A stretch of 51,838 bases of DNA from an uncultured Alphaproteobacteria bacterium. Its GTDB lineage: Bacteria > Pseudomonadota > Alphaproteobacteria > RF32 > CAG-239. Of this stretch, positions 1 through 51,838 are shown in pieces. The notes below the pieces were generated by a model. The model was not told the DNA's origin and did not search any database. It saw only the letters and a list, made by a program, of their open reading frames with translations. Positions within the stretch are counted from its first letter, which is position 1. Each line of letters starts with the position of its first letter. The translations under genes and the position numbers were made by a program. The stretch spans positions 1-51,838 of the forward strand of contig CALXUQ010000004.1 in NCBI GenBank assembly GCA_944391725.1. Direction: 5' to 3'.

Positions 1-42
1 AAGGCGTTTGCTGGCACCATTAGGGTTACACCCGCTTATGAA

Positions 43-77
43 GAACCACCGGCTAAGCCGGTGGGTTACTTTTTTTT
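43..77 (+). mobile_element. Possible IS200/IS605-type subterminal hairpin (right end of an element lying upstream of the window); also usable as a terminator
   Basis: GAAGAACCACCGGCTAAGCCGGTGGGTTAC followed by a T-run; resembles the AACCACC..GGTGG hairpins of IS200-type ends; no tnpA inside the window. Confidence 0.35.
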
Positions 78-170
78 ATGGCTGAAATCTATAAGAAATT
101 TTTAGTTGACAATATTAATATATATGATGTATGATAGATATCAATAATGATATATGTATGTGAGGTTAGT

Positions 171-677
171 ATGAAAAAATTATATCTAATGATACTCGGG
201 GCTCTGTTGGCTCCGCTTCCAGCTATAGCTAATCCGGCTTGCGCAGTTTGTACCGTGGCAATTGGCGCCTCGCTGGGGGTGGCTCGCGAGATGGGCGTGT
301 CCGACGCGGTGGTCGGGCTTTGGGCCGGTGCATTGCTCACCCTCTTGGGCTATTGGACCATGGTCTATTTTGATAAAAAAAACTGGAATTTTTGGGGTCG
401 CGACTTTTTGCTGTTGTTGGTGTCCGTTGGCATGATAGGCTTTATCTATATTGACGAAGTTGTATATGCTCCCAAAATCATCTGGCAAGTCTTCTACCTT
501 GACCCGATTCTTTTTAGTGCCGTTTTAGGTATGTTGCTCTTTATTTATACGGAAAAGTTTTACCAGTGGATGAAAGAGCGCAACGGCGGACATGCGCATT
601 TCCCCTTTGAAAAAGTGGTGCTGCCGGTTGTCACGTTGTTTGTGGCAAGCTACTTGCTGAATGCATACCCGCTTTAG
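171..677 (+). CDS. Hypothetical membrane protein with signal peptide and N-terminal CxxC (NPACAVC)
   Basis: ORF with GAGG RBS before ATG 171; several hydrophobic helices; followed by a terminator. Confidence 0.8.
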   Translation: MKKLYLMILGALLAPLPAIANPACAVCTVAIGASLGVAREMGVSDAVVGLWAGALLTLLGYWTMVYFDKKNWNFWGRDFLLLLVSVGMIGFIYIDEVVYAPKIIWQVFYLDPILFSAVLGMLLFIYTEKFYQWMKERNGGHAHFPFEKVVLPVVTLFVASYLLNAYPL

Positions 678-706
678 GATTGATAAAATTTACATAAACA
701 CCATAT

Positions 707-738
707 AACCGCCGGGGCAGAATGCTCTGGCGGTTTTT
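707..738 (+). terminator. Intrinsic terminator
   Basis: AACCGCCGGGGCA-GAA-TGCTCTGGCGGTT followed by a T-run. Confidence 0.75.
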
Positions 739-760
739 GTATTTCTGCACTTAAAATTCA

Positions 761-788
761 TTGCATTTTAACCAATATGAGGTAGACT
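761..788 (+). promoter_or_regulatory. Putative sigma70-type promoter of cassette copy 1
   Basis: TTGCAT-N16-TAGACT; same hexamer pattern and spacing in copy 2 although the spacer sequence differs. Confidence 0.6.
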
Positions 789-925
789 AAATTTGCACTC
801 GGGAGAGCCGAGTGCGGAGTGTCACAACTCCTTATACAGAAAGAAAGCTCCTTGAATGGGGAGCGGCCGGAATAAGTGTGCCTTGTGCATAACGAAGAAG
901 GTCGACTGTTTCTGTGTACAGTTTG

Positions 926-1194
926 GCCCCTAAATCCCCCTTAAAAATATATTTTAGTTTAGCTAGAAAAAGATAGATGCGAGCAAAATGGTGTAGCGGA
1001 TAGTTCTTCATATCTGCAAAGCATTTTACGAAGCAGATGCTTTTTATAGCTAAATCCGTAGGACAAGCCTCCAATCATCATCCTACTTGCCATTTTTCTT
1101 GGTGTTAGCAATAAGTAGCACCTGCGAAAAATGCCTGCGTATTATAATGATTGGGCGGCTTGCTAAAATATGTCTTTAAGGGAGATTTAGGGGC
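926..1194. mobile_element. 269-nt MITE-like or invertible segment with 32-nt terminal inverted repeats
   Basis: 926-957 versus the reverse complement of 1163-1194 match at 29/32; segment absent from the paralogous leader at ~29870; no convincing ORF. Confidence 0.6.
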
Positions 1195-1201
1195 ATCCTC
1201 C

Positions 1202-1233
1202 CCGCCTTAGGAAAGCTAGGGCGGTTTCTTTTT
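1202..1233 (+). terminator. Leader terminator upstream of the HTH gene (copy 1)
   Basis: CCGCCTTAG-GAAAG-CTAGGGCGG followed by TTTCTTTTT. Confidence 0.7.
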
Positions 1234-1263
1234 GAAGTAGAAACCTAAAGGGAGTTTAGAGCT

Positions 1264-1545
1264 ATGGGACGTTATAGTAAACGAATTAAATCTTGGCAGG
1301 AATGCCGCAAAGAAATTGGCGAAAAAATTAAGGAAATGCGCTTAGAGTTGGATTTATCGCCCGAAACCGCCGCCGAAATACTGCATACCGGCACCAATCA
1401 CTTGCTTTACTTGGAAGATGGATATCTAAAAAATATGCAAATCTCCACCCTCCACGCACTAGCTTATAAATATAATTATAAGTTAAAGATAAGCTTTGAG
1501 AAAAAGAATGAGAAAAAAATAGTCATCCCTCGACTACGAAAGTAG
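1264..1545 (+). CDS. XRE/Cro-C1 family helix-turn-helix protein (copy 1)
   Basis: IGEKIKEMRLELDLSPETAAEIL...LLYLEDG...ISTLHALA pattern; GGGAG RBS; near-identical paralogue at 29939. Confidence 0.8.
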   Translation: MGRYSKRIKSWQECRKEIGEKIKEMRLELDLSPETAAEILHTGTNHLLYLEDGYLKNMQISTLHALAYKYNYKLKISFEKKNEKKIVIPRLRK

Positions 1546-1990
1546 TCGTCCAGGGATCTTCCGATTAGTATTAACAAATTCGAAGACCCCTTGATGGTTA
1601 CTGACGTAACCAAGTGGTGACATATTTATATTGTATTAAAATTATCATAAGCCAGCATAATGATAGCATCGCGGATACAGGGCACATACGCTAAGCAGCT
1701 AACCAGCCGCGGCCCGTCGCACGGGTCATCCCTCGATTGCATTAGCAATATTTAAAGTCATCCCTCGTTTTTCGGAGAAAAACGTCAAACCAAAAGGGTC
1801 ATCCCTCGACTACGATAGTAGTCGTCAAGGGATCTACCGATTAATATTAACAAATTCGAAGGCCCCTTGATGGTTACTGACGTAACCAAGGGGTGACATT
1901 ATATTTATTATCAACCCGCTCTACTGGTAGCATCGCGGCTTCAAGGCACATACGCTAAGCAGCTAACCTGCCGCGCACCCGTCGTACGGG
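1522..1990. repeat. Cluster of GTCATCCC-type palindromic (REP-like) repeats; two ~195-200 nt direct-repeat units (1522-1725, 1798-1990)
   Basis: GTCATCCCTCG at 1522, 1725, 1757 and 1798; units share GGGATCT...TTGATGGTTACTGACGTAACCAAG and TAGCATCGCGG...CCCGTCG(C/T)ACGGG. Confidence 0.85.
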
Positions 1991-1995
1991 TAAAG

Positions 1996-2021
1996 TTAAA
2001 GCCCCTTGATAGGGGCTTTAA
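1996..2021 (-). terminator. Terminator after gyrB (possibly bidirectional)
   Basis: TTAAAGCCCCT-TGAT-AGGGGCTTTAA perfect inverted repeat. Confidence 0.65.
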
Positions 2022-2023
2022 GA

Positions 2024-4492
<2,469 letters not shown>

Positions 4493-4622
4493 CTAGAACT
4501 TAAATTTATATCAAAATATACCTCAAATTATCCGATTAACCAAGCAAAAACTCCGATTTATCCCACATTTGAGTAGGATAAAGATTAATTCTACGGTTGC
4601 AATATAGACCCGATTCGCGGCG

Positions 4623-5984
4623 CTAATTTTTATCAGCGTATGGGTTACCGGTTTTGCGCACGGTCATTCGGATAGGAATACCGCCCAAACCAAAGGTTTC
4701 GCGCAAATTGTTAACCAGATACCGCAAATAAGATTCCGGCAGTCCCTCGGGGTTGCTTGAGAAAATATAAAATGATGGCGGACGTGATTTTGCCTGCGTA
4801 ATATAACGCAGTTTAATACGGCGTTTGTTTTTGCCGAGCGGAGGCGGATAATTGTCAATCATATCCGCAAACCACTGGTTGAGCGGAGCTGTCGGGATAC
4901 GGCTGTTCCAGCGGTCATAAACTTTGAAAACGGCGCGCATAAGCTTATCTAGGCCTTCGCCTTTGAGTGCGGAAATTGTCACTGTGGGCACCCCTTCAAC
5001 TTGGGTTAAGGAGGTTTTTAGTTTGTAATTTAGTTGGTCTAGAGCCTCTTTGCGATTGGCAATATCCCATTTGTTTACGGCAATCACCAAAGCGCGCCCT
5101 TCCTCAATTACTTTGCGAGCAATGGTCAAATCTTGTTTTTCGAGCACGGCGTCGGCATCAAGCACCAACACCACTACTTGTGCCATAAAAGCGGCGTGCT
5201 TGGTGCTGGCCGCTGACATTTTCTCCAAAGAGTCTGCTACACGAGATTGACGACGCAAACCGGCGGTATCCACCAAGTTGACTTTGCGCCCTTGCCATAC
5301 CCACTCGGAAGTGATGGCGTCACGCGTGACACCTGCTTCCGGTCCGGTCAGCATTCTCTCGTCTTTGAGTAAGGCGTTTACTAAGGTAGATTTGCCGACA
5401 TTCGGCCGCCCGACAATGGCTAACTGGAGCGGACGCTCATTAGGCTCATCTCCATCACTATTATCAGCATCTAAAACAGATTTAGGGCTTTTCTTGTCTA
5501 AGGGTTTGAGGGCTTCATACAGGTCATTGGTGCCCAACCCATGTTCGGCCGAAAAAGGTATCGGCTGACCAAGACCCAGTTTATAAGCCTCGTGAATGCT
5601 GTCTTCTTGAGTTTTAGATTCGCATTTGTTCGCCAGCAATACCACCGGCTTGCCCGATTGGCGCAAAATATCGGCAAAATGCTCATCATAAGGCTGCAAA
5701 CCGGCTCTGGCATCAAACAAAAACAAGCAAACATCGGCCTCATCAATTGCTCTTTTGGTTTGCTCCCACATTCTGCTTTCTAGATTATCTTCATTAGAAT
5801 ATTCATATCCGGCCGTGTCAATCACCCGCAAATCCAAATCGCGGAGTTTAGCCGGAGCCTCTCGGCGGTCACGAGTAACCCCCGGTTGGTCATGCACAAT
5901 CGCAATTTTTCGACCGGCCAACCGATTAAACAAGGTAGACTTTCCGACATTCGGTCTCCCGATAATAGCAATTTTGAGGCTCAT
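4623..5984 (-). CDS. der: Ribosome biogenesis GTPase Der (EngA)
   Basis: Two GRPNVGKS / DTAG / NKxD-like G-domains plus C-terminal KH-like region. Confidence 0.97.
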   Translation of the reverse strand: MSLKIAIIGRPNVGKSTLFNRLAGRKIAIVHDQPGVTRDRREAPAKLRDLDLRVIDTAGYEYSNEDNLESRMWEQTKRAIDEADVCLFLFDARAGLQPYDEHFADILRQSGKPVVLLANKCESKTQEDSIHEAYKLGLGQPIPFSAEHGLGTNDLYEALKPLDKKSPKSVLDADNSDGDEPNERPLQLAIVGRPNVGKSTLVNALLKDERMLTGPEAGVTRDAITSEWVWQGRKVNLVDTAGLRRQSRVADSLEKMSAASTKHAAFMAQVVVLVLDADAVLEKQDLTIARKVIEEGRALVIAVNKWDIANRKEALDQLNYKLKTSLTQVEGVPTVTISALKGEGLDKLMRAVFKVYDRWNSRIPTAPLNQWFADMIDNYPPPLGKNKRRIKLRYITQAKSRPPSFYIFSSNPEGLPESYLRYLVNNLRETFGLGGIPIRMTVRKTGNPYADKN

Positions 5985-6003
5985 TAATTTTTTCCTTTAT
6001 TGT

Positions 6004-7326
6004 TTATTTGTAGGCCAGCAATTCGGCATCATTGGTGGTAAAGATAACCACTCCGTTAGCAATGACCGGCGATAACAAAATCTCATCATCCACATTGATA
6101 AAGCCCAAGATTGCTCCGGTGTAAGGCGAAACCGCAAATACGTGACCGTCCGATAGTGCCGCAATCAAACTATTGTTAGCTAACACCGGCCCGACGGCAG
6201 CCAATCCGGTACTATGCTCCGGCACCGGGAGTTTTTTGTTCCACACCACTTTACCGGTATTTTTCTGCAAGGCGATTAATTCAAAATCATCACTCAACAC
6301 ATACATAAACTGACCGGCAATCCAAGGCTGGTTGGAGGTTGAAATTTCACGCTCCCAAATTTTTCTTCCGGTTCTAAGGTCAATTGCCATCAAGACATCG
6401 CTGTGTCCGGCGGCAAAAACTTTGTCACCGTCAATAATCGGGTTAGCTTTAATTGCCGTAATTTCGGCCAAAGAATTGGTCCTTTTGGGGCTGATTAGCA
6501 TTTCTGACCAGAGCGGCGTTCCGGTAGAGGCCTTAAAGGCTCTGAGCTCGCCGTTGTTAAAGGCCGCCACGGCCACATCCTCCTCACTGCTGTAAGCCGG
6601 ACTTGCCCCACCGACCAAGGTTGTTGCTTCAGTTGTGGTTTTATATTTCCAAATTTCTTTACCGTTAAAGGCATCAAGCGCAATTAAGGTATTGTCGATG
6701 GTTTGAACCAACAAGCGATTGTTTTGAATGGTCGGGGCAATACGGATGGGCATTTCGGTATCATAACGCCAAATTTCCTTACCGGTTTTCATCTCCAAGG
6801 CAAACACGCCGCCAAACCCGGTAGTGGCAAAAATGCGTTGTCCGCCATAAGCAATACCGGCACCTTTAAGTGCGATTCCCTTATCGTCCTTAATAATTGG
6901 TTTGAGGCGCTTATGCCAAATTTCTCTTCCGTCGTCAAGCCGGCGGGCAGTAACCTTGGCATCGGCATCAATTGCAAACACCACTTGGTGAGCCACAACC
7001 GGAGCCGCAATTAGAAAATCGCGTTTGGAAGCCCCTTCACCAAAGCTTGCTGTCCAAAACTCATCAATCGTATTTCCCGATTGCAAATGCGACATTACAT
7101 GAGTGGCATTTCCGCCGTTTTGAGCCCATTGTTTATTGAGATAAGGGCGTGGCAGTTTAATTTTAACAAAACCGGCATCATAATCGGGTTTAATCTCGGT
7201 TTCGCTGCTCAACACCGAGATTCTTTCGCCCTCAGGCAAAATTTTATCGTTGCTAAACAGTCCGCAAGATGCGGTTGACAATGCCAACGCACCACACATT
7301 AAACTTCTGATTGTCCGGTTTATCAT
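6004..7326 (-). CDS. PQQ-like beta-propeller outer-membrane lipoprotein (BamB-like)
   Basis: Lipobox (STASC), repeated AxDxxTGxxxW blades, yfgM-bamB-der synteny. Confidence 0.85.
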   Translation of the reverse strand: MINRTIRSLMCGALALSTASCGLFSNDKILPEGERISVLSSETEIKPDYDAGFVKIKLPRPYLNKQWAQNGGNATHVMSHLQSGNTIDEFWTASFGEGASKRDFLIAAPVVAHQVVFAIDADAKVTARRLDDGREIWHKRLKPIIKDDKGIALKGAGIAYGGQRIFATTGFGGVFALEMKTGKEIWRYDTEMPIRIAPTIQNNRLLVQTIDNTLIALDAFNGKEIWKYKTTTEATTLVGGASPAYSSEEDVAVAAFNNGELRAFKASTGTPLWSEMLISPKRTNSLAEITAIKANPIIDGDKVFAAGHSDVLMAIDLRTGRKIWEREISTSNQPWIAGQFMYVLSDDFELIALQKNTGKVVWNKKLPVPEHSTGLAAVGPVLANNSLIAALSDGHVFAVSPYTGAILGFINVDDEILLSPVIANGVVIFTTNDAELLAYK

Positions 7327-7359
7327 GATTTATATTCCCATAATGTTAAACTTGCCAGA

Positions 7360-8046
7360 TTATTTAGTTTCTTCATCTAAGATTAACAACATATCCTGTG
7401 CTCTCGATTTGAGCTCACCAGGAACATTGGCGCTTTCGGTAATTTGGGTATAAAGCGTCTTGGCCTGATCAAAATTTTTGGCATAAATTGCGGCCATTGC
7501 AAGCATTTCCTGAGCAATTGCGGTCCAATTCCCGTTTTCCTCAATCAAAGGTTTGAGCATAGTCTCAATTTCCTCATAGGGCTTATTTTCCAATTGATAA
7601 GATGCCAGTTTAATAATTGCCACATCGCGCAAAGACTTGTTCACATCATCGCGAGATACAAATTTTTGCAAAGTATCGGCGGCCTCTGTCATTTTATCTT
7701 GCTCGGCCAAAATATTTGCGCTTTGCAACACGGCTAATTGTTCATAAATACTGTTGCCGGCATTTTTTTCCAAGTCTTGAAGGATTCGCAGACTTTCATC
7801 ATATTTCCCCTGATTTTGCATAGCCACGGCCACGGCGTAGACATCGGAAACTTTTTGATATTTTTTATCATGCCAACTCTTAAAAGTTTCAAAACTCACG
7901 GCAGCAGTGAGTGCAATTATCACCACGGCAACTATATACAATCCGTACCGATTCCAAATATCACGGATTCTTTCATTTTTAAGTTCCTCATTAACCTCCA
8001 AAATAAAGGCATCTTCCTGGTTTTGCGGACTGTTCTTTTTTTTCAT
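7360..8046 (-). CDS. YfgM-like TPR membrane protein
   Basis: FILEVNEELKNER...W.RYG then a single TM helix and a helical domain; upstream of bamB-der. Confidence 0.8.
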   Translation of the reverse strand: MKKKNSPQNQEDAFILEVNEELKNERIRDIWNRYGLYIVAVVIIALTAAVSFETFKSWHDKKYQKVSDVYAVAVAMQNQGKYDESLRILQDLEKNAGNSIYEQLAVLQSANILAEQDKMTEAADTLQKFVSRDDVNKSLRDVAIIKLASYQLENKPYEEIETMLKPLIEENGNWTAIAQEMLAMAAIYAKNFDQAKTLYTQITESANVPGELKSRAQDMLLILDEETK

Positions 8047-8138
8047 TGCCCTAAATCTCCATATTTTTAGCATAGTTATAATATATATATTCGAAAAGCT
8101 CAATTAAGCCAAGAGTAATTTTTAACGATTAACCATTT

Positions 8139-9275
8139 TTATTTGCTGAGCTCATAGAGCAAAAAGTTTTTGAGCCAACGCAAATCCTCAATCGGCAGTT
8201 TTTTCCCAAACACAATTGTTTTATCGGCCGCAATAATGGCAATATAATGACGACCGGTAGCCGGATTAAGTGCCACATCAATCGCCTCGATTTTGTCTTT
8301 ATCAATTTCATCTTTTTTACGAGAATAGGATAAAAACTTATGAACATTAACGATTTTATATTTTTTCAGCACCAATTTTTCCTTAGCCAAGAGCATAATC
8401 AGGGCTCCCGCCACCAATATGACCCCGACGGCATAAGCCCAATTTATATCTGCTTCCGGATACTCCCAGCGTCTGGCCAGCATAAATTCCACTCCGGCCA
8501 AAGCCGCGCCCAATATCAGGAAACCACAGGCCAACAAGCTATAAGCATCCCATAACCGGTTGCGGATTTTTATAATGATTTTGCGGTCTTTTCGTTTTAC
8601 AATCAGCGAGCTTGGAACTTTTGAATGCGGATTAAATTTTTCTTTCAGCTGCCATTTTTGAGCCATTTCCTTAATAGATTTTCCAAAGTCATTAATTTCG
8701 CGGATAACCGTTCCCTCATCGGTATCAACAATCGCCGGCAGGTTGAGTTGACGCGCAAAATATTCCCATTTTTTTCGCACTTGTTTGTCATTGGTAGATA
8801 TATACAACGGGATGATTTTTTGCGGATTTTGGTGGTATAGTTCTACAATATACTTGTTGCGGTTCATAAATCCGAACTTAAAAAACTCGATTCTATATCG
8901 CACGCCGGAATATTTTTTGAGCGGTTCCTTATAAGCTGAAGTTTTATTATTTGCGGCCCGATGCACCACGCTAACATATTTGCCGTCAAAATATATTTTG
9001 CGATAATGAAAATAAGCGCTAGCCAATCCCAAGATGATACATATTCCGATAAACATCAGCACGCTGTCAAAGAGCTTGATGTTTAAGACGGATTCGTCAG
9101 GAGAAATTTCCGTTCCGTTAACCCAGTCATAGTATCCGAGCGCCGCCAACAAAAAACCCAGCAATATCCCCGGCAACAAAATCTTAAGCGAAATTCGGTC
9201 CAAAGATTTTGCCGGCAATTTATTGATATCGAGTTCAAATTGGTGGCTAAAATGATTGGGAAATTTTTCTTTCAT
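8139..9275 (-). CDS. Hypothetical membrane protein with two (TM hairpin + soluble domain) halves
   Basis: 378-aa ORF, four hydrophobic segments, AAGGA RBS. Confidence 0.65.
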   Translation of the reverse strand: MKEKFPNHFSHQFELDINKLPAKSLDRISLKILLPGILLGFLLAALGYYDWVNGTEISPDESVLNIKLFDSVLMFIGICIILGLASAYFHYRKIYFDGKYVSVVHRAANNKTSAYKEPLKKYSGVRYRIEFFKFGFMNRNKYIVELYHQNPQKIIPLYISTNDKQVRKKWEYFARQLNLPAIVDTDEGTVIREINDFGKSIKEMAQKWQLKEKFNPHSKVPSSLIVKRKDRKIIIKIRNRLWDAYSLLACGFLILGAALAGVEFMLARRWEYPEADINWAYAVGVILVAGALIMLLAKEKLVLKKYKIVNVHKFLSYSRKKDEIDKDKIEAIDVALNPATGRHYIAIIAADKTIVFGKKLPIEDLRWLKNFLLYELSK

Positions 9276-9470
9276 ATTTTCAAAATCCTTCTGTTTATAT
9301 CTCTCAATTTAGACTTCACATTGATAATGTATAATATATTTTCCAAAGAATCATCAAATTTTTTATAAAATAAATTTAGGTAATATTAATATTATTGCGA
9401 TAATAACATAAGAATAGATAATTAATAACAAAAGCAATCATTGATATATGAGTAGCGGAAGGGGCCAGCG

Positions 9471-11231
9471 ATGGGAAGTTTTGCAATTTTTAACAACGGC
9501 GGATACATGATTATTAATCTGGTAGCGATGCTTCTGCTGTTTTTGTCGTGTTTTTACACGGAGAAAGGCAGCCGGATTAAATTAGGCATATGGCTACTAT
9601 TTCTGGCCATGGTCACAGATTTTGCCGCCGGCTGGGTTGAGGCCGAAACAGCCATTATGTATGCTCAGGGTAGCCATTATTATACCTACATGCTTTATAT
9701 TGAACTTTCACTGTTTTTGGTGGAAATGCTTTTACTGTCGGTTGCCGCTTCGGTGATATTGCTAAACAAGATACCAAGCCTGATGATGATTGGTGGTATT
9801 GCAGGTTTTGCCATTGTTTGCATTGTTTACTTTTTGTTTATTTCTCAAAACGGAGATGCAGTTTTCCAAATGCGCTATATTTTCCCGATGGTAGGCTTTA
9901 TCTATTTGGCAGCCGGCTTTTGGAGCAAATTAAGCCAGCGTTATGCGAGCGGCTATGTTTTTGCCGCTATTATCTCCAGCTTGGCGGCAACATTTTTGCT
10001 TTTGCGCCTGATTCGTTTGCCCTGGACCACGGATGACGCGCATATTTGGTATTTTCCGGCAGTCACCGACATCATGTTTGCCCTCTCCATTATTGTCATG
10101 CGTATCAATTTCTTAAATTCCAAACTTGATGAAGCCGACAAAGAAATAGAGAAGAACAATCAACGCCTGCAAAACATTGTGAAATCTTCTCCGTTCCCGA
10201 TTATCATTTCCAAATTAAGTGACGATAAAATCATCATGGCCAACAACAACGCCATCAAACTCTTTGGTATTTTACCGCAAGAGGTTGAGCGTTACCGTCT
10301 GAAAGACTTTTTTGTAGACATAGAAAACCGTCGTCTTTTAACCGAACGCCTTGAACGCGAACGTCAAGTGCAAGATTTTGAAATTTTGGTCAAAACTCCT
10401 ACCGGAGATACCCCGTTTTGGCTTTTGGCCTCAGCAAATATTATTGATTATAATAACGATGTTGCTCTCTATGCGGCCTTCCAAGACATTACCGGTCGCA
10501 AGAATCGTGAATTGCTGCTCAAAAATCAAGCCATTCGCGACCCGTTGACATCGCTATACAACCGTCGCTATTTTGAAGAAGAAGTCTTTAACCGGATTTT
10601 GTGTGCCAAAACCGCGCATGAAGACTATAGCGTTTTGATGATAGATGCTGACCACTTTAAGCGTGTAAACGACACCTATGGACACAAGGTTGGTGACAAG
10701 GTTTTAATTGAGCTGGCCTCCACGGCGGAAAAAGCTTTGCGTGAAAATGATATTGTCGCTCGTTACGGCGGAGAAGAATTTATCATTTATCTGGAAAAAG
10801 TAAATGCCGATAAAGCCAAAGTTGTGGCAGAGCGCTTGCGTGAGAGTATGGCTGCAATAGTGGTTTATAGCGATGAGGGCGAAGAAGTTCGTTTCACGGT
10901 TAGTATCGGTGTATCCTCATCTGAGGTTTCCGACAATGTCGATACCCTGATTAAAACTGCCGATGAGGCACTATATCGAGCCAAGCAAACCGGCCGCAAC
11001 CGTGTTGAAATTTTCCGTCCGTCCGATTTACAGCACCTTGATGATTTAGGTGCCGCCGAGCGCAAACTTGAAAGCCAAAATCATCATCCGATTTTTGATA
11101 AAGAAGATAATCAGGAAATTTCTTTGTTAGACGGCATCCCTTCTAACCAAATCCAAGAAAACGACGTCAAAATTGAGGAAAACAAAGGTAATATTGTTCT
11201 TCCTGGCGTAGATACAGACGATTTGCGTTAG
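9471..11231 (+). CDS. Membrane-bound PAS-GGDEF diguanylate cyclase
   Basis: N-terminal TM helices, PAS-like region ending FQDIT, RDPLTSLYNRR, DADHFKRVNDTYGH, RENDIVARYGGEEF (RxxD I-site present). Confidence 0.92.
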   Translation: MGSFAIFNNGGYMIINLVAMLLLFLSCFYTEKGSRIKLGIWLLFLAMVTDFAAGWVEAETAIMYAQGSHYYTYMLYIELSLFLVEMLLLSVAASVILLNKIPSLMMIGGIAGFAIVCIVYFLFISQNGDAVFQMRYIFPMVGFIYLAAGFWSKLSQRYASGYVFAAIISSLAATFLLLRLIRLPWTTDDAHIWYFPAVTDIMFALSIIVMRINFLNSKLDEADKEIEKNNQRLQNIVKSSPFPIIISKLSDDKIIMANNNAIKLFGILPQEVERYRLKDFFVDIENRRLLTERLERERQVQDFEILVKTPTGDTPFWLLASANIIDYNNDVALYAAFQDITGRKNRELLLKNQAIRDPLTSLYNRRYFEEEVFNRILCAKTAHEDYSVLMIDADHFKRVNDTYGHKVGDKVLIELASTAEKALRENDIVARYGGEEFIIYLEKVNADKAKVVAERLRESMAAIVVYSDEGEEVRFTVSIGVSSSEVSDNVDTLIKTADEALYRAKQTGRNRVEIFRPSDLQHLDDLGAAERKLESQNHHPIFDKEDNQEISLLDGIPSNQIQENDVKIEENKGNIVLPGVDTDDLR

Positions 11232-11240
11232 GAACCAGAA

Positions 11241-12389
11241 ATGATTTGTCCCCATTCGGAAATTTGCGGTGGTTGCCTTTATCGCACTCTCTCGGAAGAA
11301 GAATATCGTCGCTTAAAGGAGCAGACAGTCCGCAAAATTTTGCAATCTCTTCCGGTCGAAAGACTAAATTTTGGGACCCCGATTTTTGTTGGCGACGGAG
11401 CTCGTCGGCGTGCTACTTTTGCTTTTCGTCGTCACAAAGGTAAAGTTACCTTGGGGTTTAATCGTCACCATAGTGATGAACTGGTTGATATTGCATCTTG
11501 TCCTCTCTTGGTTTCAAGCATCAATAATATCCTGCCCGACTTGCATGGCTTGATAGCGGATTTGTGTCAAGTTCCGCTGACCCCAAATACTAAAAAGTCC
11601 AAAGCAAAAACTCCGCCGTCCTATCTCACACAAGGAGATATTGCAATCTGCGCCGCCGATAACGGACTGGACTTGGTTTTAGAGTTTGATACCAAACTAG
11701 AGTTGGACCACCGTCTGATAGTTTCAAACTGGGCTCAATCTCACGATTCGATATTGCGAATTTCGCACCGCCGTCAGGCCAACGAAACTGCCGATGTCCT
11801 GCTGGAAAAAGCCAAACCGCAAATCAACATCGGTGGGGTAGATGTATATATATCTGCCGGAACATTTCTGCAGGCTACCTCACTTGGCGAAAAATCCCTG
11901 ATTAACTTAGTTCTTAAGTATTTGGGCGACACAAGAGGCAAAATTGCCGACTTGTTTTGTGGTATCGGCACTTTTTCTTATCCGCTTTGCGGTCTCAAAG
12001 GCAATCATATTTTGGCCGCAGATTCGTCTGCCGATTCGCTAAAAGGGTTTCAAAATTCCATTAATCGACATATGCTAAATAATATTACGATTACGGAACG
12101 CAACTTGTTTAAGTATCCGCTTTCAGGAGCGGAGCTTAAAGGTTTTGCCGCGCTAGTTTTTGATCCTCCACGGGCCGGAGCTGCTGCCCAAATGAGTGAA
12201 ATTGCCAAACTTTCTCCGGACCAACGCCCGCAAAAAATCATTGCCGTTTCTTGCAATCCGCATAGTTTTGTAAAAGATGCCGCCATCTTGTTAAACAGCG
12301 CATATCAATTGCAAGAAGTTACTTTGGTTGACCAGTTTTCCTATTCTAACCACAGTGAACTGGTTGCCTTATTTACTTTAAAAGCTTAG
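11241..12389 (+). CDS. TrmA/RlmD-family RNA (uracil-5-)-methyltransferase
   Basis: CPH..ICGGC Fe-S cysteines, TFLQA, DLFCGIG, DPPRAG, VSCNP, DQF...HSE. Confidence 0.9.
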   Translation: MICPHSEICGGCLYRTLSEEEYRRLKEQTVRKILQSLPVERLNFGTPIFVGDGARRRATFAFRRHKGKVTLGFNRHHSDELVDIASCPLLVSSINNILPDLHGLIADLCQVPLTPNTKKSKAKTPPSYLTQGDIAICAADNGLDLVLEFDTKLELDHRLIVSNWAQSHDSILRISHRRQANETADVLLEKAKPQINIGGVDVYISAGTFLQATSLGEKSLINLVLKYLGDTRGKIADLFCGIGTFSYPLCGLKGNHILAADSSADSLKGFQNSINRHMLNNITITERNLFKYPLSGAELKGFAALVFDPPRAGAAAQMSEIAKLSPDQRPQKIIAVSCNPHSFVKDAAILLNSAYQLQEVTLVDQFSYSNHSELVALFTLKA

Positions 12390-12424
12390 TTGTCTATTAT
12401 AAATTATTAAAAGGATAATTGAGC

Positions 12425-12973
12425 ATGAGAACACAAACAGTTTTAGGTATATTATCGGGAATATTTTTGGTTGGTTCCTGCGGGTTTTGGAACGGAGGGG
12501 AGCAAATTGTCGTCCCCAAAGACAATTGCCCCCAAGTCATTATTCCTCGCGATGTTGCTTATGTCACTCAAAAGGTCAATTATAAAGATGATTTTCGGAT
12601 TGAGTTGCTTGGTTATAGCGGCTATTGCTATTTTGACAAACGGGTCAATCGGCGCAAAGCCGTCATCACTCCGGAGTTTGAGGTCAGCCGTCTTCGTCAA
12701 CGCTTAGATGAAACGGATGTAGATTTTGAGTATTTTGCCGAAACCATTAAAGGTCCGCCTGAATATTTGGGCAAGAAACACTATTTTGGACATGTGACCA
12801 TTCCGCTTAATCAGCGTGAAATGCGCTTTAGCGGCCGTCCGCTGGAGCTAAAAGTTCCCAATGCCGAATATGGCGCCTTTGAAATTTACCTCGGACTGGA
12901 GTTAAGTCCGGAAGAGCGCAAGTATAATAACCGTACTTTTGATATCAAATACCGATTTGAGGAGAACCACTAA
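12425..12973 (+). CDS. Hypothetical lipoprotein
   Basis: Signal peptide with LVGSC lipobox; CPQV..PRD motif; AAGGA RBS. Confidence 0.7.
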   Translation: MRTQTVLGILSGIFLVGSCGFWNGGEQIVVPKDNCPQVIIPRDVAYVTQKVNYKDDFRIELLGYSGYCYFDKRVNRRKAVITPEFEVSRLRQRLDETDVDFEYFAETIKGPPEYLGKKHYFGHVTIPLNQREMRFSGRPLELKVPNAEYGAFEIYLGLELSPEERKYNNRTFDIKYRFEENH

Positions 12974-12974
12974 C

Positions 12975-14960
12975 ATGACATTTTTCAAAAAAGACGACGA
13001 CAAATTACGCAATATGGCCAATGCCATCCGTTTTCTTTGTGTCGATATGATAGAAAAATCCAAATCCGGCCACCCCGGCATGCCCTTAGGCATGGCCGAT
13101 GTTGCCACCGTGCTGTTTTCCAAATATATCAAACTTTGTCCCAAGGCGCCGCGCTGGTTTGACCGCGATAGGTTTGTGCTTTCGGCCGGTCATGGCTCCA
13201 CTTTGCTGTATTCGCTGTTTTATCTAATGGGCTATAAGGATATCACTCTGGAAGATTTGCAAAATTTCCGCCAGTTGGGCTCCAAAACTGCCGGCCATCC
13301 GGAATATGGTCACTTAGGCGGCATTGACATCACCACCGGTCCGTTAGGTCAGGGCTTGGCGTCAGCCGTAGGAATGGCCTTAGCCGAAAGAATAATTGCC
13401 GGCAAATTCGGTAGTGATGTGTGCGATCACTATACTTATGTTATGAATGGTGATGGCTGTCTCATGGAAGGCATTTCGGAAGAAGCCATTTCTTTGGCCG
13501 GTCACTGGAAATTAAACAAGTTGATAGTCTTTTGGGACAACAACAATATTACCATTGACGGCACGGTTGATAGTGCTTCATCTACCGATCAAATCAAACG
13601 TTTTAAGGCTCACGGTTGGAACACCATTTCCATCAACGGTCACAACTATGCCGAGATAGATAAGGCGATTCGCCAAGCTCAAAAGTCATCACGTCCAACC
13701 CTGATTGCGTGCAAAACCACCATTGGCTGGGGCGCCCCGACCAAAGCCGGCACCTGCAAATGCCATGGTTCTCCTTTAGGGAGTGAAGAAGTTGCCGCCA
13801 TGCGTAAAAACTTAAAATGGAAGTCGGCCCCATTTGAAATTCCCTCAGAAATTTTGCAAGCATGGCGCGATGCCGGCCGCCGCAATAAAAAAGAATATTA
13901 TGATTGGGATATGAGAGCCAAAAACAAAGGCCGCGAATTTTTGGATTACATTACCAATGAGTTGCCCAAGAACTGGGATGCCGAGCTCAATGCCTTCAAG
14001 CAACAAGCCGTCAAGGAGGGGCTCAAGGTTGCCACTCGCAAAGCCTCGGAATTATGTCTGGAAAAAATTGTTCCGCACATACCGCAAATTGTTGGTGGTT
14101 CGGCAGATTTGGCCGCCTCCAATTTGACCAAAGTAAAGGGAATGCAAAACATCACCGCCGAGAACTACTGTGGCAATAACATTGCATATGGGATAAGAGA
14201 GCACGCCATGGGTGCGATAATGAACGGTATGGCCCTACACGGTGGCGTTATTCCATACGGCGGCACATTTTTTGTTTTTTCCGATTATCTGCGTCCGGCG
14301 ATAAGGCTGGGAGCGCTGATGGGGATTCGCACCATTTATGTTCTCACTCACGATTCGATAGGAGTTGGTGAAGATGGCCCCACCCACCAGCCGGTTGAAC
14401 ATTTAGCCTCTTTTCGGAGTATGCCCAATGTGTTAATGTTTAGACCCTGCGACGTGGTCGAAACTGCCGAGGCTTGGCAGTTGGCACTGGAAAGTGAAGA
14501 TAGCCCGAGTTTGCTGGCCTTGACCAGACAAGCCCTGCCGATGTTACGCACTCATACCAAAGAAAATCTCAGCGCGCGCGGCGGTTATATTATTTCCGAT
14601 GTCAAAAAAGGCAAAAAACGTCGCGCCACAATTATCGCTACCGGCTCAGAGGTATCTTTAGCGGTTGAAGCACAGAGCAAACTCCGCAAAGAAGGGATTG
14701 AAGTTGCGGTTGTTTCCATGCCTTGCACCGAGCTTTTTGACCGTCAAGATAGCCTTTATCAGGAAGAAGTTTTGGGTTCATGCTTGCGAGTTGCGGTAGA
14801 AGCCGGAGCCAAATTTGGTTGGGAAAAATATGTCGGCAGCAATGGTAAGATTATCGGTATGGATAGTTTTGGTGCTTCCGGTCCCGGAGAAGAATTATTC
14901 AAGTTTTTCCGGATTACTGCCGACGAAATTATCGATACAATCAAAGAAAGTTTGACCTGA
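12975..14960 (+). CDS. tkt: Transketolase
   Basis: SGHPGMPLG, DRDRFVLSAGHGS, GDGCLMEG, GIREHAM, THDSIGVGEDGPTHQP. Confidence 0.97.
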   Translation: MTFFKKDDDKLRNMANAIRFLCVDMIEKSKSGHPGMPLGMADVATVLFSKYIKLCPKAPRWFDRDRFVLSAGHGSTLLYSLFYLMGYKDITLEDLQNFRQLGSKTAGHPEYGHLGGIDITTGPLGQGLASAVGMALAERIIAGKFGSDVCDHYTYVMNGDGCLMEGISEEAISLAGHWKLNKLIVFWDNNNITIDGTVDSASSTDQIKRFKAHGWNTISINGHNYAEIDKAIRQAQKSSRPTLIACKTTIGWGAPTKAGTCKCHGSPLGSEEVAAMRKNLKWKSAPFEIPSEILQAWRDAGRRNKKEYYDWDMRAKNKGREFLDYITNELPKNWDAELNAFKQQAVKEGLKVATRKASELCLEKIVPHIPQIVGGSADLAASNLTKVKGMQNITAENYCGNNIAYGIREHAMGAIMNGMALHGGVIPYGGTFFVFSDYLRPAIRLGALMGIRTIYVLTHDSIGVGEDGPTHQPVEHLASFRSMPNVLMFRPCDVVETAEAWQLALESEDSPSLLALTRQALPMLRTHTKENLSARGGYIISDVKKGKKRRATIIATGSEVSLAVEAQSKLRKEGIEVAVVSMPCTELFDRQDSLYQEEVLGSCLRVAVEAGAKFGWEKYVGSNGKIIGMDSFGASGPGEELFKFFRITADEIIDTIKESLT

Positions 14961-14976
14961 TATGGTTGTTAAGCTT

Positions 14977-15010
14977 GCACCTCCTGCACCCAAGCGGGAG
15001 GTGTTTTTTT
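14977..15010 (+). terminator. Intrinsic terminator after tkt
   Basis: GCACCTCCTGC-ACCCAA-GCGGGAGGTGT followed by a T-run. Confidence 0.75.
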
Positions 15011-15107
15011 GTGTTTTATCTAAAATTCTTGACAATCTGGAATAATTAATTATATTTGCTGCCATGTAAGTTAACTATTTTCATAACAATTTAAAAATTA
15101 TTAGGCC

Positions 15108-15509
15108 ATGAAGAAAGCAGAAATTTTGTGTGCCAGCCAGTTTATAGATGCGGCTCGCCACGATTTAGGTCTGGAACTTAAACTTCAAGATGTCCGTCTT
15201 GGCCGTTTGAAGTTTATGAAAGAAGACAAACAAAAATTCAACGGTTATGTTTGTTTTTTCGCAATTTTTGAAGATAACAAAATTTGTTATCTGAATGCAT
15301 TTGAAGGTGGCATTGACCAAAAGGTTGTTTGGGGTGTTAAGGACGATGATGTAATTATCTATCAAGAGTTCAAGCCCAATAACTCATTTCGGGCCAAAGG
15401 TAGCATTGAGTGGTATTATGGTGCTAACGAGGACGGAACGGATTATCAAATTGAAGACGATGAGTTGCGTCGTCAACGCAAGCTTGCGGCCATGCGAGAA
15501 GGTAAATAG
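15108..15509 (+). CDS. Hypothetical protein
   Basis: 133-aa ORF with upstream TTGACA-N16-TATATT and downstream terminator. Confidence 0.65.
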   Translation: MKKAEILCASQFIDAARHDLGLELKLQDVRLGRLKFMKEDKQKFNGYVCFFAIFEDNKICYLNAFEGGIDQKVVWGVKDDDVIIYQEFKPNNSFRAKGSIEWYYGANEDGTDYQIEDDELRRQRKLAAMREGK

Positions 15510-15526
15510 CCTCTTAAATTAATAAT

Positions 15527-15564
15527 AAAAAAGGTTCAATGTTGCAGCATTGAACCTTTTTTTT
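15527..15564. terminator. Bidirectional terminator
   Basis: AAAAAAGGTTCAATG-TTGCAG-CATTGAACCTTTTTTTT between convergent ORFs. Confidence 0.8.
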
Positions 15565-15573
15565 GTGATGTAA

Positions 15574-15918
15574 TTACAAACTTGGTAAATCCCCGCCCAA
15601 AGCCCAGTAAAAAACCAGCACGGCAATGCCGCTTAAAAACCAAGCTCCCCAGTTATATCGGGGAATTTTAGCATGGGGAATTTTAAACACTGACGCAATA
15701 TCTCCCACCAAATATAGCAGAGGAAACAATCCGCACAGCGCCAAAAACCAATATGGCCGATTAACAAATTGTACGACTGCCGCCATATCTAACAAACTAA
15801 TGATAAGCCACAGCACTCCCTTGAGCTTAAACTCGTGCACATACAACCGCTCTGAATAAATCAAACAGCCGGAAATGGTCACCACCAATGCAACCATAAA
15901 AATAATACTAGTAAGCAT
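15574..15918 (-). CDS. Small hypothetical membrane protein (about 4 TM)
   Basis: 114-aa hydrophobic ORF ending at the bidirectional terminator. Confidence 0.6.
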   Translation of the reverse strand: MLTSIIFMVALVVTISGCLIYSERLYVHEFKLKGVLWLIISLLDMAAVVQFVNRPYWFLALCGLFPLLYLVGDIASVFKIPHAKIPRYNWGAWFLSGIAVLVFYWALGGDLPSL

Positions 15919-16082
15919 GATAATAAAATTTATAATATAATTTTGGGTGAACTATACAAAATTTTCGGCAAATTGCAACAATTTTTTCAAAAAGCATAGA
16001 AACAAAAAATCACTTGCAATAAATTGGCAATTTACTATATTGGCAAGTAACAAATTATATCAACATCAAAGGAGATAAATAT

Positions 16083-17132
16083 ATGCCTTTAGTAACAATG
16101 CGTCAAATTCTTGACCATGCCGCCGAGAACAATTATGGTGTTCCGGCCTTTAACATCAACGATATGGAACAAATCATTGCCGTTTTGCAAGCTGCTAAGA
16201 AAGTAAATGCTCCGGTGATTTTGCAAACCTCTACCGGTGCGCGCAAATTTGCCGGTGACCCGATGATTCGTCATATGGTTGCCGCCGGAATTGAAATGTT
16301 CCCTGAGCTCCCGATTTGTATTCACCAAGACCACGGCTCATCGGTTAATGTATGCCAATCTGCCATTGTCAATGGCTATTCCTCAGTAATGATGGATGGT
16401 TCTTTGGAAGCCGACGGCAAAACACCGTCCTCTTTTGAATACAATGTTAAGGTCACCAAAGAAGTTGTGGCTCGTGCTCATGCAGTTGGTGCCTCGGTTG
16501 AAGGTGAGTTGGGTGTAATTGGTTCTTTGGAAACCGGCAAAGGCGACAAAGAAGATGGTCATGGTGCCGAAGGTGTAATTGATAAAAAACGTTTGGTAAC
16601 CGACCCCGATGAAGCTAAAAAGTTTGTGGAAGAAACTCATGTTGATGCTTTGGCCGTTGCGGTTGGTACCTCTCATGGTGCTTATAAGTTCACCCGCAAA
16701 CCGACCGGTGATATTTTGGCGATTGACGTGATTGAGAAAATCCACAAAGTTTTGCCCAATACCCATATGGTAATGCATGGTTCTTCTTCAGTTCCGCAAG
16801 AACTGCAAGATTTGATTAATGCCTATGGCGGTGCCATTCCGCAGACCTTTGGTGTTCCGGTTGAAGAAATCGTCCGCGGCATTAAATCCGGCGTTCGCAA
16901 AGTCAATGTTGATACCGATTGCCGCATGGCTATCACCGGTGCGATTCGTCGTCTCTTTGCTGAGAACCCCAAAGAGTTTGACCCGCGCAAATACCTAAAA
17001 CCGGCGATTGAAGAAATGCAAAAAGTATGCGAAGCCCGCTACATTGCCTTTGGTGCAGCCGGTCATGCCGATAAAATTAAGGTTATTCCGATGTCGGTTA
17101 TGGCCAAACGCTATGCCGACGGCGAATTATAA
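16083..17132 (+). CDS. fba: Class II fructose-bisphosphate aldolase
   Basis: HQDHG, SSVMMDGS, SVEGELG, GTSHGAYKF, MHGSSSVP, KVNVDTD; GGAG RBS. Confidence 0.96.
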   Translation: MPLVTMRQILDHAAENNYGVPAFNINDMEQIIAVLQAAKKVNAPVILQTSTGARKFAGDPMIRHMVAAGIEMFPELPICIHQDHGSSVNVCQSAIVNGYSSVMMDGSLEADGKTPSSFEYNVKVTKEVVARAHAVGASVEGELGVIGSLETGKGDKEDGHGAEGVIDKKRLVTDPDEAKKFVEETHVDALAVAVGTSHGAYKFTRKPTGDILAIDVIEKIHKVLPNTHMVMHGSSSVPQELQDLINAYGGAIPQTFGVPVEEIVRGIKSGVRKVNVDTDCRMAITGAIRRLFAENPKEFDPRKYLKPAIEEMQKVCEARYIAFGAAGHADKIKVIPMSVMAKRYADGEL

Positions 17133-17157
17133 TTTCCGCTTAGGAGTTTCGATACTT

Positions 17158-17185
17158 AAGCCCCGCATATTTTGCGGGGCTTTTT
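17158..17185 (+). terminator. Intrinsic terminator after fba
   Basis: AAGCCCCGCA-TATTT-TGCGGGGCTT followed by a T-run. Confidence 0.75.
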
Positions 17186-17251
17186 GTTAATTTGACAAAT
17201 AATAAATTTGTGATATAGTCCTGCAAAATTTATCAATTAATTTAATTATTT

Positions 17252-17752
17252 ATGAAAAAGTTAAGTATTCTTTTGTTGTATTTGGGAGTCTTGCTCAGCA
17301 GCTGCCGAATAGATTATCATGACCGTTATCTTCAAATTAACGAAAATCCTCCTCAAGATTTGGTGAGGAACTTTGAGTTTGAGCGGAATGAATTTATCGA
17401 TTCATATTGCGCTTTTATTACTGACAGCGACATTATTCTGGCTTGGGAAACCAATCACAAAGTATATTTGGTTTCACTTCCGGCCGATGCCGAAGTGCTA
17501 AGTATTGCCGCTGACTGGGCTTTAGTAAAGTTTTCCAATAACCGGCTTTTGACCCTGATTATTGACCGCAAGATTTTGTCGGCACAACAATTATTGGAAT
17601 TGGAAACCATTCTGACCCACGATGCCAAGAAAATCATCTCCGGCGAAGATATCACCCCTGATGAAATTGAGGAGCATATCGGCGATAAAATTTGGCAGCT
17701 CAAACCCGATTGGGAGTTTGAAAAACCAGATTTGGGTTTACAATCTGCATAA
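17252..17752 (+). CDS. Hypothetical lipoprotein
   Basis: MKKLSILLLYLGVLLSSC lipobox; TTGACA-N17-TATAGT-like promoter upstream. Confidence 0.65.
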   Translation: MKKLSILLLYLGVLLSSCRIDYHDRYLQINENPPQDLVRNFEFERNEFIDSYCAFITDSDIILAWETNHKVYLVSLPADAEVLSIAADWALVKFSNNRLLTLIIDRKILSAQQLLELETILTHDAKKIISGEDITPDEIEEHIGDKIWQLKPDWEFEKPDLGLQSA

Positions 17753-17758
17753 GCTAAC

Positions 17759-17792
17759 AAAACCCCGTTAAAACTATGTTTTAGCGGGGTTT
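17759..17792. terminator. Bidirectional terminator
   Basis: AAACCCCGTTAAAAC-TAT-GTTTTAGCGGGGTTT. Confidence 0.65.
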
Positions 17793-17807
17793 AATTGTGA
17801 GGAAGGA

Positions 17808-18320
17808 TTATTTTTTGTGTTCCGCAAGGTGTTTGGCCGCGACTTCCATATCTTCAATAAAATCGCCGATTTCCTGCTCATGCTCCAGCTCATCGCTCAA
17901 AATTTTGCGAGAGATATGAAAAGTCTGGAGATCTTTTCCCATGGTCATATCACAAATTTTTTGATAACGAGCAATCGCGCAGCGTTCCGCCACCAAATTT
18001 TGTTCCAAGAGTTTGACCGTATAATCATTATCGGGAGCTTCATACTTGCATTGAGCATATTTTTTCCATTCATCGGGATCGAGCAGGGGAGTTCCGCCCA
18101 GCTGAATAATCCGTTCTGCGAGCCAGGTGGCGTGTTCGAGTTCTTCGTTTCCGTGCTCCATAAATTCTTTGATAATTTCGGGACGCATCGGACCTTTAGC
18201 CACTTGTGCCCCCATCCAATATTGATAATAAGCCAGCCATTCTTCGGCAAAAGCCACATTTAGCATTTTAAGTAGTTCGGCATGATTAACATTGCTGATT
18301 TTTTGAGCCATCTCACCCAT
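17808..18320 (-). CDS. Ferritin-like (DPSL/bacterioferritin-like) protein
   Basis: AEEWLAYYQYW, EELEHA..LAERIIQLGG, AERCAI, DELEHE di-iron ligands. Confidence 0.88.
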   Translation of the reverse strand: MGEMAQKISNVNHAELLKMLNVAFAEEWLAYYQYWMGAQVAKGPMRPEIIKEFMEHGNEELEHATWLAERIIQLGGTPLLDPDEWKKYAQCKYEAPDNDYTVKLLEQNLVAERCAIARYQKICDMTMGKDLQTFHISRKILSDELEHEQEIGDFIEDMEVAAKHLAEHKK

Positions 18321-18455
18321 TTTCCATCTCCTAAAATAAAGGTTAAATTAATCCAGCCTCTGAGATAATCAGCAATCATCAAAAAACAAGATGCAAAAAT
18401 TAATAGCTTTTTGCCAAAATAAGATATATATTTGAAATAACAGAAAGGAGCCGCC

Positions 18456-19091
18456 ATGGTAAAAATCGCCCCCAGCATATTGTCTGCCAATTTTGGAAAT
18501 TTGCAAACCGAGATAGAAAACCTCGATAAATCCGGAGCAGATTTAATTCATTTAGATATTATGGACGGGAATTTCGTCCCCAATCTGACTTTTGGCCCCG
18601 GCGTGGTCAAGGCACTGCGTCCGCATACCAAATTGCCCTTTGATGCTCATTTAATGGTTAACAACCCCGACGAGATGATACCCTGGTTCATTGCTGCCGG
18701 TGCTGATATTATTACGGTTCATGCCGAAACTTGTCCTCATTTAGACAAGACCTTACACACCATCCGCGCCTATGGCCTAAAAGCCGGAGTAGCCCTAAAT
18801 CCGGCCACACCGGAGAGCGTTTTGGAATATGTATTAGACAAGCTGGACATGGTTTTGGTGATGAGTGTTAACCCCGGATTTGGCGGCCAGAAGTTTATTG
18901 AAAGTTCCTTAAATAAAATTGCCAAAGTCAAATCCTTGATAGGCGAACGTCCGATAGAAATTGAGGTCGACGGCGGTATCAATCCGCTGACTGCGGCGCG
19001 TTGTATTTCGGCCGGAGCAGATATTTTGGTTGCCGGCACGGCGGTTTTTGCCGGTGGTGAATATGCCCGCAACATTGAATCTTTAAGGTAA
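18456..19091 (+). CDS. rpe: Ribulose-phosphate 3-epimerase
   Basis: IAPSILSA, HLDIMDG.FVPN, DAHLM, MSVNPGFGGQ, EVDGGI. Confidence 0.96.
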   Translation: MVKIAPSILSANFGNLQTEIENLDKSGADLIHLDIMDGNFVPNLTFGPGVVKALRPHTKLPFDAHLMVNNPDEMIPWFIAAGADIITVHAETCPHLDKTLHTIRAYGLKAGVALNPATPESVLEYVLDKLDMVLVMSVNPGFGGQKFIESSLNKIAKVKSLIGERPIEIEVDGGINPLTAARCISAGADILVAGTAVFAGGEYARNIESLR

Positions 19092-19150
19092 TTTTAAGAC
19101 AATATCGGTTATGCTAAGCACAATATACAGAATTGTTACTGGAGGACAGA

Positions 19151-19852
19151 ATGAAACACACGGTGCTGATTGTCGAAGATGAAGAAGCTTTAGCTTTAGT
19201 TCTCAAATATAATCTTGAGAAAGAAGGTTATAATGTGGTTTGGGAGCCTCGCGGCAGTAAGGTTGTTTCCGTAGTTGAAAAAGAGCGCCCTTCAGTAATT
19301 TTGCTTGATTGGATGTTGCCGGAGCTCTCCGGAGTTGAAATTTGCAAACAAATTCGCAACAAGCCCGATATTAAGAATATCCCGATAATCATGCTCACTG
19401 CCAAAGGTGAAGAAGAAGACAAGATTAAAGGTCTGTCTTCCGGCGCCGATGACTATGTGACCAAACCTTTTTCCATTCCCGAGCTGATGGCCCGCGTCAA
19501 AACCAACATCCGCCGCGCCCCCGAACCGGTCACCGAAAAAGAATTGGTCTTTGAAGACATTGTCATGGATATGGAAACCAAAAAAGTGCACCGTGGCGAG
19601 AATTACATTCACTTAGGCCCGACCGAGTTTCGTCTGCTTAAAACTTTAATGGAAGTTCCGGGTAAAGTTTTTTCGCGTGAGTATTTGCTCAAAACCGTAT
19701 GGGGTGACAATATCTATGTTGAATCCCGCACGGTTGACGTTCACATTCGCAGACTGCGTAAATCCTTAAACGAATACGGTCCGGATTATATTCGCACGGT
19801 TCGTGCCACCGGCTATTCACTAGACAGCAATATGCCCGACGAAGAAGAATAA
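19151..19852 (+). CDS. phoB: PhoB-like OmpR-family response regulator
   Basis: LLDWMLP, GADDYVTKPF, LGPTEFRLL, VWG..YVESRTVDVHIRRLRK; GGAGG RBS. Confidence 0.85.
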   Translation: MKHTVLIVEDEEALALVLKYNLEKEGYNVVWEPRGSKVVSVVEKERPSVILLDWMLPELSGVEICKQIRNKPDIKNIPIIMLTAKGEEEDKIKGLSSGADDYVTKPFSIPELMARVKTNIRRAPEPVTEKELVFEDIVMDMETKKVHRGENYIHLGPTEFRLLKTLMEVPGKVFSREYLLKTVWGDNIYVESRTVDVHIRRLRKSLNEYGPDYIRTVRATGYSLDSNMPDEEE

Positions 19853-19931
19853 GGTGCCATACCGGCAGTTTTGCTTTCAAAAATTTCCTTGCTAATTGTC
19901 ACATTCTGGGGCACAATGGCTCCAAATGTAA

Positions 19932-21068
<1,137 letters not shown>

Positions 21069-21069
21069 G

Positions 21070-22023
21070 ATGGAAAAATGCACCAACCAAAGCGTTGAAC
21101 AATTTGTAGATTCTTTTCGCCAGGACAACCGCGGCGAGGGATTGCGAGTATTTGTGGCCGGAGGTTCGCGTTCTGGTTTGGACCCGATTTATGTTGAAGA
21201 ATGCTATAATCTGGGCCGCAAAATTGCCAAGATGGATTTTCGGCTTGACTTTGGCTTATCAAGTTCCGGCATTATGGGTGCGGTGGCCAGAGGTGTTTTA
21301 GACGGTTGGAACAAAAAACAATGTGCCGGAGCCCCGATTCAAGGTATCACCACCAAGGAATATTACAGCCTGTATCAAACTGATGAGATTTTGAGCCAAA
21401 TAGAAGATGTCATTGTGGCTCAGACCTTAGAAGAGCGCAAACAAAAATTGCTCAATGCCGACTTTGTGGTTTTTGCCCCCGGCGGAGTAGGAACACTAGA
21501 TGAGTTGGCCTATGATTGCGTGGCCATGCAAGACGGATTTTTGCAAATAAAGCCTTTTATCTTGTATAATGTTGAGGGCTATTTTCATCACTTGGTCGAG
21601 TTTTTAAAGAGCATTGCCGCTCATGGTTTTGCCGACCCCATACCTTTCATTGTGGTAGATGATAGCTATGAGTTAGGTATTGTGTTTCGCTTGCTTAAAT
21701 GTCGCTATCAAAAAGGCAATACCACCTCTGAGGCTTATACCGCCACCCGAAAATTGATATACGAATTGCCATACTTCATTCGCCAAAAAACTGCCAATCC
21801 CGACAAGCATATTGAAACCATGGTCGAGGAGATGCAAGAGATTAATCTTCATGGTAGTGCCGAACAAAGAAGTGAACTGGCCGATGAAATTGAGCGCGCC
21901 TATCTTGAAAAAGAAATCGAACGAATGTATGACCGCCTTGCTAAGACCGGAAGAGATACGGCCGTTGTGAGCGACAAGTTAACCAAACTCCGCCAAATGC
22001 GTAAACAAAACAAAAAGATATAA
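21070..22023 (+). CDS. LOG-family nucleotide phosphoribohydrolase-like protein with C-terminal extension
   Basis: GIMGAVARG, ERK and PGGVGTLDE LOG motifs; ~110-aa extra helical tail. Confidence 0.8.
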   Translation: MEKCTNQSVEQFVDSFRQDNRGEGLRVFVAGGSRSGLDPIYVEECYNLGRKIAKMDFRLDFGLSSSGIMGAVARGVLDGWNKKQCAGAPIQGITTKEYYSLYQTDEILSQIEDVIVAQTLEERKQKLLNADFVVFAPGGVGTLDELAYDCVAMQDGFLQIKPFILYNVEGYFHHLVEFLKSIAAHGFADPIPFIVVDDSYELGIVFRLLKCRYQKGNTTSEAYTATRKLIYELPYFIRQKTANPDKHIETMVEEMQEINLHGSAEQRSELADEIERAYLEKEIERMYDRLAKTGRDTAVVSDKLTKLRQMRKQNKKI

Positions 22024-22039
22024 GTAAAGAGGGGGATAA

Positions 22040-22930
22040 ATGTTTGCGGTTTTTATGGCATTTTTGGCCCCGATACTTCATTCTTTTTGCAATTTGCTGG
22101 ATTCGCATTTTGCCAATAATCTGATTAAGAGCAACAGCGCGGTAATTTTTTACAATTCTTTGACCAATGTTTTGGTCATACCGGTTTTGTTTTTGTTTGG
22201 AGTTCCGCAAGCCATCACTTGGGAACAATTGCCTTTTTTGGTGATTATTGCAGCTACCGAAACTTTTTATTTACTTCCCTATTATCACGCTTTGCGGCGG
22301 ATAGATACCTCGGTCACCAGTGCTTTATTTTCGCTTTCTGGCGTGCTCATTCCGATAATGGCCTGGTTTTTGGTAGATGAAAAATTGAGCGCGATGCAAT
22401 ATTTTGGTTTTGGGGTAATTATTGCCGCCAGCATCGCCTTAAACTTGGAACATCCCCGCAAGATTCGGCTCAATTCGGCTTTTTTCCTAATGTCGGCTGT
22501 GGCTGTGATGTTAGCTTTTCAGGCAGTGTGCTATAAATATGCAGTAGATAACTTGGACTGGGTCACTGCCGTCTTTTATACTCTGGTGCTTTCCACCTTG
22601 ATGAGTTGCGCTTTTCTGCTGTTTGGCAAAACCAGACAAGATATTGTCTCGGCTTTCCCGACTTATCGCCGCAATTTTCACTATTTTTTGCTCAATGAAA
22701 TTGTGTACCAAGGCGGCGAACTTCCCTCACTGTTTGCGCTTTCGGTTTTGCCGGTAGTCGCGGTTGAAGGCATCGGCGCCACTCAGCCGATTTTTGTGCT
22801 GTTGTTTGGAATGGCGTTGCATCGCGTATATGGCAAGCGCTTCAAAGAAAATTTCCACGCCGAACATATTTACAAAAAACTGCTCTGTTTCGGACTGATT
22901 GCGCTGGGTGTAATTTTGATATTGCGATAA
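22040..22930 (+). CDS. EamA/DMT-family transporter
   Basis: 296 aa, about 10 TM helices in two repeats, ..FLVDEKLS..QYFG motif. Confidence 0.8.
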   Translation: MFAVFMAFLAPILHSFCNLLDSHFANNLIKSNSAVIFYNSLTNVLVIPVLFLFGVPQAITWEQLPFLVIIAATETFYLLPYYHALRRIDTSVTSALFSLSGVLIPIMAWFLVDEKLSAMQYFGFGVIIAASIALNLEHPRKIRLNSAFFLMSAVAVMLAFQAVCYKYAVDNLDWVTAVFYTLVLSTLMSCAFLLFGKTRQDIVSAFPTYRRNFHYFLLNEIVYQGGELPSLFALSVLPVVAVEGIGATQPIFVLLFGMALHRVYGKRFKENFHAEHIYKKLLCFGLIALGVILILR

Positions 22931-22993
22931 AAGCGTTTACAACTGAGCTTATTTTGCTATATATTGAAGCAAATTAACAATGAGGGTAAAACA

Positions 22994-24757
22994 ATGACCG
23001 ATAATGTATTTAAGTTTTTGTGGAAATATTTATCCAAGCTTAAGTTTTTGTTTTTTGCGGTTTTGCTCTCAGTGATTTTGGGCGAGGCTTGCGTGCGGGT
23101 GGCTTTGTACTATGCCTCTGAGATTGTCGAAACTCTGTCTTCTGCCGCAGATAGGAAAGAGGTTTGGTATACCGCATTGGGCTTTGCCGGCCTAACGGCA
23201 ATTTTTCTGTTTTTGAAAGGTGTATTACTCAATGTCGTTATCTTCATTGAGGCGCGCTTTTTGCCCAAATATAATACCTATGTAGCCAAAGATTTGTTTA
23301 ACTACGCCCACCAACATTCCACAGCTTTTTTTGCCGAAGAAATGGCCGGCAATATTTCTTCCAAAATCAAGACCATAATTGATAATAGCTATTACATTTA
23401 TTACAACCTGCTCTGGGGTTTTGTGTCACCCAGCGTGGCGCTTTTGATAAGCTTTGGCTTTATCTGGCATATTAACTGGGAGCTCGGAATGCTGATGTTG
23501 GTACTAAATTGTCTGCTGATATGGTTGATATATACTTTAAGCAAGAAATTAGCGCCCTATTCCGAAACCCGCTCTCGGCTGATGTCAGAAGCCAACGGTG
23601 GCTTGGTGGATAGCATTACCAATGCCTCTTTGGTAAAAAATTTCAGCAACTTTATTGCCGAGAAAAGCCGCTATTTCCGCGAAATGCGCAAAGCCGCCGA
23701 GGCCGACAGAATAGAGACCATTCAGTTTGGCAAAATTTTTCTGACCCAAGGGATGTGCCGCGCCCTGATGGAAGCCATTTTTTATGCCCTGCCGATTTGG
23801 TATTGGTACCGTGGTGAGATTAGTGTCGGCCAGTTTGTGCTTATCCAAAGTCTGATTATAACTTTGAGCGGCTTGTATAATATGCTCTCCATGCAGTTTA
23901 TGCAGTTTTTCAAACTCTATGGTGGGATTCGCGATGGATTGAAACTATTGGCACGTCCCCGCGAAGTAGTTGATGTTAAAGGCGCCAAAAAACTAAAAGT
24001 CCGCCATGGTGATATTGCCTTTTCGCATATTGAATATCATTACAAGGGCTCTGAGCCGCTGTTTTCTGATTTTAATTTAGAAATCCGCGGTGGAGAAAAA
24101 ATTGGCTTGGTCGGACGTTCTGGTTCCGGCAAATCCACCTTGATAAAATTGCTCTCGCGTTATTATGATTTGCAGTCGGGCGAGATAACGATAGATGGCC
24201 AAAACATTGCCTTGGTCACGCAAGATTCCCTGCGCCGGCAAATTGCGCTCATTCCTCAAGACCCAAGCTTGTTTAACCGCAGTATTATGGAAAATATCCG
24301 CTATGGTAACCTAAAAGCCAGCGATGAAGAAGTCTATGCCGCCGCCAAAAAAGCCTATTGCCACGATTTTATTATGGCTCTGCCGCAAGGCTATGAGAGT
24401 AAGGTTGGTGAACGAGGAGTGATGCTCTCCGGCGGCGAAAGACAGCGCATAGCCATTGCCCGCGCCATTTTGAAAAATGCCCCGATTCTGATTTTAGATG
24501 AGGCCACCTCGGCTTTAGATAGTGAGAGTGAAAGATATATTCAAGATTCGCTAAAAAACCTCATGGAAGGCAAAACCGTAATTGCCATTGCGCACCGCCT
24601 GTCCACGCTCAAAGAGATGAACCGCTTGGTGGTAATGGAACACGGCAAAATCATCGAGCAAGGCAGCCACAGTGCACTTTTGCGCAAAAAGGGCGTGTAT
24701 AGCAGTTTTTACGATTTGCAGTCTTCCGGCTTTTTGAAACTTGATAGTGAAGACTAA
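22994..24757 (+). CDS. ABC transporter, fused permease/ATP-binding (MsbA/Atm1-like exporter)
   Basis: N-terminal TM domain, GRSGSGKST, LSGGERQR, LILDEATSALD, IAHRLST. Confidence 0.92.
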   Translation: MTDNVFKFLWKYLSKLKFLFFAVLLSVILGEACVRVALYYASEIVETLSSAADRKEVWYTALGFAGLTAIFLFLKGVLLNVVIFIEARFLPKYNTYVAKDLFNYAHQHSTAFFAEEMAGNISSKIKTIIDNSYYIYYNLLWGFVSPSVALLISFGFIWHINWELGMLMLVLNCLLIWLIYTLSKKLAPYSETRSRLMSEANGGLVDSITNASLVKNFSNFIAEKSRYFREMRKAAEADRIETIQFGKIFLTQGMCRALMEAIFYALPIWYWYRGEISVGQFVLIQSLIITLSGLYNMLSMQFMQFFKLYGGIRDGLKLLARPREVVDVKGAKKLKVRHGDIAFSHIEYHYKGSEPLFSDFNLEIRGGEKIGLVGRSGSGKSTLIKLLSRYYDLQSGEITIDGQNIALVTQDSLRRQIALIPQDPSLFNRSIMENIRYGNLKASDEEVYAAAKKAYCHDFIMALPQGYESKVGERGVMLSGGERQRIAIARAILKNAPILILDEATSALDSESERYIQDSLKNLMEGKTVIAIAHRLSTLKEMNRLVVMEHGKIIEQGSHSALLRKKGVYSSFYDLQSSGFLKLDSED

Positions 24758-25911
24758 GCCACCGACTTGAACAAATCTTTAATCTTGTCCAAGAAACCTT
24801 TGCTTTCGGGTTGGCAGCTGTCATCTTGACTAATAGAGCGAAATTCTTCCAAAAGTTCTTTTTGACGGGGAGTTAAGTTAACCGGAGTTTCGACCCTAAG
24901 ACGTACGAATAAATCGCCCCGATTTTTAGAGCGTAGCACGGTCATACCCTGATTTTTGAGCCGAATTTGCTGGTCGTTTTGTGCTCCGGCCGGAATTTCA
25001 AGTTCAATTTTTTCACCATCAATTGCCGGAATTTCCAGTTTGCCGCCTAATGCCGCACAAGTCATCGACACCGGAATCTGCGCATAAAGATTAGCCCCCT
25101 CGCGGCTGTATAATTTGTGTTGTTTAACACTGATAAACACGTATAAATCGCCGTTTGGACCGCCGTGTAAGCCGGCCTCTCCGCCACCGCTGATACGCAT
25201 TCTGGTACCATCTTCGATTCCGGCCGGAATTTTGACTTTAATTTCTTTTTCTTCACCGATAACCCCGGCACCTTTACAGTCTTTGCAAGGTTCTTTAATG
25301 ATACGGCCTTTCCCGCGACATTTCGGACAAGTTGTTTCCACAATAAAGAAACCGCCTTGTTGCTGGCGGACTTTACCGCTGCCATGACAATCCGGACAAA
25401 CTTCCGGTTCTTTACCATCGGCCGTACCATGTCCATGACAAGTTTCACAAACTTTGGTTGAAGGGATTTTGATATCCTTTTCAAGCCCAAAAAATGCCTC
25501 TTCCAAGCTGATTTCGAGATTATAGCGCAAGTCAGCACCGGCTTGAGCATAAGAGCGTTGCTGCCCCCGAGCGCCTCCTCCCATGAAATCGGAAAAAATA
25601 TTTTCAAAGATATCGGAAAATCCGCCGGCTCCGAAATTAAATTCAAATCCCCCAAAAGGATTAGCGCCGCCCATACCGCCGTTTTTGAAGGCCTCATGCC
25701 CATAACGGTCATAAGCGGCACGTTTTTGCTCGTCTTTCAACACATCATAAGCTTCGTTAATTTCCTTAAAATGGAGTTCGGCCTCTTTGTCTCCGGGGTT
25801 GCGGTCAGGATGATATTTCATCGCCAAACGCCGATACGATTTTTTAAGTTCTTCACCGCTACAGTCACGGCTAACTTCCAGTAGTTCGTAATAGTCTTTT
25901 TCCGTACTCAT
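24754..25911 (-). CDS. dnaJ: Chaperone DnaJ
   Basis: J-domain with HPD, G/F-rich linker, four CxxCxGxG repeats. Confidence 0.97.
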   Translation of the reverse strand: MSTEKDYYELLEVSRDCSGEELKKSYRRLAMKYHPDRNPGDKEAELHFKEINEAYDVLKDEQKRAAYDRYGHEAFKNGGMGGANPFGGFEFNFGAGGFSDIFENIFSDFMGGGARGQQRSYAQAGADLRYNLEISLEEAFFGLEKDIKIPSTKVCETCHGHGTADGKEPEVCPDCHGSGKVRQQQGGFFIVETTCPKCRGKGRIIKEPCKDCKGAGVIGEEKEIKVKIPAGIEDGTRMRISGGGEAGLHGGPNGDLYVFISVKQHKLYSREGANLYAQIPVSMTCAALGGKLEIPAIDGEKIELEIPAGAQNDQQIRLKNQGMTVLRSKNRGDLFVRLRVETPVNLTPRQKELLEEFRSISQDDSCQPESKGFLDKIKDLFKSVA

Positions 25912-25950
25912 AATTTTTCAACTCAATTAAGTTCTTGCAAGTTAATTAGT

Positions 25951-25979
25951 ATTTAGGGATTCGAAATTGCAAAGTCAAG
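25951..25979 (-). promoter_or_regulatory. Putative RpoH (sigma32) promoter of dnaJ
   Basis: Minus strand CTTG-N18-CCTAAAT. Confidence 0.5.
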
Positions 25980-26037
25980 CTTTTCCGCGCGGATAGCCAA
26001 AAATAAGCCACAAAGATAGGCCAAACATTTAAAAATC

Positions 26038-26063
26038 AAAAACCCCGAAAAGATTCGGGGTTT
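26038..26063 (-). terminator. Terminator after dnaK
   Basis: AAACCCCGAA-AAGA-TTCGGGGTTT with an A-run on the + strand. Confidence 0.65.
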
Positions 26064-26085
26064 CGATTGTTAGGCTTTAAGCTGT

Positions 26086-27993
26086 TTATTTGACTTCTTC
26101 AAAATCAGCATCAACAACTTTGTCATCTTTCGGCTGTTCGGCGCTTGCGGCTTCCGGACCGGCGGCACCGGCAGCTTGAGCAGCTTCGGCTTGTTGTTTA
26201 TACATAGCCTCGCCGAGTTTGAGAGAAGCCTGCATCAAAGCATCGGTACGCTCTTTGATGTTAGCGGCATCATCAGCTTCCATAGCCGACTTCAAGGTTT
26301 TGATAGCTTCCTCAATCTGAGACTTATCAGCCGCACTGATTTTATCACCGTTTTCTTTAAGAGTTTTTTCGGTGGTGTGGATCAAAGCTTCAGCCTGATT
26401 GCGAACTTCTACCAATTCTTTTTTCTTCTTATCGGCTTCGGCATTAGCTTCAGCGTCTTTAACCATTTTTTCGATATCAGCATCAGACAAACCGCCGGAA
26501 GCTTGGATTCGAATAGCTTGCTCTTTGTTGGTAGCCTTATCTTTAGCCGATACGTTTACAATACCGTTGGCATCAATATCGAAGGTAACTTCAATTTGCG
26601 GCATACCACGCGGTGCAGGCGGAATACCGACCAAATCAAACTGACCCAAGAGCTTGTTGTCGGCGGCCATTTCGCGTTCACCTTGGAAGACACGAATGGT
26701 AACTGCAGTCTGACCATCATCGGCAGTCGAGAAGACTTGCGATTTGCGGGTCGGGATAGTGGTGTTACGGTCAATCAAACGAGTGAATACACCGCCCAAG
26801 GTTTCAATACCCAAAGACAACGGAGTAACATCCAACAGCAACACGTCTTTAACATCGCCCATCAAGACACCACCCTGAATAGCAGCGCCAACCGCCACCA
26901 CTTCATCAGGGTTAACGCCTTTGTGAGGCTCTTTGCCGAAGATTTCCTTAACTTTTTCTTGAACTTTCGGCATACGGGTCATACCACCAACCAGAATAAC
27001 CTCGCTGATTTCATTTGCTTTCAAGCCGGCATCAGCCAAAGCTTTTTTGCAAGGCTCAATCGTGCGGTCAATCAAATCTTCAACCAAAGATTCGAGTTTA
27101 GCACGGGTTAATTTGATATTGAGGTGTTTCGGGCCGGTTGCGTCAGCCGTAATAAACGGCAGGTTAACTTCGGTCTGAGTGGTTGAAGAAAGTTCGATTT
27201 TAGCTTTTTCGGCAGCTTCTTTTAAGCGTTGCAGAGCCAAGCGGTCATTTTTAAGATCAATACCGGTTTCTTTCTTAAACTCATCGGACAAATAGTTAAC
27301 AATACGTTGGTCAAAGTCTTCACCGCCAAGGAATGTATCACCGTTAGTAGATTTCACTTCGAACACGCCGTCGCCAATTTCCAAAATGGAGATATCGAAA
27401 GTACCACCACCCAAGTCATAAACGGCAATGGTACCGCTGGCTTTTTTATCCATACCATAAGCCAAAGCAGCTGCAGTCGGCTCGTTGATAATACGCAAAA
27501 CTTCCAAACCGGCAATTTTACCGGCATCTTTAGTAGCCTGACGTTGCGAGTCATTGAAATAAGCCGGTACGGTAATAACCGCTTTTTCGATTTTTTCGCC
27601 AAGATAGCTTTCGGCATATTCCTTAATTTTCTGCAATACGATAGCTGAGATTTGAGACGGAGCATATTTCTGTCCTTTAACCTCAACCCAAGCATCGCCG
27701 TTATCGCCCGGAATAATCTTAAACGGTACCAAAGTTTTATCTTTGGCAACTTCCGGAGAATCATAACGACGACCGATTAAACGTTTGATAGCAAACAAAG
27801 TGTTTTCCGGATTGGTTACAGCCTGACGTTTTGCCGGAAAACCGACCAAACGCTCATTATCCGTAAACGCTACCATAGACGGGGTAGTTCTTGCCCCTTC
27901 GGTGTTTTCCAAAACCTTAGCTTCTCCGCCTTCCATAACGGCAAAGCAGGAGTTTGTAGTACCAAGGTCAATACCGATTACTTTATTGCTCAT
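26086..27993 (-). CDS. dnaK: Chaperone DnaK
   Basis: [33 protein letters not shown]-terminal VDADFEEVK. Confidence 0.98.
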
Positions 27994-28049
27994 AATTTAT
28001 CACCCTTCTTTAAGTTTCGATTTAACTAACTATTTATTGCTATACCCTT

Positions 28050-28078
28050 ATATAGGTAGGGTAAATTTTAGATGCAAG
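28050..28078 (-). promoter_or_regulatory. Putative RpoH (sigma32) promoter of dnaK
   Basis: Minus strand CTTG-N18-CCTATAT, matching the alphaproteobacterial heat-shock consensus. Confidence 0.65.
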
Positions 28079-28123
28079 CCTTGGGCGATATTTTTTGAAA
28101 TTTTTTTAGAAATTTTTTTTGAT

Positions 28124-29617
28124 TTAGTGATGAGCGATAACGTATCCGTTGTTGCCGTCAACAGCGGTGTTGGCATAACCAAAATCAATCGAGTTCATGG
28201 AATGGATTCTAAATAAGGTTTCGCCTTGTTCGACCTTGTCGCCGACCTTTTTGAGCAAGTCGAGTCCGGCTCCCGGATTTTGCGATGCTCCGGCCAAAAC
28301 CCCGATACGATTAATCCGTGTGTTATCAATACTTTCGACATATCCGCTTTCAGAAGCCACAATATCGCGGGTCAAATGCCCCAGTGTTGGTTGCGGAGCT
28401 TTGCCTTGAGCATGAATAATGCGGTTCATGCTTTCAAGAGCGCGACCGGAGTTAAGAATTTCTTTGGCCACAAAATAACCTTGCCCGCCCCGCAGTTTGG
28501 GGTCAAAGTCGATGATTCTTCCGGCCAAGAATAAAGATTTTTCGCGCAAATCTTGCGGAGCATCATCTTTGTTGCGCAACACTTTCATCACATCGCGAGC
28601 TTCGAGCACAGCGCCAATACCATTGCCGATTGGTTCGCTACCATCAGTGATAACCGCATCGACCTCGATTCCCATTTGGTCGCCGACATATTCGATTAGT
28701 TTTCTAAGCCGCATGGCATCTTGAGTAGTTTTAATGCGTGAGTTTGGACCAACCGGAATATCAATCACGAGGTGAGTGATACCCATTGCAATTTTAATGG
28801 CGAGGATTGAAGAAATCAGATGTTGCTGTTGAGTAATGCCGATTTGCCGTTCAACAGAAGATATAAGACGGTTGGCCACGGCAATTTGCAAGCCGCTATG
28901 GCAGACCAAAGCACCACGATTTTCGGCAATCAGCTTTTTGAGTTGGGTTTCATCAAGGTCGACGTTGGCAAGCACACTCATAGTATCGGCCACACCGGCG
29001 CAAGAACTAAGCGAGCGCGAGGCGGTCTTGGGAATGGGCAGACCATAGGCCGATACAATTGCCGTAATAATAATGTCGGTTTTATTACCGGGGATACCGC
29101 CCAAGCAGTGATGATCGACCACAATCCCCTCATTATCCCAACTGATAGTTTGGTTGCCGACTAAAGATTCGGTCATTGCCAAGACCTCGGGCGGGGTCAT
29201 AAACGAACCGGATGCAACTAAGAAAGCGGCAATATCCATATTAGAATAGCGCCGATTGGTGATATCGGTAATAATGGCTTGGTATTCGTTGGGGCTTAAG
29301 ATATTTCCGGCAATTTTGCGTTTGATTGAAGAAACACTGGGCGGAGGTGGTGTAAGTGCCAAGGTAATGTTTGCGCCTTCAGGTAAGTTAATTTGTTCAA
29401 AAGCCTCGGTGTTAAGTGCGAGCTGATCAGGGCTGACTATAGATTCGTCATCAACAATGTTAAGGAAGGCATAGATAGGCTTGGCGCCTCCATGAATTTC
29501 TACTTTGGTCATAAATTTGATATCATCAAGCTTATAGGCCACGCAGTCTTTATGCAGATATGCAACATTTTCATTAAAAGAAGTGATAGGTAAATGTTTT
29601 AATGTCAGCATCGCCAT
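28124..29617 (-). CDS. Thymidine/AMP phosphorylase family protein (long N-terminal type), divergent active site
   Basis: HCLGGIPGNKT, PKTASR, TDGSEPIGNGIG..LEARDV, GLDLLKKVGD.V..GE.LF.IH. Confidence 0.85.
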   Translation of the reverse strand: MAMLTLKHLPITSFNENVAYLHKDCVAYKLDDIKFMTKVEIHGGAKPIYAFLNIVDDESIVSPDQLALNTEAFEQINLPEGANITLALTPPPPSVSSIKRKIAGNILSPNEYQAIITDITNRRYSNMDIAAFLVASGSFMTPPEVLAMTESLVGNQTISWDNEGIVVDHHCLGGIPGNKTDIIITAIVSAYGLPIPKTASRSLSSCAGVADTMSVLANVDLDETQLKKLIAENRGALVCHSGLQIAVANRLISSVERQIGITQQQHLISSILAIKIAMGITHLVIDIPVGPNSRIKTTQDAMRLRKLIEYVGDQMGIEVDAVITDGSEPIGNGIGAVLEARDVMKVLRNKDDAPQDLREKSLFLAGRIIDFDPKLRGGQGYFVAKEILNSGRALESMNRIIHAQGKAPQPTLGHLTRDIVASESGYVESIDNTRINRIGVLAGASQNPGAGLDLLKKVGDKVEQGETLFRIHSMNSIDFGYANTAVDGNNGYVIAHH

Positions 29618-29706
29618 TCCCAAAGATTAATCATAGTGTTAGAAATATCATATTTTTATTTATGATTAGTTAATGCGGAAGAGAGGCAAGGGGTAATAAA
29701 ATCCGC

Positions 29707-29734
29707 TTGCAAATTCTGCGAGATTAGATAGACT
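29707..29734 (+). promoter_or_regulatory. Putative sigma70-type promoter of cassette copy 2
   Basis: TTGCAA-N16-TAGACT, same arrangement as 761-788. Confidence 0.6.
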
Positions 29735-29740
29735 AGACTT

Positions 29741-29909
29741 GCACTCGGGTGAGCCGGGTGCGGAGTGTCACAACTCCTTAACTAGAAAAGAACAACTCCT
29801 TGAATGGGGAGCGATCGGAATAAGTGTGCCTTGCGCATAACGAAGAAGGTCGACTGACATATGCAGTTGCTAACTCCCCGCCTTAGGAATGCTAGGGCGG
29901 TTTCTTTTT
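29741..29909 (+). ncRNA. Structured leader RNA, C4/CI-antisense-like, copy 2 (uninterrupted)
   Basis: Hairpins 29741-29761 and 29762-29777; cloverleaf GGGGAG(29806-11)/CTCCCC(29874-79) with two arms; terminator 29878-29909. Confidence 0.62.
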
Positions 29910-29938
29910 AACTAGAAACCTAAAGGGAGTTTAGAGCT

Positions 29939-30205
29939 ATGGGACATCATCGTAACCGTATTAAATCTTGGCAGGAATGCCGCAAAGAAATTGGCGAAAA
30001 AATTAAGGAAATGCGCTTAGAGTTGGCTTTATCGCCCGAAAATGCCGCCGAAATACTGCATACCGGCACCAATCACTTGCTTTACTTAGAAGATGGATAT
30101 CTAAAAAATATGCAAATCTCCACCCTCCACGCACTAGCTTATAAATATAATTATAAGTTACAGATAAGCTTTGAGAAAAAAATAGTTCAGCCAGCACATA
30201 GATAG
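29939..30205 (+). CDS. XRE/Cro-C1 family helix-turn-helix protein (copy 2)
   Basis: Only three amino-acid differences from 1264-1545 across the core (D/A, T/N, K/Q); termini differ. Confidence 0.8.
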   Translation: MGHHRNRIKSWQECRKEIGEKIKEMRLELALSPENAAEILHTGTNHLLYLEDGYLKNMQISTLHALAYKYNYKLQISFEKKIVQPAHR

Positions 30206-30316
30206 CATCGCGGATATAGGGCACATACGTCAAGCAACTAACCTGCCGCGCCCAGCCGTGCTGGCCTCAGGCGCTGCTTGCGCGCACCCGTCGCACGGGC
30301 GCACCAGCCGTGCTGG
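30203..30316. repeat. 3' structured repeat shared with 1664-1725 and 1928-1990, plus two CCAGCCGTGCTGG palindromes
   Basis: TAGCATCGCGG...GGCACATACG...CTAACCTGCCGCG...CCCGTCGCACGGG; CCAGCCGTGCTGG at 30252 and 30304. Confidence 0.8.
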
Positions 30317-30336
30317 CTCTCAAAGGAGGCCTTATA

Positions 30337-31218
30337 TTATTTTTGTTCAATTGCCAGAGTAGTAATTTTAGGTTTGGTATGAGTAAGAATACTAATCACT
30401 TTCACCAACTCATTTTTGAGTTCCTGACGTGTCACCACAATATCGACCATCCCGTGTTCTTTGAGATATTCGGCGCGTTGGAACCCTTCGGGCAATTTTT
30501 CGCGAATGGTCTGCTCAATCACGCGAGCTCCGGCAAAGCCGATAACACAACCTTTTTCGGCAATATGGACATCGCCAAGCATAGCAAAAGAGGCCGAAAC
30601 ACCACCGGTTGTCGGGTCAGTCAAAATGGAGATGAAAGGCAAGCCTTTTTCCTTAACCATATTGATAGCCGCGGTTGTGCGTGCCATTTGCATTAGAGAT
30701 AAGATACCTTCCTGCATTCTTGCTCCGCCGGATGCTGCCACAGTAATCAGCGGATAATTACCTTTGCAAGCAATTTCAGCTGCTTTAACGATTCCCTCGC
30801 CCACAGCAGTACCCATCGAACCACCCATAAAAGAGAAGTCCATCGCGGCTACTACACAATTAATTCCGCCGATTTCGCCTTGAGCCACTTTGATAGCATC
30901 ATCATTACCGGTCGCTTTGCGATAAGCCCGCAACCGATCGGTATATTTTTTGGAGTCTTTGAAGTTGAGTGGATCTTCCTTAGTTTTAGGAAGTGTAACT
31001 TCATTATATTCTCCGTTATCAAACAGCATTTTGAGGCGTTTATCAATATACAAACGCAAGTGATGTCCGCATTTAGTGCAAACATAGCTGCTTTTTTTGA
31101 GCTCTTTGGAGAACAACATCTGCCCACAATTAGGACACTTAGTCCAGAGGTTGTCGGCAATTTCTTTAGGAGTAGTTTTTTTAACTTTCGGTCGAACGAA
31201 ATCTGTAAGCCAATTCAT
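30337..31218 (-). CDS. accD: Acetyl-CoA carboxylase carboxyltransferase beta subunit
   Basis: LWTKCPNC...CTKCGHH zinc finger, FMGGSMG, SGGARMQEG, PTTGGVSAS, GFAGARVIEQT. Confidence 0.97.
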   Translation of the reverse strand: MNWLTDFVRPKVKKTTPKEIADNLWTKCPNCGQMLFSKELKKSSYVCTKCGHHLRLYIDKRLKMLFDNGEYNEVTLPKTKEDPLNFKDSKKYTDRLRAYRKATGNDDAIKVAQGEIGGINCVVAAMDFSFMGGSMGTAVGEGIVKAAEIACKGNYPLITVAASGGARMQEGILSLMQMARTTAAINMVKEKGLPFISILTDPTTGGVSASFAMLGDVHIAEKGCVIGFAGARVIEQTIREKLPEGFQRAEYLKEHGMVDIVVTRQELKNELVKVISILTHTKPKITTLAIEQK

Positions 31219-31256
31219 AATCACAAACCATATTTGTTAATACAAAAAGAAAAACC

Positions 31257-31661
31257 TTATTCTTTATCCGGAGAGTCTTTAGGTTCAGACTTAAACCAGT
31301 TTTTGAGTTTTTCCTTAAAAGAGGGTTTGGGGAGTTGAGCTTCTTTAGCTTTAATATTTTCCAAATCCTCGTGCAGGTCTTCCATTTCCCGCACCAGCCT
31401 TTGCTGTTCCTTATTAAGTTTTTTACATTGTTTTTTGTGTTGACGCAGTGCTTTTCTGACCGGAGCATAAGACATCCAAGAGAACAGATGCCCAAGGAAG
31501 AACCCGAGCAAAATGAAAAACACCACGGCCACACTTAAAGAAACCGTAACCTCAAACGCAAACGGCCACAGGCTAAAAGTTGCCAAATCATTATTTACAA
31601 AAGCAAATACCAAAATAACAATCAGTACCGGCAGTCCGATAAGCGTTTTCAGCAAAGGCAT
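31257..31661 (-). CDS. lapA: LapA-family membrane protein
   Basis: FAFVN..L.TFSLWP, second TM helix, coiled tail; directly downstream of ihfB. Confidence 0.7.
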   Translation of the reverse strand: MPLLKTLIGLPVLIVILVFAFVNNDLATFSLWPFAFEVTVSLSVAVVFFILLGFFLGHLFSWMSYAPVRKALRQHKKQCKKLNKEQQRLVREMEDLHEDLENIKAKEAQLPKPSFKEKLKNWFKSEPKDSPDKE

Positions 31662-31685
31662 ATTTTACATCCTTTCGGAGAAGGT

Positions 31686-31970
31686 TTAATTTTTCTTGTT
31701 TAAGAGTTCAAACAACTGTTTTCCGATTTTGAAGTGAGGAATTTTTCTTTCTTCCACTTTGACCTGCTCACCGGTTCTGGGATTTTTAGCCAGACGGGAG
31801 CTGCGGTTACGAACTGAGAAAGCGCCAAAGCCTCTGAACTCAACTCTTTCACCTTTAGCCAGTGCGGCAATAATGTTATCAAAGATAACGGCCACGATTC
31901 TTTCCACATCCTTAAGCATCAGGTGCGGGTTTTTAGCAGCAATTTTTTCAATTAATTCAGATTTAGTCAC
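31686..31970 (-). CDS. ihfB: Integration host factor beta subunit
   Basis: [31 protein letters not shown]; GTG start with GAGG RBS. Confidence 0.92.
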
Positions 31971-32193
31971 TTTAATTACCTCTTTAATTATCAATCCAAA
32001 ATTAAACTAACTTTTTTTAAGCAATAAATCAATATCGCAAATTACAAAAAAGCAAAATTTAATTGCATATTTATCCCATATATTTTGATAAATCAAGCCC
32101 AAACCGTACAATCATGGTTAATAAATACGGGGATAAAGTTGAGTCTCAAACCAAACAGATACAAAAAAAGCCTCCGAAAGGAGGCTCATTTAA

Positions 32194-32270
32194 TGGCGCG
32201 CCCGGCGGGATTCGAACTCACAACCTTCTGATCCGTAGTCAGATGCTCTATCCAATTGAGCTACGGGCGC
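32194..32270 (-). tRNA. tRNA-Arg(ACG)
   Basis: Cloverleaf, anticodon arm TCTGA-CTACGGA-TCAGA, GTTCGAATC T-loop, CCA end; terminator at 32163-32186. Confidence 0.95.
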
Positions 32271-32513
32271 ATCGTTTTCGTAACACAAAAGCTTTAATAC
32301 TCTTTTTTAATTTTTTTTGCAAGCAAAATTTTTAATAATTTAAAAGAATTTTAAACTATTTCGGCTAAACATTGAAAAAACAAATAAGATGTTTAAAATC
32401 CAAATAAAATTACTACTTGTTTTTTTTGGAAAAAAACATTACAAAAGAAGATGTAACAAACCAAAATCGGCACAACACAGTATTGTGTTTATGAAAAAAG
32501 GTATATCACTATA

Positions 32514-33632
32514 ATGAAAAAAACAGCAATCAGATTATCCTTAACCGCAGTCACCGCCATTTTTATGAGCGGCTGCAGCTTTACTTCCGATGCATTGTTC
32601 CCCTCTTTGTTTGGGTCTGATGAACAAGAAGAAATGATTTCTAACGGTGACTTCAAAGCAACCGGTGCGGCTCTTCCCGAACTTGGCTCCACTAATTTTG
32701 AACCGGTCGAAATTTCTGAAGGCAACAACACCGGCACTTTTGTCGGTCAAAAAGTGGTGAGCTTTCGCAACGAGTTGACTCAGTTGCAAGAATCAATCCG
32801 TGCCTATAATGAAGAACTGCAAAAAGTTCGCAGTTCGGTCATCAACAATGCCATGCAGTATCACAAAACCATCGGCACCATTGAGGCCAAGTTGCAAGTA
32901 GGTACCACTCCGGGCAACCCCCAGATGTTCACTTTGTTGCAAAGTGCACAAAACAATATCCAGACCATGAACGGCAATACCATTGCTTTAGAGCGTCTGT
33001 CGGCTAAGGTAAACTCCGATACCGCCATGACCACCTATTTGCTGGATTCCATTCGGGCCGCCTATAGTGTTTCCGGTGCAGTTGATGAAGATCACCGCCA
33101 GTTGCGGATTTTGGAAAACGAAACCAACCAAACTTCTATCCTGATTAACAGCTTGTTAGGCGAAGTTAACAGCGATATCAGTCGTCAGCGCCAATACATT
33201 GAAAGCGCCAAAAATAATATTGTCGATTTGAGCGAGGCCATTAAGGTTGGTAGCTATGGTGTCAGCAATGTTCCTTTCTCTGCTGTCAGCAACACTGTCC
33301 GCTCCAATGCATACTCCGCTCCGCGCAGTGCCGGAGTTGCCAGCGGCAAACCTTTGTTCACCGCCAAGTTCAACAAAAACAACGTCAACTATCATGAAGG
33401 TTTGCGCCAAGCCGTTCAACAAGCTCAAGCCGCCAAACCCTCAGTCAGATTTGAAGTTGTCGCTGTTTCTCCGGCGTCCGGCAGTCAAGCCAGCAAGAAA
33501 AATGCTCAAACCCATGCCGGTAACATCTTCCAAGAGATGGTTGAAATGGGCGTTGGTGCCGATCGCATCAGCCTGTCAGCCAAGACCAGCGGAGATGCTA
33601 ATAGCACAGAGGTCCAAATTTTTGTAAGATAA
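32514..33632 (+). CDS. Hypothetical lipoprotein with long coiled-coil
   Basis: MSGC lipobox; GTTPGNP and GAVDEDHRQL motifs; small C-terminal domain. Confidence 0.75.
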   Translation: MKKTAIRLSLTAVTAIFMSGCSFTSDALFPSLFGSDEQEEMISNGDFKATGAALPELGSTNFEPVEISEGNNTGTFVGQKVVSFRNELTQLQESIRAYNEELQKVRSSVINNAMQYHKTIGTIEAKLQVGTTPGNPQMFTLLQSAQNNIQTMNGNTIALERLSAKVNSDTAMTTYLLDSIRAAYSVSGAVDEDHRQLRILENETNQTSILINSLLGEVNSDISRQRQYIESAKNNIVDLSEAIKVGSYGVSNVPFSAVSNTVRSNAYSAPRSAGVASGKPLFTAKFNKNNVNYHEGLRQAVQQAQAAKPSVRFEVVAVSPASGSQASKKNAQTHAGNIFQEMVEMGVGADRISLSAKTSGDANSTEVQIFVR

Positions 33633-33649
33633 TCTATAAATTGCTGTAT

Positions 33650-33680
33650 AAAAAACCCGGAGTTTTGCTCCGGGTTTTTT
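33650..33680. terminator. Bidirectional terminator
   Basis: AAAAAACCCGGAG-TTTTG-CTCCGGGTTTTTT. Confidence 0.8.
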
Positions 33681-33703
33681 GGTAATGTGAGTTGCGCTTA
33701 ATC

Positions 33704-35059
33704 TTAATATTTTCCGGCCATGGCCTTATAAACATAGTTTTCATATTTGATAATTTGATATTTTTGCTGGATTAGCTCATCTTGGAGCGAATTTTGTTTA
33801 TGAATTGCCTCCAGATAATCTTTGAACTCAATTTTGCCGCTGTTATAACGCGTTTGATAATATTTGGTAATTTCTACGGCATTAAGATAGTTTTGTTCGG
33901 TATTGCCATAAGAGTTCAGCGCTTTGGCATAAGCGGTGTAATAATATCCCACTTCATTAACCGCTTGGTTTAGGCTGTCCTTAAAATCAACCAGTGCCAA
34001 TTGATAGTCGGCTTCCGAAATTTTGATATTGTTTTTCACCCGATTCCAATCCAAGAACGGCAAGTCAACAGAGACGCTACCGAGCACAAACGGAAAATCA
34101 AACGTGGTTCGTGCTTTGTCTGAAGAACTGCCGAGAGCTCCGTTCAGCGAAATACTCGGATACCAGTTTTTGTTTTCGGCCTCCAAATTTTTGAAAGCTT
34201 TCTCCAAACGATATTGGCTGGCTTGCAAATCCGGACGTTTAGCCAAGACCGCGAGTGGTACATCCATGTTCACGCCGAGATTTTGTTGCTCGAGCATATT
34301 TCCAAAATTAAGCACTAATTCTTGGTTGTTGAGAATGTTTTTCAGGCTGGTTTCCATTTCTTTATATTGGGTTTCAAGGCTCAGCAGTTTATTTTTTTCA
34401 GATAACAGACTTTGCTTCGATTCCAAAAATTCCAAATTATCGGTTTGACCGCTTTTATATTTTGCCTCAGTAATATTTTGAATATTCTGGTAAGTTTCAA
34501 CATTTTTCTTAGACAGCACGATTGCGTTGTTGAGATATTCCAGATTAAAGTACAAATCCACCACACTGTTGACCAGGCTGAGTTTGGCGGTTTCGCGGTC
34601 CATTAAAGTTGCCTTGAGTTCAAATTCTTGAGCATCGCGCAGGTTGCGGATTTTGCCATACAAGTCCACTTCATAATTCAGCCCGATTTCGCCGGTAAAA
34701 TTGCTGGCAAAATTGTCGTGAGTACCAATTTCTCTTTGCGAGGAAGCGCCCAAACTTCCATTCAAGGTTGGAAACAAATCCAAATTGCTCAAATTGAGGT
34801 TATAGAGTTCTTTGTTAACATTGATTGCCGCGCGAATATAATCGGGGTTATTAGTGAGCGCCATATCAATCAGGCGGTTGAGTTCGGCATTATTATATCC
34901 GCGCCACCAACTGGTATCCACGCTGTAGTTCTGTTGAGACGATTGCATATTTTGGAGCTCACTGCTCAGGTCAATAGGTTGATAAGGCAGTGAGGCGCAT
35001 CCGCACAGCAACGACAAATTCATCATCATTAACGAAGTATAGATATAATGTTTTTTCAT
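33704..35059 (-). CDS. TolC/NodT-family outer membrane efflux lipoprotein
   Basis: LCGC lipobox, WW..Y.N.ELN.LI..AL.NNPD, YEVDLYG, RPDL motifs. Confidence 0.9.
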   Translation of the reverse strand: MKKHYIYTSLMMMNLSLLCGCASLPYQPIDLSSELQNMQSSQQNYSVDTSWWRGYNNAELNRLIDMALTNNPDYIRAAINVNKELYNLNLSNLDLFPTLNGSLGASSQREIGTHDNFASNFTGEIGLNYEVDLYGKIRNLRDAQEFELKATLMDRETAKLSLVNSVVDLYFNLEYLNNAIVLSKKNVETYQNIQNITEAKYKSGQTDNLEFLESKQSLLSEKNKLLSLETQYKEMETSLKNILNNQELVLNFGNMLEQQNLGVNMDVPLAVLAKRPDLQASQYRLEKAFKNLEAENKNWYPSISLNGALGSSSDKARTTFDFPFVLGSVSVDLPFLDWNRVKNNIKISEADYQLALVDFKDSLNQAVNEVGYYYTAYAKALNSYGNTEQNYLNAVEITKYYQTRYNSGKIEFKDYLEAIHKQNSLQDELIQQKYQIIKYENYVYKAMAGKY

Positions 35060-35060
35060 G

Positions 35061-37001
35061 CTATTCACTCGCTAAAGCATCAATCGGGTTGAGGTTGGAA
35101 GCGTTTTTGGCCGGCATATATCCGAAGATAACACCGATAGCCGTCGAGCAGGCCAACGCCAAAACGATTGATGCGGTTGAGAAAATCATACCAAAATCTT
35201 GTGAAAAAGTGTTAAACCCAAATCCAATGAGCAAGGATAGACTAACCCCCATAAAACCGCCCACCAGACAAATCAGCACTGCCTCAATTAGAAACTGTTG
35301 CAAAATATCGGCTTGTTTGGCGCCGATAGCCATGCGGATACCGATTTCTTTGGTCCGCTCGGTTACAGATACCAACATAATGTTCATCACCCCGATACCA
35401 CCCACAATCAGCGAAATTACGGCAATACTGGCAATTAGAAGTTTCATGGTGTTGGTCGCACTTTCCACGGTTTGTTTAATGCTGTCGCTATTAATCATAA
35501 AGAAGTCTTTTTTACCGTGTAAAGCGGTTAAGATATGCTCAATACTTTCCTCAGCCACTTGGGAATTGACCTTATCGGAAATTTTTACCGTTATGGAGTT
35601 AATATCGCTGGTTCCGTTAATTTTATACATGGCAGTAGTATAAGGTGTCCAAATATTCATGGATTCTGAATCCGGTCCGGGGTTGCTGTTTTTCTCGGTC
35701 ACGCCGATAATTTTCAACGGCTTTTTGTTAAAAATGATAATTTCTCCGAGTGGATTCGGGTTATCTTCAAACATTTCATTTTTGGTGTTATCATCAATCA
35801 CCACTACCGAGGCCATTGAGTTCACCTCATCTTGAGTAAACACGCGGCCCTGAGCAATTTTGCGTCCCTTAACTTCAAAAAATTCGGCACCCACTCCGCT
35901 GAGCTGGGCGGTCAAAGAATAGTTCTGATACACCAAGGTACCGCTGTCAGAAACTTTGGGGGTTGAGTTATCAATAAAACTTTGTTTGGCTAAATAGTTG
36001 GAGTCGCTGACTTTTAGGGTTTTCACCCGCCCCGAACGCATATCGCCAAATCCGGTTCCGGGCATAATATCAATGGTATTAGTACCCATGGAGTTGATTT
36101 GCTCCATAATTTTGGCCTGAGAGGCATTTCCAAGCGCCACTACCGATACCACCGAGGCAATACCGATAATAATTCCGAGCATGGTTAAAAGTGAGCGCAT
36201 TTTGTTAGATATAATGGCATGCACCGACATATTAAGCGATTCCATAAACCGATATTTGAGTGTGTCCCACCGGCTGCGCTTGACATCTTCGAGTTGGTCT
36301 TGCGGCTCATAAAATTCATTAGCCTTGCGGACATCGGATACAATTTCGCCATCTTTGATTTCAATAATTCGGCTGGCCTGCGCAGCAATTTTGCTGTCAT
36401 GCGTTACCAAGATGATGGTATGCCCTTGTTGATGCAAATTTTTGATAATTTCCATCACCATTTCGCCGCTTTTGGAGTCCAAGGCACCGGTCGGCTCATC
36501 TGCCAAAATAATCTCACCGCCGTTCATCAACGCGCGTGCAATACTCACCCGTTGTTGTTGCCCGCCGGAAAGTTCGTTCGGTTTGTTGCCGAGTTTTTCG
36601 CCAAGATTAAGTTTTTTGAGCAGTTCGACTGCGCGTTTAGTTCTGGTCACCGTATTAAGCCCCAGATAAATTGCCGGCAGGGCCGCATTTTCGGTTGCTT
36701 TCAAACTGCTCAGCAAATTATAACGCTGAAAGATAAACCCAAATTTTTTGCAGCGCAAATCGGCCAGTTGGTCTTTGCTCATTTTGCCCACTTCCACTCC
36801 GCCGATTTTATAAGAGCCGGAAGTTGGCACGTCCAGACAACCAATAATATTCATCATGGTCGACTTTCCCGAACCCGATTGACCGATAATCGCCACAAAA
36901 TCGCCTTTTTCGATGGTCAAATCCACATCTTTGAGCACATGGACGCAATTCCCTTTGGTCCCGAAAAATTTGTTAATTTTTTTGAGTTCGATAATGTTCA
37001 T
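35061..37001 (-). CDS. macB: MacB-family ABC transporter (ATPase + permease)
   Basis: GQSGSGKST, LSGGQQQR, ADEPTGALD, VGGIGVMNIMLVSVTERTKEIG. Confidence 0.93.
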   Translation of the reverse strand: MNIIELKKINKFFGTKGNCVHVLKDVDLTIEKGDFVAIIGQSGSGKSTMMNIIGCLDVPTSGSYKIGGVEVGKMSKDQLADLRCKKFGFIFQRYNLLSSLKATENAALPAIYLGLNTVTRTKRAVELLKKLNLGEKLGNKPNELSGGQQQRVSIARALMNGGEIILADEPTGALDSKSGEMVMEIIKNLHQQGHTIILVTHDSKIAAQASRIIEIKDGEIVSDVRKANEFYEPQDQLEDVKRSRWDTLKYRFMESLNMSVHAIISNKMRSLLTMLGIIIGIASVVSVVALGNASQAKIMEQINSMGTNTIDIMPGTGFGDMRSGRVKTLKVSDSNYLAKQSFIDNSTPKVSDSGTLVYQNYSLTAQLSGVGAEFFEVKGRKIAQGRVFTQDEVNSMASVVVIDDNTKNEMFEDNPNPLGEIIIFNKKPLKIIGVTEKNSNPGPDSESMNIWTPYTTAMYKINGTSDINSITVKISDKVNSQVAEESIEHILTALHGKKDFFMINSDSIKQTVESATNTMKLLIASIAVISLIVGGIGVMNIMLVSVTERTKEIGIRMAIGAKQADILQQFLIEAVLICLVGGFMGVSLSLLIGFGFNTFSQDFGMIFSTASIVLALACSTAIGVIFGYMPAKNASNLNPIDALASE

Positions 37002-38192
37002 TTAGAACCTCCGCGGGCCGCGATTACTGGTTGCTTTGTCCGAAATTTCGGCTGAAGACATCCACGCCAAAATCACCTTGTCGCCCTCGTTAACTCCGGT
37101 TTTGACCTCCATATTGAGCCCGTCTGAAATTCCGGTTGTAATTTGCCGTTGTTGCACTCCGTCAGCGGTCAAAATTTCCACATATTTAGCATTTCCGTTG
37201 GTCTTAATTGCTGTGGTTGGCACGGTCAATACATTGGGCGCACTTTCAACATAAAGCACATTTTGGGTAGTCATACCGATTCTGAGTTTGCCGTCAGGGT
37301 TGGGCACTACCAAGCGTCCATAGTAGTAGATAGCCTCACCTTCATCAACCACTTCGGTATATTCATCATTAGTCAGCAAGGTGAGCCCGGGGTCAATTGA
37401 TTTAAGCGTAGTTTCATGGACGTCGTTCATATCGGCCAAAATGGTATAAGTTACCTTAATGCCGGGTTTGACATTACTGATATCCCCTTCTGAAATTTCG
37501 ATTAAGATTTCCATTTGGCTCAAATCTGCAATTTGCACAATTGTCGGCGTGTCCATGGCGGCATTAATGGTTTGCCCGACTTTAACCGGAATAGATACGA
37601 TAGTCCCGTCCAGCGGGGCCGTGATTTTGGTATAGCCCAAATTAGTTTCGGCCGTACTAAGAGAAATTTGTGTTTCTTTAACGGAAGATTCGAGCTCCGC
37701 CACCTTTGATTTTGCCGTTTCATAAGTTTCTTGGGCATTTTCAAGGTCTTCATCTGAGGCGGCATTACGTTTTTTTAGGTTTTGCAAACGCTTATATTGC
37801 TTTTCGGCAATATTAAGAGAAGTTTTTGCCGCGGTGAGCTGTGCCTCATAACTGCTGAGTTTGGCTTTGTTGATGTCCACATCATTTTGTTGGGTTGTGG
37901 AGTCAATTTCAGCAATCATCTCGCCTTTTTTAACTGTCTGTCCGATTGTGACATAAAGTTTCTCAATTTTACCTGAAACCTGAGCACCGACGGTAACGAG
38001 TTCAATAGCGCGTACTTCTCCGGTCGCATTCACCACTTTCTCGATGTTTTTGCGCACTACATCTTCAGTAATGTATGAAGTTTCCTCCGGTCTGTTCCAA
38101 TAAGCCCCGGCCGCACCGGTCAGGAAGGCTATTGCAATCAGATAAACAAACATTTTTTTATGGTTTGCTAAAAAAGACATTGTTGCTCTCAT
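37002..38192 (-). CDS. macA: MacA-family periplasmic adaptor
   Basis: VGAQVSGKI, LGYTKITAPLDGTI, GQTINA, LRIGMT. Confidence 0.9.
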   Translation of the reverse strand: MRATMSFLANHKKMFVYLIAIAFLTGAAGAYWNRPEETSYITEDVVRKNIEKVVNATGEVRAIELVTVGAQVSGKIEKLYVTIGQTVKKGEMIAEIDSTTQQNDVDINKAKLSSYEAQLTAAKTSLNIAEKQYKRLQNLKKRNAASDEDLENAQETYETAKSKVAELESSVKETQISLSTAETNLGYTKITAPLDGTIVSIPVKVGQTINAAMDTPTIVQIADLSQMEILIEISEGDISNVKPGIKVTYTILADMNDVHETTLKSIDPGLTLLTNDEYTEVVDEGEAIYYYGRLVVPNPDGKLRIGMTTQNVLYVESAPNVLTVPTTAIKTNGNAKYVEILTADGVQQRQITTGISDGLNMEVKTGVNEGDKVILAWMSSAEISDKATSNRGPRRF

Positions 38193-38335
38193 TTATCATA
38201 AGTCCATACTAAAATTCATTCACACATACTAGTAAACGATATTTTAGGTGATAATGTTCAAAATCTTATGAAAAAAGTATAAATTAGTTGGTTGTTAAAA
38301 TAGTTAGATAAAGAAAAGTATGATTTTAATACAAC

Positions 38336-38363
38336 AAAACCCTCCGCAAGAGAGGGCTTTTTT
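38336..38363 (-). terminator. Terminator after tRNA-Ser
   Basis: CCCTC..GCAAG..GAGGG stem with A/T flanks. Confidence 0.55.
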
Positions 38364-38368
38364 GTAAC

Positions 38369-38459
38369 TGGCGGATAGAGAGGGATTCGAACCCTCGGTA
38401 CCCTTTGGGGGTACACACGATTTCCAATCGTGCGCCTTCGACCACTCGGCCATCTATCC
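38369..38459 (-). tRNA. tRNA-Ser(GGA)
   Basis: Anticodon arm CACGA-TTGGAAA-TCGTG, long variable arm, CCA end. Confidence 0.95.
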
Positions 38460-38551
38460 AAGGTCTTTCAAGCTTATAGCTTAAACTAATTCATTTTGCA
38501 ATAGTTTTTTATTGAAATATTCGCAAGTTTTATTTATAACTGTGGCAGGCT

Positions 38552-38628
38552 GTCAGCGTAGCTCACCAGGATAGAGCGACGGTTTCCTAAACCGTAGGTA
38601 GCAGGTTCGAGTCCTGTCGCTGACGCCA
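38552..38628 (+). tRNA. tRNA-Arg(CCT)
   Basis: GTCAGCG/CGCTGAC acceptor stem, anticodon arm ACGGT-TTCCTAA-ACCGT, GTTCGAGTC, CCA. Confidence 0.95.
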
Positions 38629-38708
38629 TTTTTTTATCCGCACAAAAAAATACCTCCCGTTTGCATAACGAAAGGTATTTTAATTTCATAATTCATACCG
38701 GCATTAGC

Positions 38709-39284
38709 TCATACCAAGCGATATTGTCCATCATCGGAGCGGTGGATATGGATATATTCACCATTGGCAATTCGAGGTTTCTCCACCCCCAAATAAGCCA
38801 TCAGCAAAGCGATAGTCCCTCCATGAATGGCAATCCCCACACAATCATATTGTGCATTTTGAGCCAAGTTATCAAATACCTCAAAGATACGGTTCAAGAC
38901 TGCTTGTTGGGTTTCACCGCCTTCAAAGCCGATGTTAAAATCTTGGGCATTAGGGTCAATCCATCTTCCAAATACGTGGGGCCATTTTTGTCTCACTTCC
39001 TCAAAAGTCAGTCCTTCAGCCACACCATAATCAGCCTCGTGCAAATTGTTTTGCACCACCAGCGGAATCTGGCAAATTTCGGCCACTACTTGACCCGTAT
39101 GATAAGCCCGAACCAACGGACTGCTAACCACCAACTGCAAGTTTTTTTCTTTTAAGCTCTGAGCCAGAATATGCGCTTGCTCCACTCCGGTAGCGTTCAA
39201 ATCAATATTGATACGACACCCTTGCCAGATTCGTTTTTGGTTATTGTCGGTTTGCCCGTGCCTAAATACATAAAAATCCATCAT
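38709..39284 (-). CDS. Histidine phosphatase family protein
   Basis: FRHGQT, SSPLVRAYHT, L.E.DYG..EG, IHGG. Confidence 0.9.
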   Translation of the reverse strand: MMDFYVFRHGQTDNNQKRIWQGCRINIDLNATGVEQAHILAQSLKEKNLQLVVSSPLVRAYHTGQVVAEICQIPLVVQNNLHEADYGVAEGLTFEEVRQKWPHVFGRWIDPNAQDFNIGFEGGETQQAVLNRIFEVFDNLAQNAQYDCVGIAIHGGTIALLMAYLGVEKPRIANGEYIHIHRSDDGQYRLV

Positions 39285-39378
39285 TTCAAATAATTTAATG
39301 TTAAAAACTAAAATTCCCCTTCAACATATAAGACAACCCCACTATAATCAAGCAAAATCGCAGATATAAGGAGTAGCA

Positions 39379-40410
39379 ATGCATTTAGACGATAAAATAT
39401 ACGGGAAGGTCGAAGTTAACGAACCGGTATTGGTCGAAATTATCAATTCTTATGAGTTGCAACGCCTCAAAGAAATTTCCATGGCCGGATACTATCCCGG
39501 CTGTCCGGAGTTTAACAATCCCGAATATAATCGTTATAATCATAGCATTGGGGTTTTGCTGTTGTTGCGCCGCTATGGAGCTTCGCTTTCTGAACAAATC
39601 GCCGGACTAATCCACGATGTTTCGCACTCTGCCTTCTCGCACACGATTGATTATATCAAAAAAGACCAAGAAGGCGAAAAAACTCACGACGGTCAAGACA
39701 AAGTGCACGAAAGCTTTGTTATGAATTCTGGTTTAAGAGAAATTCTTGAACGCCATGGCTATGATGTGGCGTTTATTTTAGATGATAAAAATTTTCCCTT
39801 AAAAGAAAATGATTTGCCCGATGTCTGTGCCGACCGTCTGGACTATTCTGTGCGTCAGGCTTATTATGATTATCATTACCTCACTTTCGATGAGGTGAAA
39901 CAAATTTGGAATGGTTTGGTGGTTCATAACGGTTCGTTCGTGTTTAGCAATCTCAAAGCCGCTGAGCTTTACACTTGGAGTTTTTATCGCCAAAATGAGC
40001 TTTGGTGGTCAGGGCTCCCTACAGCGATTATGTTTTCAATTTCTGCGCAAATGTTTCGCCATGCCTTAAAACAATGCTATGTAACTTTAGATGATTTTTA
40101 TCACCACGGCGATGCTTGGGTGATAAATAAGCTCAAAGAATATCTGCAAAAAGATACCAAATTGGCTGAATATTATCAACTATTGCAGCGCCCGGCCACA
40201 GATTTTTGCAATCATTCGGGCGAAGGTGAGAATGAGGATACAATCTTTTGCAAAAGCCGAATTGTTAACCCCTATGTTTTGCAAGCAGACGGCAGTTTAC
40301 ACCGCTATAGTGAGTTAGATGCTGATTATAGTGTAAAAATTGCTAATTTGCCCAAGTTTAAGCAATATAGTGTCCGCCTAAGAGATAATTTAGAAAAAAT
40401 GGCCGGATAA
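39379..40410 (+). CDS. HD-domain phosphohydrolase (YwfO/SAMHD1-like type)
   Basis: LQRLK.I, RYNHSIGV, LIHDVSHSAFSH, CADRLDY; AAGGAG RBS. Confidence 0.88.
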   Translation: MHLDDKIYGKVEVNEPVLVEIINSYELQRLKEISMAGYYPGCPEFNNPEYNRYNHSIGVLLLLRRYGASLSEQIAGLIHDVSHSAFSHTIDYIKKDQEGEKTHDGQDKVHESFVMNSGLREILERHGYDVAFILDDKNFPLKENDLPDVCADRLDYSVRQAYYDYHYLTFDEVKQIWNGLVVHNGSFVFSNLKAAELYTWSFYRQNELWWSGLPTAIMFSISAQMFRHALKQCYVTLDDFYHHGDAWVINKLKEYLQKDTKLAEYYQLLQRPATDFCNHSGEGENEDTIFCKSRIVNPYVLQADGSLHRYSELDADYSVKIANLPKFKQYSVRLRDNLEKMAG

Positions 40411-40422
40411 GGTCAGAGTTAT

Positions 40423-40457
40423 AAAAAAAACACTATCTGCAAAGATAGTGTTTTTTT
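40423..40457. terminator. Bidirectional terminator
   Basis: AAAAAAAACACTATCT-GCAA-AGATAGTGTTTTTTT. Confidence 0.8.
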
Positions 40458-40470
40458 GATTTAGTAAATG

Positions 40471-41070
40471 TTAGTGGGTTTTGTGCAGACTACCGATGAC
40501 TTTATAGCCATTGTCTGCATCGCCTTCCACCACAAAATAAGAACAATGCGGAATCATCGGGTGGTCAACTCCGAGATTAGCCATAATCATACCCATCACT
40601 CCGCCATGAACCGAAATTCCGACAGTTGGGTAATTTTTCTCCCGTGAAATACGGTCAAATACACCAAAGACCCTATCAGCCATCTCCTGAATGCTTTCCC
40701 CCTCCGGAAAACGAGAGGCAAAATTTTCTTTTTTGAAAATGTGCCAGTTTTTAACAATTTCGGGCCAGCGTTCTTCCGCTTCTCTGATGCTGAGTTTTTC
40801 CGCCAAACCACAGTTACCTTCGCGGAGTTCTAAAAGCGGATAAACCAGAATATTTCCTTGCGCTTTCGCTACGACTTCAGCAGTATGCACTGCCCGAATA
40901 AGTGAGCTGGAATAAATGGCATCAAGCTTAACATTTTGTGCTAAATCCTGAGCTAAAAGTTCAGCCTGCCTAATACCATTTTCATTGAGGTCGACATCGG
41001 TTTGTTGTCCCACCCACAATTTTTTTGCATTACTATCCGTCTGACCATGACGGAAGACATAATACTTCAT
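40471..41070 (-). CDS. Histidine phosphatase family protein (paralogue of 38709-39284)
   Basis: FRHGQT, SSSLIRAVHT, LRE.NCG.AE, PEGES, VHGG. Confidence 0.9.
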   Translation of the reverse strand: MKYYVFRHGQTDSNAKKLWVGQQTDVDLNENGIRQAELLAQDLAQNVKLDAIYSSSLIRAVHTAEVVAKAQGNILVYPLLELREGNCGLAEKLSIREAEERWPEIVKNWHIFKKENFASRFPEGESIQEMADRVFGVFDRISREKNYPTVGISVHGGVMGMIMANLGVDHPMIPHCSYFVVEGDADNGYKVIGSLHKTH

Positions 41071-41163
41071 ATCAGAAAAATTTTAAGATTAATAAATTAT
41101 TGAGTCTTTTATGTATCACAAATTATGTGTGACGTCAACGCTTTTGACTATAATTTCGTCAAT

Positions 41164-41730
41164 CTACTCCAAATCAAGCGCCTTAAGGGTGCAATTAAAC
41201 GGCTGTTCTTGGGGACTGCAAGCATAAGCCCCGACCTTAATTATCGGGCTTTCGCTATGAAAAGTAACTAATCGAAGCTGGAAAAAATTTTGCCCGTCCA
41301 TTGAGGCAAAAAATACATAATCACCTTTAATACGCCGTACCCGAAACCAGATATCGCCGTTAAGTTTGGGGATATTATGCACTGCCCAATCCGAATTGCC
41401 CCGATGAGTAACCACTGTTCCGACTTGCAGATTGTTAGGCTCAATGCTCATAAGCCCGACCTTAATCCAGTTACGCTCATCAAGTCTAAGCATCAAACCG
41501 CATTGCCGGAAGTTGGAACAGTCATCAAATGCCCATTGGGTCGTCAGTGTAAAGTTACCGTCACGCGGCGTAAAAAAGAAATGCCCGTTATCTTTTTTGA
41601 TTTGATGTTGGACGCTTTGCCAAAAGTCGGTTTGCGGCTCGGTTACAATCGTCATACCTTCATCGCTATAAATGATTCGGCGTGGTTCGTTGAGCCATTC
41701 AAAGTCCTTTAGTACGTCCAACAGCATCAA
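41164..41730 (-). CDS. DUF1349-like (concanavalin-fold) protein
   Basis: [38 protein letters not shown]. Confidence 0.75.
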
Positions 41731-42668
41731 AAGTTCCTTATCGGTTCATCTTTAATGGCAGATAAGGCTTTTTCTAACTCCGGATTTGCGGTTGTCGGCG
41801 TCACAATTTTCAAGGTCACGATTTCATCCCCCTGACCTTTGGTGCTCTTAATACCTTTACCTTTAAGACGCAACTTTTCCCCGCTGGAAGAATAAGGAGG
41901 AACTGTCACCATCACTTTGCCCGAAATTGTCGGCACGGTAACTTTACCGCCCAGCACGGCCTCTTTGATGCTAATTGGCAGTTCAAGATGAATATCCAAT
42001 CCTTCAGCCGAGAAATAGGGGTGTTTATCGACATTAACCGTAATGAGCACATCGCCGTTCGGACCATTGTTAGGACCGGGGTTGCCGAGCCCTTTAAGAC
42101 GCAAGGTCTGTCCATCGGTTGTTCCGGCCGGAATTTTCACATTAATAGATTTTCCTTGGAGCATAACGGCTTTTTCGGTTCCGAGTGCTGCCGAAAGAAA
42201 ATCCAAACGCATGGTATAGGCCAAATCATCGCCTTTGCGCGGCCGACGCGCACTGGCGCCAAAACCGCGAGCTCCGCCGCCAAATTGGGAGAAGATGTCA
42301 TCTCCGAAAATGGAAGAAAAGTCAAAATTAGCCCCGCCGCTTTGGAATCCGCCCTGGAAACCACCGGCCCCAAACGGATTACCTCCGGCATAGTTGCCGC
42401 CATAAGCGCCGTTACCAAAACCGCCTGCGCCAAAGCCGGTTGGTTTTCCATCGGCATCAATTTCGTTATTATCGTATTTCTGGCGTTTTTCTTTATTGCC
42501 CAAAATATCATACGCACAAGAAATTTCCTTGAACTTATCGGCAGCTTCTTTGCTGTCTTTGTTCACGTCCGGATGATATTTACGCGCCAACTTCCGATAA
42601 GCAGATTTTATTTCTGCCTCGGTAGCATCTTTGGAAACTCCCAATACATGATATAAATTCTTATCCAT
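41727..42668 (-). CDS. CbpA-like class B J-domain protein
   Basis: J-domain with HPD, G/F-rich region, no zinc-finger repeats, DnaJ C-terminal domain. Confidence 0.9.
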
Positions 42669-42704
42669 TTTTCCCAACTCTTTTAAACCGTTCTTTTACA
42701 AAAT

Positions 42705-42733
42705 ATATAGGAAGTTTGCAAGTTCATTGCAAG
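42705..42733 (-). promoter_or_regulatory. Putative RpoH promoter of the cbpA-like operon
   Basis: Minus strand CTTG-N18-CCTATAT, same geometry as the dnaK promoter. Confidence 0.6.
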
Positions 42734-42737
42734 AGAG

Positions 42738-43079
42738 TTACTTGCTGCTGCAATAAAATGAGGCGCGGCGCCGATTGTTTTTGTAAAGATTGATTTTTTC
42801 GAGATAAGCGTTGCGGTTACCATGGTCTTGACAATATAGCGAGGCCAATAAAGATACTTCATCTACTCGCACATCCTGATACTCATATACCACGGTAGAA
42901 GACGTTTTTTCAGCCACAATCACTTTGCCCACGAACTTGCTGAAATCAAGTTGTTTACCTTCGGGTTCTTGTGGTGCCGGAGCCGGCATCGGCTGAGCAG
43001 ATTGGCAACCCGCCAGCAAGAGAAGAGCCAAGCAACCAATCATAGATGCGGATTTTTTAATTTTCCAAGACTTTAACAT
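42738..43079 (-). CDS. Hypothetical lipoprotein
   Basis: LLLLAGC lipobox, Pro-rich linker, two further Cys. Confidence 0.7.
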   Translation of the reverse strand: MLKSWKIKKSASMIGCLALLLLAGCQSAQPMPAPAPQEPEGKQLDFSKFVGKVIVAEKTSSTVVYEYQDVRVDEVSLLASLYCQDHGNRNAYLEKINLYKNNRRRASFYCSSK

Positions 43080-43215
43080 TTTTAATCCTTCTGATTTTAG
43101 GTTGTTTAACTTCGGCATTCACCACATCAAACACGGATTTACCTTTAATTTCGATAACCTTCTGACGCAATTTTTGAATTTTGGTCATCATGCGGTCAAT
43201 TTCGATTTTTTTCAT
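43057..43215 (-). CDS. Small basic hypothetical protein (52 aa), not in the ORF track
   Basis: MKKIEIDRMMTKIQKLRQKVIEIKGKSVFDVVNAEVKQPKIRRIKNVKVLEN*; GAGGG RBS; fills the gap between two minus-strand genes. Confidence 0.55.
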   Translation of the reverse strand: MKKIEIDRMMTKIQKLRQKVIEIKGKSVFDVVNAEVKQPKIRRIKNVKVLEN

Positions 43216-43280
43216 ATTTTTGCCCTCATCTGAATATTGTTTAACAATATATCACTTTTCGGTTAAGCAAAGTTTAATAC

Positions 43281-43586
43281 TCATTTGAGTTCATCATAAA
43301 TATCTTTGCCGGCTTGTTTCAAAATTTTGAGGATTCGCTGATTTTTTGCATCTTTATTGCGTGCATTAGAAAGTTTCTGCACCATCTCATAGAGTTTTTT
43401 GTTAAATTTGGGATCTTGGCGCAGACGGTTCACGCTGTCGAGTTCTTCGGCATCATTAATTTTGAAATCGGCCACAGCCTTGATGGTAGCAAGATAAGCG
43501 GCATCTTTATCCGCAGCAAATTGAGCCGATGAGTTGTTGATATTGCATAATAAAATTGCTAATATGAAAATAGGTAAGCGCCACAT
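43281..43586 (-). CDS. Hypothetical secreted protein
   Basis: Signal peptide ending SSA-Q; GAGGAG RBS. Confidence 0.7.
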   Translation of the reverse strand: MWRLPIFILAILLCNINNSSAQFAADKDAAYLATIKAVADFKINDAEELDSVNRLRQDPKFNKKLYEMVQKLSNARNKDAKNQRILKILKQAGKDIYDELK

Positions 43587-43665
43587 ATTCTACTCCTCTT
43601 GTTTTGTTTTGATATTTGTGTATATTAAATATAATTTTAGATTTTTGCTAGGGATAATCTGCAAG

Positions 43666-44646
43666 ATGGGAAAAAATGTTTGGATATTGATAGATAACCG
43701 CGCCGGCAGCAACAGTCAGGCTCGAGGTGTTGCCGAGGCATTGGGTTGGCCCGCAACGGAGAAAAACATTTCATACAACAAGTGGTCAGATCTGCCCAAT
43801 ATCTTTCTCGGAGCAAGTTTAAGGGGGATAGAACCGCGCAGTCGCGAACTGTTAAAACCCCCATTTCCCGATGTTGTGATTGCGGCCAGCAGACGTTCGG
43901 CACCGGTTGCCAGGTGGATAAAGAAAAAGACTTTCGGACAGGTTAAAATAGTGCAGATTATGCACCCCGGCAGTTGTGGTTTGGGCGACTTTGACCGTGT
44001 TTTTGTGCCCGAGCACGATTCTGGCAAAAAACATAGTCCCAACATATATTACATTACCGGTTGCGCACATCGCATTACCCCCAAGACTTTAGCCGAAGGG
44101 CAGGCCAAGTGGGCCGAAAAGTTTGCACATTTGCCGCGTCCGCTTACAACCGTGGTTGTGGGAGGAACCTACAAAGGTCACGAATTTACCGATGATAACG
44201 CTCGCGAGTTTGGGCGTGAGGTTAGGGCTTACAAGGATAAGATTGGCGGAGGCGTATTGATTACCGATTCGCGCCGTACCGGCAATTCGGCCCAAGATGC
44301 CATTATGCGTGAGCTCGAAGGTTTGCCGATATATAGCTACCTGTGGGACAAGGACATGGGCGAAAATCCGTATTTAGGTTTTTTAGCTTGTGCCGATGAC
44401 ATCATAGTGACCGGCGATTCGGTTAGTATGTGTTGTGAGGCCTGCGGCACCGGCAAACAGGTTCAGGTCTACAGTGGCAGTAATTGGTTAGATGCCAAGC
44501 ACCAGCGATTTTTGCAAAATTTGTTCTCACGGCAGTTAGCTTTTCCGTTAGGATCCGAAATTCCGAGCGGCATCAAATATCAGGCCTATAATCCGGCGCA
44601 AGAGATCGCCTCAGAAATAAAAAAACTTTTTCCTTCTGAAGATTAA
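43666..44646 (+). CDS. ELM1/DUF1022-family glycosyltransferase-like protein
   Basis: D.RAG..SQARGVAEALG, VQIMHP, VPEHD, SRRT, NPYLGFLA.AD.I.VTGDSVSM..EA. Confidence 0.85.
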   Translation: MGKNVWILIDNRAGSNSQARGVAEALGWPATEKNISYNKWSDLPNIFLGASLRGIEPRSRELLKPPFPDVVIAASRRSAPVARWIKKKTFGQVKIVQIMHPGSCGLGDFDRVFVPEHDSGKKHSPNIYYITGCAHRITPKTLAEGQAKWAEKFAHLPRPLTTVVVGGTYKGHEFTDDNAREFGREVRAYKDKIGGGVLITDSRRTGNSAQDAIMRELEGLPIYSYLWDKDMGENPYLGFLACADDIIVTGDSVSMCCEACGTGKQVQVYSGSNWLDAKHQRFLQNLFSRQLAFPLGSEIPSGIKYQAYNPAQEIASEIKKLFPSED

Positions 44647-44666
44647 ACAAAGCTATTAAAAACTTG

Positions 44667-44695
44667 TTGACAATGTGGAAGTGTTTTTTTATATT
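44667..44695 (+). promoter_or_regulatory. sigma70 promoter for tRNA-Ala(GGC)
   Basis: TTGACA-N17-TATATT, 12 nt before the tRNA. Confidence 0.65.
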
Positions 44696-44707
44696 AGCTT
44701 TGCTTTT

Positions 44708-44783
<76 letters not shown>

Positions 44784-44850
44784 ATTTTTTATAGCCGTCC
44801 GGTTGGACGGTTTTTTACTAATAATGGTCTGTAAGGGCACATTAGAGTAG

Positions 44851-45220
44851 ATAAGGTTTATGGGGCTGTAGCTCAGTTGGGATGGCTAAGCGAAAAGACC
44901 CCGGTGGGGTTTTTTCGTCTGCAACATCTTGGCTGCCTTAGCGAGCAAAGGAAGCGGCAGCAACTGCGGTGAGCTTAGGCACCCAAGGCGAATGGTTCGC
45001 ATTCGCTCGACCAAATGAATTATTTTGAACGGATATAAGGTTTATGGGGCTGTAGCTCAGTTGGGATGGCTAAGCGAAAAGACCCCGGTGGGGTGTTTTC
45101 GTCTGTAACATCTTGGCTGCCTTAGCGAGCAAAGGAAGCGGCAGTGACTGCGGCGAGCTTAGGCACCCAAGGCGAATGGTTCGCATTCGCTCGACCAAAC
45201 GAGAATTATTTTGAACGGAT
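44851..45220 (+). repeat. Two tandem tRNA-Ala(CGC)-derived repeat units (184 and 186 nt)
   Basis: ATAAGGTTTATGGGGCTGTAGCTCAGTTGGGA at 44851, 45035 and 45221; units nearly identical and each contains GCGAATGGTTCGCA. Confidence 0.92.
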
Positions 45221-45231
45221 ATAAGGTTTAT

Positions 45232-45307
45232 GGGGCTGTAGCTCAGTTGGGAGAGCGAATGGTTCGCAATCATTAGGTCGGGAGTTCAATCCTCCTCAGC
45301 TCCACCA
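45232..45307 (+). tRNA. tRNA-Ala(CGC)
   Basis: GGGGCTG/CAGCTCC acceptor stem with G3:U70, anticodon arm AATGG-TTCGCAA-TCATT, CCA. Confidence 0.93.
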
Positions 45308-45315
45308 AATAAAAT

Positions 45316-45338
45316 GGGTGCCGTAGGCGCCCTTTTTT
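45316..45338 (+). terminator. Intrinsic terminator after tRNA-Ala(CGC)
   Basis: GGGTGCC-GTA-GGCGCCC followed by a T-run. Confidence 0.7.
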
Positions 45339-45355
45339 ATTTGGTTTAGTAGGTA

Positions 45356-45916
45356 CTACTGCAATTTTATTTCGGGAAGTTTCTCATAAGGCTCATTGGG
45401 CTGAAAAAATTCTTTGGTTTTGAGACGGAATAGCTTTGCCAATAATTTCGTCGGAAAACTTTCTTTCTTTTGGTTCCACCGGGTTACAGATGCATTATAA
45501 GAACGTCTTGCTTCCTGCAAATATTCCTCGATTTCGACGGCAATATTCCTCATGGCGGCAAATTCGCGATCCTGCCGCAGTTGCGGAAATTCATTAGCCA
45601 ATGAGAAAATCAGTTTTATCTGATTAAGAATTAGTTTTTCAGCTTTACCTTTTTCGTATGGGGTTGTAATTTCCATGGCGGCCTTTCGCGTATCCATAAT
45701 TTTCTCGAGCATTTGTTTTTTGCCTTCGGTTCTAACATCGGCCAACTCCACCATAACTTTTAGCAAGTTGTAGCGTCGCTCAAGTTGAATATTGATATTT
45801 TCCCAAGCCTGATTGCAGTTGGAGTCTAACTTCATCAGTGCGCCGTGAAGATAGATGAAGTAAAGGGCAATTCCCACAAAAAATATCAATAATAAGATAT
45901 ACATTAAGTTCTCCAT
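45356..45916 (-). CDS. lemA: LemA family protein
   Basis: N-terminal TM, AWENINIQLERRYNL, FPQL, ARRSYN..V..WN...ESFP. Confidence 0.85.
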   Translation of the reverse strand: MENLMYILLLIFFVGIALYFIYLHGALMKLDSNCNQAWENINIQLERRYNLLKVMVELADVRTEGKKQMLEKIMDTRKAAMEITTPYEKGKAEKLILNQIKLIFSLANEFPQLRQDREFAAMRNIAVEIEEYLQEARRSYNASVTRWNQKKESFPTKLLAKLFRLKTKEFFQPNEPYEKLPEIKLQ

Positions 45917-45917
45917 A

Positions 45918-47033
45918 TTATATATTTTTCTCGGCCGCAAGTTTTTCCAAGAATTTGATTTGGATTTCGGCAATTTGTTTCACACTGTCCATCACCACAT
46001 ATTCACCTGCGGTATGCATACCTTCGCCGGTCCCCGAGTGCATAACCACAATTGAGCCCTTAACCGCAAAAGCTCTTGAATCGGTTGCTCCGCCGATATG
46101 TTCAAATTCGATTTTTTCGCCCATAATATTTTCGGCAAATTGCTTATATTCCAAAATATATTTGTTATCTTCGGGCATAACAACCGGAGTGCTCTCGGAA
46201 ACAATTTTATAGCTTACGCCTGGTATCATGCAACTATCGAGATTTTTGCATAAGTTATCAACGCTGGAATTTTCGGTAAGCCGAAAATCGAGCAAAGCTT
46301 CCGTTTCTCCGCAAATCACGTTTGAAACTTCACCGCCGTGAAGTTTGGCAACATGAACGGTATCAATCCACTTATCGGCGGGAATATTCCCGTTTTTAGA
46401 GTAATAGGGATAGATTTTGCGGATATTGGCAATAACTTGCATCATCATCTCGTTGGCATCGATTCCCTCCCAAGGGGTTGACCCGTGTGCTTCTAGCCCT
46501 TGAGCCATAATTTTGACAAAGACGGGATTCTTGCACTTGGTCACAATTTTGCGAATATCGCCGCCGGTATCATTGTCGAGTACGATTTTAGCCGAGATAT
46601 TAGGATGTGCATTTAAGAAAGCATGGGTACTGGCACTGCCTTTTTCCTCATCGGTTGAAAGAATCACCCCAAACTTGAGGTTAAGTTGGTGCTGGAGTAC
46701 ATATTCCATGGAGTTGAGCGCCACTGCGGCAAAAGATTTCATATCCAAGGAACCGCGACCATAAAGTTTGCCGTTTGCAAGTTTGGGGACAAACATATCA
46801 TCGCTGGCCGGAACCACATCCAGATGCCCCAAGCACAAAACATCAAAATTTTCGGTATTATGGTTGCGAATAAATATCACCGGAGAAGCGGTAGGGAAAC
46901 GTGCAATTTCAACAATAGCACCGCTGTCTTTGAACAAAGATTGGCAATATTCCAAGCATTTATCAATTTGTTCAAGATTCCCGGTTTCAGTCCGAAATTT
47001 CATCAGTTCCTGAGCAACGGCAATAACATCCAT
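45918..47033 (-). CDS. M20 family metallopeptidase/deacylase (ArgE/DapE-like)
   Basis: GHLDVVP, LYGRGSLDMK, TDEEKG, AHGSTPWEG, GGATD, GMHT..E. Confidence 0.9.
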   Translation of the reverse strand: MDVIAVAQELMKFRTETGNLEQIDKCLEYCQSLFKDSGAIVEIARFPTASPVIFIRNHNTENFDVLCLGHLDVVPASDDMFVPKLANGKLYGRGSLDMKSFAAVALNSMEYVLQHQLNLKFGVILSTDEEKGSASTHAFLNAHPNISAKIVLDNDTGGDIRKIVTKCKNPVFVKIMAQGLEAHGSTPWEGIDANEMMMQVIANIRKIYPYYSKNGNIPADKWIDTVHVAKLHGGEVSNVICGETEALLDFRLTENSSVDNLCKNLDSCMIPGVSYKIVSESTPVVMPEDNKYILEYKQFAENIMGEKIEFEHIGGATDSRAFAVKGSIVVMHSGTGEGMHTAGEYVVMDSVKQIAEIQIKFLEKLAAEKNI

Positions 47034-47132
47034 TTTTTACTTCTCCATCTTTCCGATTTTTACGTTTTATTCATTTTATTTAGTCATACTACATCTAAAT
47101 AACATAACAAAAGATTAAAAAAGGGGATAAAA

Positions 47133-47639
47133 ATGAAAGCCATTTGTGGAATTTTGGCCGCTCTGATGCTATGGAGCAGCCAGGTTGCAGCGCAAACCTT
47201 GGAAGAAGACGGCGAAAGCGGGCTGAAATTACCGCGGTTTGTGTCACTGCGCTCCAACTTGATTAATGCGCGCTCCGGTCCGGGAGCCCGTTACCCGATA
47301 GAATGGGTCTATATGCAAAAAGGAGCTCCGGTGGAGATTGTGGCTGAGTTTGAAATTTGGCGTCAGATTAAAGATTGGCAAGGCTCCAAAACTTGGGTCC
47401 ACAAAAGTATGCTAAGCGGACACCGTTCGGTCAAGGTAATCACCCCGGGCGAAAACAATATTTACGCCAAGGCTGATTATAATTCAAACGTGATTGCTAA
47501 GGTAGAAGATGAGGTTGTCGGTGATATCTTAAAATGCCCCGAAGGTTCAGCCTTTTGCCAAATTAAGTTTGACCGCATCAGTGGTTGGGTCCCGCGCCAA
47601 AACTTATATGGATTATATCCAAACGAGGTGATAGAATAG
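47133..47639 (+). CDS. Secreted tandem bacterial SH3-domain protein
   Basis: SGLKLPRFVSL, N.RSGPG..YPI.W, E.WRQI.D..G...WVH.S.LSG. Confidence 0.85.
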   Translation: MKAICGILAALMLWSSQVAAQTLEEDGESGLKLPRFVSLRSNLINARSGPGARYPIEWVYMQKGAPVEIVAEFEIWRQIKDWQGSKTWVHKSMLSGHRSVKVITPGENNIYAKADYNSNVIAKVEDEVVGDILKCPEGSAFCQIKFDRISGWVPRQNLYGLYPNEVIE

Positions 47640-47645
47640 TCAAGA

Positions 47646-47669
47646 AACCCGGTTCAAACCGGGTTTTTT
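47646..47669 (+). terminator. Intrinsic terminator
   Basis: AAACCCGGTT-CA-AACCGGGTTT followed by a T-run. Confidence 0.7.
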
Positions 47670-47822
47670 GTTGGTGTCGCCGCAAAAAGTGAAGATGTTG
47701 ACAAAATTTCTAAAATCTGATATCCTAAAATCCAAATTTATATACATATTCAGATTATTAATCGGCTTTGCGGTTTTGAAGTTTAACTAATTTCCAATCG
47801 CAAGGCATAAATAGTTTTTACC

Positions 47823-48953
47823 ATGAGACAAAGAAGCTTGTTGTGGGCAATAATTTTGGCACTCAGTGCAATTGTTGCCGGAGCGAGAGCCCAGAGGTTT
47901 TACCTTCCGGAAGATTTATCTTTCACCGGATCGCAATACATCTGGGAAAGTCGGGCGCTTTTTGAATTAAGCGACCCCGACATGTGGTTGTACTGCGAAG
48001 CAGGATATGCGCCGGCCTTGCAATATCTGCCGCCTTTTAGTGAGTTGCGGCATTTGTTGCATCACGCCTGTCGCAGCTATGCTCGCTGGGGTTACCATGG
48101 AATGATTGGATATCGGGTTTTGACTGATTACGGGTACTATTTTTTGAGCCCGTTGTGTGATCCGATATTCTTAGGCTACAGTATAATTGACGACTGGCTC
48201 GGCCGTCCGTTAAGAATTCTGTATCGGACATATGCCGATTTGTCATACTTGCACTTTCGGGTGCGGGCATTTGACAATATCTGGCGATATCATCGCTTTT
48301 ATGATTATTACCCCCGCTATGGTCATCGGCACTATGGCTGGTATGATAATCATCATTGCTATGCAAGGCCTCCACGCCCAAACTATGCTCCTCCGCGTCA
48401 TAATCCGGTTACATCGCGAAACTATGCCAATGGGCGCAGTGGTTATGACAACCGCAACTCGTTGCAAGCAGGGAGTGGTCGCAATAGCGGACATATTACT
48501 TCCTCAAGTAATGTCACCCGCCTAAATGCGACCAGAAGTTCATCAACGGCGCTGAGTGGACGTTCTTCCGGTCGGAGTAGTAGCACGCCTAGGAGTTATT
48601 CCTCAGTGACCAGTGGTAATTCCGGTCGGAGCAGTGTGACCAGAAGTTCATCGGTAGTGGCGCCGCTCACTCGGTCTAGCCGCGGAAGTACGTCTTCTTC
48701 CGCCGCATACAGTTCCGGACGTAGTTTCCGCTCATCTGGACCAAGTAGCAGTTATCGAGGCTCATCTATGAGTACGCGTTCAAGCTCGAGCAGTTTTGGT
48801 CGCGGTAGCACGAGCAATTTCAGCCGTAGTAGCTCAGGTAGCTTTAGCACCAGGAGCTCGGGAGCCTCATTTAGCCCGTCCCGCCAGTCTGGCTATTCCG
48901 GACGAAGCAGTGGCAATGTAGGCAGCAACCGCGGTTCGGTTGGCCGCCGCTAA
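47823..48953 (+). CDS. Secreted protein with aromatic-rich domain and long Ser/Arg/Gly low-complexity tail
   Basis: Signal peptide (..GARA-Q); 376-aa ORF; own TTGACA-N17-TATCCT promoter (47698-47726) and terminator. Confidence 0.7.
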   Translation: MRQRSLLWAIILALSAIVAGARAQRFYLPEDLSFTGSQYIWESRALFELSDPDMWLYCEAGYAPALQYLPPFSELRHLLHHACRSYARWGYHGMIGYRVLTDYGYYFLSPLCDPIFLGYSIIDDWLGRPLRILYRTYADLSYLHFRVRAFDNIWRYHRFYDYYPRYGHRHYGWYDNHHCYARPPRPNYAPPRHNPVTSRNYANGRSGYDNRNSLQAGSGRNSGHITSSSNVTRLNATRSSSTALSGRSSGRSSSTPRSYSSVTSGNSGRSSVTRSSSVVAPLTRSSRGSTSSSAAYSSGRSFRSSGPSSSYRGSSMSTRSSSSSFGRGSTSNFSRSSSGSFSTRSSGASFSPSRQSGYSGRSSGNVGSNRGSVGRR

Positions 48954-48965
48954 TTATTCTAAAAA

Positions 48966-49006
48966 AGAAAACCCCGAGATTGATAAATTCAATCCCGGGG
49001 TTTTCT
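48966..49006. terminator. Bidirectional terminator
   Basis: AGAAAACCCCG.GATTGA-TAAAT-TCAATC.CGGGGTTTTCT. Confidence 0.75.
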
Positions 49007-49027
49007 TTGGCAGATAAACTTTTTTAC

Positions 49028-49732
49028 TTAAAATTCTTCCAAGATATCTGGGGCACGTTTGGTCACAACGGTTTTTTGATACATTTTGCCAAAAAACAGA
49101 TTGGTGCGCCAATTATATTGAATACGAGTCTTGCAATAATCTGCAATGTCCAAATCCCACAGTTTTTCAGCAAACGGCTGCCATAGCCGATTAAACATTT
49201 TCACCATATAGCGCAGCGGGTGATAATAGTCCGGCCGATGATAATCCACAAATACCACTTTGCCGTTTTCCTTAATGGCATGGAGGGCATTGTTAATAAT
49301 TTTCACTTTGGTTTGGGGCGGCACTTCATGCAACAACAAATAGCACACCACCACATCATATCCATAAAGAGGTTTCTGAATGGTATCAGCCCCGTTTTGA
49401 TGAATAAAATTCATCTGCGGAAAGATATATTGATATTTTTGCTTAGCCATATTGAGCTGGGTCATACTGACATCCATAATGTCATATTGTCCATAGCGTC
49501 CGATTTTATCGGCTGTTTCTTCCATCAAATTTCCAAACGTAACACCGATTTGCAAAACCTGATCAAAAGGCCTGATTTCACGCAGGACCGCTTGGGACAG
49601 ACGTTTATTATTTCCCAGAGTAACAACGGTTTGAACCCAACTTTTATTAAAAAAAGTTGACCAAGCCTTACTTCCGTATAGCCAAGAATAGAACTGCTTC
49701 CAATATTTGGGCAGTTTGTATTGTTCTAACAT
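49028..49732 (-). CDS. rquA: RquA-like SAM-dependent methyltransferase-fold protein (rhodoquinone biosynthesis)
   Basis: P.Y....Y.W.Y, GN..RL, VLQ....FG, YLLLHEVP, GKVVFVDYHRP...HPLR, PFA..LW, FFGKMYQK match the RquA pattern as I recall it. Confidence 0.72.
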   Translation of the reverse strand: MLEQYKLPKYWKQFYSWLYGSKAWSTFFNKSWVQTVVTLGNNKRLSQAVLREIRPFDQVLQIGVTFGNLMEETADKIGRYGQYDIMDVSMTQLNMAKQKYQYIFPQMNFIHQNGADTIQKPLYGYDVVVCYLLLHEVPPQTKVKIINNALHAIKENGKVVFVDYHRPDYYHPLRYMVKMFNRLWQPFAEKLWDLDIADYCKTRIQYNWRTNLFFGKMYQKTVVTKRAPDILEEF

Positions 49733-49740
49733 TTCCTCAC

Positions 49741-50076
49741 CTACGAGTTATCAAGTAGTACATTTACCGATTCGCAGGCATTATAGAAAAGTTTTTTAGT
49801 TTTGTCTATATATTTTTTTATTTCTGCAATTTTTTCGCCAGAAAGTATAGATTGTTCAATAATTTCACAGTTTTTAGAAAGTTCGTCTAAGCCAAAAACC
49901 AAGGAAGATGAGCGGAGAGAATGAAAACAAAGACGAATTTCTTCCGGAGTTTCGTTTTCGATATTTTTTAGTTTATTTTCTGTCGAATCGCGAAATTCGC
50001 GCCACAACATTTGCATCTTCTCTGCCCCAAATACGGCCATATATTGCTCCAAGGCAGCCTTATTTATTGTTGTCAT
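49741..50076 (-). CDS. Stand-alone Hpt phosphotransfer protein
   Basis: FHSLRSSSLVFGL..LS..C..IE Hpt signature; overlaps the end of the upstream regulator gene. Confidence 0.8.
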   Translation of the reverse strand: MTTINKAALEQYMAVFGAEKMQMLWREFRDSTENKLKNIENETPEEIRLCFHSLRSSSLVFGLDELSKNCEIIEQSILSGEKIAEIKKYIDKTKKLFYNACESVNVLLDNS

Positions 50077-50743
50077 CTTTCAGCAACCCCCATTCTTTAG
50101 CTTTGATCAATGCGGCCGTCCGATTGTAAACACCGAGCAATTTTAAGATAGCCGTCACATATAATTTAACCGTACCTTCGGTAATGCCGAGTTCAAAGGC
50201 AATTTGTTTGTTAGAGAGGCCTTTGGCGATTAGCCCAAGCACATCGGTCTGTCGCGGAGATAATATTTTGTGTGTATTCTCATTTCCATCCACAGGTTGC
50301 AGGCCGGCTTCCTCTTGTTTTAATAAATCGAGGTTGGCATCAGGCTCGCTGTCCAACAGCACCTGAGGAATATGCACTCCTCCGGCCAACACCATATCAA
50401 TTGCTTGCAAAATTTCCTGATTGGAGGCCGCCTTAGATATATATCCGGCCGCACCGATATTGATTGATTTTTTCACAATTTCTTTTTCAAACACGGCCGA
50501 AAGAATGATAACCGGAGTTTCGGGCAGTTCGGTATGAATTTTTTTTAAGGCTTCCAGCCAATGTGCGCCGGGCATGGCCAAATCGGTCAACACCAAGTCA
50601 AAATCTTTTTGCTTGGCGATAATTTCAAAAATTTCCGTATAACTTTTAGCGGTAGTAATTTCAAAATCAGCCCGATATTCAGACAAGACTAATTCCAAAC
50701 CTTTCAAAAACAGTTCATGATCATCGGCGACCAGAATTTTCAT
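50060..50743 (-). CDS. NarL/LuxR-family response regulator
   Basis: ADDHELF, TDLAMPG, GAAGYISK, LSPRQ...GLSNKQIA.ELGITEGTVK. Confidence 0.93.
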   Translation of the reverse strand: MKILVADDHELFLKGLELVLSEYRADFEITTAKSYTEIFEIIAKQKDFDLVLTDLAMPGAHWLEALKKIHTELPETPVIILSAVFEKEIVKKSINIGAAGYISKAASNQEILQAIDMVLAGGVHIPQVLLDSEPDANLDLLKQEEAGLQPVDGNENTHKILSPRQTDVLGLIAKGLSNKQIAFELGITEGTVKLYVTAILKLLGVYNRTAALIKAKEWGLLKDDNNK

Positions 50744-50746
50744 TGG

Positions 50747-51490
50747 CTATTCTCCTTTGGTGTTCCAATCTCCGCAAATTGCCTGCCAGCAAGACAGTGC
50801 GGCAGCAACCGCGGTTTCGGCTCGCAAGATTCTTCGACCGAGAGAAACTCCCCGAGCAAAATCTTGTTGGGCCAATTTTTCCAGCTCATCGGGAGCAAAT
50901 CCGCCTTCCGGTCCGACCAAAATTGCAGCCGGAGCGTATCCTTTGTGAAAAGCAGAGATAACATTCTCCCCTTTTCCGGTTTCATCCATATAAAACAATT
51001 TGCGCTCAGCGGGCCAATTTTTCAAGAGTTCGTCCATTTGTATCGGCGCCGAAATTTCCGGCACTTCCAACCTGCGACACTGTTCGCAAGCCTCAATTGC
51101 TTGAGCCTGATATCTTTCCAATCTGACCTTATCGGAGATAGTATGCTTGGTAATGGTTGGCACAATTTTGCGTACGCCGAGTTCGCAAGCCTTTTCGATA
51201 ATAAAATCGGTTTTATCTTTTTTGATTGGCGCAAACAAAAGCCATAAATCCGGAGGCAGGTAGAAATTGCGCAGCTTATCCAAGCGCAATAGAGAAAGAT
51301 TTTTTTTTCCGGTTTTGCACACCCGCAACGCAAACTCTCCGCTCTGTCCGTCAAAACCGGCAATAATCTCGCCATCCTCGATTCGCAACACATTGTTCAG
51401 ATAATGTAGTTGTTCCTCACTAGGGACAATCTGAGATAAGGTGGATAAATTTTGCTGAAAATACAGTCTGATTTTGATTTTTTGTGACAC
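50747..51490 (-). CDS. rsmE: 16S rRNA m3U1498 methyltransferase
   Basis: HYL.NVLR, EKACELG, EACEQC.R, VGPEGGF, SLGRRILRAETA. Confidence 0.95.
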   Translation of the reverse strand: MSQKIKIRLYFQQNLSTLSQIVPSEEQLHYLNNVLRIEDGEIIAGFDGQSGEFALRVCKTGKKNLSLLRLDKLRNFYLPPDLWLLFAPIKKDKTDFIIEKACELGVRKIVPTITKHTISDKVRLERYQAQAIEACEQCRRLEVPEISAPIQMDELLKNWPAERKLFYMDETGKGENVISAFHKGYAPAAILVGPEGGFAPDELEKLAQQDFARGVSLGRRILRAETAVAAALSCWQAICGDWNTKGE

Positions 51491-51492
51491 GT

Positions 51493-51819
51493 TTAACCTA
51501 TAATCACCTTGATATACCTTGACTTAACTACTTTAAACAGATTGTCGGAATTGTCAATACAATCAAGATAAATCATCGTGTTGCCGAGATTATAGGTATC
51601 AAACACCAGTTCTAGTTTGTTGCCGCTTTTGGTTCGCGCAATCAAACTAATTCCGTCGGTGCATTCCACATGCCAGTTCATGCCGGGGAACTCTTGGAGC
51701 ACGATTCGCACCTGTTTTCCAATAGGTGTAAAAATACGTCCCACATCATCCTCTACATCAACAAATTCATCTTCAACTGATGCGGGGAGCGGGCCAAATA
51801 ATCTTAGGGCAATTTCCAT
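51493..51819 (-). CDS. Hypothetical protein
   Basis: 108-aa ORF ending 2 nt before the rsmE start; true start may differ near the window edge. Confidence 0.5.
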   Translation of the reverse strand: MEIALRLFGPLPASVEDEFVDVEDDVGRIFTPIGKQVRIVLQEFPGMNWHVECTDGISLIARTKSGNKLELVFDTYNLGNTMIYLDCIDNSDNLFKVVKSRYIKVIIG

Positions 51820-51838
51820 ATCGGGGTTGCCGATGTAA

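Follow-up and report, generated by a model that had tools for sequence, protein, structure and literature searches.

Two stretches of the window, by which we mean the whole 51,838-nt piece of DNA analysed here, present the same elements in the same order: a sigma-70-like promoter, two 5' hairpins, a three-way "cloverleaf", an intrinsic terminator, a ribosome-binding site (RBS) and a small XRE-type gene. A preliminary description regarded them as a duplicated antisense-RNA module akin to the C4 and CI RNAs of phages, which raises the question of what kind of RNA is encoded here and how it might act on the gene that follows. Every element of that description was found in its place in both copies (Table 1), and the analysis supports the view that a small XRE-type gene is preceded by a structured RNA that has a promoter and a terminator of its own.

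Table 1 Elements of the two cassettes in the window. Segment names are those used in the text.
Copy	Element	Position	Strand	Sequence or remark
1	Promoter	761-766, 783-788	+	TTGCAT, 16-nt spacer, TAGACT
1	H1	795-815	+	GCACTCGG / GAGAG / CCGAGTGC
1	H2	816-831	+	GGAGT / loop a GTCACA (821-826) / ACTCC
1	b	833-842	+	TATACAGAAA; partner of the arm-2 loop
1	X and Y	848-863	+	X CTCCTT (848-853), Y GGGGAG (858-863); local X:Y hairpin excludes Y:Z
1	Arm 1	864-904	+	Stem CGGCC/GGTCG; conserved internal loop AUAAG...CGAAGAA; variable distal hairpin
1	Arm 2	905-922	+	ACTG / loop b' TTTCTGTGTA (909-918) / CAGT
1	Insert	926-1194	+	269 bp, inverted ends of ~32 bp; in place of the J segment (a')
1	Z	1198-1203	+	CTCCCC
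1	Terminator stem-loop	1202-1224	+	
1	U-run	1225-1233	+	
1	RBS	1250-1254	+	GGGAG
1	ORF	1264-1545	+	93 aa, XRE-like
2	Promoter	29707-29712, 29729-29734	+	TTGCAA, 16-nt spacer, TAGACT
2	H1	29741-29761	+	
2	H2	29762-29777	+	Loop a GTCACA (29767-29772)
2	b	29778-29790	+	TTAACTAGAAAAG
2	X	29796-29801	+	
2	Y	29806-29811	+	
2	Arm 1	29812-29852	+	
2	Arm 2	29853-29867	+	Loop b' ACATATG (29857-29863)
2	J (a')	29868-29873	+	TGCTAA
2	Z	29874-29879	+	CTCCCC
2	Terminator stem-loop	29878-29900	+	Intrinsic
2	U-run	29901-29909	+	
2	RBS	29925-29929	+	GGGAG
2	ORF	29939-30205	+	88 aa, XRE-like

Fold and covariation of the leader RNA

The leader RNA is about 165 nt long (155-176). Its fold comprises hairpins H1 and H2 and a three-way junction, closed by GGGGAG (Y) and CUCCCC (Z), from which arm 1 and arm 2 extend. 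Arm 1 carries a conserved purine-rich internal loop (AUAAG / CGAAUAA), while the ACUG/CAGU stem of arm 2 is almost invariant. A promoter of the form TTGnnn-N16-18-TAnnnT precedes 86 of 103 aligned RNAs, with the -10 element ending 5-6 nt before RNA base 1; promoter and helices were identified by computation, and the ends of the transcript are putative.

Paired cells made up 96.7% of this 103-RNA alignment, compared with 73.7% in shuffled alignments, none of which (0/500) reached the observed value, and the figure fell to 35-51% when the partners were slid against each other. Among the individual helices, H1 was 97.8% paired with compensatory changes in 7 of 8 pairs, the arm-1 stem 99.2% paired (5/5), the terminator stem, which is followed by the U-run, 97.5% (7/7), the arm-2 stem 99.3% and Y:Z 99.3%. 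H2 was 98.6% paired, its middle pair being AU in 50 sequences and UA in 47. Compensatory changes are present in every helix, and at nearly all pairs of H1, arm 1, Y:Z and the terminator. Letters in the unpaired core are at least 90% conserved across the family, and 24 of the 103 RNAs close H1 with a GAGA (GNRA-type) tetraloop. RNAalifold suggested an alternative fold that pairs the 5' arm of H2 with Z, but 44 of 85 RNAs leave the middle pair of that helix open, whereas the H2 hairpin shows the near-complete pairing and AU/UA exchange given above; the alternative was therefore rejected.

The copies are numerous, dispersed and show evident recombination with one another, as might be expected of a DNA-level repeat, either the end of a mobile element or an array of protein operators, that has no function as RNA. 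We regard such a repeat as highly improbable. G:U pairs are common in the stems (GU in 44 of 102 sequences at the base of H1). This is evidence for selection at the RNA level and against a palindrome selected in the DNA, and it makes a role of H1 as an operator palindrome unlikely. The compensatory changes in all helices and the fixed positions of promoter and terminator speak against the repeat as well; moreover, terminal repeats and a transposase are absent, and the flanks are unique in each copy.

The downstream gene and its surroundings

By a strict rule, an RBS and an ORF of at least 55 aa lay within 110 nt of 89 of 113 RNAs, the remaining 24 being mostly loci cut off by ends or ORFs that the rule missed. 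The product is usually a small XRE-family HTH protein, and less often a secreted/surface or pilin-like protein. Pfam HTH_31 was matched by 33 of 69 downstream ORFs and HTH_3 by 21 of 69. The two ORFs of the window's cassettes fall below threshold (HTH_19, E=0.043), but the family profile matched XRE regulators of solved structure at E=1.5e-10, so the computed XRE assignment is one that holds at the level of the family. In most loci the distance from the terminator to the RBS is 7-21 nt. The CTAAA/TTTAG hairpin described around it is found in close copies of the window genome but is absent from the wider family.

The chromosomal dispersal that had been proposed is supported by the neighbours of the copies, which are housekeeping genes (GyrB, Der, DnaK, AccD, HU), and include a nucleoside phosphorylase and LapA. 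Nine close copies share no neighbouring gene except the small ORF. The setting is also phage-free as described, with no phage, icd or ant context around the copies.

Distribution of the RNA family

To follow the cassette beyond the window, as the preliminary description had advised, we used a covariance model built from six copies. It gave 19 matches in the 1.57-Mb window genome, corresponding to about 17 distinct loci, so the recurrence noted earlier is real but extends well past a duplication. Matches were found in 29 of 61 related genomes. Within the same order, 108 of 151 genomes, belonging to 18 of 20 genera, carried the RNA, with more than 600 matches across those 108 genomes; these genomes are about 1.5 Mb each and can hold 18 copies or more. 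A class-wide sample drawn nearly all from other families yielded matches in 2 of 150 genomes, both with matched long-range pairings (one read through, the other seen aligned).

C4 antisense RNA is catalogued as Rfam RF01695, together with the c4-a1b1 motif (Weinberg et al. 2010, PMC2864571, in its accessible part). A cmscan of the whole window against Rfam at gathering scores matched no family, C4 included, except five tRNAs, and a search of positions 650-1650 and 29600-30350 at E up to 10 returned only weak, unrelated matches. With no Rfam match at that level and no phage context, membership of the C4/CI family is not supported. Searches of the literature on alphaproteobacterial noncoding RNA and XRE-linked structured RNA yielded no description of this leader RNA. 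The accessible part of one survey (Fremin and Bhatt 2021, PMC8040213) places 15 unnamed candidate RNAs immediately ahead of HTH_XRE genes, one of which may be the leader RNA described here, and the accessible part of a 2026 preprint (10.64898/2026.09.15.751765) holds nothing relevant to it. The cassettes are apparently units of a large, previously uncatalogued leader-RNA family of uncultured gut bacteria.

Two long-range pairings that differ from copy to copy

Two further pairings join the 5' part of the RNA to its 3' part. In the first, a:a', the H2 loop (a) pairs with the bases that separate arm 2 from Z (a'); in the second, b:b', the arm-2 loop (b') pairs with a short stretch that follows H2 (b). 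They were counted in 88 distinct RNAs, taken from 91 well-parsed sequences among 134 instances. For b:b', at least six contiguous Watson-Crick pairs were formed in 83 of 88 cognate combinations and 176 of 7656 non-cognate ones, with 80 different loops. For a:a', at least five contiguous pairs were formed in 84 of 88 cognate and 608 of 7656 non-cognate combinations, with 30 different loops; on an alignment fitted to a:a', this helix is 97.6% paired and all eight pairs show compensatory changes. The 10-nt complementarity first noticed in copy 1, with one G:U pair (909-918 against 833-842), is present, and pairing of this loop with its target holds in most other copies. Both pairings covary strongly, which supports the proposal that loop and bulge each find a target within their own transcript. 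The bulge itself, previously described as unpaired, is one strand of the a:a' pairing.

In copy 1, the elements of the cloverleaf described earlier are there, but it is interrupted by the 269-bp insert. Other copies of the insert, 99-100% identical (C26:3732-4000, contig ends of C26 and C68, and L087), were found only inside other copies of the leader RNA, in either orientation. With inverted ends, no coding capacity and several near-identical copies, the insert has the features of a miniature inverted-repeat element. In copy 2, the expected loop-target complementarity is lacking: b fails to match its own arm-2 loop, and this is the sole RNA among the 88 to be mismatched in both long-range pairings. 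Its b segment matches b' of the copies at C26:3970-4122 and C68. Chimeric copies, in which the 5' and 3' codes do not match, occur. A further occurrence of TGCACTCGGG at window position 46042 (minus strand) is a chance match within a coding region.

The paired segments diverge quickly. Across 37 pairs of close paralogues, per-site divergence was 0.47 in b', 0.39 in b, 0.29 in a and 0.24 in a', against 0.10 in H1, 0.08 in arm 1 and 0.06 in the terminator stem. Per site, the segments are 3-8 times as divergent as other stems, and b' exceeds the terminator loop (0.32). This divergence is not predicted by a purely structural role, and keeps a role in specificity or immunity alive.

Such a role could be that of a C4/CI-like immunity RNA. 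Termination, and perhaps processing, would free the cloverleaf with a' and b' exposed; these would bind a and b of nascent leaders of the same code in trans and so block read-through into the XRE gene, while the variable segments would keep about 20 paralogous modules apart. The hypervariable matched segments, 13-17 nt in all, would then constitute a module-specific, trans-acting RNA address code under diversifying selection, a proposal that we find doubtful. In its favour, a loop and a single-stranded bulge match and covary with two targets that lie side by side in their own transcript, the paired segments of near-identical paralogues are several-fold more divergent than other stems, as specificity determinants should be, and code-mismatched chimeras such as copy 2 could wire one locus to another. 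We nonetheless consider silencing in trans unlikely. Both targets lie upstream within the same terminated RNA, so intramolecular pairing should win; ORF-less copies retain self-matching codes; and four close copies in the window genome have the same b, which rules out strict orthogonality. The lack of a match to C4 or any other Rfam model at E up to 10 and of phage, icd or ant genes weighs in the same direction. A second target pair, near the RBS or elsewhere, was sought by a genome-wide search for a followed by b with each copy of the window genome, which returned the copies' own loci and matches at chance level. The arm-2 loop pairs only partially with the sequence after the terminator. One look-alike trans target (C41:336) was dismissed; it falls in a sequence resembling a promoter, ahead of a ribosomal-protein gene. 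Since all four segments lie inside the terminated RNA and are retained in the rare copies that have no ORF, folding in cis is the simpler reading of the two pairings.

Alternative helices at the terminator

Y has two possible partners, the upstream X (CUCCUU) or the closing Z, and pairing with X excludes pairing with Z. On an alignment fitted to X:Y, this helix was 95.9% paired with double changes in 6 of 6 pairs, and on an alignment not fitted to it 89.2% paired. When the outer two bases of Y change (AG, GU, GC, GA), Z follows, and in nine RNAs the last two bases of the terminator 3' strand follow as well. Z overlaps the foot of the terminator stem by one or two bases. A search for an antiterminator helix pairing with the bulk of the terminator stem found none, the rest of the stem being covered by no helix; with an overlap of just 1-2 bp, any effect on termination could be small.

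Two other partners were considered. Complementarity of Z to the RBS had a mean longest run of 5.74 for cognate and 5.11 for non-cognate combinations, and Z as an anti-RBS was kept as a mere possibility on account of this narrow difference. A long-range helix between X and the RBS was dropped where X covaries with Y.

Proposed leader switch

We regard a leader switch that acts in cis, with a sequence-coded double pseudoknot as its lock, as the best reading of these features, and hold it with roughly even confidence. In this model, the RNA would be transcribed from its own sigma-70-type promoter and end at the intrinsic terminator before the RBS of the XRE gene. The double pseudoknot made by the two long-range pairings would, once formed, favour the closed junction, Y:Z. 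The Y:Z helix would take the bottom pairs from the terminator and would also occupy the CUCC of Z, which would otherwise be available to the GGAG of the RBS for pairing, and this would give more read-through and translation. Conversely, capture of Y by X would free Z and allow the full terminator to form, so that transcription would mostly stop after the 165-nt RNA. Candidate triggers are a ligand, another RNA or a protein, which might be the XRE product itself. In this scheme, the ORF is presumed to depend on read-through, and the direction of the switch is likewise presumed; both pseudoknots, the two alternative helices and the overlap with the terminator were identified by computation.

The conserved core, made up of the arm-1 internal loop, ACUG/CAGU and GGGGAG/CUCCCC, could alternatively bind a common protein or ligand in a free-standing structured small RNA or RNA-protein particle, the small ORF merely sharing the promoter through leaky termination. 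Tandem RNAs that have no ORF (three in L095, plus L108 and L112) fit a free-standing RNA better than a leader. The presence of its own promoter and a strong terminator, the unpaired core letters conserved to at least 90%, and a complex three-dimensional design that includes the double pseudoknot and, in some RNAs, the GAGA tetraloop of H1 are compatible with it too. We judge it rather improbable, however, because the RBS follows the U-run by 10-25 nt in most evaluable loci, leaving no room for another promoter, and because the choice between X:Y and Y:Z, with the overlap of Z and terminator, resembles an expression platform.

Discussion

The cassettes reveal a large and elaborate RNA family, absent from Rfam, in one order of uncultured gut Alphaproteobacteria. 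Its design is unusual: beside a conserved core, two long-range pairings stay matched although their sequences change in nearly every copy. It offers a natural set of orthogonal RNA-RNA pairing codes. Whether it is a new leader switch or a C4/CI-like circuit independent of phages can be put to the test, and it gives a handle on the control of many tiny XRE regulators and some surface-protein genes in unstudied gut bacteria. If the trans-acting reading were true, the family would be the chromosomal equivalent of C4/CI immunity outside phages, in which chimeras like copy 2 and the insert travelling with the 3' half would rewire which module has control of which other.

The c4 RNA of phages P1 and P7 and the CI RNA of P4 are processed out of longer transcripts and belong to phage immunity regions, upstream of icd/ant or within the P4 leader. 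In each, two segments, one in a loop and one single-stranded, are complementary to neighbouring targets in their own transcript, and this complementarity is preserved although the segments vary from one relative to another. The leader RNA is likewise a folded RNA within the range of about 80-170 nt in the leader of its own transcript, and has an upstream target pair corresponding to a1/b1 (a:a' in 84 and b:b' in 83 of 88 RNAs, copy 2 excepted). It differs in that this upstream pair, inside the terminated RNA, is the only one found in the window genome, whereas the a2/b2 pair of C4 overlaps an RBS. Furthermore, it has no prophage, icd or ant context, its downstream gene encodes an XRE regulator, and it occurs in about 17 copies per genome as opposed to one per prophage.

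CopA/CopT of plasmid R1 and RNA I/RNA II of ColE1 act through kissing loops, and changes in these loops create new incompatibility or immunity groups. Short loops as specificity codes, with loop-loop or loop-single-strand contacts of 6-8 bp, are common to those systems and the leader RNA. Here, however, both partners lie on the same strand and the same transcript, and the loci are chromosomal with no link to replication.

Riboswitch and attenuator leaders combine pseudoknots, an intrinsic terminator and alternative helices. Unlike a classical attenuator, the leader RNA has no antiterminator over the terminator stem, only the 1-2-bp overlap; the genes under its presumed control almost always belong to one paralogous family of tiny XRE proteins, and its pseudoknot strands vary more among close paralogues than does a hairpin loop. 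It resembles these leaders in the order of promoter, structured leader, terminator and RBS, in stems that covary freely around conserved junction and internal-loop letters, and in a Y segment with two exclusive partners within a structure that touches the terminator.

A cassette common to two places in the window

The stretches 761-1545 (copy 1) and 29707-30205 (copy 2) were read and then aligned, revealing a common order of elements (see table). The cassette architecture described for these two places in the preliminary description is borne out, and extends to about 17 distinct loci in the genome. The surrounding genes are housekeeping (GyrB, Der, DnaK, nucleoside phosphorylase, AccD, LapA, HU). 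The alignment shows that copy 1, unlike copy 2, carries a 269-bp block with inverted ends of about 32 bp, lying exactly in place of the joining segment J.

Elements of the cassette and repeats or genes associated with it (G000, genome of the window, with C numbers for its contigs; L numbers, further loci carrying the RNA)
Feature	Sequence or content	Location
Promoter	TTGCAT or TTGCAA, 16 nt, TAGACT	First element, both copies
Hairpin H1	GCACTCGG...CCGAGTGC	After promoter, both copies
Hairpin H2	GGAGT-GTCACA-ACTCC	After H1, both copies
Variable stretch	A-rich	3' of H2, both copies
X, then Y	CTCCTT, then GGGGAG	3' of A-rich stretch, both copies
Arm 1, then arm 2	Arm 2: ACTG-loop-CAGT	3' of Y, both copies
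J, then Z	Short joining segment, then CTCCCC	3' of arm 2
Terminator and U-run, RBS, ORF	ORF of 88 or 93 aa	3' end of cassette, both copies
U-run, then complementary A-rich stretch		Window 1225-1249, 29901-29921
269-bp element		Window 926-1194; G000:C26:3732-4000; C26:23272-23348 with C68:1-56; L087:535-803
Second, short palindromic repeat	TCATCCCTCG...GAAGACCCCTTGA...	Window 1505-1650, ~1760-1900; similar pieces on G000 C6, C14, C24, C40, C1, C26
Common 50-nt stretch	GCCAGCA..ATAGCATCGCGGATA..GGGCACATACG..	Window 1652-1700, 30190-30242
GC-rich palindromic stretch		Window 30243-30320
Tandem arrays		L095:119-830 (three RNAs); L108:542-967 (two); L112:3558-3929
Non-XRE downstream genes		L106, L102, L066, L117, L099, L071, L052, L094, L072, L033/L051, L058, L035, L155
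Unrelated motif, three times	AGACTCAAA	G000:C41:250-700 (minus strand)

Secondary structure and covariation

Pairs were counted in 103 RNAs aligned (alignment A6) to R2, a second covariance model with the structure corrected. Standard pairs occupied 96.7% of cells versus 73.7% in shuffles, 0 of 500 shuffles reaching the observed value, while slid partners paired in 35-51%. Covariation, named as a test in the preliminary description, was found in the stems: changes were compensatory in 7 of 8 pairs of H1 (97.8% paired), 5 of 5 of the arm-1 stem (99.2%) and 7 of 7 of the terminator (97.5%), and the two outer pairs of Y:Z, which closes a three-way junction (99.3%), co-vary. The middle pair of H2 (98.6% paired) is AU in 50 sequences and UA in 47, and arm 2 (99.3%) is nearly invariant. 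Letters conserved in at least 90% are GG-GU-U in H2, GGAG, AUAAG, CGAA-AA, GACUG, CAGUU and A-CUCC. At a fixed distance, 86 of the 103 RNAs carry a promoter-like TTGnnn-N16-18-TAnnnT, whose -10 ends 5-6 nt upstream of the first base of H1. The first fold from RNAalifold, pairing the H2 5' arm with Z, breaks down in about half of the RNAs and was rejected.

Across the family, the terminator is followed immediately by the U-run and its complementary A-rich stretch. These read UUUUGUU and AACAAAA in most relatives and GGUUUCU and AGAAACC in the window's genome, the two forms changing together.

Two long-range pairings

Placed side by side, the copies revealed two pairs of complementary segments: the H2 loop (a) with J (a'), and the bases that follow H2 (b) with the arm-2 loop (b'). 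Together these pairings form a double pseudoknot. The longest Watson-Crick run was compared between cognate and non-cognate combinations of 88 distinct RNAs, from 91 well parsed among 134 instances; those left out gave no clean H2 when their first 62 nt were folded by a simple method. At least six b:b' pairs occurred in 83 of 88 cognate versus 176 of 7656 non-cognate combinations, and at least five a:a' pairs in 84 of 88 versus 608 of 7656. The b' loop takes 80 different sequences in this set and the a loop 30. In an alignment fitted to a:a', 97.6% of cells were paired and 8 of 8 pairs had compensatory changes. G:U pairs are frequent, which points to selection acting on the RNA.

The loop-target pairing first noted in copy 1 (909-918 with 833-842) is one case of b:b', and such complementarity recurs in most other RNAs as counted here, but copy 2 is mismatched; it alone among the 88 RNAs is mismatched in both pairings. 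Because its b would suit the b' of two other copies in the same genome, copy 2 looks like a recombinant.

In 37 pairs of near-identical RNAs, per-site differences were 0.47 in b', 0.39 in b, 0.29 in a and 0.24 in a', an excess that may stem in part from aligning gapped loop columns, and much lower in other stems (H1 0.10, arm 1 0.08, terminator stem 0.06); the terminator loop had 0.32.

Copy number and distribution

By blastn, the genome (1.57 Mb) has 9-10 close copies, with unique flanks and the small ORF as the sole gene in common. The covariance-model search proposed earlier was run with R1, built on six uninterrupted copies. It gave 19 matches in this genome, one locus being cut by the insert and another spread across two contig ends, and matches in 29 of 61 related genomes, with a maximum of 28 per genome. 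R2 matched 108 of 151 genomes, in 18 of the 20 genera of the order. In a class-wide sample of 150 genomes, drawn nearly all from other families, it matched only 2. Both class-wide matches are true relatives, since both have matched long-range pairings (one read through, the other seen in the alignment). When public genomes were scanned with a motif, almost all hits came from gut metagenome bins bearing the label uncultured Alphaproteobacteria, 'Azospirillum sp. 51_20' or 'Proteobacteria bacterium CAG:495'; we take these bins to be GTDB order RF32.

Downstream genes

Under a strict rule, an RBS and an ORF of at least 55 aa lie within 110 nt of 89 of 113 RNAs; the remaining 24 are mostly loci truncated by their ends, or ORFs overlooked by the rule. 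A few tandem RNAs are genuinely ORF-less (three in L095, plus L108 and L112). Units of the tandem arrays each have their own promoter and terminator, with no ORF between them; RNA-plus-ORF modules also occur in tandem (L075, L096, L109).

Mean identity among 69 small ORFs is 17%, yet 33 match HTH_31 and 21 HTH_3 in Pfam, and their profile matches solved XRE regulators (E=1.5e-10); the window's two ORFs, taken singly, fall below Pfam thresholds. About a dozen RNAs precede other genes, whose putative products, labelled by reading the sequences and not by search, are signal-peptide leucine-rich-repeat-like, Cys-rich secreted, prepilin-like and lipoprotein. Because these other gene types also follow it, the RNA appears not to be tied to XRE genes alone.

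The insert and neighbouring repeats

The 269-bp element was seen only within copies of the RNA, always at J, in two different genomes and either orientation, at 99-100% identity. RNAs bearing it have identical flanks (TTTGG...CATC) and, in pairs, a common arm-2 loop; from these shared parts, the 3' half of the RNA seems to travel with the element, via site-specific insertion or recombination.

The second palindromic repeat lies 3' of many small ORFs and supplies the last codons of the copy 1 ORF. The 50-nt stretch common to the 3' side of both copies provides the last codons and stop of the copy 2 ORF. Next to it on the 3' side in copy 2 comes a palindromic stretch whose very high GC content stands out in a genome of 43% G+C. 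The unrelated motif lies upstream of a ribosomal-protein gene.

Competing helices and a proposed function

Y has a second partner, X, immediately upstream. In an alignment fitted to X:Y, 95.9% of cells pair and each of the 6 pairs shows double changes; in an alignment not so fitted, 89.2% pair. Changes at the two outer Y bases are tracked by Z in every common class, and 9 RNAs also show matching changes in the final two bases of the terminator 3' strand. X:Y and Y:Z are thus mutually exclusive, and Y:Z probably competes with the bottom one or two terminator pairs.

With the promoter-leader-terminator-RBS order, these exclusive helices and the terminator overlap make a cis-acting leader switch the best-fitting reading, which we hold with about even confidence. 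We propose a mechanism, with direction and trigger inferred: the double pseudoknot would tie the 5' to the 3' part, favouring the closed junction Y:Z, which would weaken the terminator base and occupy CUCC of Z; capture of Y by X would release Z, and the full terminator would form.

The greater divergence of the paired segments, the chimeric copies and the ORF-less arrays count against a purely structural role for the pairings. For that reason C4/CI-like action in trans is retained as a rival, though we consider it unlikely, and so is a free-standing RNA or RNA-protein particle, equally improbable in our estimate.

Comparison with known RNAs

The cmscan against Rfam suggested in the preliminary description matched neither C4 nor any other family. 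No description was found in Rfam 15 or the literature searched, although the supplements of PMC8040213 list unnamed candidate RNAs 5' of HTH_XRE genes, one of which may be this RNA. The RNA family appears to be new, and is large and structurally unusual. Besides lacking a match to the C4 model, it differs from C4 in having no phage context at the loci examined and no RBS-proximal target pair in a search of the window's genome; because these three defining features, as tested here, are absent, it is not to be classed with the C4 family. The pairing logic nonetheless resembles that of P1 c4 and P4 CI, in which segments of a loop and of a bulge recognise targets within their own transcript. The original observation is confirmed and extended, and its interpretation partly supported.

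Follow-up and report, generated by a model that had tools for sequence, protein, structure and literature searches.

The leader RNA locus

We analysed a window of 51,838 nt (the whole stretch of DNA under study, from an uncultured alphaproteobacterium) and observed that it carries two copies of a leader RNA, each followed by a small ORF. The leader comprises a promoter-like hexamer pair and five hairpins, followed by an intrinsic terminator and then by a ribosome-binding site and the small ORF. In copy 1, a segment of 269 nt lies between hairpin 5 and the terminator, and copy 2 is empty. The features of the two loci are the following:

761..788, + strand: putative promoter of leader copy 1 (TTGCAT, spacer, TAGACT), found at the same place in 9/9 type-I leaders
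795..831, + strand: leader hairpins 1 (795-815) and 2 (816-831), from folds; the loop of hairpin 2 supplies the 5' strand of the pseudoknot
847..922, + strand: leader hairpins 3, 4 and 5 (hairpin 5 at 905-922), from the alignment of nine paralogues and folds
921..925, + strand: remnant of the pseudoknot 3' strand to the left of the insert, GTTTG, identical in 5/5 subfamily copies despite their differing hairpin-2 loops
926..957, no strand assigned: left terminal inverted repeat of the insert, 32 nt, 91% complementary to 1163-1194
958..1054, no strand assigned: inner hairpin A, about 97 nt, from folds; helices 2-6 of the family alignment, with compensatory changes
1055..1063, no strand assigned: mini-hairpin of the three-way junction in the motif AAATCC-nnn-GGACA; invariant alignment columns, helix 7
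1064..1162, no strand assigned: inner hairpin B, about 99 nt, from folds; helices 8-10 of the alignment
1163..1194, no strand assigned: right terminal inverted repeat, 32 nt, complementary to 926-957
1195..1234, + strand: right linker remnant ATC, 3' strand CTCCCC of the P stem, and terminator (a terminator-like site is called here)
1264..1545, + strand: small ORF behind the leader, 93 aa, from the ORF list
29723..30185, + strand: the empty paralogue (leader copy 2 and its ORF), which aligns on both sides of the insert; linker GTTGCTAA

The consensus scan made no promoter call at 761-788. The intrinsic terminator of copy 1 consists of a stem at 1202-1224 and a run of T. Visual inspection and comparison with the type-III leader described below suggest that GGGGAG at 858-863 can pair with CTCCCC at 1198-1203 to form the P stem. 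The paralogous ORF in copy 2 (29939-30181) showed a weak HTH similarity (HTH_19, E 0.034), which is below the cut-off.

The insert forms a Y-shaped fold

The insert (926-1194) is non-coding, and only short and unconserved ORFs overlap it. Its ends form a 32-nt inverted repeat that is complementary at 29 of the 32 positions (91%), and the predicted fold is a Y, with a terminal stem and two hairpins of about 97 nt. The folding energy as RNA was -110 kcal/mol (z -9.4 for the + strand and -10.9 for the - strand), and as DNA it was -57.6 kcal/mol (z -8.5). The insert folded better than every one of 200 shuffles. The fold is far beyond chance, and it is also conserved in the relatives of the insert. 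An earlier sequence-only reading of this DNA had proposed the 269-nt insert with its 32-nt inverted repeats (926-957 and 1163-1194), the two inner hairpins, and the absence of the segment from copy 2. All of these were confirmed; copy 2 is empty at 29723-29975, and its flanks align on both sides.

Hairpin B carries two conserved unpaired motifs, CATYCTRCTTG and GCGYATTATRA. As read from the alignment, the second of these gives on the - strand a TATAAT/CATAAT box that is kept in all subfamilies. The consensus scan called no promoter within the element, and the TATAAT-like box has no -35 partner.

We also evaluated the locus against Rfam. At the gathering score the window yielded five tRNAs and nothing else. 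A permissive scan of 650-2050 returned, within 926-1194, only a snoRNA match at chance level (E 1.2), and the permissive scan of copy 2 (29650-30000) returned nothing credible. C4 RNA gave no Rfam match at E up to 10 in either region (650-2050 and 29650-30000). A group I/II intron or another RNA-level insertion was ruled out by the presence of copies in both orientations, together with the lack of an Rfam match.

The insert belongs to a family of covarying repeats

The genome holding the window (G000; 1.57 Mb in 78 contigs) contains three near-identical copies of the element. These are the window copy (C4:926-1194), a second at C26:3732-4000 with one difference, and a third that is interrupted by a contig break, with one part at the end of C26 and the other at the start of C68. 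In the right terminal repeat, the forward and reversed copies of this genome differ at one base. The congener G006 has two copies, each with two differences in 269 nt, and their flanks are 91.6-95.9% identical to those in G000. The host leaders around near-identical copies of one genome are 76-92% alike. Near-identity within a genome might also reflect gene conversion between old copies.

A diverged relative was present in another genus (G021), with 33-nt repeats, a length of 270 nt and about 70% identity. Diverged relatives of 265-270 nt were found in 12 of the 282 genomes of the bacterial family, in 4 of its 23 genera, and one genus holds two subfamilies of the element that are only about 70% alike. 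A search with the signature of invariant motifs (the AAATCC-nnn-GGACA junction) added seven more metagenome contigs, at least one of them labelled human gut. The sequence-only reading had allowed for a segment that has no other copies, and this does not hold, as there are further copies in G000, in G006 and in the relatives.

We aligned ten full-length copies end to end. The consensus structure had 98 pairs, 48 of them with compensatory changes. The paired cells amounted to 95.5%, compared with 40-48% once the partners were slid by 1-3 columns, and none of 500 shuffles reached the observed covariation score. Sequence conservation was seen in the terminal repeats (the outer ~20 nt are common to all subfamilies) and a few unpaired motifs, and the arms are kept mainly as pairing. 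The counts of G-U and A-C were about equal on both strands, and are too few to single out a functional strand.

Scans with the terminal repeats of metagenome and viral contigs gave no matches, and a BLAST search against plasmids and phages gave no match to the element. A 20-nt terminal-repeat scan of the genome contigs picked up 11 cyanobacterial loci, which are palindromes of about 70-80 nt that share only the first ~22 nt. As the likeness ends there, we took these palindromes to be a coincidence or an unrelated repeat. In narrow literature searches (on MITEs and site-specific elements, and on sRNA-Xcc1), we found no description of the element.

The host leaders form a superfamily of mosaic RNAs

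All the full or contig-end copies with readable flanks were located inside one superfamily of leader RNAs, which belongs to uncultured alphaproteobacteria of the gut. The only copy outside leader sites was a 92-nt remnant in G021 (C25). G000 has nine type-I leaders and at least seven of type II (at least 16 in all), and in two congeners one type-II leader gave 31 and 33 BLAST matches. The leaders are mosaics, in which variants of hairpin 4, of the terminator and of the ORF are interchangeable.

A third type of leader occurs in G245, G258, G259 and five metagenome contigs, where it precedes genes for lipoproteins or cysteine-rich secreted proteins. The P/hairpin-4/hairpin-5 domain of this type matched the Rfam family sRNA-Xcc1 (RF02221) with 37.1 bits (E 0.0023), below the gathering score of 53. 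sRNA-Xcc1 is reported to be situated in integron cassettes upstream of symE, a small gene (10.1101/2025.06.18.660453). The likeness to sRNA-Xcc1 is a lead on the host leader and not on the insert. We also looked for tmRNA in the type-III context, and neither ARAGORN (eight loci) nor Rfam reported one.

The insert interrupts a conserved pseudoknot

The hairpin-2 loop can base-pair with the GTT plus linker that lies 3' of hairpin 5. We scored this pairing in 48 leaders (39 empty and 9 occupied; two further leaders were not parsed). At least seven contiguous loop/linker pairs were present in 37 of the 39 empty leaders, with a median of 9. The two exceptions were copy 2 of the window (4 pairs) and G001:C33 (6 pairs). 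The pairing is strongly co-varying, with more than ten different loop/linker pairs such as CTGAAAAAC/GTTTTTCAG, CTAGAAAAC/GTTTTCTAG, TAGTAAC/GTTACTA and TCACAAC/GTTGTGA. None of the nine occupied leaders reached seven contiguous pairs, and they retained 3-6 when the element was ignored in counting; copy 1 of the window has four left. In types I and II, the element takes the place of most of the 3' strand of the pseudoknot.

When the complete copy-1 leader is folded in silico, the insert forms a closed domain of its own, and hairpins 1-3 and the terminator take the same shape as in copy 2. Since the insert is self-closing, the remaining RNA of copy 1 would fold as before. The insert most likely disables the pseudoknot of copy 1, and this loss would probably lock the leader in a single regulatory state.

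The sequence-only reading had proposed that the bulge pairs with hairpin 2, through TGGCAT and GTGTCA. The pairing as such turned out to be a family-wide property of the empty leaders, but the TGGCAT/GTGTCA version was not borne out, because it rests on a GC duplication that is unsupported (see below).

Insertion sites and junctions

In leaders of types I and II, the element lies within the stretch from the CAGTT at the base of hairpin 5 to the CTCC just 5' of the terminator. In type III, it is located in the apical loop of hairpin 5. We observed no direct repeat at any of the junctions read (those of G000, G006, the sister subfamilies and type III). A 2-nt GC target duplication had been suggested earlier, and we could trace no such duplication. 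The type-I linker between CAGTT and CTCCCC measures 5 nt in an empty leader, and 5 nt again in the occupied leader once the 269 nt are removed. The ends of the sister subfamilies, GGCAT..ATGCC or AGACC..GGTCT, are non-palindromic and have no flanking repeat, and they exclude a palindromic duplicated dinucleotide. Moreover, the junction of the GGCAT subfamily read with no duplication, CAGTTTG^TTGCTCC, exists twice in G017 as a natural empty leader. These empty CAGTTTGTTGCTCC leaders have the matching hairpin-2 loop, as scored for the copy in C5 and read by eye for the one in C18. The CAGTTTG^TTGCTCC pattern overall was no commoner than a control (9 versus 8 matches), and only the two matches in G017 are leaders.

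The remnants of 2-3 linker bases on each side of the element do not vary among the members of a subfamily (GTTTG|E|ATC in 5/5; GTTTG|E|TTG in 4/4 full copies; GTTTG| in 2/2 left ends; E is the element), and they are mismatched to the hairpin-2 loop of the present host leader. Where copies were compared, the sharing of flanks stops 7-16 nt from the element on both sides. The subfamilies of the element go together with leader types, and the same subfamily, at 97-98% identity, was found at two non-homologous sites (G021 and G245).

Occupancy differs between orthologous loci. In G006, the element is present in the orthologues of two G000 leaders (C4b and C1b) and absent from the orthologue of copy 1. 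However, at such loci the entire 3' half of the leader differs too, having been swapped, and presence or absence alone is therefore no proof of transposition. In contig L076, the left flank of one occupied site is joined to the right flank of another; thus, copies of the element recombine with each other.

These observations can be read in a second way. Rather than being mobile by itself, the element may be an old optional module that joined some leader lineages by one or two ancient insertions. Its later gains, losses and homogenisation would then all be due to ordinary recombination between the paralogous leaders of a genome (16-33 in number), through gene conversion or through template switching at hairpins. 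The mosaic leaders, and the G000 and G006 orthologues with swapped 3' halves, are in keeping with this, as are the remnants that are constant per subfamily and do not match the host loop, the uniform orientation in most genomes, the association of subfamilies with leader types, the recombination seen in L076, and the fact that no transposase was found. However, shared flanks of only 7-16 nt are too short for RecA-type exchange, and recombination among leaders does not fit well with one subfamily at two non-homologous sites. It also sits poorly with the patchy distribution and with two subfamilies that are about 70% alike in a single genus. Finally, the terminal repeats and motifs are conserved whichever way the element lies in the host RNA. 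Such orientation-independent conservation points to selection on the element itself. We regard the optional module as possible, but on the whole unlikely.

Orientation of the element and the search for an enzyme

Relative to the leader, the element is forward in G006, G001, G008, G009, G021 and G145, and reversed in G096, G147, G245, G258 and G259. G000 is mixed, with one forward copy (C4a) and two reversed ones (C26a and C26e) that have identical junctions and interior. Both orientations with the same junctions also occur at homologous type-III sites (L077 and G245 as against L080). Identical remnants in both orientations show that the element has been inverted across its terminal repeats.

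We searched for a protein that could act on the element. IS110-type DEDD transposases (PF01548) had no match in G000, while the controls were positive in 7 of 14 genomes. G000 encodes two tyrosine recombinases (PF00589), both Xer-like, and one large serine recombinase (PF00239) that is cut by a contig end, but no small invertase. The carrier G006 has no gene with the resolvase domain (PF00239) at all, and serine recombinases do not track carriage of the element, as some were found in four of five non-carriers and none in this carrier. Several genomes of the family do encode small serine recombinases of 190-210 aa. An IS200-type Y1 gene (PF01797) was present in two of the five carriers tested, with one in G000 and none in G006, G001 and G021. 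The Y1 gene of G000 is flanked by its own, different end hairpins, and no RAYT was flanked by the element.

In 151 genomes we found neither a longer element nor a full-length IS that bears these terminal repeats; the repeats always lay only about 245 nt apart. The wider search of genome, metagenome and viral contigs, plasmids and phages was likewise negative for a longer element with these repeats, an absence that is weakened by fragmented assemblies. A transposase with matching terminal repeats, which had been put forward earlier as a check, was thus not found in the 151 genomes or in the contig, viral, plasmid and phage collections. Comparison of G000 with itself showed no IS-like repeat; as judged by eye from the translations, its longest repeats encode surface and flagellin-like proteins. 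We also considered dif/Xer and rejected it, as a search of G000 with a dif consensus gave one candidate in C2 with four mismatches, and this is unlike the terminal repeats by eye. A guide for the target encoded by the element was ruled out as well; judged from the flanks, such a guide is unlikely because the same subfamily occupies two unrelated flanking sequences.

Since both orientations exist, we evaluated the possibility that the element is an inverton, whose 205-nt core, flanked by the 32-nt repeats, would be inverted by a recombinase to place the downstream small gene under phase-variable control. This possibility, raised also by the sequence-only reading, draws on the size and repeat length, which are within the range of invertons, on identical junctions in both orientations within G000 and at homologous type-III sites, on the - strand TATAAT/CATAAT box conserved in all subfamilies, and on the small serine recombinases of several family genomes. 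The two orientations lend the proposal some support. Against it, G000 lacks a small invertase and G006 any serine recombinase, the box has no -35 partner, and no promoter was called in the element. Most genomes show one orientation, and most leaders function without the segment. In addition, the occupied leaders have lost a strand of their pseudoknot, which looks more like damage than design. As the search turned up neither a transposase nor an invertase that could act as partner, a programmed switch stays hypothetical, and we consider it quite improbable. Contigs of four bird/chicken gut runs showed no joint that changes strand and no clean empty allele; these contigs break at the repeats and are uninformative. 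The skip joints seen in them stem from paralogues.

A role as a functional expansion domain of the leader RNA, for example as a binding platform kept by selection at the RNA level, is most improbable: it describes well the predicted RNA fold, in which the insert is self-closing (as the sequence-only reading had suggested) and the neighbouring helices are intact, and it agrees with a fold conserved through covariation, but it leaves unexplained the motifs conserved on either strand (the unpaired motifs are sense in some lineages and antisense in others), the about equal G-U and A-C counts of the two strands, and the destruction of a pairing present in 37 of 39 empty leaders.

Comparison with known elements

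The Correia/NEMIS elements of Neisseria are bacterial MITEs with a TA target duplication. Like these, the element is short and non-coding, has terminal inverted repeats, exists in near-identical copies in either orientation, and is located inside transcribed leaders, where its repeats fold the RNA back on itself. It differs from them in having no target duplication and only 1-3 assembled copies per genome, and in that no cognate transposase or full-length IS was found. It is also limited to one family of RNA genes and to two exact positions within it, a far narrower choice of targets than theirs, and its interior is a covarying three-way junction. Among the hallmarks of a MITE, terminal inverted repeats, small size, lack of coding capacity and multiple copies were thus observed, and a target duplication and a cognate IS were not.

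REPINs and REP elements are mobilised by RAYT (Y1/HUH) transposases. With them the element shares a palindromic build, a hairpin kept by compensatory change on both strands, and the lack of a target duplication, and a route through single-stranded DNA would explain its entry into the loops and linkers of hairpin-rich DNA. However, it is much larger than a REPIN, is branched (Y), has few copies and has no RAYT partner. The covarying hairpin without duplication expected of a REPIN/RAYT system was seen, but not a repeat-flanked RAYT wherever the element occurs.

Insertion into a fixed position of a hairpin-forming repeat is known from IS1397/ISKpn1, which target the loops of palindromic units, and from IS110/IS1111, which target REP or attC sites without duplication. 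The element resembles both in its choice of site, and resembles IS110/IS1111 also in being duplication-free. Those elements are, however, autonomous and orientation-specific, and G000 lacks a DEDD transposase.

Invertons are invertible promoters flanked by inverted repeats. The likeness here lies in a segment of about 200-300 bp between inverted repeats of about 30 nt, upstream of a gene, with both orientations and the same junctions. The differences are the missing invertase in G000 and G006 (the carriers of this subfamily), the lack of a detectable promoter, and the optional nature of the segment, which moves between leaders.

The phage P1 C4 RNA is an antisense RNA. It is the host leader, not the insert, that resembles C4, as the leader uses loop-to-linker pairing within one transcript. 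However, C4 gave no Rfam match and sRNA-Xcc1 only a sub-threshold match in type III, and neither of them concerns the insert.

Discussion

Together, these results lead us to favour, with moderate confidence, the interpretation that the insert is a non-autonomous, target-restricted foldback element. It would be MITE/REPIN-like and Y-shaped, with terminal repeats of about 32 nt, and confined to the leader superfamily, and in copy 1 it would disable the pseudoknot of its host. Of the options in the sequence-only reading, a MITE that knocked out the bulge came closest. The element is indeed present in multiple copies, non-coding and bounded by terminal inverted repeats, its occupancy varies, and the pairing strand is interrupted. 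That option does not account for the lack of a target duplication, for the lack of a detected cognate transposase, or for the restriction to one family of RNA genes.

The foldback element may have spread in the following way. A few founding insertions would have been the work of a trans-acting protein with affinity for the conserved terminal repeats, or of a process guided by the structure of single-stranded DNA. Later spread within a genome would mostly have carried 2-3 nt of flank per side, by homing-like gene conversion or by copy choice between paralogous leaders. Now and then, inversion across the terminal repeats would have turned a copy around.

Some features of the family speak for autonomous movement, namely the sharp drop in identity at the ends, the two non-homologous sites, the patchy distribution and the conserved terminal repeats. 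The constant remnants and the mostly uniform orientation fit a spread by recombination only equally well.

A more radical version of the foldback element is also conceivable, although we hold it to be rather unlikely. Here, the element would be a transposase-less DNA parasite of a riboregulator family, guided by structure, which enters the single-stranded DNA of loops and linkers, is copied to paralogues in a homing-like manner, and flips in place.

Small foldback repeats are usually dismissed as junk that lands at random, and this element family is found at two exact single-stranded spots. With no duplication, a branched covarying fold and no visible enzyme in genomes of 1.5-1.9 Mb, it offers a tractable case for movement driven by structure or by host repair. 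Tracing the insert also exposed an unannotated superfamily of leader RNAs, with 16 to more than 30 copies per genome and a strongly co-varying pseudoknot. The insert marks a functionally important strand of these leaders, and a cell that contains both occupied and empty paralogues offers a natural set of mutants for studying what the leaders sense. If the reading as a parasite is true, the element would provide a heritable and reversible means of uncoupling single leaders, within a regulon of 16-33 copies, from pseudoknot-dependent control.

The host leader RNA and its paralogs

The element lies in one copy of an unannotated leader-RNA superfamily, whose members run in the order promoter, five hairpins, terminator and small ORF, the ORF being weakly HTH-like. 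A co-varying pseudoknot joins the hairpin-2 loop to the linker after hairpin 5. We found at least 16 copies in the genome holding the window (G000), and BLAST matches numbered 31 in G001 and 33 in G008, two other genomes of the family. The paralogous leaders are mosaics, in which variants of hairpin 4, terminator and ORF interchange. When copy 2, the empty paralog, was compared with Rfam, no match was seen at E values up to 10.

Members of the leader superfamily in G000
Window, 761-1545 and 29723-30185
Contig C1, 65457-65912 and 79823-80261
Contig C8, 30491-30929
Contig C40, 11092-11530
Contig C5, 33796-34243
Contig C26, 3422-4122
Further members on contigs C34, C36, C30, C15, C18, C12 and C42

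The linker of copy 2 (window 29856-29880) has no insert, yet its pseudoknot is weak, with 4 contiguous pairs; only 2 of the 39 empty leaders, copy 2 included, have a weak pseudoknot. The C40 leader has the same hairpin-2 loop as copy 2 and a linker that matches that loop (7 pairs).

The third leader type precedes lipoprotein and cysteine-rich secreted-protein genes, in some cases as tandem units. For its P/H4/H5 domain, the Rfam family sRNA-Xcc1 (RF02221, gathering score 53) gave a sub-threshold match of 37.1 bits with an E value of 0.0023.

Loci of type-III leaders
Metagenome contig L079, 870-1140 and 330-850
Metagenome contigs L077, L080 and L081
L114-L118, in the family genomes G245, G258 and G259

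Other repeats, a transposase gene and a recombinase gene

Directly 3' of the small ORFs are two more short repeat families, a ~108-nt hairpin unit beginning GTCATCCCTCG and a ~54-nt unit, each with many copies on other contigs.

Units of the two families in the window
1516-1623
1792-1899
1658-1711
1922-1975
30189-30253

At 11 cyanobacterial loci (genome contigs, L026-L037), the terminal repeat of the element was matched exactly over its first ~22 nt. These matches, usually preceded by GAT, open a ~70-80-nt palindromic repeat that is built differently from the element and has no interior in common with it. The likeness is probably a coincidence.

The only transposase-like gene found in G000 was a single IS200-type Y1 gene at the start of contig C3 (102-467, L082), flanked by CCCCC..GGGGG hairpins. 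Contig C31 carries a large serine recombinase gene (18777-19733, L074), broken off by the contig end and preceded by a 145-aa ORF of the kind that accompanies such recombinases in prophages. The region may mark the border of a mobile element that was not assembled.

Recombination between copies of the element

Comparison of the metagenome contig L076 with L075 and L077 showed that its one copy of the element is bordered on the left by sequence from a type-II leader site and on the right by sequence from a type-III leader site. This junction arose when two copies of the element recombined, and L076 likely represents a chromosomal rearrangement.

Follow-up and report, generated by a model that had tools for sequence, protein, structure and literature searches.

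The window (the whole stretch of DNA that was analysed, 51,838 nucleotides) contains two copies of a cassette, and the second of these raises a question. A hairpin loop and an adjoining unpaired joiner in its RNA resemble the guide segments of a C4-type antisense RNA, yet neither is complementary to the segments that lie upstream of them in the same copy, as had been pointed out in an earlier note made from the sequence alone. What, then, do the loop and the joiner recognise, and how could a copy arise that does not match itself?

Each copy of the cassette was found to consist of five parts, namely a promoter-like element, a predicted RNA with defined structure, its intrinsic terminator, a short hairpin followed by a Shine-Dalgarno site, and an ORF of 77–93 amino acids. 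The RNA, with a predicted length of ca 165 nt, ends with the intrinsic terminator. In our reading of the window, copy 2 extends from the first hairpin at 29741 to the last base before the ATG at 29939. Its features, and those of copy 1, are collected in Table 1, and the loop ACATATG and the joiner (previously called a bulge) TGCTAA are exactly where the earlier note had placed them. The two copies can be aligned with each other apart from a 271-bp insert in copy 1 (925–1195) and the variable segments. The loop of copy 1 is TTTCTGTGTA, and its joiner is cut in two by the insert (TTGG...CATC). The promoter-like element, TTGCAA-N16-TA(A/G)(A/G)CT, is kept in all copies at a constant distance to the start of the RNA; that of copy 2 falls below the cut-off of a strict consensus scan. 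The promoter-like element, the stems, the terminator and the ORF are all intact in copy 2.

Table 1. Positions of the cassette features and related elements in the window.
Feature	Position	Strand	Basis
Cassette copy 1: RNA 795–1263, 271-bp insert 925–1195, HTH gene 1264–1545	795–1545	+	
Promoter-like element: TTGCAA 29707–29712, 16-nt spacer, TAGACT 29729–29734	29707–29734	+	Conservation (function putative)
P1, 5' hairpin, 8 bp, 5-nt loop	29741–29761	+	Fold; 99.3% of cells paired and a compensatory change, 19 copies
P2 hairpin; loop GTCACA 29767–29772 is address element a1	29762–29777	+	Stem invariant (19 copies)
Replaced tract (gene conversion), makes copy 2 chimeric	29769–29802	+	Same-locus contigs of runs X5 and X6
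Single-stranded segment with address element b1, core TAACTAGAA 29779–29787	29778–29795	+	Complementary to P5 loop in other copies
P3 hairpin CTCCTT/GGGGAG	29796–29811	+	93 of 94 RNAs have five or all of its 6 pairs
P4 arm (type A, inner hairpin present), the earlier of the two hairpins in the 3' domain	29812–29852	+	Covariation
P5 hairpin ACTG-ACATATG-CAGT; loop ACATATG 29857–29863 is address element b'	29853–29867	+	
Joiner ("bulge") TGCTAA, address element a'	29868–29873	+	
Closing-stem 3' strand CTCCCC 29874–29879, overlapping the intrinsic terminator	29874–29909	+	Terminator scan; closing-stem covariation
Post-terminator hairpin GGTTTC...GAAACC, holding the second TTAACTAGAAA	29899–29920	+	Kept in all close copies
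Shine-Dalgarno site AAAGGGAG 29922–29929 and 88-aa XRE-type HTH gene 29939–30205	29922–30205	+	ORF; profile matches
Dispersed repeat unrelated to the cassette, containing CATACGTCA/AGCAACT	30196–30335	+	17 BLAST hits on 11 contigs, common core

The fold of the RNA is well defined by comparison of the copies. Among 19 uninterrupted copies from three species, 99.7% of the structure cells pair, as compared to 91.2% upon shuffling and 35–45% upon sliding, and both partners have changed in 15 of the pairs, with strong support for the stems P1–P5 and the terminator. In the P4 arm such changes occur at four of the five outer and three of the five inner pairs, and in the terminator (stem 29878–29900, T-run to 29909) at four stem pairs. 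In the 3' domain, of 74–77 nt, a closing stem encloses two hairpins; b' is the entire loop of the second one, and a' is the joiner. All six pairs of the closing stem, GGGGAG/CTCCCC, can form in 92 of 94 RNAs, and compensatory versions of it are found as well (AGGGAG/CTCCCT, TGGGAG/CTCCCA, GAGGAG/CTCCTC, AAGGAG/CTCCTT and, in a second subfamily, GGTGGAG/CTCCACC). The 5' strand of this stem is at the same time the 3' strand of P3 (29806–29811), and the two helices are thus mutually exclusive. Since both are conserved nevertheless, both must be under selection. A small leader-peptide ORF starting from an ATG within P3 was also considered and rejected, because its stop and its length vary between copies and the substitutions keep the RNA stems.

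The stems hardly vary, whereas two pairs of complementary segments change from copy to copy and covary, which agrees with the previous suggestion of constant scaffolds with exchangeable guides. Namely, a1 (positions 2–6 of the P2 loop) pairs with the joiner a' in 18 of the 19 uninterrupted copies, and b1 (the strand after P2) pairs with the whole P5 loop b' in 17 of them, the helices being 5–7 bp for a1:a' and 6–10 bp for b1:b'. The earlier note had proposed to tabulate the loops, bulges and targets of all copies and to compare their all-versus-all complementarity with shuffled controls. For 24 copies from three genomes, the mean helix was found to be 7.75 bp for cognate and 4.82 bp for non-cognate combinations, and none of 100000 permutations reaches the observed value. 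The same holds on a wider scale. In a set of 60 distinct RNAs from many genera, with 16 different a-loops (P2) and 40 different b-loops (P5), a1:a' has at least five Watson–Crick pairs in 57 cases and b1:b' at least 6 bp in 57 cases, and the observed value is reached by 0 of 20000 permutations, also when only one row per code is kept.

It had further been noted that TTAACTAGAAA occurs twice in copy 2, at 29778–29788 and 29908–29918, in the manner of the paired target sites of C4 systems. Both occurrences are indeed present. However, the one after the terminator is not a code-specific second target; it supplies the loop and the 3' arm to a conserved hairpin in which the terminator U-tract takes part. 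This hairpin is conserved in all copies whatever their code, and becomes GTTTTG...CAAAA in the distant ones. A search for code-specific targets in the 100 nt downstream of each of 51 copies gave a negative result for both parts of the address. The cognate and non-cognate values are 5.65 and 5.76 bp for the loops and 4.53 and 4.82 bp for the joiners, and the observed values are reached by 17027 and 19968 of 20000 permutations, respectively.

We now consider how the cassette RNA relates to the C4 RNA of phages P1 and P7 (RF01695 and RF03163, clan CL00128). In the P1 record, the annotated order is promoter, a1, b1, the 77-nt C4 RNA, a2, b2 and icd, the role of a1 and b1 being given only as "putative". 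In the Rfam structures, a1 occupies the second of two hairpin loops and is directly followed by b1, while in C4 a closing stem encloses two further hairpins, b' being placed in the second of their loops and a' in the joiner. The cassette is similar to this arrangement in that a promoter, a hairpin, a hairpin with a1 in its loop and a single-stranded b1 come before a stretch of ca 65 nt and a domain of ca 77 nt, and also in that the two-part address, of ca 7 plus 8 nt in both, varies between related elements. The isolated 3' domain of copy 2 (29806–29879, 74 nt) is predicted to fold in a C4-like manner; the folds were run on 29806–29882 and on copy c4. Literature searches for a C4-like multi-copy RNA yielded only work on the C4 of P1/P7, on RNase P and on surveys of Rfam motifs (among it PMC2864571, PMC12197685 and PMC4919922), and the P1/P7 heteroimmunity is described in a review.

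The Rfam models themselves do not match. RF01695 gives no match in the window at the gathering score and none at E ≤ 10 on 29600–30350, while P1's own C4, used as a positive control, scores 68.8 bits. For the upstream sites (c4-a1b1, RF03163), the layout and the complementarity are found in 57 of the 60 RNAs and the covariance model is without a match at E ≤ 10. The likeness to C4 is therefore architectural and could be convergent. By analogy, the architecture is that of C4 plus the upstream a1/b1 sites of P1, and the comparison with C4 made in the earlier note holds in this sense. There are also clear differences to P1. The closing stem has 6–7 bp rather than 17, and what follows it directly is a terminator instead of ACC; code-specific a2/b2 sites at the ribosome site of the next gene are lacking; the next gene encodes an XRE HTH protein and is neither icd nor ant; the cassettes are chromosomal, with at least 24 copies in some genomes and no adjoining phage genes; and the hosts are uncultured gut Alphaproteobacteria.

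Three other systems are worth comparing. The CI RNA of the satellite phage P4 is cut from a transcript in which complementary sequences flank it, and it works on the nascent transcripts of its own operon. These flanking targets trigger premature termination of the long P4 operon. The presence of a small RNA and its complement on one transcript is common to P4 and the cassette, but the latter has the upstream partner only, and a single small gene concludes the unit. In the Sib/Ibs systems of E. coli, which are multi-copy type I toxin-antitoxin systems, paralogous antisense RNAs discriminate via short variable domains; they are transcribed from the strand opposite to the toxin gene, and the protein is a membrane toxin. 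The cassettes resemble them in that a genome has several near-identical paralogues, whose short recognition segments vary and would thereby keep the pairs orthogonal, whereas the two partners of a cassette share one strand and one RNA, and the protein is of the HTH type. Type III toxin-antitoxin systems of the ToxIN type, finally, have a promoter, structured RNA repeats, a terminator and a gene for an endoribonuclease. The gene order is the same in the cassette, as are a terminator that would set the ratio of RNA to protein and, in some genomes, tandem RNA units, but these units are ca 250 nt long and have their own promoters. Since the protein partner is an XRE HTH protein and not an endoribonuclease, membership in the type III class was ruled out. 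An IS110-type bridge RNA was likewise ruled out, because no recombinase-sized ORF adjoins any of 16 copies and the only linked gene is that of the HTH protein of ca 85 amino acids.

The cassette RNA is a large family in uncultured gut bacteria that is absent from Rfam 15. In the source genome (a 78-contig MAG of 1.57 Mb), BLAST finds ten close copies, three of which bear the same insert, and a covariance model called R1 finds seven further copies of the second subfamily, giving 16–17 cassettes in all. Within the bacterial family of the source organism, the model matches 107 of 151 genomes and 19 of 23 genera, often with at least 24 matches per genome and with more than 840 altogether. Of 150 genomes that represent other families of the class, two have a match. 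An Rfam scan of the window returns only tRNAs, and in the cassette three sub-threshold, snoRNA-like chance matches. In viral contigs, two conserved 20–22-nt patterns, one for each arm type, have 0 exact matches each. The possibility that the 271-bp insert is a genome-wide MITE was rejected, since it occurs inside cassettes only.

In some genomes the RNA occurs in tandem arrays, in which each unit of ca 250 nt has its own promoter and terminator and the HTH gene comes only after the last unit. This speaks for the RNA being a gene of its own. For the 53 RNAs with sufficient flank, an ORF matching the HTH profile lies downstream in 40, and eight are without any ORF of 60–120 amino acids. Copy 2 is flanked by a nucleoside phosphorylase gene and accD, while copy 1 lies between a GyrB gene and an ORF that has no match in Pfam. 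The next downstream ORF of at least 100 amino acids is convergent in 15 of 16 copies, which means that the cassette drives no further gene. The neighbourhoods of the source-genome copies show no phage genes beside the cassettes and no icd or antirepressor genes downstream.

Regarding the protein, a profile search with 25 family members gave matches to HTH_25 (14), HTH_31 (10), HTH_37 (6), HTH_19 (4) and HTH_3 (4); the protein of copy 2 is below the threshold when searched singly. With the profile of the whole family, matches to XRE-type regulators of solved structure are obtained at E-values down to 1.5e-6 (DdrO, C.BclI, SinR and HigA-type HTH structures). In a large protein database, only 54 clusters of the cassette protein could be found.

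From these results, we consider it on balance probable that the cassette is a stand-alone unit, made up of a predicted small-RNA gene and an XRE-type HTH gene, whose RNA belongs to a C4-like family and provides private feedback, all three elements being taken together. The mode of action that we infer is as follows. By means of the two-part address, the C4-like 3' domain would recognise only those 5' domains that carry its own code, whether these belong to its own transcript or to another one from that cassette. This recognition would shift the switch between P3 and the closing stem, and thereby the amount of HTH protein arising from read-through of the terminator. Each cassette would in this way have its private negative feedback, and cross-talk would be prevented by keeping the codes in a genome unique. 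Copy 2 would no longer be subject to this control, and could then be either unregulated or decaying. How the pairing reaches the expression of the HTH gene is conjecture, because, unlike in P1, no code-specific target lies close to the ribosome-binding site.

A broader reading, which we put forward only tentatively and as a whole, is that the RNAs constitute a natural library of orthogonal RNA–RNA addresses. Each address would be a two-part AND gate of 5–7 plus 6–10 bp, used side by side by up to two dozen paralogues in a genome of 1.5 Mb. The codes would be reshuffled from locus to locus and from strain to strain by gene conversion of short tracts, with selection acting against mismatched or duplicated ones, and the output would be either private antisense feedback on the HTH gene or code-specific homo-oligomers of the RNA.

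The most serious alternative to the private-feedback mechanism is that the pairing is purely intramolecular. In this scenario, a1:a' and b1:b' would be pseudoknot helices that lock one compact fold, nothing would take place in trans, the codes would diversify by recombination and compensated drift, and copy 2 would be a misfolding, decaying copy. As both halves of the code are on one RNA, all the covariation results given above fit such a double pseudoknot equally well. Moreover, the partners are always found on the same RNA, ca 80–110 nt apart and in an antiparallel nested order, no cognate target was found downstream or externally, and the RNA-only tandem units have nothing downstream to regulate. 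Nonetheless, we judge this scenario to be rather unlikely. Variation is highest in the paired segments, the RNA being 85–95% identical elsewhere, while compensated drift predicts the opposite. One can also expect steric strain in the closed fold when a loop of 7–10 nt is paired over its full length.

The distribution of the codes within genomes also speaks against it. For 49 self-matched copies in six genomes (a count that leaves out the seven second-subfamily copies of the source genome), 43 pairs of copies share the a-code and 19 share the b-code, but none shares both, where 3.83 would be expected (P 0.005). The codes are combinatorial within genomes; in the genome G059, for example, two a-codes are crossed with three b-codes. 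Non-cognate pairs pass both thresholds in only 2 of 240, 2 of 182, 2 of 72 and 0 of 156 cases. That duplicate addresses are avoided speaks for an encounter of the RNAs in trans, and the lack of shared double codes thus suggests that discrimination takes place there. It could in part be an effect of the assemblies, since identical repeats collapse or break the contigs of short-read MAGs.

Another option is that the address drives like RNAs into dimers or oligomers, the 5' domain of one molecule binding to the 3' domain of the next, with the codes preventing paralogous RNAs from mixing and the HTH protein being co-expressed but not the target. Such an arrangement would be consistent with the fact that every RNA carries both halves of its own code, that the RNA is an independent gene in the tandem arrays, that the double codes are unique within genomes, and that the loop boundaries are exactly where the pairing ends, which is the pattern of loop-mediated contacts. 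We nevertheless regard it as quite improbable, as the intramolecular partner would be kinetically favoured, the oligomers are purely putative, and both the linkage to the HTH gene (40 of 53) and the context of terminator and ribosome site indicate gene control.

We now return to copy 2 and its lack of self-complementarity. It is the only one of the 60 distinct RNAs in which both pairings fail (2 bp each), and among the 19 uninterrupted copies it is the sole source of unpaired cells in the helix between the P2 loop and the joiner. The helix between its own upstream segment and its loop, 2 bp at +1.5 kcal mol−1, is the worst of the 24 parsed copies from the three genomes. The mismatch described in the earlier note is thus a singular property of this copy. 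Copy 2 is also alone among the 19 copies in combining a type-B segment tail with a type-A arm, as the b1 tail (...GAAAAGAACAA) accompanies a type-B arm in every other copy, and this combination points to a crossover in or near P3.

Contigs from four studies, which are short unitigs that break off within the repeats, were compared with the window at the copy 2 locus. In the contigs of runs X5 and X6 that have the unique left flank, the differences to the window are, beyond a few SNPs in the flank, clustered at 29769–29802. No differences are listed from 29803 onward, and one X6 contig spans 29832–29920 with none. The allele in these runs has the P2 loop GTAGCA and the b1 element TCATATGAAAGTATAG, which are the exact partners of the joiner TGCTAA and the loop ACATATG of copy 2. 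The existence of this matched allele at the same locus, in contigs from two other studies, means that the allele in the window results from a replacement of ca 34 nt out of another cassette. Copy 2 is thus a natural recombinant, in which a1, b1 and the P3 loop have been replaced. In run X9 the matched version is instead located behind the flank of copy 1, which shows that modules move between loci. The cognate elements are found elsewhere too, the b1 (CATATG) in copy G006_a of a sister species and the P2 loop GTAGCA in the G004 copies.

As to the replaced half, it had been predicted that some copy should have a loop complementary to AACTAGAAA (core TAACTAGAA). Such a loop does exist, as TTCTAGTTA is the loop of c8 and c9, which are the only copies in the source genome with loops complementary to the b1 of copy 2. 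Both c8 and c9 are interrupted by the insert, and in neither of them does the loop match the b1 of the copy itself. Copy G006_f of the sister species, which is intact and self-matched, has this loop too. No other copy in the source genome matches either the 5' half or the 3' half of copy 2 in both modules. Given that the promoter-like element, stems, terminator and ORF have remained intact, the mismatch in copy 2 may be tolerated.

The mismatch could in principle also be an artefact, with halves of two cassettes having been joined during the assembly of the short-read MAG. The 78 contigs with their about 17 similar cassettes, some of which break contigs, would lend themselves to such an error. 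We find it very improbable, however, because only ca 18–21 nt are common across the junction and the arm has a base that is unique to copy 2 (CGATCGG). A single X5 contig of 442 nt joins the 3' half with this unique base to the flank of this very locus. In addition, X1 unitigs cover 29450–29781 and 29752–29845, and with them the chimeric junction, with 0 differences, although X1 may be the source sample itself and hence not independent.

Finally, the loop and joiner of copy 2 had been proposed to be guides for CATACGTCA and AGCAACT, and for TTAGCAA in the copy 1 insert; all three sequences are present (30224–30232, 30233–30239 and 1105–1111), the first two adjoining each other 3' of the HTH gene with 8/9 and 7/7 complementarity, but we consider a guide function hardly credible, since the 3' site is the conserved core of an unrelated dispersed repeat whose 17 copies are mostly away from cassettes, its two parts are in reverse order relative to a1–b1, such that no colinear pairing is possible, near-complements of the 9-mer with at most one mismatch are not more frequent than by chance (8 in the window, 10.15 expected), and other strains have a native cognate for both loop and joiner at the same locus.

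If these interpretations are correct, a major RNA family missing from Rfam 15 would await curation, and the logic of C4 and a1/b1 known from phage immunity would be found also in chromosomal, multi-copy regulatory modules. The 16 a-loops and 40 b-loops that covary would constitute by far the richest natural evidence for functional a1/b1 sites, and if the RNAs are indeed an address library, the upstream a1/b1 would be the primary functional partner of a C4-type RNA. The cassettes would then also offer a ready set of short orthogonal RNA–RNA pairs, for which copy 2 and its matched allele provide a natural "broken" control. For annotation purposes, the family would explain a recurrent intergenic repeat in the MAGs of gut Alphaproteobacteria, one that also fragments assemblies. 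Several cassettes sit at contig ends, and the metagenomes that contain the present stretch are animal-gut DNA.

It is useful to begin with where the cassettes lie and how they differ between strains. Beyond the HTH gene, the next open reading frame of 100 aa or more runs convergently in 15 of the 16 cassettes of the window's own genome (G000), and the placement is therefore intergenic and tail-to-tail. In a different sample, metagenome run X9, across window 29450-29901, the upstream flank of copy 1 precedes the matched version of the copy 2 RNA (GTAGCA, TCATATG...), which means that the orthologous loci of different strains hold different whole RNA modules.

We now turn to a second cassette subfamily, which has seven members in G000. 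Its a-codes are 7 nt long, the strand common to P3 and the closing stem is GGTGGAG, and the HTH protein is a distinct one (MIIKEF...). The a halves are self-matched in all seven cassettes, and the b halves pair over at least 7 bp in six of them. In the tandem arrays L074, L072 and L062, two to four RNA units follow each other at a spacing of ca 247 nt, each with its own promoter, its own terminator and a distinct double code. An HTH gene is found only after the final unit.

Features associated with the cassettes and their positions
Feature	Location	Source
Second-subfamily cassettes, G000 (n=7)	C12:33856-33969, C18:26533-26645, C15:11954-12062, C30:4704-4816, C42:3096-3200, C34:17131-17238, C36:12373-12483	
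Tandem RNA arrays	L074 (G053:C2:66898-67900), L072, L062	
271-bp insert / insert sites	window 925-1195; G000 C26:3732-4000, C26:23272-23348, C68:1-56	
Dispersed repeat, core TAGCATCGCGG...GGCACATACGCCAAGCAACTAAC	window 30196-30335, 1662-1714, 1928-1976	BLAST
Paired long hairpins, repeat family	window 1505-1640; also 3' of cassettes c3, c4, c6, c10	

The 271-bp insert has terminal inverted repeats of 19 nt (CCCCTAAATCCCCCTTAAA). It is confined to cassettes, where it always sits in the joiner that links P5 to the closing stem, and every cassette bearing it has lost a'. Its orientation varies, being one way in copy 1 and the opposite way in cassettes c8 and c9, and two cassettes of a sister species also carry it. 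Candidate identities for the insert are a site-specific mini-element and an invertible segment.

At copy 2, the usual 3' end of the HTH gene is replaced by the dispersed repeat, giving a product of 88 aa as compared to 81-82 aa. BLAST gives 17 hits for this repeat, spread over 11 contigs and including three copies in tandem on C14. A further repeat family is made of long hairpins in pairs, GTCATCCCTCG...CGTCCAGGGATC with GACCCCTTGA...GGGGTGACA. In five cassettes it comes after the stop codon of the HTH gene, and it has 35 BLAST hits in G000.

Follow-up and report, generated by a model that had tools for sequence, protein, structure and literature searches.

What are the two nearly identical, folded units that stand in front of a tRNA-Ala(CGC) gene of an uncultured alphaproteobacterium, and what do they have to do with the tRNA whose sequence they carry? 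The units lie in a 51,838-nt stretch of DNA, hereafter the window (contig CALXUQ010000004.1 of assembly GCA_944391725.1, lineage RF32; CAG-239), which belongs to a short-read draft genome of 78 contigs. A sequence-only reading of this stretch had described two tandem units upstream of tRNA-Ala(CGC), and TRF recovered the array at 44851-45252 with a period of 184, 2.2 copies, 96% matches, 0 indels and a score of 746. The units, 184 and 186 nt long, are 96% alike, and at full similarity the insert that they share is found in its own genome only at this array. The genes neighbouring the array are Elm1-like and LemA; no protein gene linked to the units and no integrase in or near them was found. 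Positions of all features are given in Table 1.

Table 1. Features of the tRNA-Ala operon and its tandem units (positions in the window)
Feature	Position	Strand	Remark
Promoter-like site TTGACA-17-TATATT of the tRNA-Ala operon	44667..44695	+	sole one within 44550-45400
tRNA-Ala(GGC), intact	44708..44783	+	ARAGORN and Rfam, 62.7 bits
Terminator-like hairpin and T-run after tRNA-Ala(GGC)	44793..44812	+	
Unit 1 of the tandem array, 184 nt	44851..45034	+	
11-nt leader copy, unit 1	44851-44861	+	
Copy of tRNA-Ala(CGC) nt 1-21, unit 1	44862..44882	+	21/21 identical to the tRNA
Structured core, copy 1	44876..44989	+	model R1, 126.9 bits
Helix Pa, core copy 1	44881-44884 paired with 44925-44928	+	
Hairpin P2, core copy 1	44889-44920	+	
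Long irregular hairpin P3, core copy 1	44929-44986	+	
Hairpin P5, unit 1	44988..45006	+	5' strand and loop are tRNA nt 24-35; 3' strand is antisense thereof
Antisense arm CATTCGCTCGACCAA, unit 1	45000..45014	+	diverged reverse complement of tRNA nt ~30-16
Unit 2, 186 nt	45035..45220	+	96% to unit 1
Copy of tRNA nt 1-21, unit 2	45046..45066	+	21/21 identical to the tRNA
Structured core, copy 2	45060..45173	+	model R1, 127.1 bits
Hairpin P5 and antisense arm, unit 2	45172..45198	+	
Third copy of the 11-nt leader, before intact tRNA-Ala(CGC)	45221-45231	+	
tRNA-Ala(CGC), intact	45232..45307	+	ARAGORN and Rfam, 63.1 bits
Terminator-like hairpin and T-run closing the tRNA-Ala operon	45316..45332	+	

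Each unit reads, in order, 11-nt leader, tRNA nt 1-21, an insert of ~105 nt, tRNA nt 24-35 and an antisense copy of tRNA nt ~30-16. The opening by leader and tRNA nt 1-21 agrees with the earlier description in both units, and so does what follows the insert: GCGAATGGTTCGCA corresponds to tRNA nt 24-37 and folds as GCGAATG-GTTCG-CATTCGC, and the T-arm and the acceptor 3' strand are absent from both units. The GACCA said to end each unit is present, but it belongs to an inverted arm, CATTCGCTCGACCAA, that is antisense to the tRNA. The score of this arm was reached by 0/200 shuffles; the arm crosses the site at which the core splits the sense arm, and the UCGACC motif of the window is a diverged form of its UCUCCC. 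The differences between the two units, previously placed mainly in loops, do fall there in part, but a stem wobble change and changes in the tail are also among them. The predicted unit folds (-68 and -69.5 kcal/mol; z -4.3 and -4.2) beat all 200 shuffles. With respect to transcription, the units lie between the operon's promoter-like site and tRNA-Ala(CGC), a placement that fits the suggested co-transcription with the tRNA, and no further promoter-like site was found between 44696 and 45400.

Unit-length relatives in other genera of the same family share a core of ~115 nt, the flanks of which change according to the neighbouring tRNA. As supported by an alignment of 11 sequences, the core consists of a helix Pa (GAUG/CAUC), which includes the last D-loop bases and encloses GCUAAG, hairpin P2 and UCUGYAA, and then of the long irregular hairpin P3, which contains a tandem G.A/A.G loop, a bulge rich in purines and, capped by a hexaloop, the stem GCGG/CYGC. 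The first hairpin of the sequence-only reading is thereby kept and extended by Pa as its closing helix. The apical stem GCAG-NNN-CTGC that this reading placed within the long stem has to be given up, since covariation gives GCGG/CYGC with the hexaloop and the former pairing breaks in homologues, e.g., G013. P2 resembles an intrinsic terminator, and it does so on both strands. In the 11-sequence alignment 94.1% of the cells are paired and double changes occur at 17/36 pairs, values reached by 0/500 shuffles, while slid controls of the same alignment gave 36-48% paired. For 105 distinct copies the paired share was 93.6%, a value inflated by the fitting of this alignment to the covariance model, with double changes at 32/36 pairs and a covariation score of 0.508 vs. 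0.145. The unpaired motifs GCUAAG, UCUGYAA, GAGCAAGG and GCGA were conserved in copies found by the model alone. The units are structured, as had been proposed.

We examined on which strand this fold is under selection. The raw strand count does not favour the given strand (G.U 89 vs. A.C 118). A bias becomes visible only once two doubtful pairs are dropped, with 88 G.U vs. 45 A.C, and 18 of these remaining 45 fall at one ill-aligned pair. Among stem polymorphisms within one species, three are wobble-compatible on the given strand and one is disruptive. The bias after removal of the two pairs, together with the wobble-compatible polymorphisms, gives moderate support to the view that selection acts on the fold of the given strand, as RNA or as single-stranded DNA.

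To follow the core through other genomes we used its covariance model, R1; 24 candidates were scored per genome, so that per-genome copy counts are lower bounds. Matches to R1 were obtained in 127/151 genomes and 22/23 genera of this family of uncultured gut Alphaproteobacteria, ~737 in all, with up to at least 23 per genome and many of them at contig ends. One genus of the family has none (0/12 genomes), and in a class-wide sample of other families only 2/150 were positive. A pattern scan of one genome per species gave at least 121 loci, nearly all listed ones in MAGs labelled as uncultured gut Alphaproteobacteria. Eleven differently labelled loci, among the matches listed, were tested against the model; two fit it, both from one MAG, and of six further non-family loci none did. 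One of eight viral pattern loci is a true unit adjoining tRNA-Ala(CGC). The other seven, like pattern matches in SAR116, Faecalicatena, cyanobacteria, Chloroflexota, Bacteroidota, Melainabacteria and Clostridia, do not fit the model and were set aside as chance. The insert, which the sequence-only reading took to be tRNA-derived, is not: it belongs to a family of dispersed copies, and in some genomes most of these lie far from tRNAs.

The core matches no catalogued RNA family or mobile element. Even with a single unit or a single generic element (described below) scanned alone at E<=10, none of 4227 Rfam families matched, and a search of open-access main texts found no description of the module family. 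A tmRNA reading was rejected: RF04321 gives a partial match of 27.9 bits, vs. a gathering threshold of 47, that covers the 3' end of tRNA-Ala(GGC) and the first bases of unit 1, and there is no tag reading frame. The true permuted tmRNA of the same genome is on contig C38 (52.5 bits); its presence and the Elm1-like and LemA neighbours of the array agree with a gut alphaproteobacterium of this group.

How the core sits at tRNA genes was read from its placements. A tRNA was present no more than 250 nt away in 55 of the 95 sampled, pattern-derived placements, and at least 19 isoacceptors are partners of the core. Two layouts were distinguished. The upstream type, to which the window belongs, occurs at Ala-GGC, Ala-CGC, Val-GAC, Thr-GGT and Glu-CTC and has the order tRNA nt 1-20/21, core, tRNA from nt 24, antisense copy. 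Its 5' flank equals the first 20-21 nt of the downstream tRNA in 26/26 units (at least 17/20 identical), and its 3' flank restarts at tRNA nt 24 for 3-10 nt, with at least 8 nt in 21/26 units. The hairpin from nt 24 is present in 24/26, two Val units being weak. The antisense arm continues beyond this hairpin to tRNA nt ~22-16 and scores better than shuffles in 22/26. Whether the embedded anticodon-stem segment tracks the neighbouring tRNA, a question raised by the sequence-only reading, can thus be answered: it does in 26/26 units.

The downstream type was observed at Ser, Val, Glu, Lys, Arg, Leu, Pro, Gly, Phe, Met and Ala tRNAs. Here an intact tRNA and its trailer with a terminator are followed by an antisense piece of the tRNA 3' half, the core, and then the tRNA 3' end once more, in sense and together with a repeat of the trailer. 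The junctions vary by locus between nt 58 and 69, and the antisense pieces end anywhere from nt 61 to nt 69, at microhomology. In both types the core lies within a long hairpin made of the target sequence and its inverted copy. The contrast previously drawn with E. coli tRNA-linked repeats, which copy the 3' end and lie downstream, is true only locally: behind other tRNA genes the core is accompanied by a copy of the 3' end. Downstream-type cores face either way with respect to the tRNA. This speaks against a transcript-bound function, such as the processing decoy or regulator suggested by the sequence-only reading, being what the module does in general.

Copies away from tRNA genes, here called generic, predominate in some genomes, and in the genus of the window none of 20 generic copies has a tRNA within 400 nt. 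They are closed by a covarying helix of their own and stand beside other hairpin modules. Judged by crude stop-to-stop ORFs of at least 110 aa, 25/28 face at least one gene 3' end. By the same ORFs, the flanking genes were convergent at 12 copies, tandem at 6 and 7, and divergent at 3, with no strict orientation rule.

Several observations bear on the spread of the module. In a tree of 42 cores, grouping follows genome or lineage and not the tRNA: the CGC and GGC units of G089 are sisters (97/94), those of G111, G151 and G142 form one clade (100/96), and Ala-CGC of G016 pairs with Ala-GGC of G123. Upstream-type cores at Thr fall together with generic and downstream-type cores in the other main clade, which indicates that the upstream layout arose at least twice. 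Tandem units of the window's type occur also in G006, G016 and G134. Unit number differs between genomes: one in G004 and in four metagenome contigs, two in G000 and G006, and 2.5 in G016. The congeners G001, G002, G003 and G007 have divergent tRNA-Ala genes, no upstream unit, and a reversed core downstream of tRNA-Ala. A metagenome scan with a 24-nt flank string gave no matches; a second scan returned the four contigs just mentioned, all of the one-unit type.

A filled and an empty site could be compared for a related architecture. In a G004-like species, a 134-nt module of a second family stands behind tRNA-Ala(CGC) in two contigs, and the site is empty in one. The module's insertion point lies precisely at the end of the terminator's T-run, and 56 nt, made up of tRNA nt 62-76 and the trailer, are present as a direct duplication. 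This polymorphism shows recent insertion of such an architecture in the tRNA-Ala operon, not of the R1 core, which itself yielded no such pair of filled and empty sites. Nor was an exact empty site of generic copies found when loci of G001 and G010 were compared with G000, the flanks being only 70-77% identical. The Ala(CGC) units of three genera share the spacer motif AAATTATTTTG. On account of this common motif, the Ala(CGC) unit may be an old one passed on by vertical descent, with gene conversion or selection keeping its flanks matched to the tRNA.

We searched five high-copy genomes for enzymes that could act on the module. TnpB, Y1/RAYT (PF01797) and IS110-type recombinases (PF01548) over cut-off were found in none of the five. 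Reverse transcriptase (RVT_1) was present in three, and a core lies within 1.5 kb of one of the four reverse transcriptase loci, as could happen by chance. Tyrosine recombinases are present in all five; G007 has only two, which are Xer-like. None of these searches gave a mobilising enzyme for the module. Among relatives, a promoter-like site was seen upstream of the first unit in 6/20 loci and in the spacer between unit and tRNA in 1/20. Unit-length contigs were seen in two public runs. The assembled contigs of one public metatranscriptome include one of 214 nt (depth 5.4) that corresponds to one unit plus 30 nt, at best a weak hint of unit transcription, to which runs X2, X18 and X20 contributed nothing further.

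We consider it reasonably probable that the units represent a lineage-specific, non-coding, structured module that is non-autonomous, duplicative and tRNA-seeking, amplified in tandem and probably transcribed as a leader of the pre-tRNA. The "footprint of an element targeting the tRNA" was one of several alternatives offered by the sequence-only reading, and it fits best. The module would have lodged between nt 21 and 24, at the border of D-loop and D-stem, of a partial 5' copy of tRNA-Ala(CGC), the layout itself being that seen in the window. The partial copy runs to the anticodon loop and then returns as antisense, so that the module branches from a long hairpin of target sequence. Unequal recombination or slippage across the repeated leader and tRNA nt 1-21 could have produced the two-unit array. 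Lying downstream of the operon promoter and ahead of the tRNA, and having no promoter-like site themselves, the units would be transcribed as a long structured leader of the pre-tRNA and released by the RNase P cut at the tRNA 5' end. The fold, in turn, would be maintained for the module's own propagation or processing rather than for tRNA function. Yet the terminator-like look of P2 sits oddly inside a leader, and a host function as RNA could coexist with the module reading.

The weakest step of this proposal is the mechanism. Two simple routes were rejected because the hairpin behind the core follows each tRNA, namely a cassette with crossover at nt 21/22 and spread between tRNAs by homologous recombination. 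What may be envisaged instead is polymerase template switching, replicative or mediated by a reverse transcriptase, and not the action of a site-specific recombinase. The direct and inverted target pieces, the breakpoints in tRNA loops and at stem borders, and the variable junctions at purine-rich microhomology point in this direction; as the origin of the junctions, template switching is nevertheless put forward tentatively and seems somewhat doubtful. A stronger form of the idea, which we regard as rather improbable, has the modules as retroposon-like RNAs. These would be joined to host pre-tRNA transcripts either through template switching by a reverse transcriptase or through RNA that is cut and ligated within exposed tRNA loops, the chimera then being copied back into the tRNA locus. 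It would explain the breakpoints in the D-, anticodon and T-loops, the snap-back inverted copies, the microhomology junctions and the fold on one strand, as well as the start of the 134-nt module at the end of the terminator U-tract, i.e., at the 3' end of the primary transcript.

Alternatively, the module could be a host-serving RNA, either a leader or trailer sRNA or a cis signal for processing, termination or stability on tRNA operons and at other 3' ends; its sense and antisense arms, taken from the tRNA, would then give processing sites or neutralise duplicated tRNA pieces. Strong covariation and conserved unpaired motifs are what such an RNA would show; the Ala(CGC) unit is retained across genera with a common spacer, the flanks stay in step with the tRNA, the generic copies mostly face a gene 3' end, P2 is terminator-like on both strands, and the E. 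coli RrA/B/F tRNA-linked repeats are processed sRNAs (PMC8144298). Set against this are the downstream-type core in either orientation to the tRNA, often antisense to neighbouring genes, a copy number that ranges from 0 to at least 23 between genomes with a whole genus (0/12) doing without, copies at contig ends, and cores homogenised within genomes. We therefore hold a host-serving RNA to be unlikely as an explanation, although not negligible. Assembly could also mislead at such a locus, given a draft built from short reads and a repeat family whose copies are often found where contigs stop. Yet the units differ at several sites and were resolved as separate copies, the same architecture recurs in many independent genomes and metagenome contigs, and unit-length contigs appear in two runs; the probability that faulty assembly or chance produced the array is practically negligible. 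The true copy number may even be higher than the short-read assembly shows.

Recombination at the tRNA gene itself has to be weighed as well. A miniature integrative cassette, moved by a tyrosine recombinase via an att site in the tRNA and carrying a gene-restoring tRNA piece, would leave direct repeats of tRNA parts around the module beside an intact gene, with junctions in or near the D-, anticodon and T-loops, and Xer-like recombinases were present in 5/5 genomes tested. With a crossover at nt 21/22, however, the hairpin behind the core cannot be carried cargo, since it follows each tRNA. The junctions vary (antisense ends from nt 61 to nt 69, at microhomology), the inverted target copies are left without explanation, and no integrase lies in or near the units, G007 having only its two Xer-like genes; we find this origin very unlikely. 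A guide-type RNA comparable to bridge or omega RNA, in which the core would be the scaffold and the tRNA-matching segments the guides of an RNA-guided recombinase or nuclease, would account for a conserved scaffold whose two flanks differ by locus and match a single target, one in sense and the other in antisense. But at 20-21 nt plus 8-17 nt these segments are long, and what they match is the DNA next to them instead of a distant target, the high-copy genomes have neither TnpB nor an IS110-type enzyme over cut-off (0/5 each), no protein gene is linked to the units, and no Rfam family matches them. Such a guide is, in our judgement, very improbable. The tRNA-seeking module is retained as the preferred reading.

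The family adds a new, well-supported structured RNA or DNA motif, with hundreds of covarying copies, to poorly known gut Alphaproteobacteria with small genomes. tRNA-linked repeats are not confined to E. coli; in the R1 family they can be recognised by a dispersed core, are found on both the 5' and the 3' side of tRNA genes and bear signs of ongoing spread, which makes their origin and role, long open, testable. If propagation via RNA or template switching at tRNA hairpins is true, it would be a new route for selfish elements into essential genes that leaves the genes intact; and the retroposon-like reading, if true, would make this the first SINE-like tRNA-seeking retroelement family in bacteria. 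On the practical side, the units cause assemblies to break at tRNA loci, and the annotation of tRNAs and pseudogenes can be misled by them.

Compared with known systems, the R1 family fails the defining features of tRNA-linked repeats, MITE-like repeats, integrative elements, REPINs and bridge RNAs. For REP/REPIN elements with RAYT, the Y1 transposase (PF01797) is present in 0/5 high-copy genomes, and the same holds for the DEDD recombinase (PF01548), over cut-off, of IS110-type bridge RNAs. Islands and phages, as Williams reportedly described in 2002, have att sites in the anticodon loop, the T-loop or the 3' end of tRNAs. Such tRNA-targeting integrative elements likewise leave a partial tRNA copy beside an intact gene and have breakpoints in tRNA loops. 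The R1 units, however, are without an integrase, have a cargo of ~0.1-0.25 kb and carry the module inside the partial copy, and the family has variable junctions, inverted target copies and no single att position.

Eukaryotic tRNA-derived SINEs and chimeric retro-copies are likewise short non-autonomous elements joined to tRNA, with template-switch breakpoints and snap-back copies. The R1 module, unlike SINEs, has no poly(A)-type tail or Pol III logic, and a reverse transcriptase is present in three of the five high-copy genomes. Transposing archaeal tRNA introns, like the R1 module, are related inserts at different positions of different tRNA genes. In the R1 units, on the other hand, the interrupted tRNA copies are truncated, and the insert is therefore not a spliced intron.

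MITE-like repeats (Rickettsia palindromic elements, Caulobacter/Brucella CIR, Neisseria Correia) are likewise 100-150-nt, multi-copy, intergenic, folded and non-coding, and their mobilising enzyme is mostly not known. Many dispersed copies per genome are found in the R1 family too (up to at least 23). Whereas MITEs have a target-site duplication of 2-10 bp, the duplicated pieces here measure 20-32 nt in the units and 56 nt with the 134-nt sister module, and over the family such pieces range from 15 to 56 nt and are found as direct and as inverted copies. The R1 core has no TIR, and the helix that closes generic copies shows the covariation of an RNA stem. The family also prefers tRNA loops, and its compensatory changes and unpaired motifs exceed a simple palindrome; CIR elements of Alphaproteobacteria are drawn as two arms and a linker (PMC2229807).

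The tRNA-linked repeats (TLRs) of E. coli are RtT of tyrT-tyrV and RrA/B/F behind rRNA operons, and PMC8144298 describes them as non-coding, often tandem, co-transcribed and of mostly unknown function. The last 18-19 nt of a TLR unit are an exact copy of the 3' end of the upstream tRNA, and TLRs lie downstream (PMC8144298). On that description, TLRs and the window's family are both non-coding units in tRNA operons with a copy of the adjacent tRNA end. The Rfam model of RtT RNA (RF00391), one of the 4227 scanned, did not match the units at E<=10. The layout of TLRs is shared by the downstream-type relatives (core, tRNA 3' end and trailer) but not by the window's units, which lie upstream, carry nt 1-21 and 24-35 and are without the acceptor 3' strand. 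To the TLR plan the R1 family adds an antisense target copy and a covarying core that is dispersed over at least 19 tRNA species.

Within the genus of the window's genome (G000), the two tRNA-Ala genes lie in tandem in G000, G004 and G006 and are divergent in G001, G007, G003 and G002 (L236–L239). This difference in order is a rearrangement exactly at the element-bearing locus. At L236, the G001 locus, tRNA-Ala(CGC) is directly adjoined by a 94-nt gene called as 'tRNA-???', possibly one more tRNA copy that has been interrupted or has decayed.

Downstream of tRNA-Ala(CGC), metagenome contigs of a congener revealed an insertion polymorphism between strains (L241 and L242 vs. L243). The inserted module in L241 and L242 is GC-rich, 134 nt long and represents a second family; the covariance model of the ~115-nt structured core, R1, gave no match to it. 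The insertion starts immediately 3′ of the terminator T-run and contains tRNA nt 49–61 in antisense and, behind them, nt 49–55 in sense orientation, and the 56-nt duplication found with the module consists of tRNA nt 62–76 and a 41-nt trailer. Weak relatives of this module are present on contigs C2, C39 and C1 of G000.

Beyond the tandem units, two weak matches to the core itself were observed in G000 (L056 and L057). On either side of the match on C39 (L056) stand direct repeats, which include a terminator as well as a degenerate tRNA 3′ end in antisense. Cores of congeners (L059–L078 and two stretches of L079) form part of composite intergenic arrays with further hairpin modules. Among these modules are a 5′ hairpin, CCCCCTCTT...AAGAGGGGG, and a long 3′ hairpin. 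The stem of the latter is hypervariable yet pairs perfectly, its apex, GCGACAGG..GTACATAGACGTACGTAACTTAGC, is conserved, and its tail reads CTGTATTAGG. Where G001 carries a full generic element, of the kind lying away from tRNA genes, G000 has ~300 nt of other repeat-like sequence on C1, the apex of which, GAGCGTATATAGAAATACGTGCAG, is similar to the 3′ hairpin module of the arrays.

A 422-aa protein with RVT_1 as its sole domain, which may be a reverse transcriptase of the retron, defence or intron type, is encoded in 2–4 copies per genome in three of five high-copy genomes, and a core lies ~250 nt past the stop codon of one of the gene copies.

Coordinates of the features, with scores where available
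Feature	Location	Strand	Score or tool
94-nt 'tRNA-???', four-base anticodon (ttaa)	L236:325-418	minus	ARAGORN
Weak core match (L056)	G000:C39:14122-14235		43.1 bits
Weak core match (L057)	G000:C15:22053-22166		25.9 bits
Composite arrays	L079:6143-6721 and 14510-14872		
Other repeat-like sequence	G000:C1:58935-59242		
RVT_1-only protein, 422 aa (G008; relatives in G001, G009)	L213:511-1779		
Permuted (two-piece) tmRNA gene	G000:C38:12027-12265		52.5 bits

Cores were also seen under other labels. A 26-kb IMG/VR contig filed as viral (L208), which may be the edge of a prophage or a piece of host DNA, holds an upstream-type unit, with the core inside a partial 5′ tRNA copy, together with tRNA-Ala(CGC). 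True cores occur on two contigs of one MAG labelled Lachnospiraceae (L111 and L127), one of them adjoining tRNA-Leu(CAG); this points to mislabelling or mixing of the bin, or to a transfer.
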